Shown one piece after another: positions 1-64,000 of a stretch of DNA of 64,000 nt. The translations under genes and the position numbers were made by a program. The stretch lies in contig OZ260666.1 in assembly GCA_965285935.1 (NCBI GenBank), positions 682,001 through 746,000 on the forward strand, in the 5' to 3' direction. The stretch is from Ophelia neglecta. Its lineage: Eukaryota. Under the pieces are notes generated by a model, which saw only the letters and a list, made by a program, of their open reading frames with translations, had not been told where the DNA came from and ran no database searches. Each line of letters begins with the position of its first letter. Position 1 is the first letter of the stretch.

Positions 1-320
1 GGGAGGTGGAGGGTGGGTATGTGGTAGGAGCGGGAGGATGGAGGGACGGCGGCAGGTGGAGTGGTGGGGGGGGGGGGGGAGACGTACAGAGAGGGTAGGA
101 GGGGGTATGGGATCAGAGACGGAGGTGTGGGTAGTATCAGACCAGGAAGGAAGGGATGGGTGATCGGCAGGTGGAGGGTGGTATGTGTTAGGAGCGGGAG
201 GATGGGGGGCCGGCGGGAGGTGGAGTGGGGGGGGGGGGAGACGTATAGAGAGGGTAGGAGGGGGTATGGGATCAGAGCCGGAGGTGTGGGTAGTATCAGA
301 CCAGGAAGGATGGGATGTGG
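1..320. repeat. G-rich tandem duplication (about 165-bp unit, 2 copies, truncated by the window edge)
   Basis: GGTGGAGGGTGG...CAGACCAGGAAGGA occurs twice, with poly-G runs. Confidence 0.8.
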
Positions 321-1722
321 GCGGGATTGTTTCGGAACATTATGCAATACATTTGTATGAAGGCCATCTGGTCGGAAATTGAGGTGACTTTCAGAAATCT
401 AATCCGATTATCACACAACATAGTGTACAGCTCTGGATTGTGATTCGAGCCCGCATATCCCACACAGCATAGAGCACTGTTGGCAACAGTACAGTACCCA
501 GCGACCAGCGGATCCCGCCTTGCGTTTATCGATTGGTTCTCACACATGATGGTCAGACACACGCATAGCACGGCACAGCGTTTGGCGTCTCATACACACA
601 CGGTTAAGATTTACTCACACATTGGAGGAATGAAGGGCGCACCGCGAGCGCCATCTTCTTTCCTATCAGCTCCTAGCCTTCAATATGGTGCATCTGGCTA
701 GTGTATTTGTAAAAAGCTCTGAGATGGCCTCACAAACCTAGGGAGGAAGGTCTGTTCTTGCTGTCACAAAATCCGGCATTGATTGTCTGTTGAGAGCTCC
801 GTGTTCTCAGTGGTTATCTTCTTCCTGAAGCCATGGCGCATATCTGAGTGAACTCGCGTGTATTACGCAGGTGACATAGTCGTTCAGTGTACCCTTAGAA
901 GCTATACATGGCCGGCTATTTTCATACAATCTGGATTTACCAAAACCAGAATTGCCTAGGAATGTGCGACCTACTAACGCTAGAAATCAGATAAACTGTA
1001 TTATTGACATTGAACACATCCCCTACGCGAGATGGTTTAGCCTCATATTACTGGATATAGGTTAATGACAGACTGAATGACGCGGGCATTCGTTTTGGCT
1101 GCAGGAAGAGCCGTAGGCATTCATACATAGCATCCGTTTGTGGAGAGTTGTAGAATTGTGTTATGTTATGTTATGGAAAGGGGGCGCCCTTGAGCCACAT
1201 CAGACGATACTACACAACTGGCGTCCATTGTAACCAGCTGCTACTGACCTTAATCAATGGCAGACGAGAAATGCTGGTTTACGAGGGAACAATTCGATTT
1301 ACTATATAGGCGAACAAAGTGCTGTGAATTAGTGTGCAGAGAACTTGTGTATTGATAGCTACTTAGAGTTGTTAAAAGCGATATAGGCAGGCTGACACGC
1401 AGCCTTATCAAATCGCAGCCTTATCAAAGCGGGCTCTGGAACACACTTGTTTTATGTGGTTATTATTCTAAACTAGATCCGTCGACCGACATCTTGTGAT
1501 AAGTCTTCAAGGGGTCGTAGTTCTCACCAGGCCGTGTAATCATAGTATATTTCTATGGATAACTGTCTTAGGAATCAGCTGGAATTAATAAACAAATGCA
1601 AAATAACTGCATAAAAGGTTTAACGGCGAATCCAAGGAGATTTGGGATTAATTTTTAAGTTTACAATACCACAAATATAAGCATCTGAGGCTCCGCAGTC
1701 AACAGGTCCCATAACATCTATC

Positions 1723-1755
1723 ATGGACTCCGATTCCTCGAATGAAAATGAAAAG
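1723..1755 (+). CDS. Candidate alternative first coding exon A of the DPP gene (MDSDSSNENEK)
   Basis: atcATGG Kozak context, 11 codons, strong AAG|gtaag donor in phase 0, compatible with the phase-0 acceptor at 25568. Confidence 0.55.
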
Positions 1756-3254
1756 GTAAGCTTGTACTAGTAAAAATTGATTGTTAGATACCGCGGAGAA
1801 GCTGGCCTGTTTGACTTCTTATTTCTGATTGACAATAGCATATTGACTTGCTCGTATGACTATGCTTGTTTACTTGACCTTGTAGCCATCGATATCTGAC
1901 CTTTTACCTTCTAAACCCTATATTTAATCAAATGCCTACTTTTGTGGTAAAAGTGCCCTCCTGCAGGGTCGATTTACACCTGTAGGTCTCCGTCTCTGTA
2001 CGTCGACACCACACCCATCATGCTGGGATGACAGGATTAAAGTCACGAGAACACTCAACTGTCTGCTGGGAAGTCACTCCCTCAGTTATAAGAATAATGA
2101 TATAGAGCTGAATTTTGTTTTATTTCATTCTGAATTGGCGTGCATGTCATAATGGGACAATATGATTTTTCAATGATGATTACTGGCAGATTAATAGATA
2201 ACTTTATCAATTTTTCACTGTGTTTATCGGTAACCCTCACCTGATCAAGTGATTCTCAGTCCAACAACTAGTCCAGGAGCACCAATGCTCGTGGCTTCCC
2301 TCTGTCTCAAATTAACTCAATTTGTTCTATCGGGCGTAAAGCATGCAGTCTTGCCATCTCGAGATAACGGCTGAAGCTAGGTTCTCGGGCTTCCTTCCTT
2401 CCTCCCTTCCAGCAGTCTCCGTGCCGCTCCATTATCCACGCCACATGTCTTGCTCTTCTTAAGGCCTCGAAGCCCGCCACCCTGTCTCGTCAACACCGAC
2501 TCTGGCATTTACCTGACATTTGCAAGCAATTACTTCTGCGAACGTGTAGATCGAAAAGACGCCCCAGGAAATGTTGCCTGTCTTTTGTACTGTGGTGTAG
2601 ATTGCTGATCTCCTGCTGCTGACAAGATATTGGTCTTGGTTAACAATTAGATATACGATAGATGTCATCAAGTGCTTATTATTATGATATTAACAAGATG
2701 TTATGAACAGTTCAGCCATTTTAAATGTTTTTTTGACTGGTTGTTCAAGATGATTCCTGACAGATTCCATTGCCTATTCATGATTAATGACTTCGCCTTG
2801 TTTTACGGGTATCCAGAGCCGTGTTTGACTCACTACAGGTACAATCACTGTGTACTTATACATACAAAGTGGGAAGTTATATGTCATCGACCTATCGATG
2901 AGCGAGAAGGACGATATATCTACTACCTTTGTACGAGGTTCTGCCATACAGCACACTAGGCACAACCATACGAACTACGAGAGTGCATACCTGGAAAAAT
3001 AAGTGTTTTCTCAGCTCATTATAGATATAGTGACATCTACACACAAAAATAATCTGTAAAATAGGTAACACTGCATTTTAATTGATATGCCTTGTGTACC
3101 GTCCAGGTAGAGGCCTAGGTTCTAATCACATTTACAAAGTTATGTTTAAAAGTGTTGCCATATTAATTAAACAAACACTAAAAGGTTTATATTGAAGAAA
3201 TGATGTGTGTGGTCATCAGCGTTACGAGAGAGTAGCTGGCTACTTGTATGTCAT

Positions 3255-3515
3255 GAGTAGTATATAACGGTGAGTGGATACCTGGCAGACAGGAAAATCG
3301 CTCTCGTGATATTTACATGTTTATTTACATGTTTAAGGGAGATTTTAGCTTTTATCATTAAAAAGAAAGCCCCATAATTCTTCTGGTTGTTAAAAAGAAC
3401 ACTCTTGTCAATATTAGTATAAAACGGTGAGTGGATACCTAGCAGACAGGACAATTGCCCAAATAATATTTACATGTTTATTTACATGTGTAAGGGAGAT
3501 TTTATCTTTGTAATA
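3255..3515. repeat. About 155-bp direct duplication
   Basis: AACGGTGAGTGGATACCT...ATATTTACATGTTTATTTACATG occurs twice. Confidence 0.8.
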
Positions 3516-4389
3516 AACGTATAAAAGTATAGTCTTCATAGGCGATAAACTCGTACTGATACTAGTTCATTAATACAAGCTACTAATGTTTAATCATAAT
3601 AAAACCCATATCTCTTACGCCATGTGTTCTGTGAGGAAAACTTCAACTTGGGCTTTAATAAAAGAGGATTGATATGATTCGATTAAATAAGTGAAATTTT
3701 AGGAAATATTTTACTTGTCAAAGATAATTAACTGCAACTTTTGTCTGTTTTCTGCGTAGCGAAGAAAGCATTCGCATGTATAGGGACAAGCTGTGATCAT
3801 ATATTGATCCAGTTCAATGGAAAATGACATTTTTATTAATTGTCGGGAAATGGTGTAATTTAAGATGAATATTCGGGTATTGCTGAGCACGCGTCCTTAT
3901 TTGTTGACGTAAAAGCCGAGTGACTGCTTGTGTGATAATGACAACTCCTGTGATTGAGTCTGATGCCAAATAGATAAAAACAGGCGCTTAGCTGGGAACT
4001 CAATTTCCTTTGGCGTTCGTCATTTGGCGGCATTGACTCAGCAGACGTCGACATATTGGTTTCCTCTTTGGGTCCAGATACATATATACTACACTCAGTA
4101 CAATGGGGTCTCCTAGGATCAACGCTCACTTTTCTAAGATCACCCAGTAATAGCAGGCTATAGATTACTCTAACAAGCTGGATCGGAACAGAAGGAGGTA
4201 TTTCCTTCTTCAGTTTGTTCCTCAGTTTTAAAGATAAGAAGTTTATTGCAAATGTTTTACCATTGGCTATACTAGGGAAATTATAAGCAGACAACATACA
4301 TTTTGAAAACTTTTTTCACAGTATTAGATTGTTATATGATCTGTTAGCCTGAGTCCTGAAATCTGCTTTCAGACTGACGTTTTTACCAC

Positions 4390-4437
4390 ATGGTTAGGGT
4401 TTGCATTCCGAGTCATCGCTGTTGTAATGTATTGTGC
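4390..4437 (+). CDS. Candidate alternative first coding exon B of the DPP gene (MVRVCIPSHRCCNVLC)
   Basis: accacATGG start, 16 codons, TGC|gtgagt donor in phase 0; an acceptor ctttcag lies just upstream (about 4372). Confidence 0.4.
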
Positions 4438-5131
4438 GTGAGTAACCTACACGTATCAACATTTTTTAGATAGATGATTTGTTCCGTTTGTGACGTGTAT
4501 CCTTTTCGCTTGGGACTTTTCCCTTTTTTGTTGGCGAGTCAATGTGTCACCACTTGGTTAGCTATTCAATCTTTATTCCGAGCGTGCGGCAGTAATCTGG
4601 CAGTAGGGTTTGGTTGATGAATTGGCCTTATCACGTGTAGTCCCCTGCACAGGTCCTCCGGTACTTGTCCAAGGAGATCTGGGATGGTTGAAATGGAGGA
4701 CGTTATATATTTTAATGTATTCCTTCATCATGAGTCAATCTAGAATTATATATTTGTGTCTCTTTATAGAGTAACGCGGTTAAGTGGTCAACCCTAAGCT
4801 GTGAATTAACCCACAAAAGAAAAACAGGAGCTCCCGGCCCTAACAATCCCCCCCTCCCCCTTCTCGAATGGTTCCGGAGACTGCTTCAACATGTACATGT
4901 TTAATCCAGGCAGAGGACATGACATTTAGCATATAATTGTATAAAATATATTCAATACAGAGAAACAACACCCAAGGGAAATTGAGAGGGAGCCATTTCA
5001 ATGGATAACGATAATAAGATAACGGACGTGGATGCTCGGCAGACAAAAGTAATCGCTAATCAAGAAGTGTCCATATTAAATGTGACCAGGTTCTTATTGT
5101 CTTTAGGTATTGTTCCCGAGCAGTGCATGAG

Positions 5132-5606
5132 CAGGGTTGGAACAGCCTGCTTGCCCGTCGGCCCCAGGCTGGAAAATATTGCACCGGGCCGATAAACTTC
5201 TTACCTAGATGGACCTGCGGGCCGATGACTTGTCATTGACTGATTTTTAAATTTTCCCTGATTTTTTACACAAAAAATTGGATCTTGCAACTCATGGAAC
5301 TGCCGTTCCGCAAAGAATGACGAGCAGATATGACCTCGGAAATATCTTGCTCATGGAATTCATGTTTTCTACATCTATGAAAGGAGCTATCTTATTGATC
5401 TAGCCCGGCAAGCCCCTGATCTCTTAGCCAATCACGTTCTTCGTAACTTCTGGCCTTAATCTTTTGTAAGAACGTTTATATACATATTTGTTCAGGGCCT
5501 ATAAATTTTTGATTAGCAGGCCCTGTTGGAGCCTGTTACTTTTGGTTTGGGATTACGTTTTTTCAAGTCGCTGGCGCTGTGGGCCTGTATGAATTTTCCA
5601 ACGCTG
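5132..5606. mobile_element. hAT-like MITE
   Basis: TIR CAGGGTTGGAA...TTCCAACGCTG with subterminal GGGCC/GCCCG motifs; TSD not evident. Confidence 0.55.
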
Positions 5607-5904
5607 TTACGTTACAGTATGTGCCTCTAGTTTCTCGCGTTGATACAACCAACGCTCATGTATCTCGTGTAGACCAGACGACGAGACAGTATTAGGCTCC
5701 TACATCGCAGTCACACAATCGTTCCTCCTGTAGCTCGTGTTCACACAATCTGCTCCTGTATTTCACGTAGACCCTATCAGGCTCATAAATCTTATGTTTA
5801 CTCAATCATCGCTCTTGACTCTTGGGCCCGCTCAATCATCTCTACTGAATCCCGTGTTAGCTCAATCACTGCTTCAGTACAGTATCTCGACATGGAAAAA
5901 TAAC

Positions 5905-6900
5905 AGCTCCCGTGTGTCAAGCTGACACAACCACTGCTCCTGTGTTTTGAGCTGACTTAATCACTGCTCCTGTGTCTCGAGCTGGCCCAGTCCATGCTCC
6001 TGTGACTCGAGCTGACTCAATCACTGCTCCTGTGTCTCGAGCTGGCTCAATCACTGCTCCTGTGACTCGAGCTGACTCAATCACTGCTCCTGTGTTTTGA
6101 GCTGACTCAATCACTGCTCCCGTGTCTCGACCTGACTCAATCACTGCTCCTCTGTCTCAAGCTGGCCCATTCCTGCTCATGTGTCTCAAGCTGGCCCATT
6201 TCTGCTCCTGTGTCTCGAGCTGGCCCATTCCTGCTCCTGTGTCTCAAGCTGGCCCATTCCTGCTCCTCTGTCTCAAGCTGGCCCATTCCTGCTCCTGTGT
6301 CTCAAACTGACTCAATCACTGCTCCTCTGTCTCAAGCTGGCCCATTCCTGCTCCTGTGTCTCGAGCTGGCCCATTCCTGCTCCTGTGTCTCAAGCTGGCC
6401 CATTCCTGCTCCTGTGTCTCAAGCTGGCCCATTCCTGCTCCTGTGTCTCGAGCTGGCCCATTCCTGCTCCTGTGTCTCAAGCTGGCCCATTCCTGCTCCT
6501 GTGTCTCAAGCTGGCCCATTCCTGCTCCTGTGTCTCGAGCTGGCCCATTCCTGCTCCTGTGTCTCAAGCTGGCCCATTCCTGCTCCTGTGTCTCATGCTG
6601 GCCCATTCCTGCTCCTGTGTCTCAAGCTGGCCCATTCCTGCTCCTGTGTCTCAAGCTGACACAATCACTGTTCCTGTGTCTCAAACTGACTCAATCACTG
6701 CTCCTCTGTCTCGAGCTGGCCAAAACACTGCTCCTGTGTTTTGAGCTGACTCAATCACTGCTCCTGTGTCTCGAGCTGACTCAATCACTGCTCCTGTGTC
6801 TCGAGCTGGCTCAATCACTGCTCCTGTCTCTCGAGCTAGCCCAGTCCCCGCTCCTGTGGCTCGAGCTGGCTCAATAACTGCTCCTGTCTCGAGCTGGCCC
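5905..6900. repeat. 29/30-bp minisatellite
   Basis: GCTCCTGTGTCTCGAGCTGACTCAATCACT (30 bp) flanking a core of GCTCCTGTGTCTCAAGCTGGCCCATTCCT (29 bp). Confidence 0.95.
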
Positions 6901-7514
6901 AACCACCTCTTCTGAATCTTGAACTGATGAAATCATTGCTACTAAATCAGAATATCATCCTCTTGTAGGAAAAAGATAGATTGTATTGCCGAAAATAAAA
7001 TTAATGAACTCGTTTTTTATGTTAGTCACTTTCCAACTGTTTAGTTCTCGGGATGTCGAAGTTAACATGTCGTCGGCTGTCATGGTGAAATCCACCCCCG
7101 TTTTATTACTAGACGCCAAGAGACGCTGCTGAATCAGTTCAAATTCCAAATTTCTATTTGAGGCGGGGCGAGAGATTGATTTATCTCAGTATTCATGACA
7201 GGGGTTATAGGTCAATCGATTTATCTCCTTAACATGTCTGTGCACAGCTCTCCTTTACCGCGGAGCCTCCAGATCAATATGACATCTGAATTATTCTCCC
7301 AGCATGGACCCTAGGGGGCTTGGCAATGGGGCATCTTCAAAGTGAACAGCGCGGTGCCCAGCCGAGTAAGGACCCTGTATGTGAATCACCACTTCAGCCA
7401 CTAGATATATAGGCTTGTACATCCATAGGGAATTGTTAAGTGCTTCAGCCAATTTGTTCATCCTTATTTTCGTAGGTCACCAATTCTTCATCTTGTACTC
7501 TGTATACAAATCAG

Positions 7515-7772
7515 CAGCACACGTAACTACACGTACAATGTACTCTCTTATCGAGCCTCACCGGCGTACGTAATTATACGTACAATGTACTCTCTTATCG
7601 AGCCTCACCGGCACGCGTAATTACGCACACAATGTACTCTTTAATCGAGCCTCACCAGCACACGTAATTATACGTACAATGTACTCTCTTATCAAGCCTC
7701 ACCGGCACACGTAATTATACGTACAATGTACTCTCTTATCGAGCCTCACCAGCACACGTAATTACACGTACA
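7515..7772. repeat. 47-bp minisatellite, about 5.5 copies
   Basis: CACGTAATTATACGTACAATGTACTCTCTTATCGAGCCTCACCRGCA. Confidence 0.92.
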
Positions 7773-8699
7773 GCCTAGCTACCCTCGTAACTAACCTCAA
7801 ACTCACTCGTTATAACACTCACCAGGTCCTATATATAAACTGTTCTACAGAACTCGTAATTACAACGAAACCTTTTTTCTTGACAATCTTTAATATGACT
7901 AGTAAACATTCCCGGACAGGTTAGCCCCAACACGATATATTGAGGCATATTGAACTATAGTTCTCCGGGCGTGCTTATTAACCCTTCTTTTTAAGCCTAT
8001 GCTGTTGTTTATTGCCAAGGTGAATGATCAGATAATCAGTGTTAAGCTTAACAGTCGTAGAGATATAGAACTAAATTGGGTTCGGCTAGAAGAAAAAGAA
8101 ATCTTTTAACAGAATTAAAGGTGGGTTGCCAGGCAGAAATCATCTATACAGCCTCCTTGCCTTCTTGCAAGGGCCTAAGTATCTTAACTATCTTGCCATT
8201 AAACAACATGAAAGAAGATATCATTTATAAATACCTAGCAAATAGCTCAGCGTAAGAGGCGTCATGGCTTGCCAGGATTGTAATGGCACATCTGCACTGC
8301 TTTGTTGTCTGTTTGCATATGTCTGATCCCTGCATGCTCTGTTTTTATCTTTTTCAATGTGCCTGCTCCCTGCATGTTCTCCTTTATTATGTATTTTGAT
8401 ATGCTCCCTGCATGTGTTCTGCCCTTATGTTTGTTTAGAGATGCCTGGTCCCTACATGTTCATAGTCAGGATGGTTAACATTCTTCTCGTAACCCTAGTC
8501 AATAGGAAGGCGTGAATTGACCCTTCTTATCTCCTAAACACTAAGCCCAGGTTCGTCTGCTTGGACTCTGTCGCTTGTAGGAAGCTTGCTGGATGCTGAT
8601 AATGTGTCGGAGTTAAGGATCCTGAAGTGCCAGTTATTAACGCCATCAAGGTTCCTGCTTGCAATACTGTACTATTAAAGGTCAGGATATAATGCTATG

Positions 8700-9720
8700 G
8701 AATGATGCCCTGAGATTTTGCTCACAGATTTTTCCTGGTATATATATATCATAGATTTTCCCCATGGGATTTATTTCGGAAGACTAGTCCTACTGATTTA
8801 CCTATGAGATTGTTTCTTTGATTGTCTACAACATGTGTCCCTAGGAATTATCTAAGAGGTATGTACCCGGGATTAAATCGGACGTTTTTCTGAGGAACGA
8901 CTCGGAGATTTGTCCAGGAGATTTACCCCAGGCATTGGTCCCTGAGATTTATCTGGGAGGTTTATCTGAGGTATCTCTCGGAAATTTTCCCGGGGATTTA
9001 CCTCAGCGATTTGTGCATGCGACTTACCTCGGAGATTTGAGGTATGGAACGGGAGATTTGACCCCGGGAATGATCTCCAAACTTCTCTGTCGCCGGAATT
9101 CATCTCGGAGGATTGTCCCTGAGGTATTTATGTGAGGTTTTTCCCTGAGGTACGTATCGGATATTTTTCCCGAACATCTACCACAGATATTTGTCCCTGG
9201 TAATTATCCCGCCGTTTTTCCCTGGGGTATGTCACTGAGATCTGTCCCGAGGATTTATCTTAAGGATTTGGAGATGTGTCCCCGGGATTTAGCTCGGAGT
9301 CCCTGGCCTTATTTTGGAGGTTTGTTCCTGGGAGTTAACTCGGAGGTTTGTCTCTTGGAATTTTCGGAGACAATTGTCTATGAGTATGATCTCGCTGTTT
9401 GTCCTGGGATGTATCTCGGTCTTTCCTCCTTATATTTGTCTACGAGGTTTGTTCCTGGGATTCACATCTGGTAGTTATCGCTTGATGTATCCGCACGCTT
9501 GGTACCTGGGATTTGTCTCGGAGTTCTGTCACATGATAAATCTCAAAGTTTGATCTCCGGGATGTATCTGGGAGATGTCTCTCTATATTGATCTCCAAGG
9601 TTTGTCCAAGATTTTTTCTCTTTCTAACCGGAATTTTCTGCTTTGAGTTATCTTTAAGGGTTGTCCCTGGGATTGTATTCGAAATTCTTGATATATCTCC
9701 CAGGCTTACCTTCTCCCAGG
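8700..9720. repeat. Degenerate simple/minisatellite region
   Basis: Recurrent CCCGGGATTTATCTCGGAG-like words. Confidence 0.6.
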
Positions 9721-9875
9721 CTTGCCCTCTCCAAGGCTTGACTCTCCAATATTGATCCTTATTGTTTTTTTATCGTCAATATCAATTTTTCAAAATGTAC
9801 GCGTAAACTACACATTACGTCCGACTCACTGTTCTGCAGAATGGCGTATATTTCCGGGCAATAAGCAGGATTCTG

Positions 9876-12772
9876 GTTATACTGGCCTACAGTTGTACGC
9901 ACTTAATTCTAGATATATTGGCCTACAGTTGAACGCACTTATTTCTAGATATACTGGCCTAATGTTGTACGCCCTTAAATCTGGATATACTGGTCTACAG
10001 TTGTACGTTCTTAGATTTTGATATACTGGCCTACAGTTGTACCCCCTAAAATCTAGATATACTGGCCTACAATTGTACGCCCTTAAATGTAGATATACTG
10101 GACTACAGTTGTACGTTGGTAAATCTTGATAATCTGGCCTCCAGATGTACACCCTTAATTCTAGATATACTGGCCTACAGTTGTACGCCCTTAAATCTAG
10201 ATATACTGGCCTACAGTTGTACGCCCTTAAATCTAGATATACTGGCCTACAGTTGTACGCCTTAAATCTGGATATACTGGCGTACAGTTGTACGTCCTTA
10301 AGTCTGTATATACTGGCCTACAGTTGTACGCCCTTAAATCTAGATATACTGGCCTACAGTTGTACACCCTTAAATCTAGATATACTGGCCTACAGTTGTA
10401 CGCCCTTAATTCTAGATATACTGGCCTACAGTTGTACGCCTTAAATCTGGATATACTGGCCTACAGTTGTACGTCCTTAAGTCTGTATATACTGGCCTAC
10501 AGTTGTACGGTCTTAAATCTAGATATACTGGCCTACAATTGTACGCCCTTAAATGTAGATATACTGGCCTACAGATGTACGCCCTTAAATGTAGAAATAC
10601 TGGCCTACAGTTGTACGCCCTTAAATCTAGATATACTGGACTACAGTTGTACGCCCTTAAATCTATATATACTGGCCTACAGTTGTACGTTCTTAGATTT
10701 TGATATACTGGCCTACAGTTGTACGCCCTTAAATCTAGATATACTGGCCTACAGTTGTACGTCCTTAAGTCTGTATATACTGGCCTACAGTTGTACGCCC
10801 TTAAATCTAGATATACTGGACTACAGTTGTACGCCCTTAAATCTAGATATACTGGCCTACAATTGTACGTTCTTAGATTTTGATATACTGGCCTACAGTT
10901 GTACGCCCTTAAATCTAGATATACTGGCCTACAATTGTACGCCCTTAAATGTAGATATACTGGCCTACAGATGTACGCCTTTAAATGTAGATATACTGGA
11001 CTACAGTTGTACGTTGGTAAATCTTGATAATCTGGCCTCCAGATGTACACCCTTAAATCTAGATATACTGGCCTACAATTGTACGCCCTTAAATCTTGAT
11101 AAACTGGCCTCCAGATGTACACCCTTAAATCTAGATATACTGGCCTACAGTTGTATGCCCTTAATTCTAGATATACTGGCCTACAGTTGTACGCCCTTAA
11201 TTCTAGATATACTGGCCTACAGTTGTACGCCCTTAATTCTAGATATACTGGCCTACAGTTGTACGCCCTTAAATCTAGATATACTGGCCTACAATTGTAC
11301 GCCCTTAAATGTAGATATACTGGCCTACAGATGTACGCCTTTAAATGTAGATATACTGGACTACAGTTGTACGTTGGTAAATCTTGATAATCTGGCCTCC
11401 AGATGTACACCCTTAAATCTAGATATACTGGCCTACAATTGTACGCCCTTAAATCTTGATAAACTGGCCTCCAGATGTACACCCTTAAATCTAGATATAC
11501 TGGCCTACAGTTGTATGCCCTTAATTCTAGATATACTGGCCTACAGTTGTACGCCCTTAATTCTAGATATACTGGCCTACAGTTGTATGCCCTTAATTCT
11601 AGATATACTGGCCTACAGTTGTACGGTCTTAATTCTAGATATACTGGCCTACAGTTGTACGCCTTTAAATCTAGATATACTGGCCTACAGTTGTACGCCC
11701 TTAATTCTAGATATACTGGCCTACAGTTGTATGCCCTTAATTCTAGATATACTGGCCTACAGTTGTACGCCCTTAAATCTAGATATACTGGCCTACAATT
11801 GTACGCCCTTAAATGTAGATATACTGGCCTACAGATGTACGCCTTTAAATGTAGATATACTGGACTACAGTTGTACGTTGGTAAATCTTGATAATCTGGC
11901 CTCCAGATGTACACCCTTAAATCTAGATATACTGGCCTACAATTGTACGCCCTTAAATCTTGATAAACTGGCCTCCAGATGTACACCCTTAAATCTAGAT
12001 ATACTGGCCTACAGTTGTATGCCCTTAATTCTAGATATACTGGCCTACAGTTGTACGCCCTTAATTCTAGATATACTGGCCTACAGTTGTATGCCCTTAA
12101 TTCTAGATATACTGGCCTACAGTTGTACGTTATTAGATTTTGATATACTGGCCTACAGTTGTACGCCCTTAAATCTAGATATACTGGCCTACAATTGTAC
12201 GCCCTTAAATGTAGATATACTGGCCTACAGATGTACGCCCTTAAATCTAGATATACTGGCCTACAGTTGTACGCCCTTAATTCTAGATATACTGGCCTAC
12301 AGTTGTACGCCTTAAATCTAGATATACTGGCCTACAGTTGTACGCCCTTAAATCTAGATATACTGGCCTACAGTTGTACGCCCTTAAATCTAGATATACT
12401 GGCCTACAGTTGTACGCCCTTAATTCTAGATATACTGGCCTACAGTTGTACGCCTTAAATCTAGATATACTGGCCTACAGTTGTACGCCCTTAAATCTAG
12501 ATATACTGGCCTACAGTTGTACGCCCTTAATTCTAGATATACTGGCCTACAGTTGTACGTTCTTAGATTTTGATATACTGGCCTACAGTTGTACGCCCTT
12601 AAATCTAGATATACTGGCCTACAGTTGTACGCCCTTAAATCTAGATATACTGGCCTACAGTTGTACGCCCTTAAATCTAGATATACTGGCCTACAGTTGT
12701 ACGCCCTTAAATCTGGATATACTGGCCTACAGTTGTACGCCCTTAAATCTGGATATACTAGCCTACAATTGC
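9876..12772. repeat. 36-bp satellite, about 80 copies
   Basis: TACTGGCCTACAGTTGTACGCCCTTAAATCTAGATA. Confidence 0.98.
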
Positions 12773-14574
12773 AATAGTGAAATAGATTTTTAATAGATTT
12801 TTAACAGATTTTTTAAAGGTATGAATTGAAGTTGAATGTCACTGACTCCTTGGAATTATTGTGCGATGTGATGCATTGGTAGATGATGTTACGCACCATA
12901 ATCATGCATTATTCCATGCCATGTGCAGTAGTTAGTGTAATTATGCAAACCGCGCGTTTTGTGTTATTTACTACACCGTTTGACTGTTTTACAGAGTCAA
13001 ATTACGTTGAATTACACGTAAATAAGGATATTTACGTGACAAATTACGGTATTTCTACTCCCCGACATGTTTGCATCCAAGCTGTTGTCTCCACAATATC
13101 AACAAGTCAAACAGGACTCACATTGTAATGTGTCGAGCAACGCACCATGTATGTTCAGTGTGTCCTATTGAACGAGACATATGTCCACATATTAACACCA
13201 TATCCGCCTGCTTTATATCCTCCCTCGAGATACGAGTGCAATAAAATCCTTCCAAGTTGAGTGAATACGTTGATTTGCCTGAATATTCATGGTCCGGGTC
13301 AATCGATCTGGCGCTGCTAACCTCCCTGCTCTCGTTTACAGCGGAACCACTAAGCCAATATGAGTTCAGAATCAATGGCACAATCTGGGGCAGATGTGTC
13401 GTGTCCGAGCACTGAATGGTATGCTCAATTGGCAACAACAGCTCTGTCGTTACGAGTAGATGCGAAGCATACACCAATGTATTCAGGAGTGTTACAGGGT
13501 CAGTTGTTATCTATATTTGTCGTTATCGATGGCTTCACCGAGCAATAAAAACCATTTAGTGATTTCATTGGAGGCAGTTAGGTCTCATTCCTTTCGACAC
13601 GAAAACACTGCCTGTTTTATGAACACAAATTCAATCGAGGTTCAGACTGCTCTACCATGCTGGCCATTTGTGTGTGTTACTTTCCTGTGGGTGACAATAT
13701 GTATATAAATGAGTAAAAAGAACCAAAGATCACATCTTTACATGCAAACTATATAGGGAGTGCGGTTTGTCTCATGCGGATTGATGCATGCAGACCGATA
13801 TTGTAGACGTTGGTTCCTGAACACTGCTATTGAAGTAAACGCCTTGTATCCACTCTCGGTTATTACAGCTTTGTCACAATCGGACAGACATTTTGACAAG
13901 AATTTTTACTGTTTTATTTTGCAAATCTGGATTGTGAAAATATAATTATTTATTGATTCGAAACCATAAGGTATCCCATCCCCCCCCCCCCCCCTCCACC
14001 GAATCAGAATACCAAATACGTGGCCCGACCATAACTGACATCTTTGGAAAGTTGGAAAACAGTAGTCTTTGTCCAGGCTGATTGTGTACGTGTACTACTA
14101 TCTTTCCAAGTAGCATCCAAGTATAACTTCTTACTCAAGCATCCATCCTGTGATTCCCTCATGGATCGGATCAATCGAGGAGTAGTACTCTCTTGCTAAT
14201 TATATTGGGTTAGTCCCTCACAATGCCCGCTACTGATAATTCATGTGTTTCAAGACAATCAATGCAGGAACCAAACCGGCTAATGAGCTTCTTGTAACCC
14301 ACTTACAACAAGAGCTAGTTTTAACGATAGAATGACGTCATTGCCCTCTGGGTTACATGTTATTATAGAGGTTGTACACTCCCGCCTCCAGCTGTCGTTC
14401 ACAGACGTTCTAGCGTCTAATATATCAGAATGGTATTGCTCAAAGAGGCACTGGCGCAAATGAAGTTAAAAGGCTTTTAGCGAGAACGCTTTCCATTAAC
14501 TTGGATGGCCCCATGCATGAACAATTCATGAACTGGGGCCACTGAAAAAATGGGTTTGACATCAAACCATGGAA

Positions 14575-14785
14575 CTAATTTAAACTATATGTCTCGTTGA
14601 TTTTATGGGTTTTGCTGTTGGGTTAATTTATTTAACCTATATTTATTGTTGATTATATGAGTTTTGCTGTTGGGTTGATTAATTTAACCAATATTTCTTG
14701 TTGATTATATAAGTTTTGTTGTCGAGTTAATCGATTTAACTTATATTTCTTGTTGATTATGTGAGTTTTGTTGTTTGGTTAATAG
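14575..14785. repeat. About 52-bp AT-rich tandem repeat, 4 copies
   Basis: AACTATATTTCTTGTTGATTATATGAGTTTTGCTGTTGGGTTAAT... Confidence 0.8.
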
Positions 14786-15171
14786 ATGTGGCGGTGATAC
14801 TGGCATACTTCTTCTACTACTGGTGATTTAACACAATAATTATTATTTATTATTGGAACTGACGTCGTATTATAAATCTTTTCATTTCACATAATTTCTC
14901 CCTAGTAGTGTAAAATGGGTATTAGAATGTTTCTTATTGGCACTACGCGAAAGTAAATGGTATTTGCTGTTAATCATCCTTGCATGGATTATTTTTGTTT
15001 TTCCTTTTTTCAGACTTATTTGCCCTTACTACGTTAAGTGTACAAGATTTTGATTCCTGAACCAGGTTTTTCCTTAAAGACTAGGCTGAAGTTTACACCA
15101 TGATTTGAACAAGGCGTGATAAGAAATGACAACCTGGTTAAATATGGCTGGTCCAGTTTTCCCTCACACAT

Positions 15172-15395
15172 TAGGGCGTGGGCGGGACCCGAGGATTGAG
15201 AGGTCTAACTATGAGCGGGGACCCGGGGTGGAAAGGTCTGACCGTGGACGGGGACCTCCGACCTGGGCCGGGCTCGAACTCGGGATGGAGAGGTCTAGCC
15301 TTGAGCGGGGCGGGGACGTATGAACTGGGCGTGGGCGAGGACCCGGGGTGTAGAGGTATGACCGGGGTCAGAGATCCAGGGTTTTAGAGGTCTAC
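15172..15395. repeat. GC-rich degenerate tandem repeat
   Basis: GGGACCCGGGGTGGAGAGGTCT-like units. Confidence 0.65.
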
Positions 15396-18065
15396 ATTAC
15401 ATTACCAGACATTACCTGTCGCAAGGTTTTCGTCAGAATTTAAGCTTGGACGTATAGAATAGGGCCATGTGTTTTCTTTCGATTATTTTGTCAAATTGAT
15501 TTAATAATATATGAATGGTTCTCTATAGTCGTCTATAGTCTTGTCATTCCGTACAATATAATATACCCACGAACAGGTAGGGCTTACTTATTGTTTAACT
15601 GTGGTTAAATGAGAGTGTGGATTTAGTCAACGCACACCCTGATTAGCCCTGAACAAACATAATCCCATCGATGTTGACGCTCAGCCGACTGACTTGTTGA
15701 CAGCCAACTCATTAACTTGTATTTGTATAGGCCGCCAGGTGGCCTGAAACCTGCACTGCCTGTGATTGCGTAGTACCAGCATGAAGGGCGCCACTCTAAA
15801 AGGCAGAATTCCCGTCTCGTCTTGTCGTATTGCTGATGGAGTGTGTGTTATTTTATCCTTGGTAAACATTCATTCATCTTATATTCATAGTTTAGTGAAC
15901 ATGTCGAGTCGCTCAGTGCACTCTATGTTAAGGGCCTATGTGTCAATCTGTAGGCCATATTTCACCCTTTCCAGTTTCTTTTTGAACTAAGAACAAAGCC
16001 TCGAATGTATTGGCACATTATACATTACTTGTATGGTTAAGGATATGAAGCCGCTGTATAAACCTCTGATGCTATTTACTGTCGACTGTTAATGACATTC
16101 ACATATCATTGCCTATCTTATTAACTTGTAATCATAGGGTATACAGATATATTTGCCTTCGTTTTCGGGCAGAATATATCTTGCCACATTAATGTACTGT
16201 AAGTGGTGAGTTGCCTGAAAGCCCAATATGTCCTCGATTAGTAAAACAATAAACAAAAATAAATTCCTCGTTACATTTGTAAATTAAATTTTACGATCGA
16301 AAAGAAATAATACCCTCTTTCTCTTTAATATGCAGCACTTTTTACGCCCCTCTTTGGTTTTGTGTTTGTTGAGACAACTGCATGTTTAGTCTCTAAAATT
16401 ACGAGAGAGCTTAGACTCTCTATGGACATATTTCGTCTTCGTCCTATGGTGACCACTGACTCGCTTGTTTTGCGCTCTGACTCACAACTATTGAGTACTT
16501 CTAAATACAAGTGATATAAAAAAAATACCTTTTTGCTTTGCTCAACAGGTTAATTTACTGTTTGGGAGTTGGGGATTGTTGTATGAAGGCCAGTGGCTGT
16601 TGATTCTGATGTTTATGTCTGTACTTGATTTATAACATTATAGATAGTTTGATTATTTATGTCTGGGTGGCCGGCCATGTTTGTCGGTGTGCGCACTACG
16701 CTGTTCATTTTATGAAGTGTAAGTTATAATTATGACTAATGCCATAAGTAGTATATGTGTTTAAGTAGTATGATATTGGTAATTAAGGTGCCAAAGGTTT
16801 CAGGTTTAATTGACTTTGCTTGGTTAATGTCTTTGCTTTGTTTGCTGAGGTATCCACTTCCGTTTTTTATTCAATGAAAAATATGGTCTCGTTTGAAAAG
16901 TGAGAAACACATATAGTACAAGATTTGTTGGCTGTCAGTCGACCGATTTATTGACAGTTTGTGGTTAACGCCGCATTTTACGTGGAACGCGTTTTTGTGG
17001 CTGTGTGACAGCTCCACTCGAAAAGGACAAGTGTCTCGGCTGCTTGGTTTCCTGATGAATTGTGGGCATGTTTGCTGGGTAAACATTCATTTTATTATAT
17101 TCTCAGTCGTGCGACTTTCTTCAGGCAGTCTCCTACTGTGATCTAAGAGTTGGGCTTGCCCGTTACCTTATGGACACTAGATAAAGGTCATGTTATTGGA
17201 GTCCCGGAGATTTCAGTACTTCCAGACCGATGGATACTGTTTAGTGGCAACGCACGCCGGACCCCCTACAGGGACTGGTTAGGAATGCTACGTGCTTTAA
17301 CCACCGCGGAGATTTTATTGCTTCGTCCCCTGATACTTAATAGTCAATATATTAACCATCAATACACCACTCATTCTCAGCGACTGGAAATCACAAAACA
17401 CTCTATTTGTAGAATTGTAGCCTTGGGGGACGGATCAGGGACGGGGCCCTTGCCCGGGACAGGGAGGATTGTAGCCCAGGGGACCCAGCTGAGAGAGGCC
17501 TTGCCATGCATACTTCAGCCTGGGGACAGACCTAAAAGTACCCTTGCCATGGATGTGGCGGTTAATGTTTGGCTTCCATGACTACAGTAGCTAGTTAATG
17601 GAAACCATAATTCATGGACTTGACAATTAATGCCGAGGTAGACCATATAGTATGATATCACGATATAAAATCGAACGTGACACGGCGCAAACAGCTCTCT
17701 GTTAGGTTACACAACGGGGAGGCTTCCAATCTGTCCGACCCTCTCATATCTTACAGTTACATACTTACAGTTAACAGAATTAGTGGCAGACACGACGGAC
17801 ATATATTACCATCAGATCATTATCCAGCGTAAGCTTTAATATAAAACATTCAAGGATCGTAGTGAACTGTTTGTATAGCATCATACCATTCTTGTCAAAG
17901 CTAGTTACACTAAGGACGGGCTATATTGAGTGGATTATGTACTCAATACTCCGTAATCTACAGTCACCAGTCATTGACAGCGCAGTGTTTGGGTTGACTC
18001 TTTGACTCTGATTACGTTGATTACGTTGATTACGTTGATTACGTTTGTGATGATTTGCCGGTGAG

Positions 18066-18185
18066 ATGTCTCGGATCGCGAGTCAGAGCGGGGCAGGGGC
18101 GGAGGCTGGACGGTCTTACCACGGCCTAGATCCCGAGTACAAAGACATAGGATTGGTCACCTGCATTTGTGAGATCTTTGGACTC
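18066..18185 (+). CDS. Candidate alternative first coding exon C of the DPP gene (MSRIASQSGAGAEAGRSYHGLDPEYKDIGLVTCICEIFGL)
   Basis: 40 codons with GC-rich coding-like composition; CTC|gtaagt donor in phase 0. Confidence 0.65.
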
Positions 18186-18499
18186 GTAAGTAAATACATA
18201 CATCATTTCAGTATACTTTCCACTAACTGTGTGTCCCGCTTTCTTTGAAAATTGGGACTAGGTTCCGATTGCGTTGTGCCAAAGGTGTCTCATTTTTATT
18301 TAGTAAGCTAAACTTAAATAGGTGTCCTGCAATGTGTGCCCAGTAATCTACTCTGCTTAGTTTCCGAATAAAATGGGATCTTCATTGTCAGTAACAGCGC
18401 ATTAATCATGGACATCTCTTCAGACACTGGTTCTTTTAGAGAATATTTTTGATTTTTGATTTGAAAATAATTCTATCATCTAAATGAATTAACTCCACA

Positions 18500-18715
18500 A
18501 CCAAACCAAACTCCACAGTGGACTTTTTAACCCCACCAAACTGCACTTTCCCGTGGATTTTAAAAACACCAAACGCACACTCCCGTGGATTCATACGCCA
18601 CCAAACCCCACTCTCCCTTGGGATTTAATCCCACCAGGCCTGTGGGTTTTAACCCCACCAAACCCCACTTTGCTATGGGTTTTTATCCCGCCGGACCCTA
18701 CTCTCCCCTGGGCTT
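18500..18715. repeat. Degenerate tandem repeat
   Basis: CCCCACCAAACCCCACT...GTGGATTTTAA units. Confidence 0.65.
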
Positions 18716-19059
18716 CATATATGATTTCACAAGGTTTCTTATGCACAATGACGGCGAGGGCCTGTCAGTATACAACATGTTATTGTCTTCACTGCCGGCC
18801 GTTATCAGCAGGTCCCGTGTACAACGTCCGTCGGTCGTTATCGTAAACAGTCACACCAGCAACTAAAAACTAACATATCAAGTGATGTTTAATGTTATAT
18901 CCACCGCCGTCTGTTTATATTGAACACATGTTCTGCGGACGAATTATTTTACTGTCGAATTAAGGCTTGAGCCGTATAATCAGCGTACAGATAGTAATAA
19001 CATCTACACAGTGGATTATAGTATATATGTAGCTGATCATAATCTTTAAACCGACCGTT

Positions 19060-19400
19060 AATTATTTTCAGTATACTGTTTATTATTATTTGTATATAGC
19101 TGTTTATTATGGCTTTACATATGATTATAATCCCAATACAGTTAATCATGATATGTACTCAGCTAATAATAATAAGTCTACAGCAGATAGTGTAATTAAT
19201 ACTCCGTATACAGCTAATTATACCCTGTATACAGCTGATTATACTCTGTAAACAGCTAATTATACTCTGTATATAGCTGATTATACACTGTATATTGCTA
19301 ATTATACTCTGTAAACAGCTAATTATACTCTGTAAACAGCTGATTATACCCTGAATACAGTTGATTATAATAGGTATATAGCTGATTATACTCTCTCTAT
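19060..19400. repeat. 21-bp minisatellite
   Basis: ACAGCTRATTATACTCTGTAW units. Confidence 0.85.
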
Positions 19401-20519
19401 ATATTATAATATATTCTATTTCTCCGATAACATGCATACAAAAACAATACACACAATTGCATAGTGAAAATAACAATATTAAATAGACAAGTAAAAATTA
19501 ACGAAGGAAAGATGACCAGGAAAATACAGCCCGAGTAGAGATTGAACATGGCTCTGTGATTCTCGTGGTTTGGCGGAAGTCTGATCCGTGTGTATCATTG
19601 ACTTCCCCAGTGGCACTCTCCGCCCTATCGTAACATGACTCCTTCTATCGGCGCCGTTTGTAATTCCCTCCCATATCGTACAGCTGGACCTGCCACTCTG
19701 ACCCTGTCCTTGCCGTACCGTAACATGACTCCTCCTATCGGCGCTGTGTGTAACTCCACCCATATCATACTCTGTACCTGCCACTCATATTGCTCATCTG
19801 TGGGACTATACTCACCGCGGCACCTGTGGCGTGTGGGCCCGGTATCTACGAAATATGCATGGCGCTCGACCTAGGCGTTCCGACGACTTAATATACGTCT
19901 CTGCCGAGCAGTGTATTTGATTTTATGTATGTCTTACTGAGGTACTGCTGAGAACGAGTCTTATGTTGTGACGTCCAAGAAATACCTCGCTCCCGTCTGT
20001 AGCTCGGAGAACTCTCAGGGGAGATGTTTAGAGATAACACGTGTTTATATACAACAAACGTACTCACTCTGGCTCTGACTGGGACTGACTCGCGCCCTTC
20101 TGAGGTGGTACCAGGTGTGTGGCTCGGTTATAAGTATACAACCAGGTAGCCTCTCGAGGCGGATTAGGGAGCATCTCATGTAATGGAACCTTTGTGAGAG
20201 GACAGTTGACAAGGTTTAACTGGGTGGAGAACAAACATAATAGAGGTATACCCATATAAATACCTCGAGTGTGGAACTGTAGGTGTTTCCTATAGAATTA
20301 AGGATTGTCAATGACCGGGCTGTTGGTATTTGAGCTATGGGTGTTCTTCAAGGATTAAGGATTATCAGTGACCAAGCTGGTTTGGATTTGTAATAGACGC
20401 CACTGACAGACGACCGAAGTTTATCTTATTATTTAAGTGTATGAGTGTCGGCCAGCTGCCAGTATCAATCCGCCACGATACAAATCCAGTCTGAGTGTAC
20501 AGGTACACCGCTACATGTC

Positions 20520-21795
20520 CACTAGGCTGGTATTGCAGCTATACACTGTTACAATACACCGCTACAAGCCCCATTGGGCTGGTATCGCCGAAAAGCCTGG
20601 TACTGTATACCGTTACTGACCTCACTGTGCTGGTATCGTCGCTATAGCCTGTTACGTTACACCTCCAAAGACCTTACTGAGCTGGTATCGACTATCCACT
20701 GGTACTCTTCCCCGCTACAGGTCTGACTGGGCTGATATCGCAGCTAAAGCCTGGTTTTCTAACTTGCTACAGGCCTGACTGGGCTGATATCGTAGCTAAA
20801 GCCTGGTTTTCTACCTTGCTACAGGCCTGACTGGGCTGATATCGCAGCTAAAGCCTGGTTTTCTACCTTGCTACAGGCCTGACTGGGCTGATATCGTAGC
20901 TAAAGCCTGGTTTTCTACCTTGCTACAGGCCTGACTGGGCTGATATCGTAGCTAAAGCCTGGTTTTCTACCTTGCTACAGGCCTTGTCTGGGCTGATATC
21001 GTAGCTAAAGCCTGGTTTTCTACCTTGCTACAGGCCTGACTGGGCTGATATCGTAGCTAAAGCCTGGTTTTCTACCTTGCTACAGGCCTGACTGGGCTGA
21101 TATCGTAGCTAAAGCCTGGTTTTCTACCTTGCTACAGGCCTGACTGGGGTCGTATCGCAGTTAAAGCCTAGTTCTCTACCTTGCTATAGACCTGACTGGG
21201 CTGATATCGTAGCTAAAGCCTGGTTTTCTACCTTGCTACAGGCCTGACTGGGCTGATATCGTAGCTAAAACCTGGTTTTCTACCTTGCTACAGGCCTGAC
21301 TGGGCTGATATCGTAGCTAAAACCTGGTTTTCTACCTTGCTACAGGCCTGACTGGGGTCGTATCGCAGTTAAAGCCTAGTTCTCTACCTTGCTATAGACC
21401 TGACTGGGCTGATATCGTAGCTAAAGCCTGGTTTTCTACCTTGCTACAGGCCTGACTGGGCTGATATCGTAGCTAAAGCCTGGTTTTCTACCTTGCTACA
21501 GGCCTGACTGGGGTCGTATCGCAGTTAAAGCCTAGTTCTCTACCTTGCTATAGACCTGACTGGGCTGATATCGTAGCTAAAGCCTGGTTTTCTACCTTGC
21601 TACAGGCCTGACTGGGCTGATATCGTAGCTAAAGCCTGGTTTTCTACCTTGCTACAGGCCTGACTGGGGTCGTATCGCAGTTAAAGCCTAGTTCTCTACC
21701 TTGCTATAGACCTGACTTGGCTGGTACCGCATCCAAAGCCTGGTACTCTACCTTGCTACAGGCCTCAGTGGGCTGGTATCGCAACTATAGCCTGC
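20520..21795. repeat. 52-bp satellite
   Basis: CTACCTTGCTACAGGCCTGACTGGGCTGATATCGTAGCTAAAGCCTGGTTTT; homogeneous 20710-21780 with degenerate edges. Confidence 0.96.
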
Positions 21796-22451
21796 GATAA
21801 GGTACCTCAGTCATACAGAGCTCTTTATCTACCTTCCAGCCGGATTTCACCCTACCAATGTACTGTACTCTTCCGGGATCTCCTGCAGTTATCTGCCGTC
21901 TCTTAGCCTTGAACCGAACTCAGATATCAGAATCGCACAGGGTTAAATATGTCTTAACCAGTTTTGTCTGCCTAGTGATCGAGCCTCATTTCACTAAGTA
22001 ATCGACCATAATATTCAACTCTCTCAGGTGCAAACTGTTGCAACAAATTGTGGAGCTCTATTTATAATTCGTAAGGAAGGTGACTTCATTGCTAGGATAT
22101 CGACAATTTGGAATCTATCGGCATGTTATGAATATTCGCCACTACGAATATATAATGCTATTTGTTATTTATAGTCTATAATAAGAACATGGGCTAGGAC
22201 TAGGTTAGGTGTATCCACTGCTAGGTAAACACGTTGTTTTGTACAGGAAGTGTCACTGAAGGCCTTTCCAGTGTATTCACTTTCACCCGAAGAAAATAAA
22301 ACGCGTCAAACTGGTTGTATGAGATCACATGCCGATATGAATTAACTAGCTGAGGATAACAATGACTTACAAAAGACAAGTGGAAGCCGCACTTCATTAC
22401 GTTGTGAAATTGTTTGTACAAGTGTATAATTAAACCAAGCCTCTTTCCAAA

Positions 22452-22604
22452 ATGAACGCCGCTGTCATTTCCACCATGAACGAGCCTCGCTGGTTGAGGT
22501 TTAAACGGGAGGTTATGCTGTCCAAACAAAATCAGGCGACTACTAAACAAGGAGAGTCAGCTCCGGTCCAGAACGCCAACTCGAAGAAACATGCCACGCA
22601 AAAG
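22452..22604 (+). CDS. Candidate alternative first coding exon D of the DPP gene (MNAAVISTMNEPRWLRFKREVMLSKQ...KHATQK)
   Basis: aaaATG start, 51 codons, AAG|gtaaga donor in phase 0. Confidence 0.65.
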
Positions 22605-22773
22605 GTAAGAGAGCCAGTGAACACTATCAGCACGGGATTGGATACCCGACACACAGCCGAAATCATCAACGAGAACATGGCATTAAATCGGGCGAAAAAA
22701 TCAGGAAACGTCCCCTTCAGGCTTATGAACTAAATGAAATTTGGAGGAAAGCAAAGGCTTGATCAGTCATATA

Positions 22774-22942
22774 CAGTGAAACCTGTCTTAAAGACCACCT
22801 CTATAATCAGACCACCTGTCAATTCAGACCACTTATGTGCTGTATACTTTTAATGTTAAATAGCCTGTGTATACAGACCACCTCTGAAATCAGACCAGCA
22901 TTTTCCAGTCCCTTCAGTGGTCTTAATTCACAGGTTTCACTG
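22774..22942. mobile_element. Tc1/mariner (pogo-like) MITE
   Basis: TA|CAGTGAAACCTGT...ACAGGTTTCACTG|TA with internal AGACCAC repeats. Confidence 0.85.
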
Positions 22943-25567
22943 TATATATATAATCCGAGTAGTATAAATTGTACACTGGGCCAATAGATAAGAGACAAGT
23001 TATGATTAAGGCTCAGCTTTCTCCGCCCCTCAGATATTGCTATCCCCGTTTGAGAAAGCCACGGATTCAATGCTTATTATGTAAAGGACGCTAACGACTT
23101 TCGATGCGGGAAGCATATTCTTTGAATAGGGCCTACAATAATCTTTTCTTTGAGGCCGTAGATTCGAATAGTCGCTATAGTGCAGATTCAAATAGAAGGC
23201 TTAATTGACCTACAGGCATGAATCTAATAGGGCTACTGGGTTCTAACAACGTTCAACAACAAACACTGTGTAACATATATACTTAAACTTTCGCTGTTAA
23301 ATACTATCTTCAAACCCTAGAAAGAGAGTATATTACGAAGATATATTATGAAGATTGATGCCAATTCAATTCTAAGTATAGTAAACGTAGTTGTAAAGCG
23401 ATCTATAAACATTGTGAATCGTGGACCCAAGTCCAGCGGGCTATTGTGGTTTGAAACAATCGAAATGCAACCACATATTTCCCGGGTATTGATAAACGCG
23501 TGGTTTGCCGTGAAAAAGAATGGCCCTCATTTCCACGTATTTGCCCGTAATTGCCTTCGGCCCAATCCAATCCACGAGAATTGCCCTTGATTCCCCCTTG
23601 CATGGCCTGCCGGGACCCCCCCCCCCCTGCCACGTCCTGCCTACGTAATCACCACTATATTCTTTTTAATACCTGTATGAATAGGACTATTGCCTAATTC
23701 CATTTGGTCCCTGTATATATATGACAACTGCCTAATATAATTTGGTCACTGTATGTTTGATTATGTAAATCGCGCACAGTGATAATAACATATAGCTGGC
23801 GTTGATCTTCGTAAGTACGCAAATAATTTTTTTTACCAGAACCATAAATATATATTCATATATGTTCGACTGTATCATCTTTTGGAATGCATATTATATT
23901 AGGTCGATTGAAAGGACTGCTACAATTTTCCCCGTTACATTCTCCGATATTGGGGTATTAACTCGTTTATATAGTTTGTCATAAAGACTCATGTAATAAG
24001 TCTGTTTTATTGGCTGTATAATCCAGTTTGACCCATCTCATGCTTCTATCGTTTGGTCGTGGACAGCCATTTTAAGTGGGCGCTGGTACCTTTGACCATG
24101 GACTCTCCTAGGTCATATTTTATCATCGTTCTGCTTTGGCTACTGACTACTGTTTGTGGTCTGGCTTCTATCATGGGGACTGTTGACAGCTTCTCTTTTA
24201 CTGATCATATTAAACTCATCGAAGTTCAATGTTACTGAGGTAATGTAATGTTTGGCTTTATATTTATTAGCGCCGCAGAGCTGTTATGATACACCAAGCT
24301 CAACAGATGTTCTGATACACAATACTCTGGTTTTAAAAAACGCTATATCATCTCCAGATGTGTAGTCAAGGCAACCACTGACTGTCTAAGTACGCCCCGC
24401 TGATATCATCCGAAAATACCATGTTGTGAGAGGTTCGGAGAGATTAAACCCATTGTGTTTATTTATTTTCTCGTTGCCTGTACACACTTTGAGGCATACT
24501 GTCGATATGAGCGTTCAGTACGAGTTCAATAGACAGCCTGATGCTGTTTGTCGAGGGTTAGTTAACCGTGCGAGTCTAGTACACTCTTATCTTCAGGGGA
24601 AAGCTGCAAGTGCAAGTCTCCGTCACTGTTTCCTATTTTATCTGTCGAGTAGGAGTGCTTTCTTCGAATTTACGCTGTCCGGAACGATAGAAACCCGGAA
24701 ATGTATTTCTATTCCGTTTTACAACCAATACAACTTTCATCATACAACAGAGATGATGAGATGAGAGGCACTCCTGGCGAAATATCACCCAACTCATATT
24801 GCGGACTGGGTGTTCCATGATAACATTGACATGACAAATCCCTTTTCACCTCTAGTAAACTCTCCGGTTGTAATACCAGTGATTGGGCATGATGTACCCT
24901 TAAAGAAGTTAATATTACTATTTCAAAGTTGTGTCACATTAACATATTGTTACGTTTGTCTCTTATCGAGTTTTACCGTGTCAAGGTTACCAATGTCACT
25001 TTTGACTTGTGTCCCTAATTCCTCCTGTTACGTTTGCCCCTTGTTTATTTTTTTTATTTTTTTTTCTGCCAAACTATGTGAATTTGATACTACCTGCTTT
25101 CAACACTACGTTGGCCTTAAGATTATATTTACACTGTCCCAATCGTTGATTTACCAATAGGGTGAAAAGCAAAATATATTATGTTTTGAATATATATGTT
25201 GTTGATATGCCAATATATATATAATATACTATACATTGGATGACATTAAATGTGTCAAGTTATATTCTCTTCGGCTACTTGTATTCTGACTCTTGCACTA
25301 AAATATAGTACATGAACAGTTATTTTCCGATTCTTACATTAGTAAAAAGAGGTGCAATGAACTATTCTGAATCTAGCCCTTACACAATGATCAATCAAAC
25401 TGAAAGTTAAATTCGTCTTTCGACGCCATGCTATAGTAAACACACAGTTATATTCGTTTTCCTTGGCCATGAAGTAGTAAACACAGCGTTATATTCGTTA
25501 TCCTACGTTATGACACAGTAAACACCGACTTATATTTTGATTAACGCACTGTGTTGGTATTTTCCAG

Positions 25568-25682
25568 GAGTTGGTTGGGTCTGGCCCGGATGAACGTAAC
25601 TGGCGAGGGATCTTTATCTCGATACTGGTCATCCTCGTAGTCCTCAGCCTCATCCTCACGGCCATCATCCTCGTCACGCCAA
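25568..25682 (+). CDS. DPP exon 2: juxtamembrane segment and signal-anchor TM ([38 protein letters not shown])
   Basis: tttccag acceptor and A|gtaagt donor; closely resembles the DPP6/DPP10 segment RNWKGIAIALLVIL...LTP. Confidence 0.93.
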
Positions 25683-28600
25683 GTAAGTAATCCGTCCATA
25701 TCACACTGGAAGCCTTTAACATTGATCACATACTCTTAGACAGCTTTATAAGTTCTTAATAAGATCAAATGAAGGATTTGCTGAGAACGTCCATGGCTTA
25801 TTGAATCTTTTACAGAATACCCATAAAAGATAACACACACAGCTAAACAAATGAACTTAAACATTTTATTCCCAAGCTTGAGTCGAGCCATAATGGATCA
25901 AAATTATCGTCAGTTAGAAAGAATGTAATACTTCCCAATTCTTAATTAAAACCGACACAAAAATATACAGTTCATCTGAACATTTGCGTCATGTTTAAGT
26001 TTACTTTCATCCATTCACTTCCTTTCATTTACATTTAGTGGGTAAGTATGAGTTAGATTCCCCGACAGGTGTGACTCGAGAACGTAACGAGCCCTTACAT
26101 CGGTATCCAGTCGTAGTAGATGACAATGTGATCTTTGTGTATGTCCCCGGTGGCCACTAGTCATCCAGAAGTGTGTAGAATCATACCCCGTCTCGTGACA
26201 AGTGATAGTTAAGAGACTGACTGTGTACACTGTACCGTGTATATGTCTGGACTGGTCCTTGTTATGTATACAGAGCTCCTAGTGTGTTCCAAATGACCTT
26301 TAGTACCAACATTTATCTCTCTTGAGGGCCTTTAATATTATACAGAGTTGTACTGATGTTTCATCTGGCCCTCAGAAATGTTATCAAATACAATAAGCAA
26401 TGTATATGTTTAGCGCATACCGAGCTGTATGTATGTTTGACTGGCCGTTAATTTGTACACCGAATGATGCATATGTCGGCCTGGCCATTAATATGTATGT
26501 CTAGATGTAAGTATGTTTGGACTGGTCCATGATAATATAAGGAATTGTGTCTATGTATGGGCTGGTCCTTGATATGTGTACTGAGCTATGTTTGTCTTGA
26601 ATGCTCATTGATATGTGTACCGAATTATGCGTATTTATGGACTGACCAGAACTCTGTTTAGCTAGCTATATTATCATGTTGGGCTGACCGTATAGATTAA
26701 CTGGAAACATGCATGTAAATGAACTATAAAAAACATATGGAACGGCTAATGTACAACATCGCCTTAATATTAAGATAGCAGAAGTCTACCAAAAGCTATA
26801 TATAAACTTATATCTAATATATCTAGCAACTGTATGTATAGCCTAGTCGACAGCATGAACCATTTCTAAGTTATAAACTAATGTTGAAATTATTTTGGTT
26901 ATAACTGTAACTGGTATACAGACAAGCCCTTCATTTTGTACCATTTAACAGAAGCTGATACAACACTGTCTTAGCAGTCGTAGTGACATCTTACTATACT
27001 GGGTAATTGGCGGAAAGCCAAGTTATTGATTCCCAATAATAACCATCAGGCCAGGGTAGAAAGTTTAAAACATCTTGCAATCGACTGGTTTTTTTTATCA
27101 ATTACCAGTTAGACAAGACATTATTATAACTAGACTGATATCAAGAAATCAGAGTGCTTATTTAGGATTTAAGGCAGAATAAGACCTCAGATGCCGTGTA
27201 TTCCGCCGACTAGTATGTCCGTGTCAGCCCTGTGTCCGTCCTTGGTTACCGTATCATCACACATGTATATCGTGACACTTACATATTAGTGATCTGCTTC
27301 CAGACACTACGAGCGTCACCATGGGAGAGCCGTTTACATTTGAAGACATGATGGGTGATGAGTTTAAAGCACAGAGCTTTGATGCCATGTGGGTGGGAGG
27401 TGAGACTTGATATTTGGTTTATTTAATCTCTATCTTTTTCCTTCCCATTATATTGTATCAAGAGGCGAATCTTTACATGTGATTGTAATAGTTTTCCTTA
27501 TTAAAGTAAGTAGATCGTTAAGGTAGTTTGAGATTGATTTTCTTATTGTTGCCACACATATGATTTATATATACAATTATAAAATGATTAAATATTTACA
27601 TTAGATGCCTTCTCATGGGTGGTTTCCATGCTAGCGTTCAACGTTTGAACTTAATTGAAATCTCCTAGATACATTTTGAATTTAACTCTTAAATTTATAC
27701 AATTTTGTTTTAATTATATACTGAACGACCTATTATATTTTTGCCAGCCAATTCATGTATTACCTGTCTGAATAAATAAAATGTCAATGTCAATGTTAAT
27801 TGTGAGAGGATCACAGGGCTCTGGCGCGGACTAATCGGGGCCTTTTCATTGCAGAGAGTGATACCTATGTGTACAGGTCCCGGGAGAGCGAGCTGATGGC
27901 CTACAGCGCCCAGGACAATGACACCACCGTGCTCATGGACAATCACACATTTGTAAGCCAATGGATAACTTAGAAAACTCCATCTACCTTATCATGGTGC
28001 TAAACGAACCAAGTCCGTTATCACTCGATATATTCACCTGTCTCGTTATGTATCTGACCTGCATGCATTAACCTAGCAAATGATCAGCAATACTACTATC
28101 GTGATGAGTAATCATACTACACAGCTAATGAGTTATTATACTAGTTCTGTGCAGAGTTACTATACTTCTTTTGTAATGGGTGATTTTATTTCTTTTGTGA
28201 TGGGTTATTATACTTCTTTTGTGATGGGTTATTATACTATTACTGTGATACGGTGTTAAAGGGAGCTGTCTAGCAGCCGCGATGCGGCTCTAGAGTGAGC
28301 TATATAAGTAACTCGTGTGTGCATATGAAGCAAATAGTACAGAAGTTAATGGATAACAACCAAAGGTTCCTGTAAATTGATTTGGATGTTTTTTCCGATG
28401 TGCCCTGTGAATAACCTTCATTTTCGCTCATAAGTGTTCGTATCATTCTTATCTAAAACTACGTACATTTCGTTTTAGTATTATTAAAATCAATTCGTAT
28501 GCAGTAAACTCTCCCTACATCGACCCTCGAATTAGGGTAGTGTTATTATTGGTGTCGGCGTTATAAACATAGTGTAAGTCTCTGTAAGTTTTGCGATAAG

Positions 28601-31600
28601 GAAAGTGATGAGTTAAAATATTTAAACCCTTTTAAGACATATTGTTGGGTCAAGATCATCATCAACACTGGTGGAAAAAATGACGCTGGATTGTGCGTGA
28701 CCTCAGCGCGCGCTGGGCTTGACCTTAATGACATAAAAGCCTTGCACGCGCTGTCATATGGCTCGGCTCTCGTTGCATTGATTATACATGACATAGTAGT
28801 CAGTCCGGGTCGGCAACCACAACTCAAACGCAAAGGAATATATTTTGATGACTTTATTGAACAGCACAAATGACGCAACGGTTTATACAGGGTTATTGTA
28901 TTTAACAAGATTCAAATCATCCGCGGAGGAAGTCGAACACACATACCTCTCATCCTAATGCCATCGTCTAGGCACTCGGCCACGGTGTGTCTCAAATATA
29001 GGGCAAGGTCATATCATATCAATGCATATTGTTTCCTAGAAATGAGGGTCACTGACATTCAGTTATTTCTCTTGCATTATTATTCCGAAACATTACATCG
29101 GCAGATTAAATGTGTTTGATATACATATAAAATCTGGAACTAGAATACATTTCATTGTTCCAGGCAAAATGAGTTTTCCATATTATTCATAACATTACCA
29201 CTGTGCTGAGTTATAATACTACTATTGTAATCAGTTGATCCGCTTCTTTCCTGCAGACGTCACTGAACATGGACATCTATTTTGTGTCTGAAGATCTGAA
29301 CTATATTCTTTTCGGGATTGAAAAGAAAATGGTCCACAGAAACTCATTTACGGCCAAATATATGATATACGACAGAAGTAGACCGGACAAGGCTGAGTAA
29401 GTAATAAACATAATATACGAGGAAAAAAGAACGGATATGGTAGATTAAGTAGTATACAAAATCTACGACAGCAGAGACAACGGGTCAACCTGTATCAAAC
29501 GTGTATCAAACGTGCACATAACCTACGCCAACTATGAGGGGACATGTTGTATAAAGTAATATGCATAATTGATCACAAAGCTAAGGTAAAAAATGCTGGG
29601 TAATAAACACAGTCCAGGAATAACGCACTACGAACAAAGCTAATCTTTAAAAAAAAACACAATAGCCACATGCATATTCGCTTACTTGCTTTAAAGTTTA
29701 AAAACGGATGTGCACACATGAAAGACAAAAAACAAATATTTTTAATGTAGAATAGTCCATGTAATCTCTCCGAAATTGTCAGGAACTACCAGCCACAGGC
29801 CCACATACATCAATCCCTAGTTCCCAAACAGTAAATATACTTGTATTGAAAATGGGAAAACATAAATTGACATCACTTGCAATGGGAAGTAGTTAATAGT
29901 TTTCATTGACGGGAGTCAGAGCATAATAGAAACGAGTCATTGGTCAACGTAGAACAGACTTAAAATATATCCTTGGTGAAGAAAAGAACCAAGAAGAGAA
30001 GACTGACTCAATAAATAGCTACTACATTCTTTGAGATTACGATATGCATGAACGTAACGATATTAGATAATAAAATCGTCAAAAAACTAAGAACGTTCCT
30101 TTTTGATGAACACCACACTAGGTATGTACATTCATTGTCTTTTACTCTTGTCAAAAAGGAGGCAGATACCTTTTCCTGGCAGTGACAATGACGAATGGAA
30201 AAACAAAAGACTACAGTTCGCTGGCTGGTCTCCTAAAGGACATCAATTGGTAGGTCATGTTAACAGCGCATTGTCGCGCGAGATGGGAATTTCCGTCAAC
30301 GACGCGATTATGTCGGGATAATGTCGCGATAATGTCGCATTGATGTCGTCATAATGTCGCCATAATGTCGCCATAATGTCGCCATAATGTCGCCATAATA
30401 TTGCATTAATGTCGCGATATTGTCTCGATAATGTTGTGTCCTCAGTACGCTACTCAGCGATATTTCATGTAGATGATAAATGATCATATATGGTTCAAGT
30501 TACTTTCCTCTTAGCAAACTATATTTTTATTTATATAATATATAGGATTTCTTACTATGGTATCGACCAGCGATAATTATGTTGAAGAAAAATATAATTC
30601 ATTACCAATAGAATTCAAACCTCGGCATCATATGCCAATCGATGACATACTACTATAACTAACTTTCCTTAACAGACGTTTGTGTACAACAACAACCTGT
30701 ATTACCAGTCGGACCCCTACACCACTCCCACTCAGGTCACGGAGAATGGACGTCCCAACGTCATCTATAACGGCATCCCTGATTGGTTATATGAAGGCAA
30801 GGCGCCCCTTAGTATATTTCAATTGATTGTGCTAGTCATAGACATTAAAGAGAATACCAATAGCCCCTCTGACATGGTATATTTGTTTTATGTTCCCAGA
30901 GGAGGTGCTAGGGAGTAACGTGGCCCATTGGTGGGCCCCTGGTGGAGACTCTCTATGTTACGCCATGTTTAACGACTCCCAGGTCCCGCGCTACAAGTTC
31001 CCTTATTACGGCGCTGGCACCAACATCTACAGCGACCTCCACTCGATAGCCTACCCGAAGGTAAGTGTGTGCGCATGTTGATGACTATGTACGTGCTTGT
31101 GTCATACATCTTATGTTACAAGTCCCCACATCATTTTGAAACATGCAATTCCTGTATTTAATAGGTATTTTATTGAAGTTGTCGCTTCATATATTCATTT
31201 GTTCTTTTCAGGCCGGAGACGAAGGAGAGAACATAAATCCTACCTTCAAATTATTTGTAGTGAAGACTTCCAATGTACAGGGAGTTCACAAGTATATTGG
31301 TCCTCCAACTCTTAAAGGACTAGGAAAGTACGTAATACAAAACCGTACATGTTTGTATATTCTACTCTGAAGCACATCAATAATCAAATATACAAGGAAT
31401 ACACAAATAGACACAAATAGTAATCACACTTTTATATCATTTCACTCAGATCCATGTATTTCACAATGGTGCGATGGAGAGACGACGGTCACTTGTTGGT
31501 AGCTTGGTCCAACAGAGCCCAGAACAAAACTGTTCTCACTATTTGTGACGTAATCTCCACTGACTGTGTCGAGGTAACAATAACAATAGATTCTGGCATT

Positions 31601-34600
31601 CAAACTAACCATATCGATAGATATTTATTGCTCTCATGAGACCGAGAGACAACTTTGTACAACATTCGGCATTTCCATAATGTTTCGTAATTATTTTTCC
31701 AATTAAAACTATGCCCTTTCTTTATCCAGAATCTTCAAGAAACCAACCATGAAGGGAGAGGATGGGTTATCATTGTAAGTTTACAGTGTCACGTAAATTT
31801 AAGGAACCACTTGTACGCTTTTTCCTAACACCTGTAACTTTTACGCAGCAGTGCCGGGTGCATGTTTGGCAGGATGAAGAAAGATTAATATATGTGTAAT
31901 TTATGTGTAATATATACATTGTGCCTTTCTTAGAATAACGTCAGGTTCATAGACAGAGGCAGCCACTACTTGACAATCTTACCCCAACCGGATGGCGATG
32001 ACGGCTTCTGGAAACACGTGACCATGGTTTCGTCCCCGGTAAGTAAGGAAAGGAAAAGTGTATTAAATCTACACAGCTGGGAAATATGATGTAAACTATT
32101 TCAAGTGAATCAGTCTCGCCTTTGTTGCGGCTGAACCCGTGCATCTGCAACATACGATATTATATCAGTATGAAGAAGATGCACATGGCCCCTAGCCCTG
32201 GGATGAACAGAATAGGTCCCCCAAAACTATTGCAGCCTTTTGCTGCGTAGGTATTAAAACAACTACAACATAAAATCGAGCAGTCTAAAGGAGCATCATC
32301 AATGATATTTTGACTCTGATGAAATCCGTAATCGGATTCCACAGGCAGTAAATCACAAGCTCTTACGAAGTCCTCAAGTCTCCAAGTGTACACCTCATGT
32401 GCAGGGGAACTAAGAATATTGCTATCGAGGAATAGGAAGTTAAGTATTAAAAAATCGAAATAATCTATTTTGTCATAAAGACTTGAAATTTAAAGGCTAT
32501 TTTGGCCTTAAGGCAAAAATAGATATCCAAATAGCAAAAAAAACAATTGGGGTTGTCAGTGGTATCTTTAACTTCAAAATGGTGGATAAATGTAATTTAT
32601 ATATTTTCCTGAAATATTTGTTATTAAATGAAAATAGATCATTTTTATATCTAATAGAAGAACAATTTCCTGGCTATCTAATACTTCCCATCCCTCAGCA
32701 AGCTAGTAATAAAATCGTATTTATAAATGAACAGCCGTTTGTTTGGAGTAGCCTGTGTAGATAAGACTCAGTCATGTAACGCGTCTACTGATAACATGTT
32801 AAAAACTTACTAATTTGTAATTCGAAAAAGCAGCTCGACAATCTGGGGAGTTCTCCATATGTAGTTACCTCGACATTCAGTGGGTGAAATATATGGTCAT
32901 GTCAGAGATACTGCCATGGGCTTTGAGGTTTTTTGTTTGTTTATTGGATACAGTTTATCACTTGACTGATTTATTTTTCGATTCAGGTGGATTCAAAAGG
33001 GAGGATAAAATTCCGCACTGACGGACCACAGGAGGTCACCAAGATTCTGGCGTACGATGAATATGAAAAGCTAGTGTGAGTACACAAATCTATGTATATA
33101 TATTGGCTAGTCAAGGAAACAAAGTCTGTACATATGACAGAAATGATATTTGAACGTTTTTAGGTGTTTGCTTGCTCATTCATTTATCTGGATGTTCTCT
33201 TTTACAGTTACTACACGGGCACCAATGGAGATCCTCGAAAGAGCCACGTGTTCCGGACTGGCCCCACCTATATGTCAAATAGCCAATCACAATGCTTGAC
33301 ATGTAACCTAGGTGACGAATGTCAGTACAACAAGGCGGAGTTTTCCTGGAGTGCCAAGTTCTACATACTACAATGCTTAGGTCCGGGGGTACCCAAATAT
33401 TCACTACGGAGTACAATAGACGACCGAGGTAGGTTTGAACACTAAAGTGTGAGGGTCCGTGCATACTCAAACATTCACGAAGTACCATATAAGACGAGCC
33501 ACGCGAAATTCTCGCGTCATCCGCTCCAGTATCTCGTCGTTTTCGAATCAATACTTTGTCCCCGTGCAAATACGAGTATGTGATACGTGATTTGCGAACA
33601 ATGCATGAAATAAGTGAACATATTTTTAGTATATAATCTGATGCAGCCAAATAATGAGTGTGGTGTCCAATCGATATATGGCCCAAGACAAATATGCGTA
33701 TATGCTCAAGGGCAGATATAACGGACCCGTGCACATATACCCATCCTCGGGTAAATACGCGGGTTTATATGGGAACGTAGTGTTGTATTAGGCTATCATT
33801 TGTAGATTAGAGTAAGTTATAGAACGATTGATTTCTTAGTATGATTGTTTGTAGGTGCATTAATCAATTCGCATTAAAACATAAGTGTGGTTTCCCTGGA
33901 AAAGTCCAACAATGTTAATCATGTTACTCATGTTTGCAGATATAGTTTTAGAAGACAATGCAGAGTTGAAATCTAAGATGGAAAAGAAGGCTCTGCCCTC
34001 CAAGGAATACTTTCAGTTTACAGCGACAGACGGCACAGGTAAGAGTTAGTTTACAGCGAAATACGGTACAGATAAGAGTTCGTTTACAACGACATGCGGC
34101 ACAGATAAGAGTTACTTTACAGTGACAGGTGGCGCAGATAAGAGTTAGTTAACAGCGACATACGGCACAGATAAAGGTTAGTTTACAACGACATGCGGCA
34201 CTGATAAGAGTTAGTTTACAACGACATGCGGCACAGATAAGAGTTAGTTTACAGTGACAGGTGGCACAGGTAAGGGTTAGTTTACAGCGACATACGATAC
34301 AGATAAGAGTTAGTTTACAGGGACATACGGCACAGATAAGAGTAAGTTTACAGCGACATACGGCACAGATAAGAGTTAGTTTACAGGGACAGATGTGACA
34401 GATAAGAGTTAGTTTACAATGACATACGGCACAGGTAAGCGTTAATTTACAATGAAAACTGCATAGGTAAAAACAAGTTTCATATTAAAGGCAATGGGTT
34501 AATAAAGACATGAGTAAATTATTGTCGGCATGCCTAATTTATTGACATCAGGTCGGTGTTATTGACGATAAGCATTGTCATTGAACACCGTCACTTTTCT

Positions 34601-37600
34601 TTTTTTCTAGAAATCTACGGAAAGATGTTGCTACCCCCAGTTTTAAAGAAGGACCATATAACCATGTATCCTTTACTGGTTTACACGTAAGTAGGCGTAC
34701 ATCAAACCAACTACTGATCTTTATTTTTCATTTAATGTATACTATTGAGAAGTATCTCATCTACTGGGCTATTGTATCTAATTATCTGCGAGTAGGTCCC
34801 CCTGACGGCAATAAAAATGGTTGCGTGATCAAGTTACGACTAAGTATTACTGTAAAACAAGTCAAAACCATTAACTGATCATTTCTCATTTAAAGCATGC
34901 TATTAGGATGTAGTATGGGGGTTTATTGTCGTCCATAACATCAGCTGCGTGATCATATACACAAAAATATCACTGTGAACTGGGAAGTGTTCGTGAATTT
35001 CACCATCATTGCAAAATTAAGCAAAACTACTTTCTCCCTGCTTAGACAAAATACTTCCTGTTTGCCATCTCCTACTTAGACCCAATACTTCCTGTTTGCC
35101 ATTTCCCTACTTAGACCTGCTTCTCATAGCAAACAACTTTCTGTAGTTACTTGGCGAAGACATTTCCTGTCGAAAGTGTATGATAAATTAAGATATGCGC
35201 AATGTTCCTGCTCCCGAATAGGAATGGGTTTACAGAACATTCAGTGATCTGCTGACCTCCTTTCTAGTGACTATTTTAGTGAGCTATTTCCATCCCATCC
35301 AGGTACAATGGGCCCGGCACTCAGCTGGTGACGGACGAGTTTGAGCTGGGGCTGTCCACATATCTCTCCAGCTCAGAGAACGTAATCTATGTGTCTATAG
35401 ACGGACGAGGCACCGCAGGACGAGGAGAACGCTTCCTTCATCAGGTCTATCACAATCTAGGGGTCACCGAGGTCTCAGATCAGATGGACGGAGCCAAGTA
35501 AGTAGCTGAGCAGACATCCTTTTTTTGTAAGAAGTGTGAACAAAGGCTCGATAGTATTCTAGCTTTGTGTAATTTACCAAAGACTTCATCGCATTCTGGT
35601 CATTTCGAATTTACAAAAGAGCCCATCGCACTTTCGAATCAGGTGTATTAATACGCCAAGAGACGCCATTGTATTGTTCTCTGGAATGAAACTGGCATTA
35701 GTTTTTTGTATTCTTTGGAGTATAGACACGTGCATCATCTTATACTGATCTCATTAAGTTTCCATAACAAAAGTAAATGTTCTTGATGGTGGCCGAAATT
35801 CAATTTTCTATGTAAAATTCATTTCATATAAATAACTAAACTAAGATTCGGCGATAACAACCATCGTTTAAAACTATTGTTGGATCGATTTTCAGATACC
35901 TTCGAGACAGCCAAAAGTATGTTGACAAGGATCGAATGGCGATCTGGGGATGGGTGAGTATAGATGAACAGTGTACCATGTTATCTCGGGATGGGTGAGT
36001 GGAGATAGATTGGGCTCCGTGTTATCCGGGGATAGGTGGGCGGAAATAGTTTATGTTTTATGTTTTCCCGGGATGGGAGGGTGGAGGTTATGGTTGATGT
36101 GAATGTTTGTTTTGTCTATGGGTCTCTATCAATATTCCACTCGAGTCTACACCTCATGTCGCAGTCTTACTAGTAAAGCATCTCTCTGATTCAATTATTA
36201 ATGTTTAAAAACACATTTTATGATCTGATAAATTTCAGTCATACGGAGGTTTTGTTGTTGTCCATGCATTGGGAGAACCAGGCGGTGTATACAGGTGTGG
36301 AGTGGCTGTCGGTCCTGTCGTAGACTGGAGGTACTATGGTAAGTCTAGCATATAACTTGGCAGTAAGTGCCGAGAGAAGTATTTACGTTACTGTGGTCGG
36401 TTATCTAAGGAGTGGAAGTACGGAGGTTCGTTGGCGATTATACTGCTTGGTAGTAGTAGCGTGGAGGAATTATAATGAGTATGCTGCTTAGAAATAGGAC
36501 AAAGCTTCTGTCATTTATAATCTACTTGACTGTAGAGCAGAGGTACTAGCGTGATTATAACGCATAACAACAGATCGGATATGCTAAGACTAATATACTA
36601 CTAGGTAATAGTACGGAGGTTCTAAGTTAATTACTTCTACTGCTGTAGTATGATTGAGGTACTTTAGTAAGTACATTTATGTCTAATACTACAGGCACAA
36701 GGGTAAATATATTAGTTTTTCGTAGTGGGTATATTTGGCGATCTAGATGAGGGTTCACGATGTTGACTAAAGTGTCTTGTCGAGGGCTGTGGACAGCTGT
36801 GGTAGGCAGAATACTACTAATAGTGGTATTCAAGCCACACGTGTACGATGGCAGGAACAGGCAATCCCAACACTTTAGCTCAAGCAGTAAGAGTGAGAAA
36901 ATGAGGGTACGATCATTACAGTTAAACCTGTTACATGTTATAATGTGGACTATGTCGTTTTTACAGACACGGCATACACCGAGAGATACATGGGCTTTTC
37001 CAGTGGAAACGAAAACTTCAGGGGCTACGATGTAAGTAGTAATATGACTGATTCTAGGATGATTCCGCGATCACCCTGTAAAGACCTTATTTGGTATTAG
37101 AAATAAAGTTGATTTTTCATCATATATAAAAGTCAGCCTCCTCCTTTTCAGAATGCTAACGCAACAAGGAAAGCAGAGCACTACAAGGACAAACAGTTCA
37201 TGATCGCCCATGGCACCGCAGACGGTAACATTCCTTATGTTCAGTCTATGTTTGTATGTTTGTTTGTTTATTTATTTAACCTCCACATTGGAGAGAGTAC
37301 AAACATTTATATATAGGTGAAAATAGGAGAAACAAAATAATGCAGAAAAACAAAATACATAGTTATATAGGATTGAGTATTATGTTATAAACACATAAAG
37401 TAAGCTCTATTATCACTATACGATGCTGATTAGAGTGGGTATGCTTAATCTTTTATCTATTTTCTCCACTACTTTAGCGGCCGTTAATGAGTCGGGACCT
37501 TGTACTCAATATATTATCGACATATGTTATGTTTTAAACTTGCTGAACGCAGTTTAATTGCATCTAGTTTAGAGAGAATATACGTATGACGTGCAGGATG

Positions 37601-37936
37601 CAAAGCACCTTTGCATAATTGTTGTTAGTTTATTATTAAGGCCTTTGAGTTTTAATCCATGAATCACTGAGCGTTATTATCCAGTTTCGTTTCCTTCCAG
37701 ACAATGTTCACTTCCAGAACTCGGCCCAGCTGATGAAGGCTTTAAACGAGGCGGGCGTGGACTTCAGGAGCCAAATCTACGTGGACAACGACCACTCCCT
37801 GACTGGCTCAGAGCGACATCTCTACCGGACAATTACCAACTTCCTGAAGAGGGAATGCTGGGAAGGGGGCGAACCCAGGGACGCCATTTATGAAGATGTC
37901 AGGACAGAAAAGACTATAAACACTGGAGGAACTTAA
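25568..37936 (+). CDS. DPP4-like: Type II membrane dipeptidyl peptidase, S9B (DPP4/FAP/DPP6/DPP10 family), predicted active. Common coding exons join(25568..25682,27304..27399,27855..27952,29257..29396,30159..30249,30676..30796,30900..31060,31212..31327,31450..31573,31730..31774,31934..32038,32987..33075,33208..33428,33940..34038,34611..34686,35303..35497,35896..35953,36239..36338,36967..37031,37152..37224,37701..37936)
   Basis: The 21 exons splice with consistent phases into 2424 nt (807 aa plus stop). Motifs: [95 protein letters not shown]. Confidence 0.95.
27304..27399 (+). CDS. DPP exon 3 ([31 protein letters not shown])
   Basis: cttccag acceptor, G|gtgag donor, phase 1-1. Confidence 0.9.
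27855..27952 (+). CDS. DPP exon 4 ([32 protein letters not shown])
   Basis: ttgcag acceptor, gtaag donor, phase 1-0. Confidence 0.9.
29257..29396 (+). CDS. DPP exon 5 (...[10 protein letters not shown]...[14 protein letters not shown]...)
   Basis: ctgcag acceptor, gtaagt donor; equivalent to DPP4 WRHSYTASY. Confidence 0.92.
30159..30249 (+). CDS. DPP exon 6 (...[13 protein letters not shown])
   Basis: aag acceptor (a tandem gag 3 nt downstream is also possible), gtagg donor; propeller WSP motif. Confidence 0.85.
30308..30435. repeat. 11-bp minisatellite (ATAATGTCGCC)
   Basis: Read directly from the sequence. Confidence 0.85.
30676..30796 (+). CDS. DPP exon 7 ([10 protein letters not shown]...NGIPDWLYE)
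   Basis: aacag acceptor; ends at a GC donor GAAG|gcaagg. Confidence 0.92.
30900..31060 (+). CDS. DPP exon 8 ([16 protein letters not shown]...AYPK)
   Basis: cccag acceptor, gtaagt donor. Confidence 0.93.
31212..31327 (+). CDS. DPP exon 9 ([17 protein letters not shown]...)
   Basis: ttttcag acceptor, gtacgt donor. Confidence 0.9.
31450..31573 (+). CDS. DPP exon 10 (SMYFTMVRW...WSNRAQN...CVE)
   Basis: ctcag acceptor, gtaac donor. Confidence 0.92.
31730..31774 (+). CDS. DPP exon 11 ([15 protein letters not shown])
   Basis: tccag acceptor, gtaagt donor; GWV motif. Confidence 0.88.
31934..32038 (+). CDS. DPP exon 12 ([35 protein letters not shown])
   Basis: cttag acceptor, gtaagt donor. Confidence 0.88.
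32987..33075 (+). CDS. DPP exon 13 ([30 protein letters not shown])
   Basis: ttcag acceptor, gtgagt donor. Confidence 0.9.
33208..33428 (+). CDS. DPP exon 14 ([15 protein letters not shown]...CLTC...CLGPGVP...)
   Basis: tttacag acceptor, gtagg donor; Cys-rich propeller blade. Confidence 0.93.
33940..34038 (+). CDS. DPP exon 15 ([32 protein letters not shown])
   Basis: ttgcag acceptor, gtaag donor; LEDN motif. Confidence 0.92.
34015..34472 (+). repeat. 33-bp minisatellite seeded on the exon 15 donor junction
   Basis: AGTTTACAGCGACAYACGGCACAG(G/A)TAAGAGTT, about 14 copies. Confidence 0.93.
34611..34686 (+). CDS. DPP exon 16 (IYGKMLLPP...YPLLVY)
   Basis: ttctag acceptor, gtaagt donor. Confidence 0.92.
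35303..35497 (+). CDS. DPP exon 17 (YNGPGTQ...DGRGT...EVSDQ)
   Basis: tccag acceptor, gtaagt donor. Confidence 0.94.
35896..35953 (+). CDS. DPP exon 18 ([19 protein letters not shown])
   Basis: ttcag acceptor, gtgagt donor. Confidence 0.94.
36239..36338 (+). CDS. DPP exon 19, catalytic Ser (SYGGF...DWRYY)
   Basis: tttcag acceptor, gtaagt donor. Confidence 0.94.
36967..37031 (+). CDS. DPP exon 20 ([21 protein letters not shown])
   Basis: ttacag acceptor, gtaagt donor. Confidence 0.94.
37152..37224 (+). CDS. DPP exon 21, catalytic Asp (…FMIAHGTAD)
   Basis: tttcag acceptor, gtaac donor. Confidence 0.94.
37701..37936 (+). CDS. DPP last coding exon, catalytic His ([10 protein letters not shown]...DNDHSL...GGT*)
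   Basis: ttccag acceptor; stop TAA at 37934-37936. Confidence 0.94.
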
Positions 37937-39359
37937 TTATCTCTACAGCGGAAAATCTACGATTTAAAACCTCTTCGGGTTTCATATATTTACAAATGCT
38001 CAAATTATCTGGGAGGTAGACATGTGTATGGTAAGGAATCTCTCATGGGTCGGCAACATACACTGGGAACCATTGATATGCAGTGTGGATCTTTTATGGC
38101 AATGACTGATAAAATGTCCAACAGTGGGAGGTCAGCTCTATCTCGTCAAGACTTTGAGACAGTTGGTGGTCTTAACCCGTCGTCTAGGTAGGGTGTTATC
38201 TACACAGGTTGTCGTCTAAACAGCTTGTCGTTTAGACTAGTTGGAACCCAAATTCAGCTGCCACAGGCAAAGAGAGAAGTAAAGGGACACGAAACGCTCT
38301 ATGAATGATTTCACAATGAAACAAAGACAGGAAAACCACATGCTCCGGGAATCATGTCACGTGACTGTTAGGAGACAACATGGATGGAACCTGCTCCGCT
38401 AGATCACGTGTGAGAGATACTGTCAGGGACACAACATGCTCCAAGAATCATGTCACGTGACTTGTAACAGCGCCGGGACCCAGCACACAACATGCAGTGC
38501 GACTTGTATTATGTCACTGTGTCTGGTAACTGTACCCAACTACATTCCCGCTTTCCAGGCTCTTGGCCCGGAATAGTTGTGTTAATCCGAGGATAATAGT
38601 TGTGTTAGTCCATGGATTAAGCCGGATGTGTAAACCACATTTTAATTAGTGTAATTCTATGGAGAGACTATATAGAGGATTATGATAATGAATAATCAGT
38701 TAATTCATCGAGTATTTGATAATAACTTAATGCAGAGCTATGGATAAAGGTTGTACTGGAGGATGAAGATTGTTAAACAGTGAAACTGAAATGTTCGATG
38801 TCCCATAGAAAATGAGTACAATAAAAGTTATATACTTAGATGAGGAAACCAATAATAAAATAGAATGTTTATAGAAGGTGCATTTGGGAATATTGTAAAA
38901 CAAATCTGCTTAAAATATTTGTGCGTGTGTTCAAGGCTTGTTTTCCTCAGGGATGTCACCGTCGTTAATAAAACACGATGGTTGTATTATATACTGAATA
39001 TATAGCAGTATATATATCAGATAGTAGAATAGCTACCCTGGCTGTATATATGTATTGAGGTTAAGACGGCCCTGGTGTTATAGAGCATCCACCTTGTTAA
39101 CAGAGAATCACGGAGGGCTCTGTGAATATTTCACAGATAATGGCTGGTGTTGGAATAGACTTTATTTTAAGGGAACCAAGTAACGCCAAAATGTTCTTGT
39201 TATATCAAATGTACTCCAGTCTAACCATATATAAACTATATACTGTATGATTCAAATGTCATTAGATGGAACCAATTTATTTTGTATTTTCATAAACGCG
39301 TCATTATCAATATATTTTTGCAATAAGGATCGTGTACAAGTATTTCCACGGTTATGATA

Positions 39360-39612
39360 AGGTAACGTTTTTATCAGCCCGTCTTTGGTCAAAGATGGCC
39401 CTTGCTAGAGAGAACCCAAAAGGCCTAACCCAAACGTTGTTATGAGTATGTTTTTGGTCAGAGATCGCCCTTGTTAGTGAGAAGTCCTATCACAAACGTT
39501 GTTAGTAGTATGTTTTTGGTCAAGGATCGCCCTTGTCAGTGAAGAACCCTATCTCTCACCCTAACGTTTTTAACCGCCTGTCTTTTGGTCATATATCGCC
39601 CTTGTTAGTGAA
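39360..39612. repeat. About 60-70-bp repeat, 4 copies, in the 3' UTR region
   Basis: AACGTT...TTTTGGTCA...ATCGCCCTTGTTAGTGA. Confidence 0.75.
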
Positions 39613-39641
39613 AAATTTGTACATGTAATATTAATGTGTGA

Positions 39642-39647
39642 AATAAA
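39642..39647 (+). terminator. Candidate polyadenylation signal of the DPP gene
   Basis: AATAAA followed by GT/T-rich sequence; earlier AATAAA hexamers also occur at about 38820-38970. Confidence 0.35.
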
Positions 39648-39694
39648 AACTGTGGAATGATAGATGTGAGTAAGTATATTTTGGTCTGGATAAA

Positions 39695-40135
39695 AGCTTT
39701 ATGAGGCACAAAGAGACAATAGTTCAATGTCCCTGCTTTATCATCTGATGTTCAAGACGTGAACTTTAACAAAAAAGAATGAAAGAAACCGTCCAAGTGG
39801 ATTTGTTGAGAAACTGTCTGACATTCAGCTGTTGTACCCATGGTTTATGAAGCACAAAGAGACATTGGTTCAATGTCCCTTCTTTGTCCTTTAGTGTTCA
39901 AGACGTGAACTCTAACAAAAAAAGTAATGAAAGAAACCGACCAAGTGGATTTGTTGAGAAACTGTCTGACATTCAGCTGTTGTACCCATGGTTTGTGAAG
40001 CACAAAGAGACATTGGTTCAATGTCCCTTCTTTGTCCTTTAGTGTTCAAGACGTGAACTCTAACAAAAAAGTAATAAAAGTAACCGACCAAGTGGATTGA
40101 TTGAGAAACATTCAGCTATTGTACCCATGGTTCAT
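39695..40135. repeat. About 148-bp tandem repeat, 3 copies
   Basis: GCACAAAGAGACA..TTCAATGTCCC...CAAGTGGATT...GTACCCATGGT. Confidence 0.9.
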
Positions 40136-41416
40136 GGGACCGAACAGAGCGCTACTGTCTGAAGTAACCAAAAGTTGACAGGCTTGCTTCTAGTACAAGA
40201 TATTTGTAAGTGGGCACAGTTTTTTGTTATTAACAGACTGAAATCGGACACACAAAAGACTGGTCACTTTCGGTTGTCTTCTGTCGTTCACGGAATGCTC
40301 GGAATTGGGGAAGAATCGGATCCCCGGAAGAATGAGAACTGACTGATTAAGGCCGGAATGTCATGCGCCATGCTGTCGTTTTTGCCTCGGCAATCCTAGT
40401 TTGGCTTTTGGCTCTCACACTGTTTCTGCCAGTTTATTTGGGCTTTCATTAGTAGGAACAAATCCAAAAGTGTAGACATGTTTATACCTCGGCGAGGAAG
40501 GGAATGCAAGTCAAACAATGCAAGAAAATAGGTATTTTTTTGGTCAACGGTTGGAAAATCCTTGGTTTCACCTTTTTCTTTTGCCAGGAGATCTCTAGAA
40601 TGAATTGATTTCAGCATAACATGTGCTAGGCAATCAGGGGAGAGAGCATATCCTCGCGACGATTGGGGTCATGTACTCAAAAGGGCCGTTTCCACGCAGG
40701 CATCAATGTAAATAGACTTCAAACAGATACATGCTAATAGAATAGATATAGAAGATACACTATGCGTTGCGCACAATAGCACGTTCTCCGGAAATCGGAG
40801 GGAGATGACTCATATTTACACAATTCCAAAGCTAATATCATTAAACTGTAAAACAAATGGCACCCGTCTTCGATGTCCTTTGTAAGTGGAATACTAATAC
40901 TATTACTACTAATACGTGTCCTTTTTATTTGGAACCTGCTCCGCTAGATCACGTGTGAGAGACACTGACAGTAACTAACTGATAAACGCTTTACATGTGT
41001 CGACGAAGAAGGCATTAATTGGTAATATGTGGCGCTGCGTGATTTAACGATTAAACGTTATCAAACGATTTATATGAGTATAAAATTTCCAAATGATCGT
41101 GCACAAGTCAAACTCACTCTGCCTAGTTATTAACGTATTAAATCAGGTTAATGAGTTAAATAACACTCTTGCTGGTATTAACTGTCTGCTTTACAACTAT
41201 AATGACATAGCCGCGCTGTTTGTATTTACATCTCTCAACATAACTCAACGTATTGTACTTATACATTTTATTACATTCATTTTACGTATACTGTTAAATC
41301 ATATTGCTTTCCCGTTGACCCCCGTTATGTCCAATTAGGCACGGTGAGCTGGATTCATATTGCAGTGTTGTCTGCCGTATCGATTGGCTTCTGAAACCTT
41401 TACTTCAAACGGCTAC

Positions 41417-41483
41417 CTCCCCCCCCCACCCCCCTCCCCCAGCGAGGAGGACGGAAGCTTACACTACTTTATATAGTATATAG
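41417..41483 (+). promoter_or_regulatory. Candidate lectin promoter (C-rich/CACCC box and TATA-like TATATAG)
   Basis: cccccccacccccctccccc followed by tttatatagtatatagg about 210 nt before the ATG. Confidence 0.35.
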
Positions 41484-41687
41484 GATTACCAGCCTATCAG
41501 CGAACCGAACGTGTGCTTCGACTAGGCATACAGTGTGTGTTTGGTCCCAACCTCCCAGCTCACAGAATGGAATCTTACACTAAGCTCATTATGTGTTTTA
41601 CATCTTCTAACCGATAACGGGCCATCACATCACATGACAACAGTGACTTTGATTTCTACTCCATATATCACGAATTTCACCAGGACA

Positions 41688-42015
41688 ATGTACGGTACAA
41701 TCGGCAGATTGCATCTTTTATTGCACTGTGTTCATTTTCTGGCACTGGTTCAGGCACTAATGACCGGAAGTTACTATAAGCTAAAGAACGCCCCCCAGGG
41801 GACGCCAGAAGAGCACTACGTCCTTGACCAAGGTCGTGTTACTGGGTCCGGGCGCTGTGCTGCCCTCTGCCAGAAGATGTGGCAAGAGGTCTGTCTGACC
41901 TATTGGCTTGACGACTATAACGTCACTTCCGGGACCTACCGCTGCCGAGCAACATGGCGGCCACATACGTTGGTACCCCAGGCCCCCGGGAGTACGATGT
42001 ATGCTCTAAGACAGG
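41688..42015 (+). CDS. Lectin exon 1: signal peptide and PAN/apple domain
   Basis: acaATG start (an in-frame upstream ATG at about 41634 is also possible); CAGG|gtaag donor. Confidence 0.8.
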
Positions 42016-45000
42016 GTAAGGTCACAAAACATTTCTCTCACAACTGTAACTACCGAACGAATAGCCCGTTAGATTAATACAAGTTTGTCTGCCACATATC
42101 GAGGCGAAAATGTTTGTTTTTGATTCTCTGAGCACATTGTTTGTTTGGGCTTAAGTTAGGTGTTAAGAAAGAAAAAAGGACATTTGTTGCAAAGTAATCT
42201 TTTAGAGGAATCCTCATCGAGTCCTCTGGTAACCGTTCACTATGGGGGCCTTGGATCGCATGCGGCATAAAACTCCCCAGCGGACTTCTAGCCAGGATTA
42301 AGCAAAAAAGGATTTATGCAAAATTTGTTAAAAGCCGATTTATAATTGCCCGCTATATACCGACGACATCCATACATGCCAAAAACATTGAGCCTGGCAA
42401 AACCAGTATTGCCGGAGGAGCGAGGGCGATACTGGCTCTGACAGGTTCAATACCAGGTATGAATGGAAACAATGAGGTATATATTTGGTTTCTAAAATAC
42501 CAAGGTACCTATTATTATTTATATATTTGATAATGTACAATTATAAAAACTCTAGGAATAAAATTGCTCAACTGGCCTTTGTAAATTAACCCAGCGTCAG
42601 TTATAGAGCAAGCTTTGACAGACTGTTCTTTTTGTGGCAAAATAAATGTTTGTTTGCTTATAAAATATAAATCAAGCGCTCTAGACGGTCTGGTCGATTT
42701 CACCAGTCGACGGACGACATATAGTACAAAAGACCACTCCAGAAGCAGATCCAGTGAATGGCAGGAGTACTAAGCGGTATGTACCGCGAATTATCAACCT
42801 CCAGAAAACCAGTATTTACTCCCTAAACAATATAATACAATACCTAATACAAGAAGGTTTAATACATTATCTCGAAGCCCCGCTTCATGCGGCGGTATTG
42901 ATCATTGAGATATGGTTACCAAACATGACACAAAGGTGCCAAACAATAGCTGCTATAGTACATCACCTAAATTCAAGAAAAAGAATCATGTCGCAATTAG
43001 AAAATTTCCGTATCCTGTCTGGTGGATTTAATGAACCGTTTGTGATATAGTCAACTAAAATATAGTGCGCCAGCCGCTCAAATTGTATTATATTTCACCT
43101 TAAGAATTGAAGATACGAGGAATTAACAATTGCCGTTTTAGAAATAGTTATAAAACTTTGCGTGGTTCTTTAGGGTGCCACTAGCTCGGATGGTATTGTA
43201 TTTCAGCTAAATCTGAAGAAGAAAAAATGGCTGCCATGAATTGTTCATTGTTGCATCGGGTCATGTAGGTTTAATATAAAACATTTAAAATGTTGCTTCT
43301 AAGTTGAATGTGCACCTTTAGAGTACCAATGATTAAGATGAAAATGTATTTAAGCAAAGTCTGGGCCTTCATATACCTGGTTTTCCACATTCGACAAAAT
43401 CGAGATTTCGTCATCAAATGTAAAGTGTATCTTCTTTTGATATCTAAGGGACAACTGCAATCTAATTCATTTGGCCTCAGCATTGATGACGTCTTGTGAA
43501 TCTTGTTTTACATATATCTAGTAATTATTAGTTAAATATTCCATCGAGTATGTCAAGTATTTCACAAGAAATACTAACCTGTCGTTCTGTTTATGATTAG
43601 TAATTAGTAATAGTGGACGCCTGTGGTACATTTCAGAGCCAGTGGCCCAGTGTACAAGGGGACTCTATGGGTCTTCGTCCGGAGGGTATGAGTTTAACGA
43701 ATTCCCAAACACTCAACAGGGACCCATCACTGCTTTTAAAATGTGGGTCGGGTCGTCTCAGATTAGGGGGTAAGTATGTATATCTTTATAACTCGGGAGG
43801 TGGACTGGGCATCGGAAACAAACACACCAAGTTCAGTATTAATGGTTAATATCCACATTACCGTAACGGTACCAATAGTACTCACCTTTATATTATTATA
43901 TGTTTATTTTCCTCAACTAAATGAGAGCTAGTACAATGACAGTATTTACAACATATTAAACAATGACAGCATAATATATCACTACAATTATATATAGACA
44001 ACAACTACACGATCATATCTTGTTACATTTGAAGTCATATTGGAAAACGACTGCCAGCGAGCCAAACATTTCAGCACATAATCGAAGCATAAAGGGAGTG
44101 TAATCCTCCTCGTCGAGACCCACCGTAAGGCGAATAAAATGGTCTGTGCTTAAATTGTACAAAGACACCGACTGTGAAACTGGCAGTTCGTCAAAGACAG
44201 TTTCCCAAAATAGGTCTCTTACTTCTCTGAGATATGAACATCCATCTTCACACAACAAGTGGTGAAATGGACTATCGACATGTTTGTCGCACATAATACA
44301 CGATATAATCAAATCGGAGTTATAAAAACACAGTAATCTTGCCAAATTCAAGCAAGCAGTTTTCAATTCAATGTGACACTTAGCAAATTTATACAGAAAC
44401 AAAGGTTTAAAGTCAGTCAACGCATCATGAAACAAACCGTAATCTAGGTTTATAGCAGTTTCGTCATGAATCCGCTTGGATTCAAATTCCGAAATTGCCG
44501 ATGAAACAATAAACTTCCACTTACGCCTAGACAATTTACTAACAGAGGTAACATCATCGACAAACTCGTTAAGACCGTATTTTAGCAATAAACGTACTAT
44601 CTCGGGAATAAACCCTCTCTGTTCAGGCACATTTGAACGGTCAGATAATCTAAATAAAAACAATTGACTGGCTAAGTGGCGATCTGGTTCTAGTGTAGAA
44701 ATCCTATGCAAAAACATTAACTTTTTACCATCAATTTCACACTCTATTGAAAGCCAACCAAGCGTACCCAAAGCTGTCAAGGTGTGTGTTCTACGTAGGA
44801 ACCCCTGGATAGATTTAGCTGCATGTCTTTGCATGGCTTCCAACTCAGTCACTTCAGATAGTGTCAAATTTGACCACAGTTCCGCGCCATGAAGTGCCGA
44901 AGGCAAACAAACCTGCCGCCATAATCTGGCCGATACTATTGGGTTGAGTCCAGTTGCGGTCACACCGACCCCAGCCATACCGGCCAGCTGACATCTACCC

Positions 45001-48000
45001 TTCACACAGGCTGAGTGAGTTCTCATGGCAGACCTGAAGTCAGAGGTGAGAATGATACCGACATGGGTCTCAGAGTAGACTTCCTCGATTTGTTGACCGT
45101 TTAGCCACCACTTACGCCAATTACAGTTCTTTACAGTCTGGTGTTTACTTTCGCCGAACACAATTACTTTGCTTTTGGAGGACGAGAACTTCAGCCGCCA
45201 CCGCCTGGCGTACTCACTAGCAGCATCGAGCATCAACTGGAGGCCGTTCCGTGTACAGGAAAGTAGCGCACTATCATCCGCCAGAGTAGGACTACCCAGG
45301 TCAATGCCCGACAATCGAAGCCCGCGCTCAGTCTCCAACATACAGTCGTGAAAATCACAGTACGCCACAGCATGCATGAACGTAGATAAAATGCCACCCT
45401 GCTTAATACTTCTGGAGATAGAGAAGGGTTGAGAAAGCACGCCGCTCAACATAACAGACATCTCCGATCCAATAAGCCACTCGCGGAAAAGCAGCCATGG
45501 AGATCCCTTTACTCCAAGTCGGTACAACTTAAGCAAGAGTGCACTCCACCAGACTCTGTCAAATGCCTTCTCTGCATCCAGAAAAGCCGCATATACCCTG
45601 CTACCACGCTCCACAAAGTGTAGTATAGCCTCCTGTATGGAGAAGGAGAGGAGAAGGTTACTCGACTGTGGTTTACAGTGTTGCAGTTTGTTGGGAAACT
45701 GCTTCTCCAAAAGCCATGGTTTCATACGTTCAGCAACAATTTTTTAAGCAATTTGTTCAAAACGGGCATTAAAGTCAGTCCTCTGTACGAATCCTTACTG
45801 TCCTTCGGTTTCTTCTTCCCCTTATACAAGGGCACGAGAACACCGTTCTTGAATGACTGTGGTATGTGAACTTGATGGATCATGTTATTGTATAAATAGG
45901 CCAGCACTTCATACAACACATGTCCTCCGTACCTCAAATGTTCATATGTTATAAAGTCTTTGCCTGGAGCTTTACCGTTTGGGAGTTTCCTTGCCGTTTT
46001 ACGGACTTCCTCGGCTGTAATTTTTGTTTCAAATATGCCCGTATTGTCTTCTTGAGTGTGTGCGTCACTGAGAATGTCTCCTACTTCAGCCTGTACGGCT
46101 TCAGCAAAATCTTTATCGTAATTGGACGATTCCCATGGTTGCTCGTTTAACAGTGTGGCAAAGTGTGTAGCCCAGAACGTTCGAAGCTCATCAGGGTTGG
46201 TATATGTGTTCTCACTATCGTTAATGATGTGGAAACTCTCTTGGGGCTCACTGCGACTCCTGACGAAGCGCCAAAAAGCTACCAGATCTATCTCGCCGTC
46301 AACTTTAGCCATGCGGTCTTCTTCGCGCTTTTTAATTTTTAGGTACTGCATTATTCCAAATTTAGTCTTTGCGTCTTTATAACTTCTAAACGACTGGTGT
46401 TCCTTCCCTCTTGGCGATCCTTGGTCCTTCCATGCTTTACGCAAGGCATTTTGCTTGGCGTGAGCCGTGTTCAGATCCTCATCCCAGTAAGAATTCTGAT
46501 AATGGACAGCATTAGACACAGGAATATACTGCTGTGCACTACTACTCATGATCGCGATGAGAGCTTCACATTGTCTGTCTATAGTGGCTGGTGGTATCGG
46601 CGCGAGTGTGTTTAATTCAAAATTTCGAAATAATTCCATTAATCTAAAGTTATTCATATTTGCATAGGATTCCGTGTCACCATTTCGCCAATTCAGAAAT
46701 TTTCGCCTTACATCATCGAATGCGACAAGGGTGAATCTGAGCGTACAATTAACTACTAGGTGATCAGAAGTGTTATAGGAAGAATCCGGCCCAACAGAAC
46801 AACTTTCTACAACATGTACATACTCTCCCGGTATACAAATGTGGTCGATCTGTGAACATTTAAAGTCACCATGTCCCCGGTATGTCCACTTTGGACCAGT
46901 ACAAATTTCAGAACAATTAATAGATTTCACATTCATTCTAACAAGATAATTCTGCAGCATATCGCACTTCCAGATGCACGTTTACACTATCAAAGGCTGT
47001 CGTGCGGCATATCTCACTTCTGTCCTTAGTTAACCGTTAGCTATTTTGTGCGCGTTCTAAACCGCCTTATGAAAAATTGCTGACTACTTCTCAGTGGAAA
47101 TAATATCAATTATATGTTTCTTATTATATTATTTGCAATACAAGTTTGTTTACAGTTTGGGTGTTGGACAGTGTGGGGCTATTGCTGCTAGTCCTTGGTG
47201 AATTCGGAACCATTTAGTGGACTATTCTTGCGTGATCATTCTCGATTTTTTATTGTTACACGTTTTTTATCCCTCATATCGTTTTTATGAATCATTGTTG
47301 GAGAAGTAGACTATTGTTATTTGTTACCAAACTGTGCCGATTTTAAATAATAAATATAACTTTTCTTTTTTCACAAAAAAAAAATCAGTCCTGGTTTGTT
47401 TTGAGGAATATCAATGCATGAATATATCGATAATTGAATTATATATGATATATATATGATATATATGAAACGTGCAAAATAATATGTACATGTTGTTATT
47501 GGATTATTTGGTTTTTATTATAGGGTTTGTTATCTTTCTGGAGCATTAGGTTACAGTTCCCCCGTTGTCAATGTGCATGTCCAATGTGTACGGGGTGTAC
47601 ATAACGACTAAATTGGTCAGTGGTGGCCACCAAAAAGTCATCGTTGCCTCCCCGAGGATAAGTTTTTGAAAAGCTTTTATGCAAGCTAATTTGGAACCTT
47701 TGCTTTTGTAGAATCCAAGTACGATATGGATCGACTTGGGGTTCAAAACAGGGACGACCCAGTGGCACCAAAATGACCTTCAACTTGGAGCCAGGAGAGT
47801 ACATAAAGGTCATTCACGGTCATCATGGCATAGATCACGTGGATAAAAACTTCTTTTGTGTAACACAATTGCAACTCACAACCAACAAGAGGGATTTCCC
47901 TGCCCTCGGGTCCCCCGCATGGGATAATGACGTCATGTTCACGGCGTCAGGGGTAGAACTGCTGTACATCGAGGGCCGAAGTGGAGGTCTCCTAGACGCA

Positions 48001-48027
48001 ATCAAGTTCCATTTTGTACGTTGCTAA
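41688..48027 (+). CDS. Secreted PAN/apple plus jacalin-like (ZG16-type beta-prism) lectin, about 258 aa; join(41688..42015,43637..43769,47712..48027)
   Basis: Hydrophobic signal peptide; C-x3-C-x7-C-x16-C PAN core; then YGSSSGG..GPITAFKM..GIQVRYGSTW..LEPGEYI..GRSGGLLDAIKFHF matching ZG16/jacalin. Canonical GT-AG sites in phases 1 and 2. Confidence 0.85.
43637..43769 (+). CDS. Lectin exon 2: jacalin N-terminal part (EPVAQCTRGLYGSSSGGYEFNEFPNTQQGPITAFKMWVGSSQIRG)
   Basis: tttcag acceptor, gtaagt donor; the frame differs from the ORF-track entry at 43613. Confidence 0.87.
43890..46960 (-). mobile_element. Non-LTR retrotransposon (APE-RT, probably RTE-X/CR1-L2-like), 5'-truncated, with a single frameshift
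   Basis: Endonuclease end (IDHI, SDHL), KAPGKD, DAEKAFD, QGGILS, PTLADD, C-terminal CxxC..H..C; 3' end GAGGAAAATAAA plus a TA-rich tail. Confidence 0.92.
47712..48027 (+). CDS. Lectin exon 3: jacalin C-terminal part
   Basis: ttgtag acceptor; IQVRYG...GRSGGLLDAI...RC*. Confidence 0.9.
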
Positions 48028-48529
48028 AAAAGAAACTTCTCTACGACAAGAAACAGTTAAATGCTATACACTTGATAATTAAGTTCCTTTTTGATTTGTT
48101 AAAAAGAAGAAAACATTTTACACAGAATTTTCGCGAAGGTAAATAGCTTCTAGTGATTGACTGTCGATTTGTCACGAGTATCCAGCTGCCTCTAGTCTTA
48201 TGATATCCTATACATACGGTTATACATCTAATAGAATTTAATATCTAGAACCGGAATAGTATAAAATAATATAAAAGCTGTGCAGTAAACTGTATAGAAA
48301 TACATAATTCATATGAAATTTACATTTTTCATTTATGAAACGACATATAGTTCACTCAAAACTGTATGGAGTTTTGCCTAGTCAAACAGACGAAAAATGG
48401 CAAGGATTCAGGTACAAGGATTAAGGTGCAATACGGGGTTCCATTTGGTTTAAATACATGGATCTACATTGTAAATGCCTAGTTTGTAAGTACACATATG
48501 GGCAATAAAATATCTAGCGTTATTATATC

Positions 48530-48729
48530 CTGTGGCGGATTCAGGATTTCAGGAAGGGGGGGGGGCAAATTTTCCAAGGTTGAAAAGGCCATTGCCTGAA
48601 TTGTCCCCGTTACCAACCCTCTGAAACTACCTTGCATGGGTCCAGAAATAGGCCCTGGTCTGGGCCCATTTTTTGGCAAAATGGGGGGGGGGGGCGGGCC
48701 CCCTGCCCCCGCCCCTAAATCCGCCACTG
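48530..48729. mobile_element. hAT-like MITE (CAGTGGCGGAT TIR), copy 1
   Basis: CTGTGGCGGAT...ATCCGCCACTG; the internal sequence is homologous and inverted relative to the 55001 copy. Confidence 0.8.
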
Positions 48730-48835
48730 TACATGTATATCCTTTTCACGGCTATGCAGCCGATGTATTTACTACAAGTGATGCTTCCCGAAGAGACTCT
48801 GTCACAAGCAATATATCTGGCAACAACTGGCACTA

Positions 48836-48868
48836 TCAAAAGCATGGCTGAACTCTGGCTTGTGCCAT
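48836..48868 (-). CDS. Candidate smORF MAQARVQPCF in exon 2 of the minus-strand transcript
   Basis: First ATG after the strong acceptor at 48946/48945; acgATGG context; double stop TGA TAG. Confidence 0.2.
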   Translation of the reverse strand: MAQARVQPCF

Positions 48869-49499
48869 CGTCACTTCAGAATGCAACAATCGCTGCTGAT
48901 AGGTATATACCAGTTTATTTAACAATTCAAAAGTTACGTTATATTCTAAAATGGTAAGAAAACAAGAAAGGTCTGCATTGTGAGTTCTGGCTATGTTTAA
49001 ACATTTCAAAATCGTTTTGCGATACAACAAAAATGCAAAACATATTCGGTGTTAATAATTGGAAAGACATTGTGACAAATGTTCACTTCCAAATAACTAC
49101 ATTTGTAAAAAAACAACAAAACAAAACATCAAAAACTGGTTTCGGAGTGTCAAAGAAATAGTTTTGTATTATGTAATAGGTTAGGAATGGAGCAGAGTTT
49201 AAATGACATTTTTTGGTTGACACCTTTATTACATAGATTACCAATACAGAAATTTAATGTATATGAACCATTATCCTCTTTGCTCTTAACTTAATGATTT
49301 TGCTAGCAGTAATGAAACCATTATAACGACTATAATACTATTTGCAGTTAATATACTAACCATCTAGATGTGTTAAACACCGTTATAAGGACTATTATCC
49401 AACTTATTTTATATATTGTTCTGCTTTATGTAATGAATACTATTTTTGCCATTTATTATACTACTTATTGTGCATATGCTATTTAGCTAGATGGTATGA

Positions 49500-52400
49500 A
49501 TTCCGTAATAACGGACCTGAATGGTAATTATGGCGAGGTTATAGGAAATGGTGGAGTTAAGCCTTTTTGGAGAAAAACATCCAACCAATTACCAGTATAA
49601 AATCAGACAGAATTATCTGGCTACAAATGGTTGATGATACAGGTATTACCTTAAATATTTTGTCTGTCTATCTCCCTCAACGAAATTGTAAGAGCCAAAC
49701 ATATATTGGTGTACTGAATATGCTTAAGGAGGCCGTTCTAGCTTTGAACGAAAGTGGGTTTGATAATTATTATGGGGGATTAAAATGTCCAGATCAGTAA
49801 GCATCATGGCCCTCGTGGTACAGATCGTTTATCCCAAAATGGCATGCAGCTCGATGCCTTCCTCCTTGAGACAGGGTTAGTGGCAGTAGATGTATCTGAA
49901 ATAGCGACAGGCCCGGCCTATACATATGTGGGTATTGGTAATGTTACATCATACATCGACCACTGTCTCATTTCGGTGTCGTTATTGCCCAATGTTATAT
50001 GTTGTAATGTACAGGAGGAAAACCTCACCAACACCTTAGATCACCTCCCCTTGTATGTGTCCATATCACTGGATAATTGGTATAAAATGGTTTACTCGGA
50101 GAGACCTCAGTGGAACAAACTAAACTGGAAAGGTATGACACGTGAGGATATTGCCAAAACGTACTCGGCACGAGTAGAAGATCAGTTGGCAGATGACATA
50201 ATATATTGTGATCTGACAAATGAGTATATCCTAGGTAATTTGTAGAGTCTATTAAATTAGTCTTGACTGACACTGCAGCCCTATCAATACCCCAATGTAA
50301 GTTTAAAAAGTGGCTCAAGCCTTATTGGAATAATACTGTAAACTGTGCGAAGAAGCATCAAATGGCGGATTATAACGCATGGGTTAATTCTGGTAGACCG
50401 AGAGACGCATCGAACATATTATACAGGAGATATAAAAAATGTAAGTCAGTTTATAGAAAGGAACGAAGGAGGGCGGCGCACCAGGAAGCAGAAAGAGAAC
50501 AGAAAGACCTTATATCATCGGGTGAATTTAGGCAAGACTTTTACTGGCGGCTGGTAAAGCTTAAACTAAAATCCGGTAGTAATGTAAGAGTCCATCTCAT
50601 AGAGAATGAAGAGGGCCGTTTACTCACTGATATTAATAAAATCCGCGACTAATGGGGAACTTATTGTCGTCGATTAATGTTGCCAAAGATTGATGAAACC
50701 TATTTGAATGGCTTTCAAAAAACTGTAGACAAAAGCTTAGAGAATTATTTGCAAAACTCATATGAGGAAATTGATGATATACTGGAGGAACCATTCTCAT
50801 TAAGTGAGACAACCGCAATGATTGCTCGCCTAAACCCAGGTAAAGCACCGGGCCACGATGGGCTCACTGCCGAGCATATCAAATACGGTGGTAACAGATT
50901 GTGTATCGCTTTGATGAACATATTTAACACTATTGTCCGCTTAGAATGTATCCCATTAAACCTTTTGAGATCCCATTGTTTAAAGGGGGCGACAAAGATC
51001 CCAACACGAAGGATAGTTATCGTAAGATTAGTCTACTACCTATTCCGAGTAAACTACTTGGGGGGGGGGGGGGGGGTAATCGAAGACCGACTCAATATAT
51101 GGTCGAAAGAGGCTGGGTGCATAAATGTTCTACAGGGGGCAGCTCAAGACCGATGCTCCAGTAAGCATTCGGCTCTGCTCTTACGGCAAAATGTTTACAC
51201 ACTTTTATATGAGGGTCATGTCGTCTATGTTGCCTTACTTGACATACGAAAGGCCTTTGACAGTGTATGGACGAATGGACTATTGTATTAATTATATAAC
51301 ATGGGTATAAAAGGCAAGACATTCAGAATATTACGTGAGTGGTTTAATCAGTTTATGTGCTCCGTTAGAATTGGGACTGGTCTGTCAGAATGGTTTGAAT
51401 CATTTCAGGGCCTCCACCAAGGTGGGATGTTATCGATGCTATTGTTCATTTTTTATTATAATGATTTATTAAATGAGTTGTCACATTGTGGAAAAGGAAG
51501 TCAATTATACGGCATGGAAGCTTCCTGTCCAGGCTTCGCCGATGACGTGTCCTTAGTTTCTACAAACCCCCAAAACAGAATATAGCTTATTCTTGTAGCA
51601 GGAGGTGGCGTCTTGCCTACAATGTCAAGAAAAGTGAGGTTCTTGTCTTTGGGGCGCCTAAATCAGTAGTGCCACCAACCCTGTACCTTGGCCCGGGGGC
51701 AGTCCCTGGGAGAGATGGCACCACCCCATCTTGGCACCCCTCTCGCCGTCTCTAGCGGAGCGCTGTCTGAATTGCTCCGAGCTAGACTCGATAAGGCTGC
51801 AAGGACCCTAAACGCGCTACTAGGAGTGGGCACAGCCCACGGGCTCTTCAATAGTCGTACACTATCGAAATTGTATTGGTCGGTGGTAATACCGGGTTTC
51901 CTGTGTGGTTTGGACATGCTGAATCTGTCTCGGAAACATATTGACCTGCTGGAGAAAGAGCATAGGCGCATGCCCAGACTGGTACAGAATTTGTCACCCA
52001 AGGCATGCAATGCAGCGGTCTTGGCCAGTATTGGATGGCGGAGTATTGAAGGAAGGAAGGTGGAGTGTGCGTTAAGTCCTAAGTTAGGATTGTTCCGGCA
52101 GCTGGTGCCGAACTACACAGGCATTGGCTGGTGGACACATGCTTGTAATATGAGGGCAGTTAAAGGCACGCAGGCTATTATTAAGTTAGCAACGGGTACA
52201 TCGGCTATACACAGCCATGTTGGTAAATACATAAACCCAAACCAAAATTGGTGTCCCTTATGCGGCGACCGTAGTGACGACATTAACCATTTCTTACTTA
52301 AATGTAATGCTCTCGCAAAAGAAAGATCTCTTCTGTTTTCAATGATTGATGTAGACACCTACGATGAGCGCCATGTAGAACCGTGTGTGACATTACTAAA

Positions 52401-52642
52401 CTGCGACTCTTACTTCCAAGAAAGTCAAACCAGTGTTTTAGAATATATCAATGCTATGTATAATCGTCGCCTCTACGCAGGTAAATACACACCGGTTAGG
52501 CCTACTTAGCTTATCACGCACATGTGAACCAAGTTTTTAACTACTTTGTTATGCTACCTTACTTTGAACTGTAAATATATTTTTCATTAACATGCATGTA
52601 CTCTCCGGAAAGCGGAGGAATGACAAATAAATATATAATATA
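49500..52642 (+). mobile_element. Decayed non-LTR retrotransposon (APE-RT, RTE-X-like) with multiple frameshifts and stops
   Basis: SVYLPQ, IDHC, DHLP, KAPGHDG, DIRKAFD, QGGMLS, FADD, CPLC..HFLLKC across frames; 3' GGAGG..AATAAA tail. Confidence 0.9.
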
Positions 52643-52976
52643 ACGGCTTAAGATAACACGAGGACGACAGACAAACGACCCCGGACAATAAAGGTGATTG
52701 TTTACGAACTTGTAAATGAAGCAATAAACAATGTGCAAGCATGCTTGACTTCTTAACTTTTTACTCAATAAACAGAGTGAAAAATGCTGTCAAATCACAC
52801 AGAAATTTATCGACTTAATGAATTATATATTTTATCTATACATTTTTTTAAAAATATTGTTAGTATTACTTTAAGACGACTCGGTCTTATTTGTGTATAT
52901 TAAACATAAAACATAAGTTCTTACCTGGAGAAAGCTTGCGGACTAGCAACGTTTATTCGTCGGATGTTGTCTCCGA

Positions 52977-53096
52977 TGCTTTACAAGACCGTGGCTTCTT
53001 ATATAGCTAGGGGAGCAGCTATATTTTGCTATGGGGTAAATTTAGATTTTCACCTTAATTGGTTGGACGCGGAGAAGGTTAGTGTCGGATGACGTT
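52977..53096 (-). promoter_or_regulatory. Pol II promoter: CCAAT (53058-53062), TATATAAG (52998-53005), predicted TSS about 52977
   Basis: Canonical spacing (about -85 and -28), followed by a 53-nt exon ending in CCAG|gtaaga at 52925/52924. Confidence 0.55.
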
Positions 53097-54339
53097 GGTG
53101 TGTTCCTATTAATAATAGCGGGATCTGATTTCTTGAATAATAATAGTATTATGGTGTGATGCTATTGAATAATAATAGTATGAGTAGAACTTGATTATTA
53201 TTAGAATAGAGTCTAGTTGCTGATATCGTTGTACTCCCAAAGATATTTTTGTAGAGATTGTATAAATTAGGTCAGTATTAAAATTTGACCATCATATCTT
53301 AATTTACTTATTAATAATTATAAGGTAAATAGTGCAAATAGACCTCATCCCATGTTATAATTTGATGTGATAACATTGTTATGTGTCTTACAGAAACTTG
53401 TTCCTGCAGCACCTGGTACCTGGTTATCTTGTATCACACATCTGACAGTGGTTCATCCAATAAAAAACATTTAAATACATAAATAATGTGGTGCCAAAGA
53501 ATATAGGCATCTCACACAACTATGCATCAAATCGTTAAATTAAAGTTGAACCAACCAATCTCTGAAAAAACAGGAAAATTAGGAGGAACAAGCCATGTTG
53601 TTTAAAGAAGGGACAAAATTACTCCATTTAACATGAACATATATCCACTAAAATTTATTAACTCAATTCAAATCAAAACAGAATTTTCAGACATATATCT
53701 AACATACTTAAAGTGGTTGCTGCATATCCTAGTGAGATGCGACACCTGGTATGCATCCTTTCCCCATCTCTCTCTAGTTTTTTCTGCCAGGTCCCATACT
53801 CCTCAGGCCTTGGCCGGCGAAATTTCAGCTGATGAACAGGCAGCGGGACAACTTTTCTGTAATGGGGCGAATAGACCTCGTAATATTACATTAAACATGG
53901 TCATGATATTGTATGTTTATATATTGGCTCTATCATAAGCGAGTAGCAGGGATGTCACTGTTAAGGTAGTTATCCTAGATTTTCCTACTAGGCACGCCAA
54001 GTTTGGGCTACCATAAACAGATTAATGCCAGAATTTTGGATGGCCATGGCAGGACCATGGGTTATTGCATATTGAATTTCACAGACTACTTTAATATATT
54101 TATGCACAAATGATGGCTATTGCACTGTCAACTGTTGCACATTTTAGTGAAATTTGTGTAGTATCTATACTTAACTATACTGTAGCAGGGATTTCATTAA
54201 AAGGAGGTAACAGGAAAGTTTTCCGGGGACACCTTTACACCCTTCTGACACTAACACTAAGTCAAGCTGTTTGACTCCGCCGACATATTGCCAATGACAG
54301 CAAGTTTGGCACAGCTTTATGTTGCAGCGGGCTTTTGAT

Positions 54340-54550
54340 TAAATGCGGAAGCGCGGAGCCTTGCGGAGGTAAATCACGAAATTAAAATACTAGAGTACTA
54401 GACCTATTAAACATGTCCCTAACCCTTCCACTAGCACTAAAATTATCCCTCAGCCCTTTCCCTAGACTTGCTGACGATTTTTTGTGCTTCATGTCACTCA
54501 GAAATACCCATGACCTCCGCGTCCGCGCAGCTTCCGCGCGTCCGCATTTA
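54340..54550. mobile_element. MITE-like element
   Basis: TAAATGCGGA(A)GCGCGGA...TCCGCGCGTCCGCATTTA inverted ends with internal CCCTAACCCT-type motifs. Confidence 0.55.
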
Positions 54551-55000
54551 GAAATCTGTTGCGAGAGCGTCTACTACTGTACTAACAAGAGGGGTAACAG
54601 GTAAGAGAGTTTTGAAACCGTTTCATATGAAGACAGCGTTTAAGTCTAGAGCGGTCTAGAACCACACGTTGTTACAATCACGTACAGTAAAGAGAACTGA
54701 TCAGATCGTGATCAACCGATATCCTCAATATCTCTTAAAGTACATGATAATACAGGTGCCGGGCTTGCTAGTTATACATGGTATGACCCTATGTCAGGGT
54801 CGTGCCCGTGGCGCCATGAGGTGGCTCATTAAGAAACAAACTCCTCGCTCAAACCTACTAAATACCTGATACTTAGTCAACTGGGTCCAACTGTCTTAGC
54901 CCCAATGGGACACTAGAAATGGACGTAGGGCTATGAATCTCAGCTAGCGAGGGCAGTGAAGTTTGGCGATCCCCCATGAACCGTCCTACTATTGATCTCT

Positions 55001-55192
55001 CAGTGGCGGATTCAGAGAGGGGGGGGGAGCCCCCCCCCTTTTGCCAAAAAATGGGTTTGGACCAGGGCCTATTTCTGGACCCACACAAGGTGGTTTCAGA
55101 GGGTTGGTAACGGGGACAATCCAGACAAATGACTTGTCAGCCTTGGAAAATTAATTCCCACCTCCCTTCCTGAAATCCTGGATCCGCCACTG
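55001..55192. mobile_element. hAT-like MITE (CAGTGGCGGAT TIR), copy 2
   Basis: CAGTGGCGGAT...ATCCGCCACTG. Confidence 0.82.
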
Positions 55193-55531
55193 TGCCTGTA
55201 TGGACGAGGCCGTGACCCAGGCGTGTTGTGTTGTTATGTGTACTATCTGGGGTAAATACACATACCGCTCCTAGTGTACACATGGTATAACGAGTGTATG
55301 ATCCCACCTGCACGTATGACTCTGGCATTGATTACTCGCATAGCTATCGACACGCCGCTGACCACATAAACTGGCTGTTTGTCTTACAAATAATATGTCT
55401 ACCTTATGTGTCCAGTGGGTTTCCAGTTATATTTGTGTAGGCAGGTGAATATCACACCTAGTATAGTAGTTTTATTGTTGAATAGTTTGGCCGGTAGGTG
55501 AGGTCAAACAGGACCAGCCAAAATTGCTTTG

Positions 55532-56181
55532 TGTAACCATGTACCCGCCAGGTGTCGCTTAACATTGTTTTACCTGAGCGCGGTTCTTACATTTACTCTC
55601 TACCTGATAGCCGGGCACTGCACACCACGGAATCTCTCATCGTTAAACAACGTGCATATAATGTTTTCTTCTACAGCCTAATGGTATGTTACAAATAACA
55701 GTACCTTGCATCCATTGCATTAATTTGTCATATTATCATTAGTGCTGTAGAGTTCGACGAGCGTTTTTGATAAATCTTCCGTATTTCACTTTACAGACCG
55801 TGCACGTGCATTGCCAGGCTAACTCGGCAATATTAAGGCCGAGGGTATCAATATAATCCCGTCCCTCACTGGGCAAGCCTAAAGCTGTAAGCTATTATAA
55901 AACCATGTATTTTGTCACGATAACAGGAATGAATCTACTTATAAATCCACACATCGTACAGTGATTTTCATGATTTAACAATGTAAGAAACGCGTAGAAA
56001 TTCCCCTTAATTGTACATTTGTTTTACATTGTTTTACATTACTTTGCTTTTATTCTTTCCAGATTATATTTTGTATCATTTTCGTTACTATCATTTTGAC
56101 ACCTTCATCTGTACATAAATTGCCATCCTACGCCATGAAATAAAGTTATACTTTTAACCCTGGATACTTCTCATTACTACA
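55532..56181 (+). mobile_element. Putative Gypsy LTR (about 650 bp)
   Basis: TGTA...TACA termini; AATAAA about 40 nt before the end; followed 3 nt later by a TGG-starting tRNA-complementary PBS. The left boundary is inferred. Confidence 0.65.
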
Positions 56182-56184
56182 AAA

Positions 56185-56253
56185 TGGCTCCCCGACGGGG
56201 AATTGAACCCCGGTCTCCCGCGTGACAGGCGGGGCTACTCACCACTATACTAT
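56185..56253 (-). tRNA. tRNA-Asp(GTC) copy with 3' CCA, lacking the first 6 nt (pseudo-tRNA or extended PBS)
   Basis: The minus strand reads ATAGTATAGTGGTGAGTAGCCCCGCCTGTCACGCGGGAGACCGGGGTTCAATTCCCCGTCGGGGAGCCA; the 5' acceptor strand TCCTCG is absent. Confidence 0.85.
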
Positions 56254-56264
56254 ACTACACTATA

Positions 56265-58050
56265 CAAACTAGCTGGACAAGTGAATATTCTGTGGATGAT
56301 CTCTGTGTAGCACAGACAAATGACCCATGTACGAGTTTGTCAGTTGTTGACAATGGGCCACAAACCTACTAGAAGGCTTTTTTCCAAAGAAAATTGGGAG
56401 GTACGCCGCATATGTTCTAAATGGGACCAATTGCGCATTGTTGATAATCTTTTATATAGACTTGTCAGCCTTAATGGCCAAGAGATATGGCAGTTTGTTG
56501 TCCCTATGGAAATGAGAAGCTACATGTTGTCCCTTTCACATGACCGTGCTGGTCATCAAGGTGTAGAAAGAACATTCTCTCTCATAAGAAAAAGGTGTTT
56601 TTGGATTAAAATGTACCAGGATGTAACCAAACATTGTACTCTTTGTGAGCGCTGCATGATAGCAAAAGCAGCAAGTACTAATCCAACTATTTCCAGTCTT
56701 ATTGCTAAGAGACCCTTTGAAATATTAGCCATCGACTTTACCTTAATTGACAAGTCTGCAAGTGGAGTAGAAAACGTACTTGTAATGACAGATGTGTTCT
56801 CAAAGTTCACTGTGGCTATTGCATGTAAAGACCAGAAGGCCACTACCGTAGCAAAAGCACTAGTTCGGGAATGGTTTCAAATTTTCGGTACACCTTCCCG
56901 AATTCATTCTGACCAAGGCCGAAATTTCGAAAGCAATGTCGTATAAGATAATTATGCAAAATCTATCAGATCAAAAAGTCTAGAACAACTTCTTTTCACC
57001 CTGAAGGTAACGCACAAACTGAACGGTTCAACCGAACGTTACACAATCTGTTGAAGGTTTTATCTAAAGAGGAGAAAAAGAAATGGCCAAAATTACTCCC
57101 TGAACTTACATTTACAACGCTACGCCACACAAGTCAACAGGCTTATCCCCCTACTTCAGGTTGTTTGGCCGTGACCCTGTCTTGCCGCTTGACATTGTAC
57201 TCGGTTCACTAGGTCCCAGAGAATCTCCAGATTGTGTGGTATATACTGGTGATGATATAGACAAGTGGCTGACAGAGCACCAATCTAATTTACAGTCTGC
57301 ATATAAATATGCTGCTGAAGGAATTGAAAAACAAGCATCACTCAGACGTGAGTTGTACAACTCTAAACCTAGAGTAAGTGATCGGCAAATTCCAATAGGT
57401 AGTAGGGTATTTCTGCGAAATAGACCGCTAGGCAGAAACAAAATTCAAAATAGATGGTTAGATACTCCATTTATTGTGACAGCAAAACCTGATAAAAACG
57501 TTTACACCATATAGTCCCTGCATCAGGCGAAGGAGAACCCAAGAAAGTCTCTCGATCCTCTCTCCTCGATGCTAGAATAATTTATCAGGAAACACAGATA
57601 TTGAATCCATAGATGATTCAGAGACCCTTAATGAAATTCCATCTCTTCAGTTACAGGAAGAAAAGCCTTCCGACAGTGACTCTGACAGTAGTAGCGAAGT
57701 TTCTTGGCACAATTTTCCAGTAGATATACCTATTCACCTTAATCCTACGACAAATATCGATACTCCCACGAGTGCCCAAGGTACGGAAACTATGGCTACT
57801 GCTGGACACGACAAAACCACTGTTATTTTAAACCCAAACACTTAACAGAAAATTGAAAAACCAGTAGAGTCCGAGGTACCGACAATCACAGTCGATCCTA
57901 CGGTCACTCATATTGTTCCAGGTAACGAACAAGAACATATTAAGATCCCCCGTAGATCTCCTCGACATAATCTTAGGAGCATAGCAACCCTCATCATTTG
58001 CCCCGCTCATCAGTGTCTGTATTGAACAGGGCTATGGCAGCTTTTACTCT
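56265..58050 (+). mobile_element. Gypsy/Ty3 pol remnant: integrase (HHCC and DDE), frameshifted
   Basis: HDRAGHQG...CTLCERC, AIDF, DVFSKF, HSDQGRNFES, HPEGNAQTERFNRTL, FGRDPVLPLD. Confidence 0.92.
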
Positions 58051-58308
58051 ATCTCCAAAGGACCGTGTAAAAGTATCAGCCGTTCAGTATATTTAAATCC
58101 TAGGTAGCCTAATGGCACAGATAGTTAAATGAAAATACTATATTATCTGTGGTACTTGTAAAAGAAAAATGATTAAAATGCTATGTGTTATTGATTGATA
58201 TTATCAAGTTGTGGTAACACGTATAAATTCTATGCGCACATTTATTCATTTATGTGGTCTCATAACATTATTCATGGACCCACAAATGATATTCATCATT
58301 GTTTTTTT

Positions 58309-58841
58309 CGGTGTCCAGTCAACTCGCGCGGGTGCTAGCTCGCGCGGGACACAACTCGCGCGGGTGCCAAGTCACACGAGGTTATTTTCACAGTTATTGT
58401 GTTGGATGGTTAACTACATTGCCGTAGTGGTGGAGGGCGTAAAAACTAACTTGTGGTCATTTTATCGCCAGATAGATCGCGAGATTTAAAAAAAAATATA
58501 TATATTATTGCTCATTCCCTTTTCACAGTGCTTTCTAAACTCAGATATAATATGTAGGGCGACTACGTATGGCATTCGAAGGCGAGTTCGCTAGTCACCA
58601 TAGGGCTTCGTCGGCAAACAGGCCGACTTGGATAAAGGGTGACTACGTATAGGGGCGAGTAATGGTTTCTGTTTGTTTCTTTTATATTAACAAATCATAA
58701 TGGGAGTTATGGATGTCTTGTCAACATGTCAAACATACTAAACTAACGGTATATTAAAACAAGCCCGCGCGAGTTGCCTGCCGCGCGAGTTGGCATAGAA
58801 CGTCGTGCGAGTTGGCACCCGCGCGAGTTGACCCGGGACCG
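58309..58841. mobile_element. Foldback/MITE-like DNA element with repeated AACTCGCGCGGG subterminal units
   Basis: CGGT..GTCAACTCGCGCGGGTGC inverted at both ends, inserted in a poly-T tract. Confidence 0.7.
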
Positions 58842-59684
58842 TTTTTTCCATCCGACCGGTCCATGTTTACATATGCACCTCAAATCAATTTATAGTTATA
58901 TATACATGCCCACAAGAAACAAAACAGAAATATCAGTTAATTGTATGTATCATGTATGCTATATATATATATATGTTCTTTTTGTGTCTAAATACGGTAG
59001 ATATAATTTATGAGGACATAAAATTTTAAATTGGTAAATTGAATATGAATAGAACACAGAAAATGTGTTCAATTAGATTTATACATTTAATAATTAATAA
59101 AAATTTGTTATAGGTGGCTCTTATACCCCCGCCGTTCTAAATTGGTAAAAAGGTGAGGAATAATACCAACCCACCTTGATCAGAGAGTGGACTGTTTTTC
59201 TGACCCCCCCCCCCCCTCACCCACCCCTTAACACGTTTTTTTTTTTCTATGACACCATTTGACTGCATCCTTTTGTGCCATTGGCACCCAGAAAGGCGCA
59301 TGCCACAAGCACACTCAGAAATGCTTGGGATGTTCGGGTCTGGGGTCATATGCCGGCAGCCAGATAATGGAAATTTCTAGAAGCTCTATGGTGCATTTTG
59401 ACACAACTTTCAGGAATTTAATGAATTTTAATATAATTTAACCACACTTAGTCTAATAGTCATAAAAAGTTGTCTTATGGTGTGGTCAAATTAACGAGGT
59501 AAAGGTCTGTATTGGGATGTGTTCAGATGGAGACTGTTACTTTTTTTATCTTTTAAAATAAAAATCCTGGCTAAACATGAAAGACTGCTCTAGAAGCCAT
59601 CCCTGCTCTGATCCAGCCGTCCGAAGCCAACTAAATCATACCAACTGTACATACAACAAACACCAAAATACTGGATATCACACA

Positions 59685-59690
59685 TTTATT
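59685..59690 (-). terminator. Candidate polyA signal of the minus-strand gene (3' UTR about 3.9 kb)
   Basis: AATAAA on the minus strand with downstream GT-rich TTTTGGTGTTTGTTGT. Confidence 0.35.
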
Positions 59691-60088
59691 AACACATTGT
59701 TATATTATCAATATTTTCCAAAATAAATTGACTGAGCTGTCACTATGCCTTTCTCAAGACACACAATATACTACCAAACAGCATGGCGGAACAAATATAT
59801 ATCTTGAATTCTTGGCTTAGATTTTTCTTCTGGATTTATTAATATAGTTTTATTTCATAATTTAGTTTGTTTGCTAAGGTGTTATTGTGATTTTTGGCCT
59901 ATTCTACACTTATATCAAACCAAAAAATTATGATTCAACGAAAATAGCAGCACACCAAATATAGCACTGCACTGAGCATAAAGATGGCCAAATGATTTGT
60001 TTAGGCATCAAACATGAGCCTTGGTAAAAATTCTGATTTTAAAGTGCTTTAAAACCACAATTCTTGTTTATTTACCAGTAATTATATA

Positions 60089-60265
60089 AAGTCAAACCTG
60101 TCTTAGCAGCCCCCTGTGTAATAAGGCCCCCTCTTTATTAAGGTCATTCTTCTTCAGCCCCTTCTCTAATTATAACCATGTAAGTTAAAATGTTGGTCAG
60201 GTCGCCTTGCTAATGTGGTCACTTTTCGCCAGTCATTGGCTGACCTTAATAGACAGGTTTCACTG
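60089..60265. mobile_element. Tc1/mariner MITE related to the 22774 element
   Basis: TA|AAGTCAAACCTGTCT...AGACAGGTTTCACTG|TA. Confidence 0.7.
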
Positions 60266-61842
60266 TAGCTTTAAGATAAAAACATTACAAACCCAGTAAA
60301 CTGCCATGATCCAATAGCTTTATTAAATAAAAACATGAAACACAAACCACAGCCTTATTCCAGTAGGAAGTGGCGCCCCCTTTTGGTGATACAAGGCAGC
60401 AAATACATTGCTGACAATTCTAAATGCCTTTTCAAAAAGTACAGGGTAAAAATGAATCGAATCATATTTACTGTGTGCAGCAAATTGAGAAAAGAACTGT
60501 TCAGTCTGGTGCTTGAACAATAAATTACCTCTTCAGCCACAAGGTGGCGCTATGCATTACTGCAAATAGGCTTATTCCTCAGAAAAATGAAACAAATTAT
60601 ACATTAAATAATCAACTTTATTATACAATACTGGGAAGGAACACCTGTGAGAGCGCCTATCCACAACACAGTAATGATACTACTTGGATATCAATATCCA
60701 CTGTGGATACTACTCAATTTATTACGCCATTTATTCTACTTTGATAAAAGTTTGTTATGACAACTGTTGGAATGTATATTATTTTAGAGCATAATGGTGA
60801 CTACTTTAGAGTACTTCCAATTAATTCCAGAATGATACTTGTTATTTCCCTGATTATACTCAGTTATATATTTATGCCTGCCATACTACTCCACTCATAC
60901 CTCTGTCCGGGTTAAGGTTTTTATGAAGAAAAAAGGATACAAAGTCAACATGGGAAAATAACCTATCCATAAAGCCTCCAATAACCCTCACAGCCAAACC
61001 AACCCTGACTAATAATGGAGAATTACTTCAGGCAATAACAGAATTACTGTCACATAAATTACTAGAGTATCATAGTCTTCACAACAGGTAGACTCAGTTT
61101 TATAGGTAGAGATAATTTAAAATTATGAAAATGAAATAGGTGAATAAATAGAGGGGCTAAATGTAGGGGCATTAGGGTAGATAATATCTGACAACTCTGG
61201 ACATCACAGGAATCCAGGCACATATTTACTAAAAATACAAAACAATAACAGCCATAAGGCTGTATATACAAGGATTTCTAGACTACTTTTGTTAAAACAC
61301 ATTATATAGCTGCATAGAAGGATAGTGCACAATGACAAACCTAGAGTTCAGCTTTAACCCAGCAGGGGGCAGCACTGAATTACAGCTACAGTACCATTCT
61401 ATAAACATTCTAATTTTTTTATCATTAAGAAAATATGTCTGTTACAAAACTTTATATCAACTGCATTGATAATAAGTGAAGGAGGTTATTAGCGTTCTTA
61501 GAACACACAAGAACACTGTCCAGAACTGCAACAATTACATAAAACTCCAGGTCTCCTGCCCATTTGTGTTATAAAAGAACGTTTTATCGCAAGAAAAAAA
61601 TGGGTACACAAATCTCCTACTCAGCCCTGATGATCAACGGAGGCATAACTACAAAACGAACCCACCTGGAAATTAGATAGAGCGCCCCATGCTAAGAAGA
61701 ATCCCCCCCCCCCCCTTAGAAATAAAATGGTTTCCCCCTATCCTAAGCATAACCCTTAGAAATGGAATGATAAAACCTTGGTCACTTTATTGCACCATCG
61801 AAATAAGAATGGAATAGATCACTTCAGTATAAAGGTGTAAAA

Positions 61843-62215
61843 AGTGTCACCAGAGTGTCACCAGTGTGTCACCCATTTGTCACCAGTGTGTCATCAGTAT
61901 GTCATCAGTGTGTCACCGGTATGTCACCAGTGTGTCACCTGTGTCTCATCAGTGTGTCATCAGTATGTCATCAGTGTGTCACCGGTGTGTCACCGGTGTG
62001 TCACCGGTGTGTCATCAGTGTGTCACCAGATTGGGATCTGTGTCACCAGTGTGTCATCAATGTGTCACGAGTGTGTAACCAGTGTGTCACTAGAGTGGGA
62101 CCAATGTGTCACCAGTGTGTCACCAATGTGTTACCAGAGTCCTGTCTGTCAACAGTGTGTCACCAGTGAGTCACTGATGTTACCTAAAGTCCTGTGTGTC
62201 AGCAGTGTGTCAGAA
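61843..62215. repeat. 11-bp minisatellite (GTGTCACCAGT)
   Basis: Read directly from the sequence. Confidence 0.9.
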
Positions 62216-63182
62216 GTCTCTTTATCGTGTGTCACTTGTTTCCTTCCCATGATTCTCTAGTAAGACACTAGCAAGTCACTGGTATAACACATGTCACTAG
62301 TGCATCACAAATGTCACTAACTAGTAACTCTCACAGATGTAAAAGAGAGATCTATGCCGTTCTGGTCAGATATAGTTAGGTACAACCAGGTTAGCTTATT
62401 GGGGCACATTATTAATACACATGGTAATATGCCCTAGCTCCAGGGCAACACAGTAATTTGCTCCCAGAGTGACACTCTAATATCCCAACAATCCCAGACA
62501 AAATGCAGCCCAGAAATAAACCTTACGACGGAACTTCTCAGTAGTGAAATGATAAAAATATTCCCATAAGACCAAATTTGCAAATTTAGCAAAAAGCAAT
62601 CGGTGCGAAAAATTTAAAATTGTGCACATTATATTTTTAACATACATGTATATGTGTATAGTATTTACATGTTTGCAGCCACGAAATTAAAAACCCGAGT
62701 GTATTTTTAACAAAAGGGGCAATTAAATCCCACACGAATATTTTTACCAATACTGGATGACAGAAATAAATCTACTCAAGGCACCGACCGCTCCTGTTAC
62801 TGACAACATCGGATACAGCAACGAAAAGTGAGTAGTGTAGTGACAACTTAGAATATCACCATGAAGAGTAAGTAGTATAATGATAATATTGTCATTTAAT
62901 AAATCATGACATCTGGTTCTGTCAACGAAGATGAATGTGGTGGTGCCACCTGTTGGAAGCAGTGATACCAATGATTGCTGTTTTGGCGTCCCTATTGGTG
63001 ATGGTGGTGCACTCTGGTTGGCACTTTAGCTATTAGACAGTCACAAAGCATGTTTTTCGCAGTGTGTCTGTCTCCAGTCACTGCCAGTGGGATGCCACCT
63101 AGCTTCTAATGTCAGTATTAGAGTCAGGGACGATGTTTTTGCCGACCCCTGAAGGCTGTTGTGGCGACCTCTAGCATGCACT

Positions 63183-63592
63183 GTTGGTACTAGAGAGTAA
63201 CGTAGGATGTTTTCGCAGGTCCCTGTTTATTCTGCGGGCGCCCCCTGGTGTTTATTGTGGGTACTAGAGAGTAATGTAGGATGTTTTCGCCAGCCCCTGT
63301 TTGTTCTGCGGGCGCCCCCTGGTGTTTATTGTGGGTACTAGAGAGTAATGTAGGATGTTTTCGCCAGCCCCTGTTTGTTCTGCGGGCGCCCCCTGGTGTT
63401 TATCGATGGTTCTAGAGAGAAACGTAGGATGTTTTCGCCGGTCCCTGTTATTTCTGGGGGCGCCCCCTGGTGTTAAACGTAGGTACTAGAGAGTAACGTA
63501 GGATGTATTTGCCAGCCCCTGTTATTTCTGGGGCACCCCCTGGTGTTTATTGTTGGTACTAGAGAGTAACGTAGGACGTTTTAGCGGGCCCT
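63183..63592. repeat. 74-bp tandem repeat overlapping the stop codon of the minus-strand gene, containing CTCF-like motifs
   Basis: GGTACTAGAGAGTAAYGTAGGATGTTTTCGC...GCGCCCCCTGGTG, about 5.5 copies. Confidence 0.92.
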
Positions 63593-63760
63593 TTCATGCC
63601 CACGTACACCGGGTTCTGTGCGTTGGCTATGGCCCTAATCCCCATGTACGAGAGGAATGCCTCGTTAGACAGACTCAGGCCAGAGGAATGTGTCAGTGCC
63701 TCATACGTCTCCGCCTCCTTAGCAAACTGGTCCAAGATGGCCTCCGCCTCTGTCCTCGCC
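63559..63760 (-). CDS. Terminal coding exon of a gene extending beyond the window; possibly an SPFH/band-7 family protein C-terminus
   Basis: gttacag acceptor in phase 2; ARTEAEAILDQFAKEAETY...FLSYMGIRAIANAQNPVYVGMKGPAKTSYVTL*. The AEA-rich coiled coil resembles SPFH C-termini; the family call is tentative. Confidence 0.7.
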
Positions 63761-64000
63761 CTGTAACACAGTAACAACAATAATGATAACAACACTTAAA
63801 CAGTACTCAGGTCTGCTTTCTGGAACTTGTCTAAGCTTTGGAGTAGATTAGCATATAACCAAGTTAATCCTTGTCTCCATTAACCAGGATTGAGTTTAAT
63901 GCCAAAATGGCTAGGATTAGTACCAAATCCAGCTTCCAGAGACCCGATCAGCATGTTAACCCTGATTCTGCGCTATAATCCTGAATTTACTCTTGAGTTG

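Follow-up and report, generated by a model that had tools for sequence, protein, structure and literature searches.

The window copy: LTR, primer-tRNA complement and junction

The window, a stretch of 64,000 nucleotides of the Ophelia neglecta genome (contig OZ260666.1, positions 682,001 to 746,000, forward strand), holds a defective copy of a Ty3/gypsy retrotransposon in which a long complement of mature tRNA-Asp(GTC) lies between the 5' LTR and a remnant of pol. In window positions, its features are as follows.

55436..56181, + strand: 746-bp 5' LTR (TGTA..TACA) of a Ty3/gypsy family; identity to sister LTRs about 95%
56182..56184, + strand: 3-nt spacer from LTR to primer site, identical in sisters
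56185..56250, + strand: complement (cDNA) of mature tRNA-Asp(GTC), beginning with its CCA and reaching back to tRNA nt 10, with one mismatch, at tRNA nt 25; its initial 12-13 nt are the normal primer-binding site of the family
56251..56265, + strand: three extra units of TATAC, the last five copied bases, the middle unit with one substitution; the first 3 letters also fit tRNA nt 9-7
56266..56270, + strand: 5-nt piece matching the family pol 19 bases upstream of where the jump finally lands
56269..58309, + strand: what is left of pol, starting in the RNase H-integrase linker, followed by the 3' region; identity to sisters 94-95%
58309..58841, no strand: small inverted-repeat element, a later insertion not in sisters
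58841..59030, + strand: end of the internal region, breaking off about 11 bases short of the 3' LTR, just before the polypurine tract

The sisters are two-LTR Ty3/gypsy elements with direct TG..CA LTRs, a primer site, a polypurine tract and a target duplication, and the domain order in the sister on C1 is PNMA-like gag, RVT_1, RT_RNaseH, H2C2 and rve. An earlier note, made from the letters of the window, had described an LTR-like segment starting at 55532. The segment is indeed an LTR, bounded by TGTA..TACA and repeated in the genome (72 BLAST matches), but it starts 96 bases further upstream, at 55436, where the family copies align. Beyond the spacer, as the note had proposed, comes a tRNA-Asp(GTC) copy with its CCA: 56185-56253 is complementary to 69 of the 75 nt of the genome's own tRNA-Asp(GTC) gene plus CCA, with a single mismatch, and runs in register past the primer site and past A58. 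Rfam RF00005 (37.8 bits) is the sole Rfam match in the window, and ARAGORN called no tRNA gene there. The copy has a CCA and no 5' acceptor strand.

How far the copy extends depends on how its end is read. The note had it lacking only the first 6 nt of the tRNA, and taken literally this holds, as the match reaches nt 7; a stop at nt 10 is an interpretation of the letters. TATAC forms a tandem array of four units at 56246-56265, one of them substituted, and because the last 3 matching letters double as the start of this repeat the end is ambiguous and may well be nt 10. The tRNA insert marks a deletion junction within a single element. Tested for a common origin, the LTR and the integrase proved to belong together: the copy is joined in the same orientation to pol of its own family, with a deletion of about 5.2 kb and 2 nt of microhomology at each of two hops. 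No gag, PR, RT or RNase H was found in the copy, the first three as the note had stated, and its integrase retains H2C2 and rve domains in a frame broken by frameshifts and stops. Likewise, neither a 3' LTR nor any other LTR piece was found in the window and the next 9.9 kb, no target duplication or polypurine tract was found for the copy, and both its flanks are single-copy, so that no empty site was found in the genome. For these reasons the argument for insertion of this copy by integrase is drawn from its sisters, and host repair may have completed a copy that has no 3' LTR.

Elsewhere in the window, a small element with terminal inverted repeats lies upstream of the LTR (55001-55192), like that at 58309-58841. 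Broken frames at 49784-52509 resemble, by eye, a non-LTR retrotransposon endonuclease and RT, with no Pfam match at E 0.001 in the three pieces scanned, and tandem arrays with 11-bp and 74-bp units occupy 61810-62235 and 63120-63591, respectively.

A genome-wide class of over-long primer-tRNA copies

The window junction is one of 19 long tRNA cDNA junctions in this genome, which involve tRNA-Asp, -Lys, -Thr, -Leu and -His; this number is a minimum. A CCA-plus-T-arm pattern occurred six times genome-wide against none with the reversed control. A generic CCA and T-arm pattern behind ACA gave 36 matches (15 in the reversed control), among them 15 tRNA cDNAs: Asp 5, Lys-CTT 5, Thr-TGT 2, Leu-CAG 2 and His 1. 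The other 21 were set aside as non-tRNA by eye, and Rfam found no tRNA in the 20 of these that were scanned, a scan that short pieces could escape. Other searches added four junctions, one Asp in a BEL/Pao-like pol and three Lys, of which one is degraded and has no LTR evidence. A wider pattern (110 matches, control 54) held one more real site among the 100 matches listed, and no LTR-tRNA junction was seen at 20 other loci. The base opposite A58 is correct in all copies found, which is partly a consequence of search design; a variant of the pattern that required a wrong base at 58 gave 50 matches versus 65 in the control, none of them tRNA-like by eye.

The anatomy of the class is varied. The window copy and six others jump into the internal region with a deletion. 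Two Lys copies jump back to U5 or the LTR and then continue through a normal primer site and the internal region; these Lys-primed copies, at C2 95.28 Mb and C12 60.6 Mb, return from the tRNA to U5 or to a point 224 bases back in the LTR, which may be the transcription start. One Lys copy snaps back onto the LTR's own first 13 bases: at C12 59.78 Mb, an LTR, tRNA-Lys to nt 8 and the inverted first 13 bases of the LTR are flanked by a perfect 4-bp target duplication, and this is snap-back strong-stop DNA inserted as a mini element. In one Thr case the tRNA lies behind the 3' LTR (C2 107.8 Mb, a Thr-primed element that has two LTRs and whose 5' primer site is normal, where a SINE-like repeat interrupts the tRNA-Thr). 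The LTR and tRNA alone were also seen, and in an Asp copy on C1 they run straight into unrelated sequence with no target duplication. Microhomology of 3 nt was present at three other junctions. Among the seven copies with both ends read, the target duplication is a perfect 4 bp in five, has one mismatch in one and is unreadable in one; the perfect duplications indicate that integrase inserted the products. One Lys read-through junction is present twice, in tandem, and no two unrelated insertion sites were seen to share a long junction.

Some copies stand at the edge of this class. At C12 73.9 Mb, a full tRNA-Asp cDNA with CCA lies in the BEL/Pao-like pol, flanked by an 84-bp inversion on one side and a 13-base fold-back on the other; an env-like frame (weak Baculo_F match) follows downstream. 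This copy was rejected as an LTR junction owing to its place in pol beside the inversion; it was left out of the LTR count and kept in the A9 count below. Lys sites extended to 21-22 nt, at 8 of 30 loci read, were left uncounted, seven of them being apparent duplicates of one event. They stop near tRNA nt 55-56, resembling the HIV-1 stops near nt 54-55, and seven have a 12-base stutter in tandem and duplicated arrays. We also noticed a tRNA-Pro-like copy, identified by eye, with no 3' acceptor strand and no tie to an LTR.

The earlier note had pointed out that tRNA-Asp is often unmodified at A58. Read-through is not peculiar to this tRNA, as Lys, Thr, Leu and His primers behave likewise and the Asp excess is not significant. 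Read-through was found at 4 of 24 Asp sites, some of the 24 Asp-primed LTR junctions being segmental duplicates, against 5 of 97 Lys sites, of which 30 were read (p 0.076), or 3 of the 30 Lys sites read (p 0.69). An initial Asp-specific enrichment (p 0.02-0.05) was lost after the BEL case and one non-LTR site were removed and a Lys copy was added. With no clear Asp enrichment, low m1A58 on tRNA-Asp is not needed to explain the class.

Where copying ends and where tRNAs are methylated

End points were scored as the first departure from the genome's own tRNA genes. In three Asp copies this departure falls at A9: two stop there, and one misreads A9 and then continues to nt 1. One of these three exact cases is the BEL/Pao-like pol copy at the inversion, which is not behind an LTR. 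In other isotypes, copying first departs at C32 (one Thr), at the variable-loop C (one Leu-CAG) and at G37 (His), the last of which we take to be m1G37. One Asp and one Thr copy depart one base earlier than the expected site, and off-site stops were found in an old, degraded Asp copy near nt 41 and in a Leu copy at nt 63. Altogether, 6 of the 11 non-Lys copies end exactly at a site methylated in human tRNA and 8 of 11 within one base of it; for 6 of 11, under a uniform null that ignores tRNA structure, the binomial p is 3e-8 at 1/50 per copy and 2e-5 at 3/50. Since tRNA-Lys(CTT) also has an A at position 9, it serves as an internal control. A9 was copied correctly in 6 of 6 Lys-CTT copies versus none of the four unambiguous Asp copies that reach it (p 0.005), and with the window copy counted against, in 1 of 5 Asp copies (p 0.015). 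Such a contrast is what would be expected if methylation at A9 is confined to tRNA-Asp.

The Lys copies end at nt 1, 1, 6, 7, 8, 8, 15 and 33, and none of these end points has a modification explanation. As side observations, the Lys-CTT copy at C12 60.6 Mb stops just before C32, the same position as in Thr; two Lys copies carry a wrong base at G10, and a wrong base at G6 is present in one Lys copy and in the Asp copy at C12 73.9 Mb. Both G10 and G6 of tRNAs are often N2-methylated.

Human tRNA-Asp carries about 12% m1A58 and near-full m1A9, human tRNA-Thr has m3C32 and tRNA-Leu(CAG) has m3C47d, according to the accessible text of one report (PMC5066629). TRMT10B is described, in the available excerpts of two papers, as making m1A9 on tRNA-Asp only (PMC7293042; PMC6800469), and a preprint lists m1A9 on zebrafish tRNA-Asp as well (bioRxiv 10.1101/2024.01.30.575011). 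The system that emerges from these excerpts shares with ours an Asp-specific block at A9 and low m1A58; it was measured in vertebrates, whereas here it is inferred, from DNA, in an invertebrate. Three Trm10-family matches were found in the genome, one of which is an open 353-codon frame 47% identical to human TRMT10B. By the names of its relatives this frame is predicted to be TRMT10B-like in activity; a search of the PDB did not separate the TRMT10 paralogs. Taken together, and with the sites carried over from human, the places where the junctions end are likely to reflect Watson-Crick-face methylations on the primers.

The main challenge to this reading accepts the jump by RT and holds that the stops were dictated by the structure of the tRNA, the timing of RNase H or fortuitous microhomology, so that the match to methylated sites is coincidental. 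Lys copies show a similar tendency to stop close to the 5' end (four of eight do so at nt 6-8), and 3 of the 11 non-Lys copies, the window copy included, are more than one base off the expected site when read literally. However, coincidence would have to produce isotype-specific ends at four different known sites and the contrast between Asp and Lys at A9 (p 0.005-0.015), and the single Asp copy that passes A9 misreads that very base. We regard coincidence as unlikely, yet as the strongest of the competing accounts.

Origin of the junctions and relation to known systems

We propose that the window holds a dead Ty3/gypsy copy, one of at least 19 such junctions, whose RT over-copied the attached primer, likely stalled at methylated A9 and then jumped downstream on the minus strand; we consider this account probable. 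The family primes on tRNA-Asp through a 12-13 nt site. Plus-strand synthesis from U5 would have entered the primer, as its CCA and register show, and gone past A58, with RT the presumed enzyme; passage of A58 with the correct base would imply that A58 was unmethylated in that molecule. Copying would then have stopped after G10, before m1A9, and slipped back by five bases three times, slippage that a five-base repeat at tRNA nt 7-16 makes possible. Judging from the microhomology, the unpaired tail may next have primed synthesis anew within the RNase H-integrase linker, by way of two short hops, with the loss of about 5.2 kb. Finally, the product would have been integrated, as sister products were, and the 3' LTR lost then or later. 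The earlier note's central suggestion, read-through of the primer by RT followed by aberrant joining, is thus supported by the CCA end, the primer-site register, the short primer sites of sisters and the 18 comparable junctions found elsewhere. It had left open template jump or double-strand-break capture as the joining step; the target-site duplications of sisters make a jump during reverse transcription the better fit, and break capture the poorer one.

Joining by the host is the next account to be weighed. Here RT would still make the over-extended strong-stop DNA, and host end-joining, by break capture or flap repair, would join it, the five-base repeats being templated inserts. Short templated inserts are typical of polymerase-theta joining. 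This view suits the window copy, which breaks off immediately short of the polypurine tract with neither a 3' LTR nor a target duplication, and also the C1 Asp copy, which leads into unrelated sequence with no target duplication. Against it, the window junction joins the LTR to pol of the same family in the same orientation, and five of the seven two-ended sisters have perfect 4-bp duplications. A jump by RT is preferred, and we consider host end-joining rather improbable.

It is far less probable still that the family, or a sub-lineage of it, naturally bears a near-full tRNA at the primer site and multiplies with it in place. Two family copies do have a long tRNA, and one Lys junction occurs twice in tandem. 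However, the short 12-13 nt tRNA-Asp site is present at 7 of 9 exact-pattern primer sites of the window family, and four further short sites carry point changes, giving 11 sisters with short sites; the tRNA sequence lies outside the LTR, and 3' LTRs and solo LTRs of the family have none. The second long copy, on C2, has the same tRNA-Asp copy ending exactly at nt 10, and yet it lands near the gag-pol border with 2.7 kb lost (about 5.2 kb in the window copy) and shows no microhomology at its junction. Its LTRs are 99.5% alike, it has a perfect 4-bp target duplication, and its identity to sisters is about 99%, compared with about 95% for the window copy. With different junctions and ages, the two are independent events, and since the sisters have sites of 12-13 nt the long tRNA is an accident and not a family trait; nor was any long junction seen to recur at unrelated sites. 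The note's alternative of a family that naturally carries a near-full tRNA is thereby refuted. Several sisters on C8 share an insertion flank and a deleted LTR, and are thus segmental duplicates.

The tRNA genes of the host differ from the copies. Matches to tRNA-Asp genes number at least 35, with a tandem array of units of about 580 bp at C8 20.0 Mb; the Leu-CAG and His genes are arrayed too. None of 104 overlapping readings, from 25 array loci, had a CCA in a tRNA-Asp gene, and the trailer differs from that of the window copy in all 104, so that the genuine disrupted gene raised by the earlier note as a counter-reading finds no footing. Independently of the CCA, an intron is present in each of the 11 Lys-CTT gene loci examined and the Lys cDNA copies are spliced, which identifies mature tRNA as the template. 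The intron of the tRNA-Lys(CTT) genes (C9 6.8-7.6 Mb and others) is about 26-29 nt, and ARAGORN wrongly labels most of them Ser(AGA). A genomic tRNA-Asp gene or LINE-made tRNA pseudogene beside, or converted into, the LTR, or an assembly artefact, is hardly credible: Asp genes are many and the junction is known from the assembly alone, but the genes have no CCA and another trailer, the copy begins exactly at the primer site after the family spacer, spliced Lys copies could not arise by gene conversion, and there are 19 separate loci.

The closest parallel is in HIV-1, where the accessible text of a 2025 Commun Biol article describes 44 defective proviruses with delayed, aberrant second-strand transfer, which it ascribes to missing m1A58 (PMC12657518). 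Those proviruses share with the copies described here an LTR, a primer site, further primer-tRNA complement (7-54 nt in HIV-1), a deletion junction and integration. By the same text they are somatic and use tRNA-Lys3, whereas ours are germline-fixed Ty3/gypsy copies of several families with five primer isotypes, whose end points follow isotype-specific sites and which include snap-back and jump-back forms. In the available parts of two studies of HIV-1 RT, plus-strand strong-stop products P1-P5 arise where modified bases stop RT on the primer, and on an unmodified primer RT runs through to the 5' end (PMC13191261; PMC8599865). P1-P5 are presented there as in vitro or cell-culture intermediates of one tRNA and called non-integrable; the copies here are integrated and inherited. 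Ty3 RT, in the excerpt available, copies past its short primer site, and the first plus-strand strong-stop is normally displaced and unused, with a stop after 12 nt of tRNA-iMet (PMC5371799); here the copy is 66-69 nt long and the by-product was put to use. Helenus/TRIMp3 (Kojima 2024) also has tRNA-derived sequence in a non-autonomous LTR element, which, as far as the accessible text goes, lies inside both LTRs as a family trait (PMC10886601), in contrast to the copy-specific sequence outside the LTR, at the primer site, described here. Identity with Helenus/TRIMp3 was rejected on the same grounds, the window tRNA lying outside the LTR and the 3' and solo LTRs having none. We found no literature on inherited copies of such junctions or on reading modifications from them, in a search that covered subscription and older papers thinly. 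The mechanism itself is already published for HIV-1, and what would be new are the end points at methylated sites and the Asp/Lys contrast at A9.

We lean, if only slightly, towards the view that a fossil record of germline tRNA modification is preserved in animal genomes and can be mined, with over-copied primers in LTR retrotransposons stopping or erring at m1A9, m3C32, m3C47d and m1G37. If true, assemblies could supply modification maps for species and times that left no RNA and show how old enzyme specificities are, for instance the Asp-only m1A9 of TRMT10B, and Asp-specific m1A9 would extend beyond vertebrates. This would provide a cheap, DNA-only comparative test of tRNA modification across animals, together with in vivo, inherited evidence that modified bases halt retrotransposon RT on its primer, previously argued mostly from HIV-1 in vitro. 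Over-extended strong-stop DNA, usually termed a dead end, was often integrated here (4 of 24 Asp-primed LTR junctions), and jump-back forms offer a possible route for a whole tRNA into a retroelement leader. ARAGORN calls CCA-bearing, intron-less tRNA 'genes' at loci of such copies, a class of calls for which over-copied primers account.
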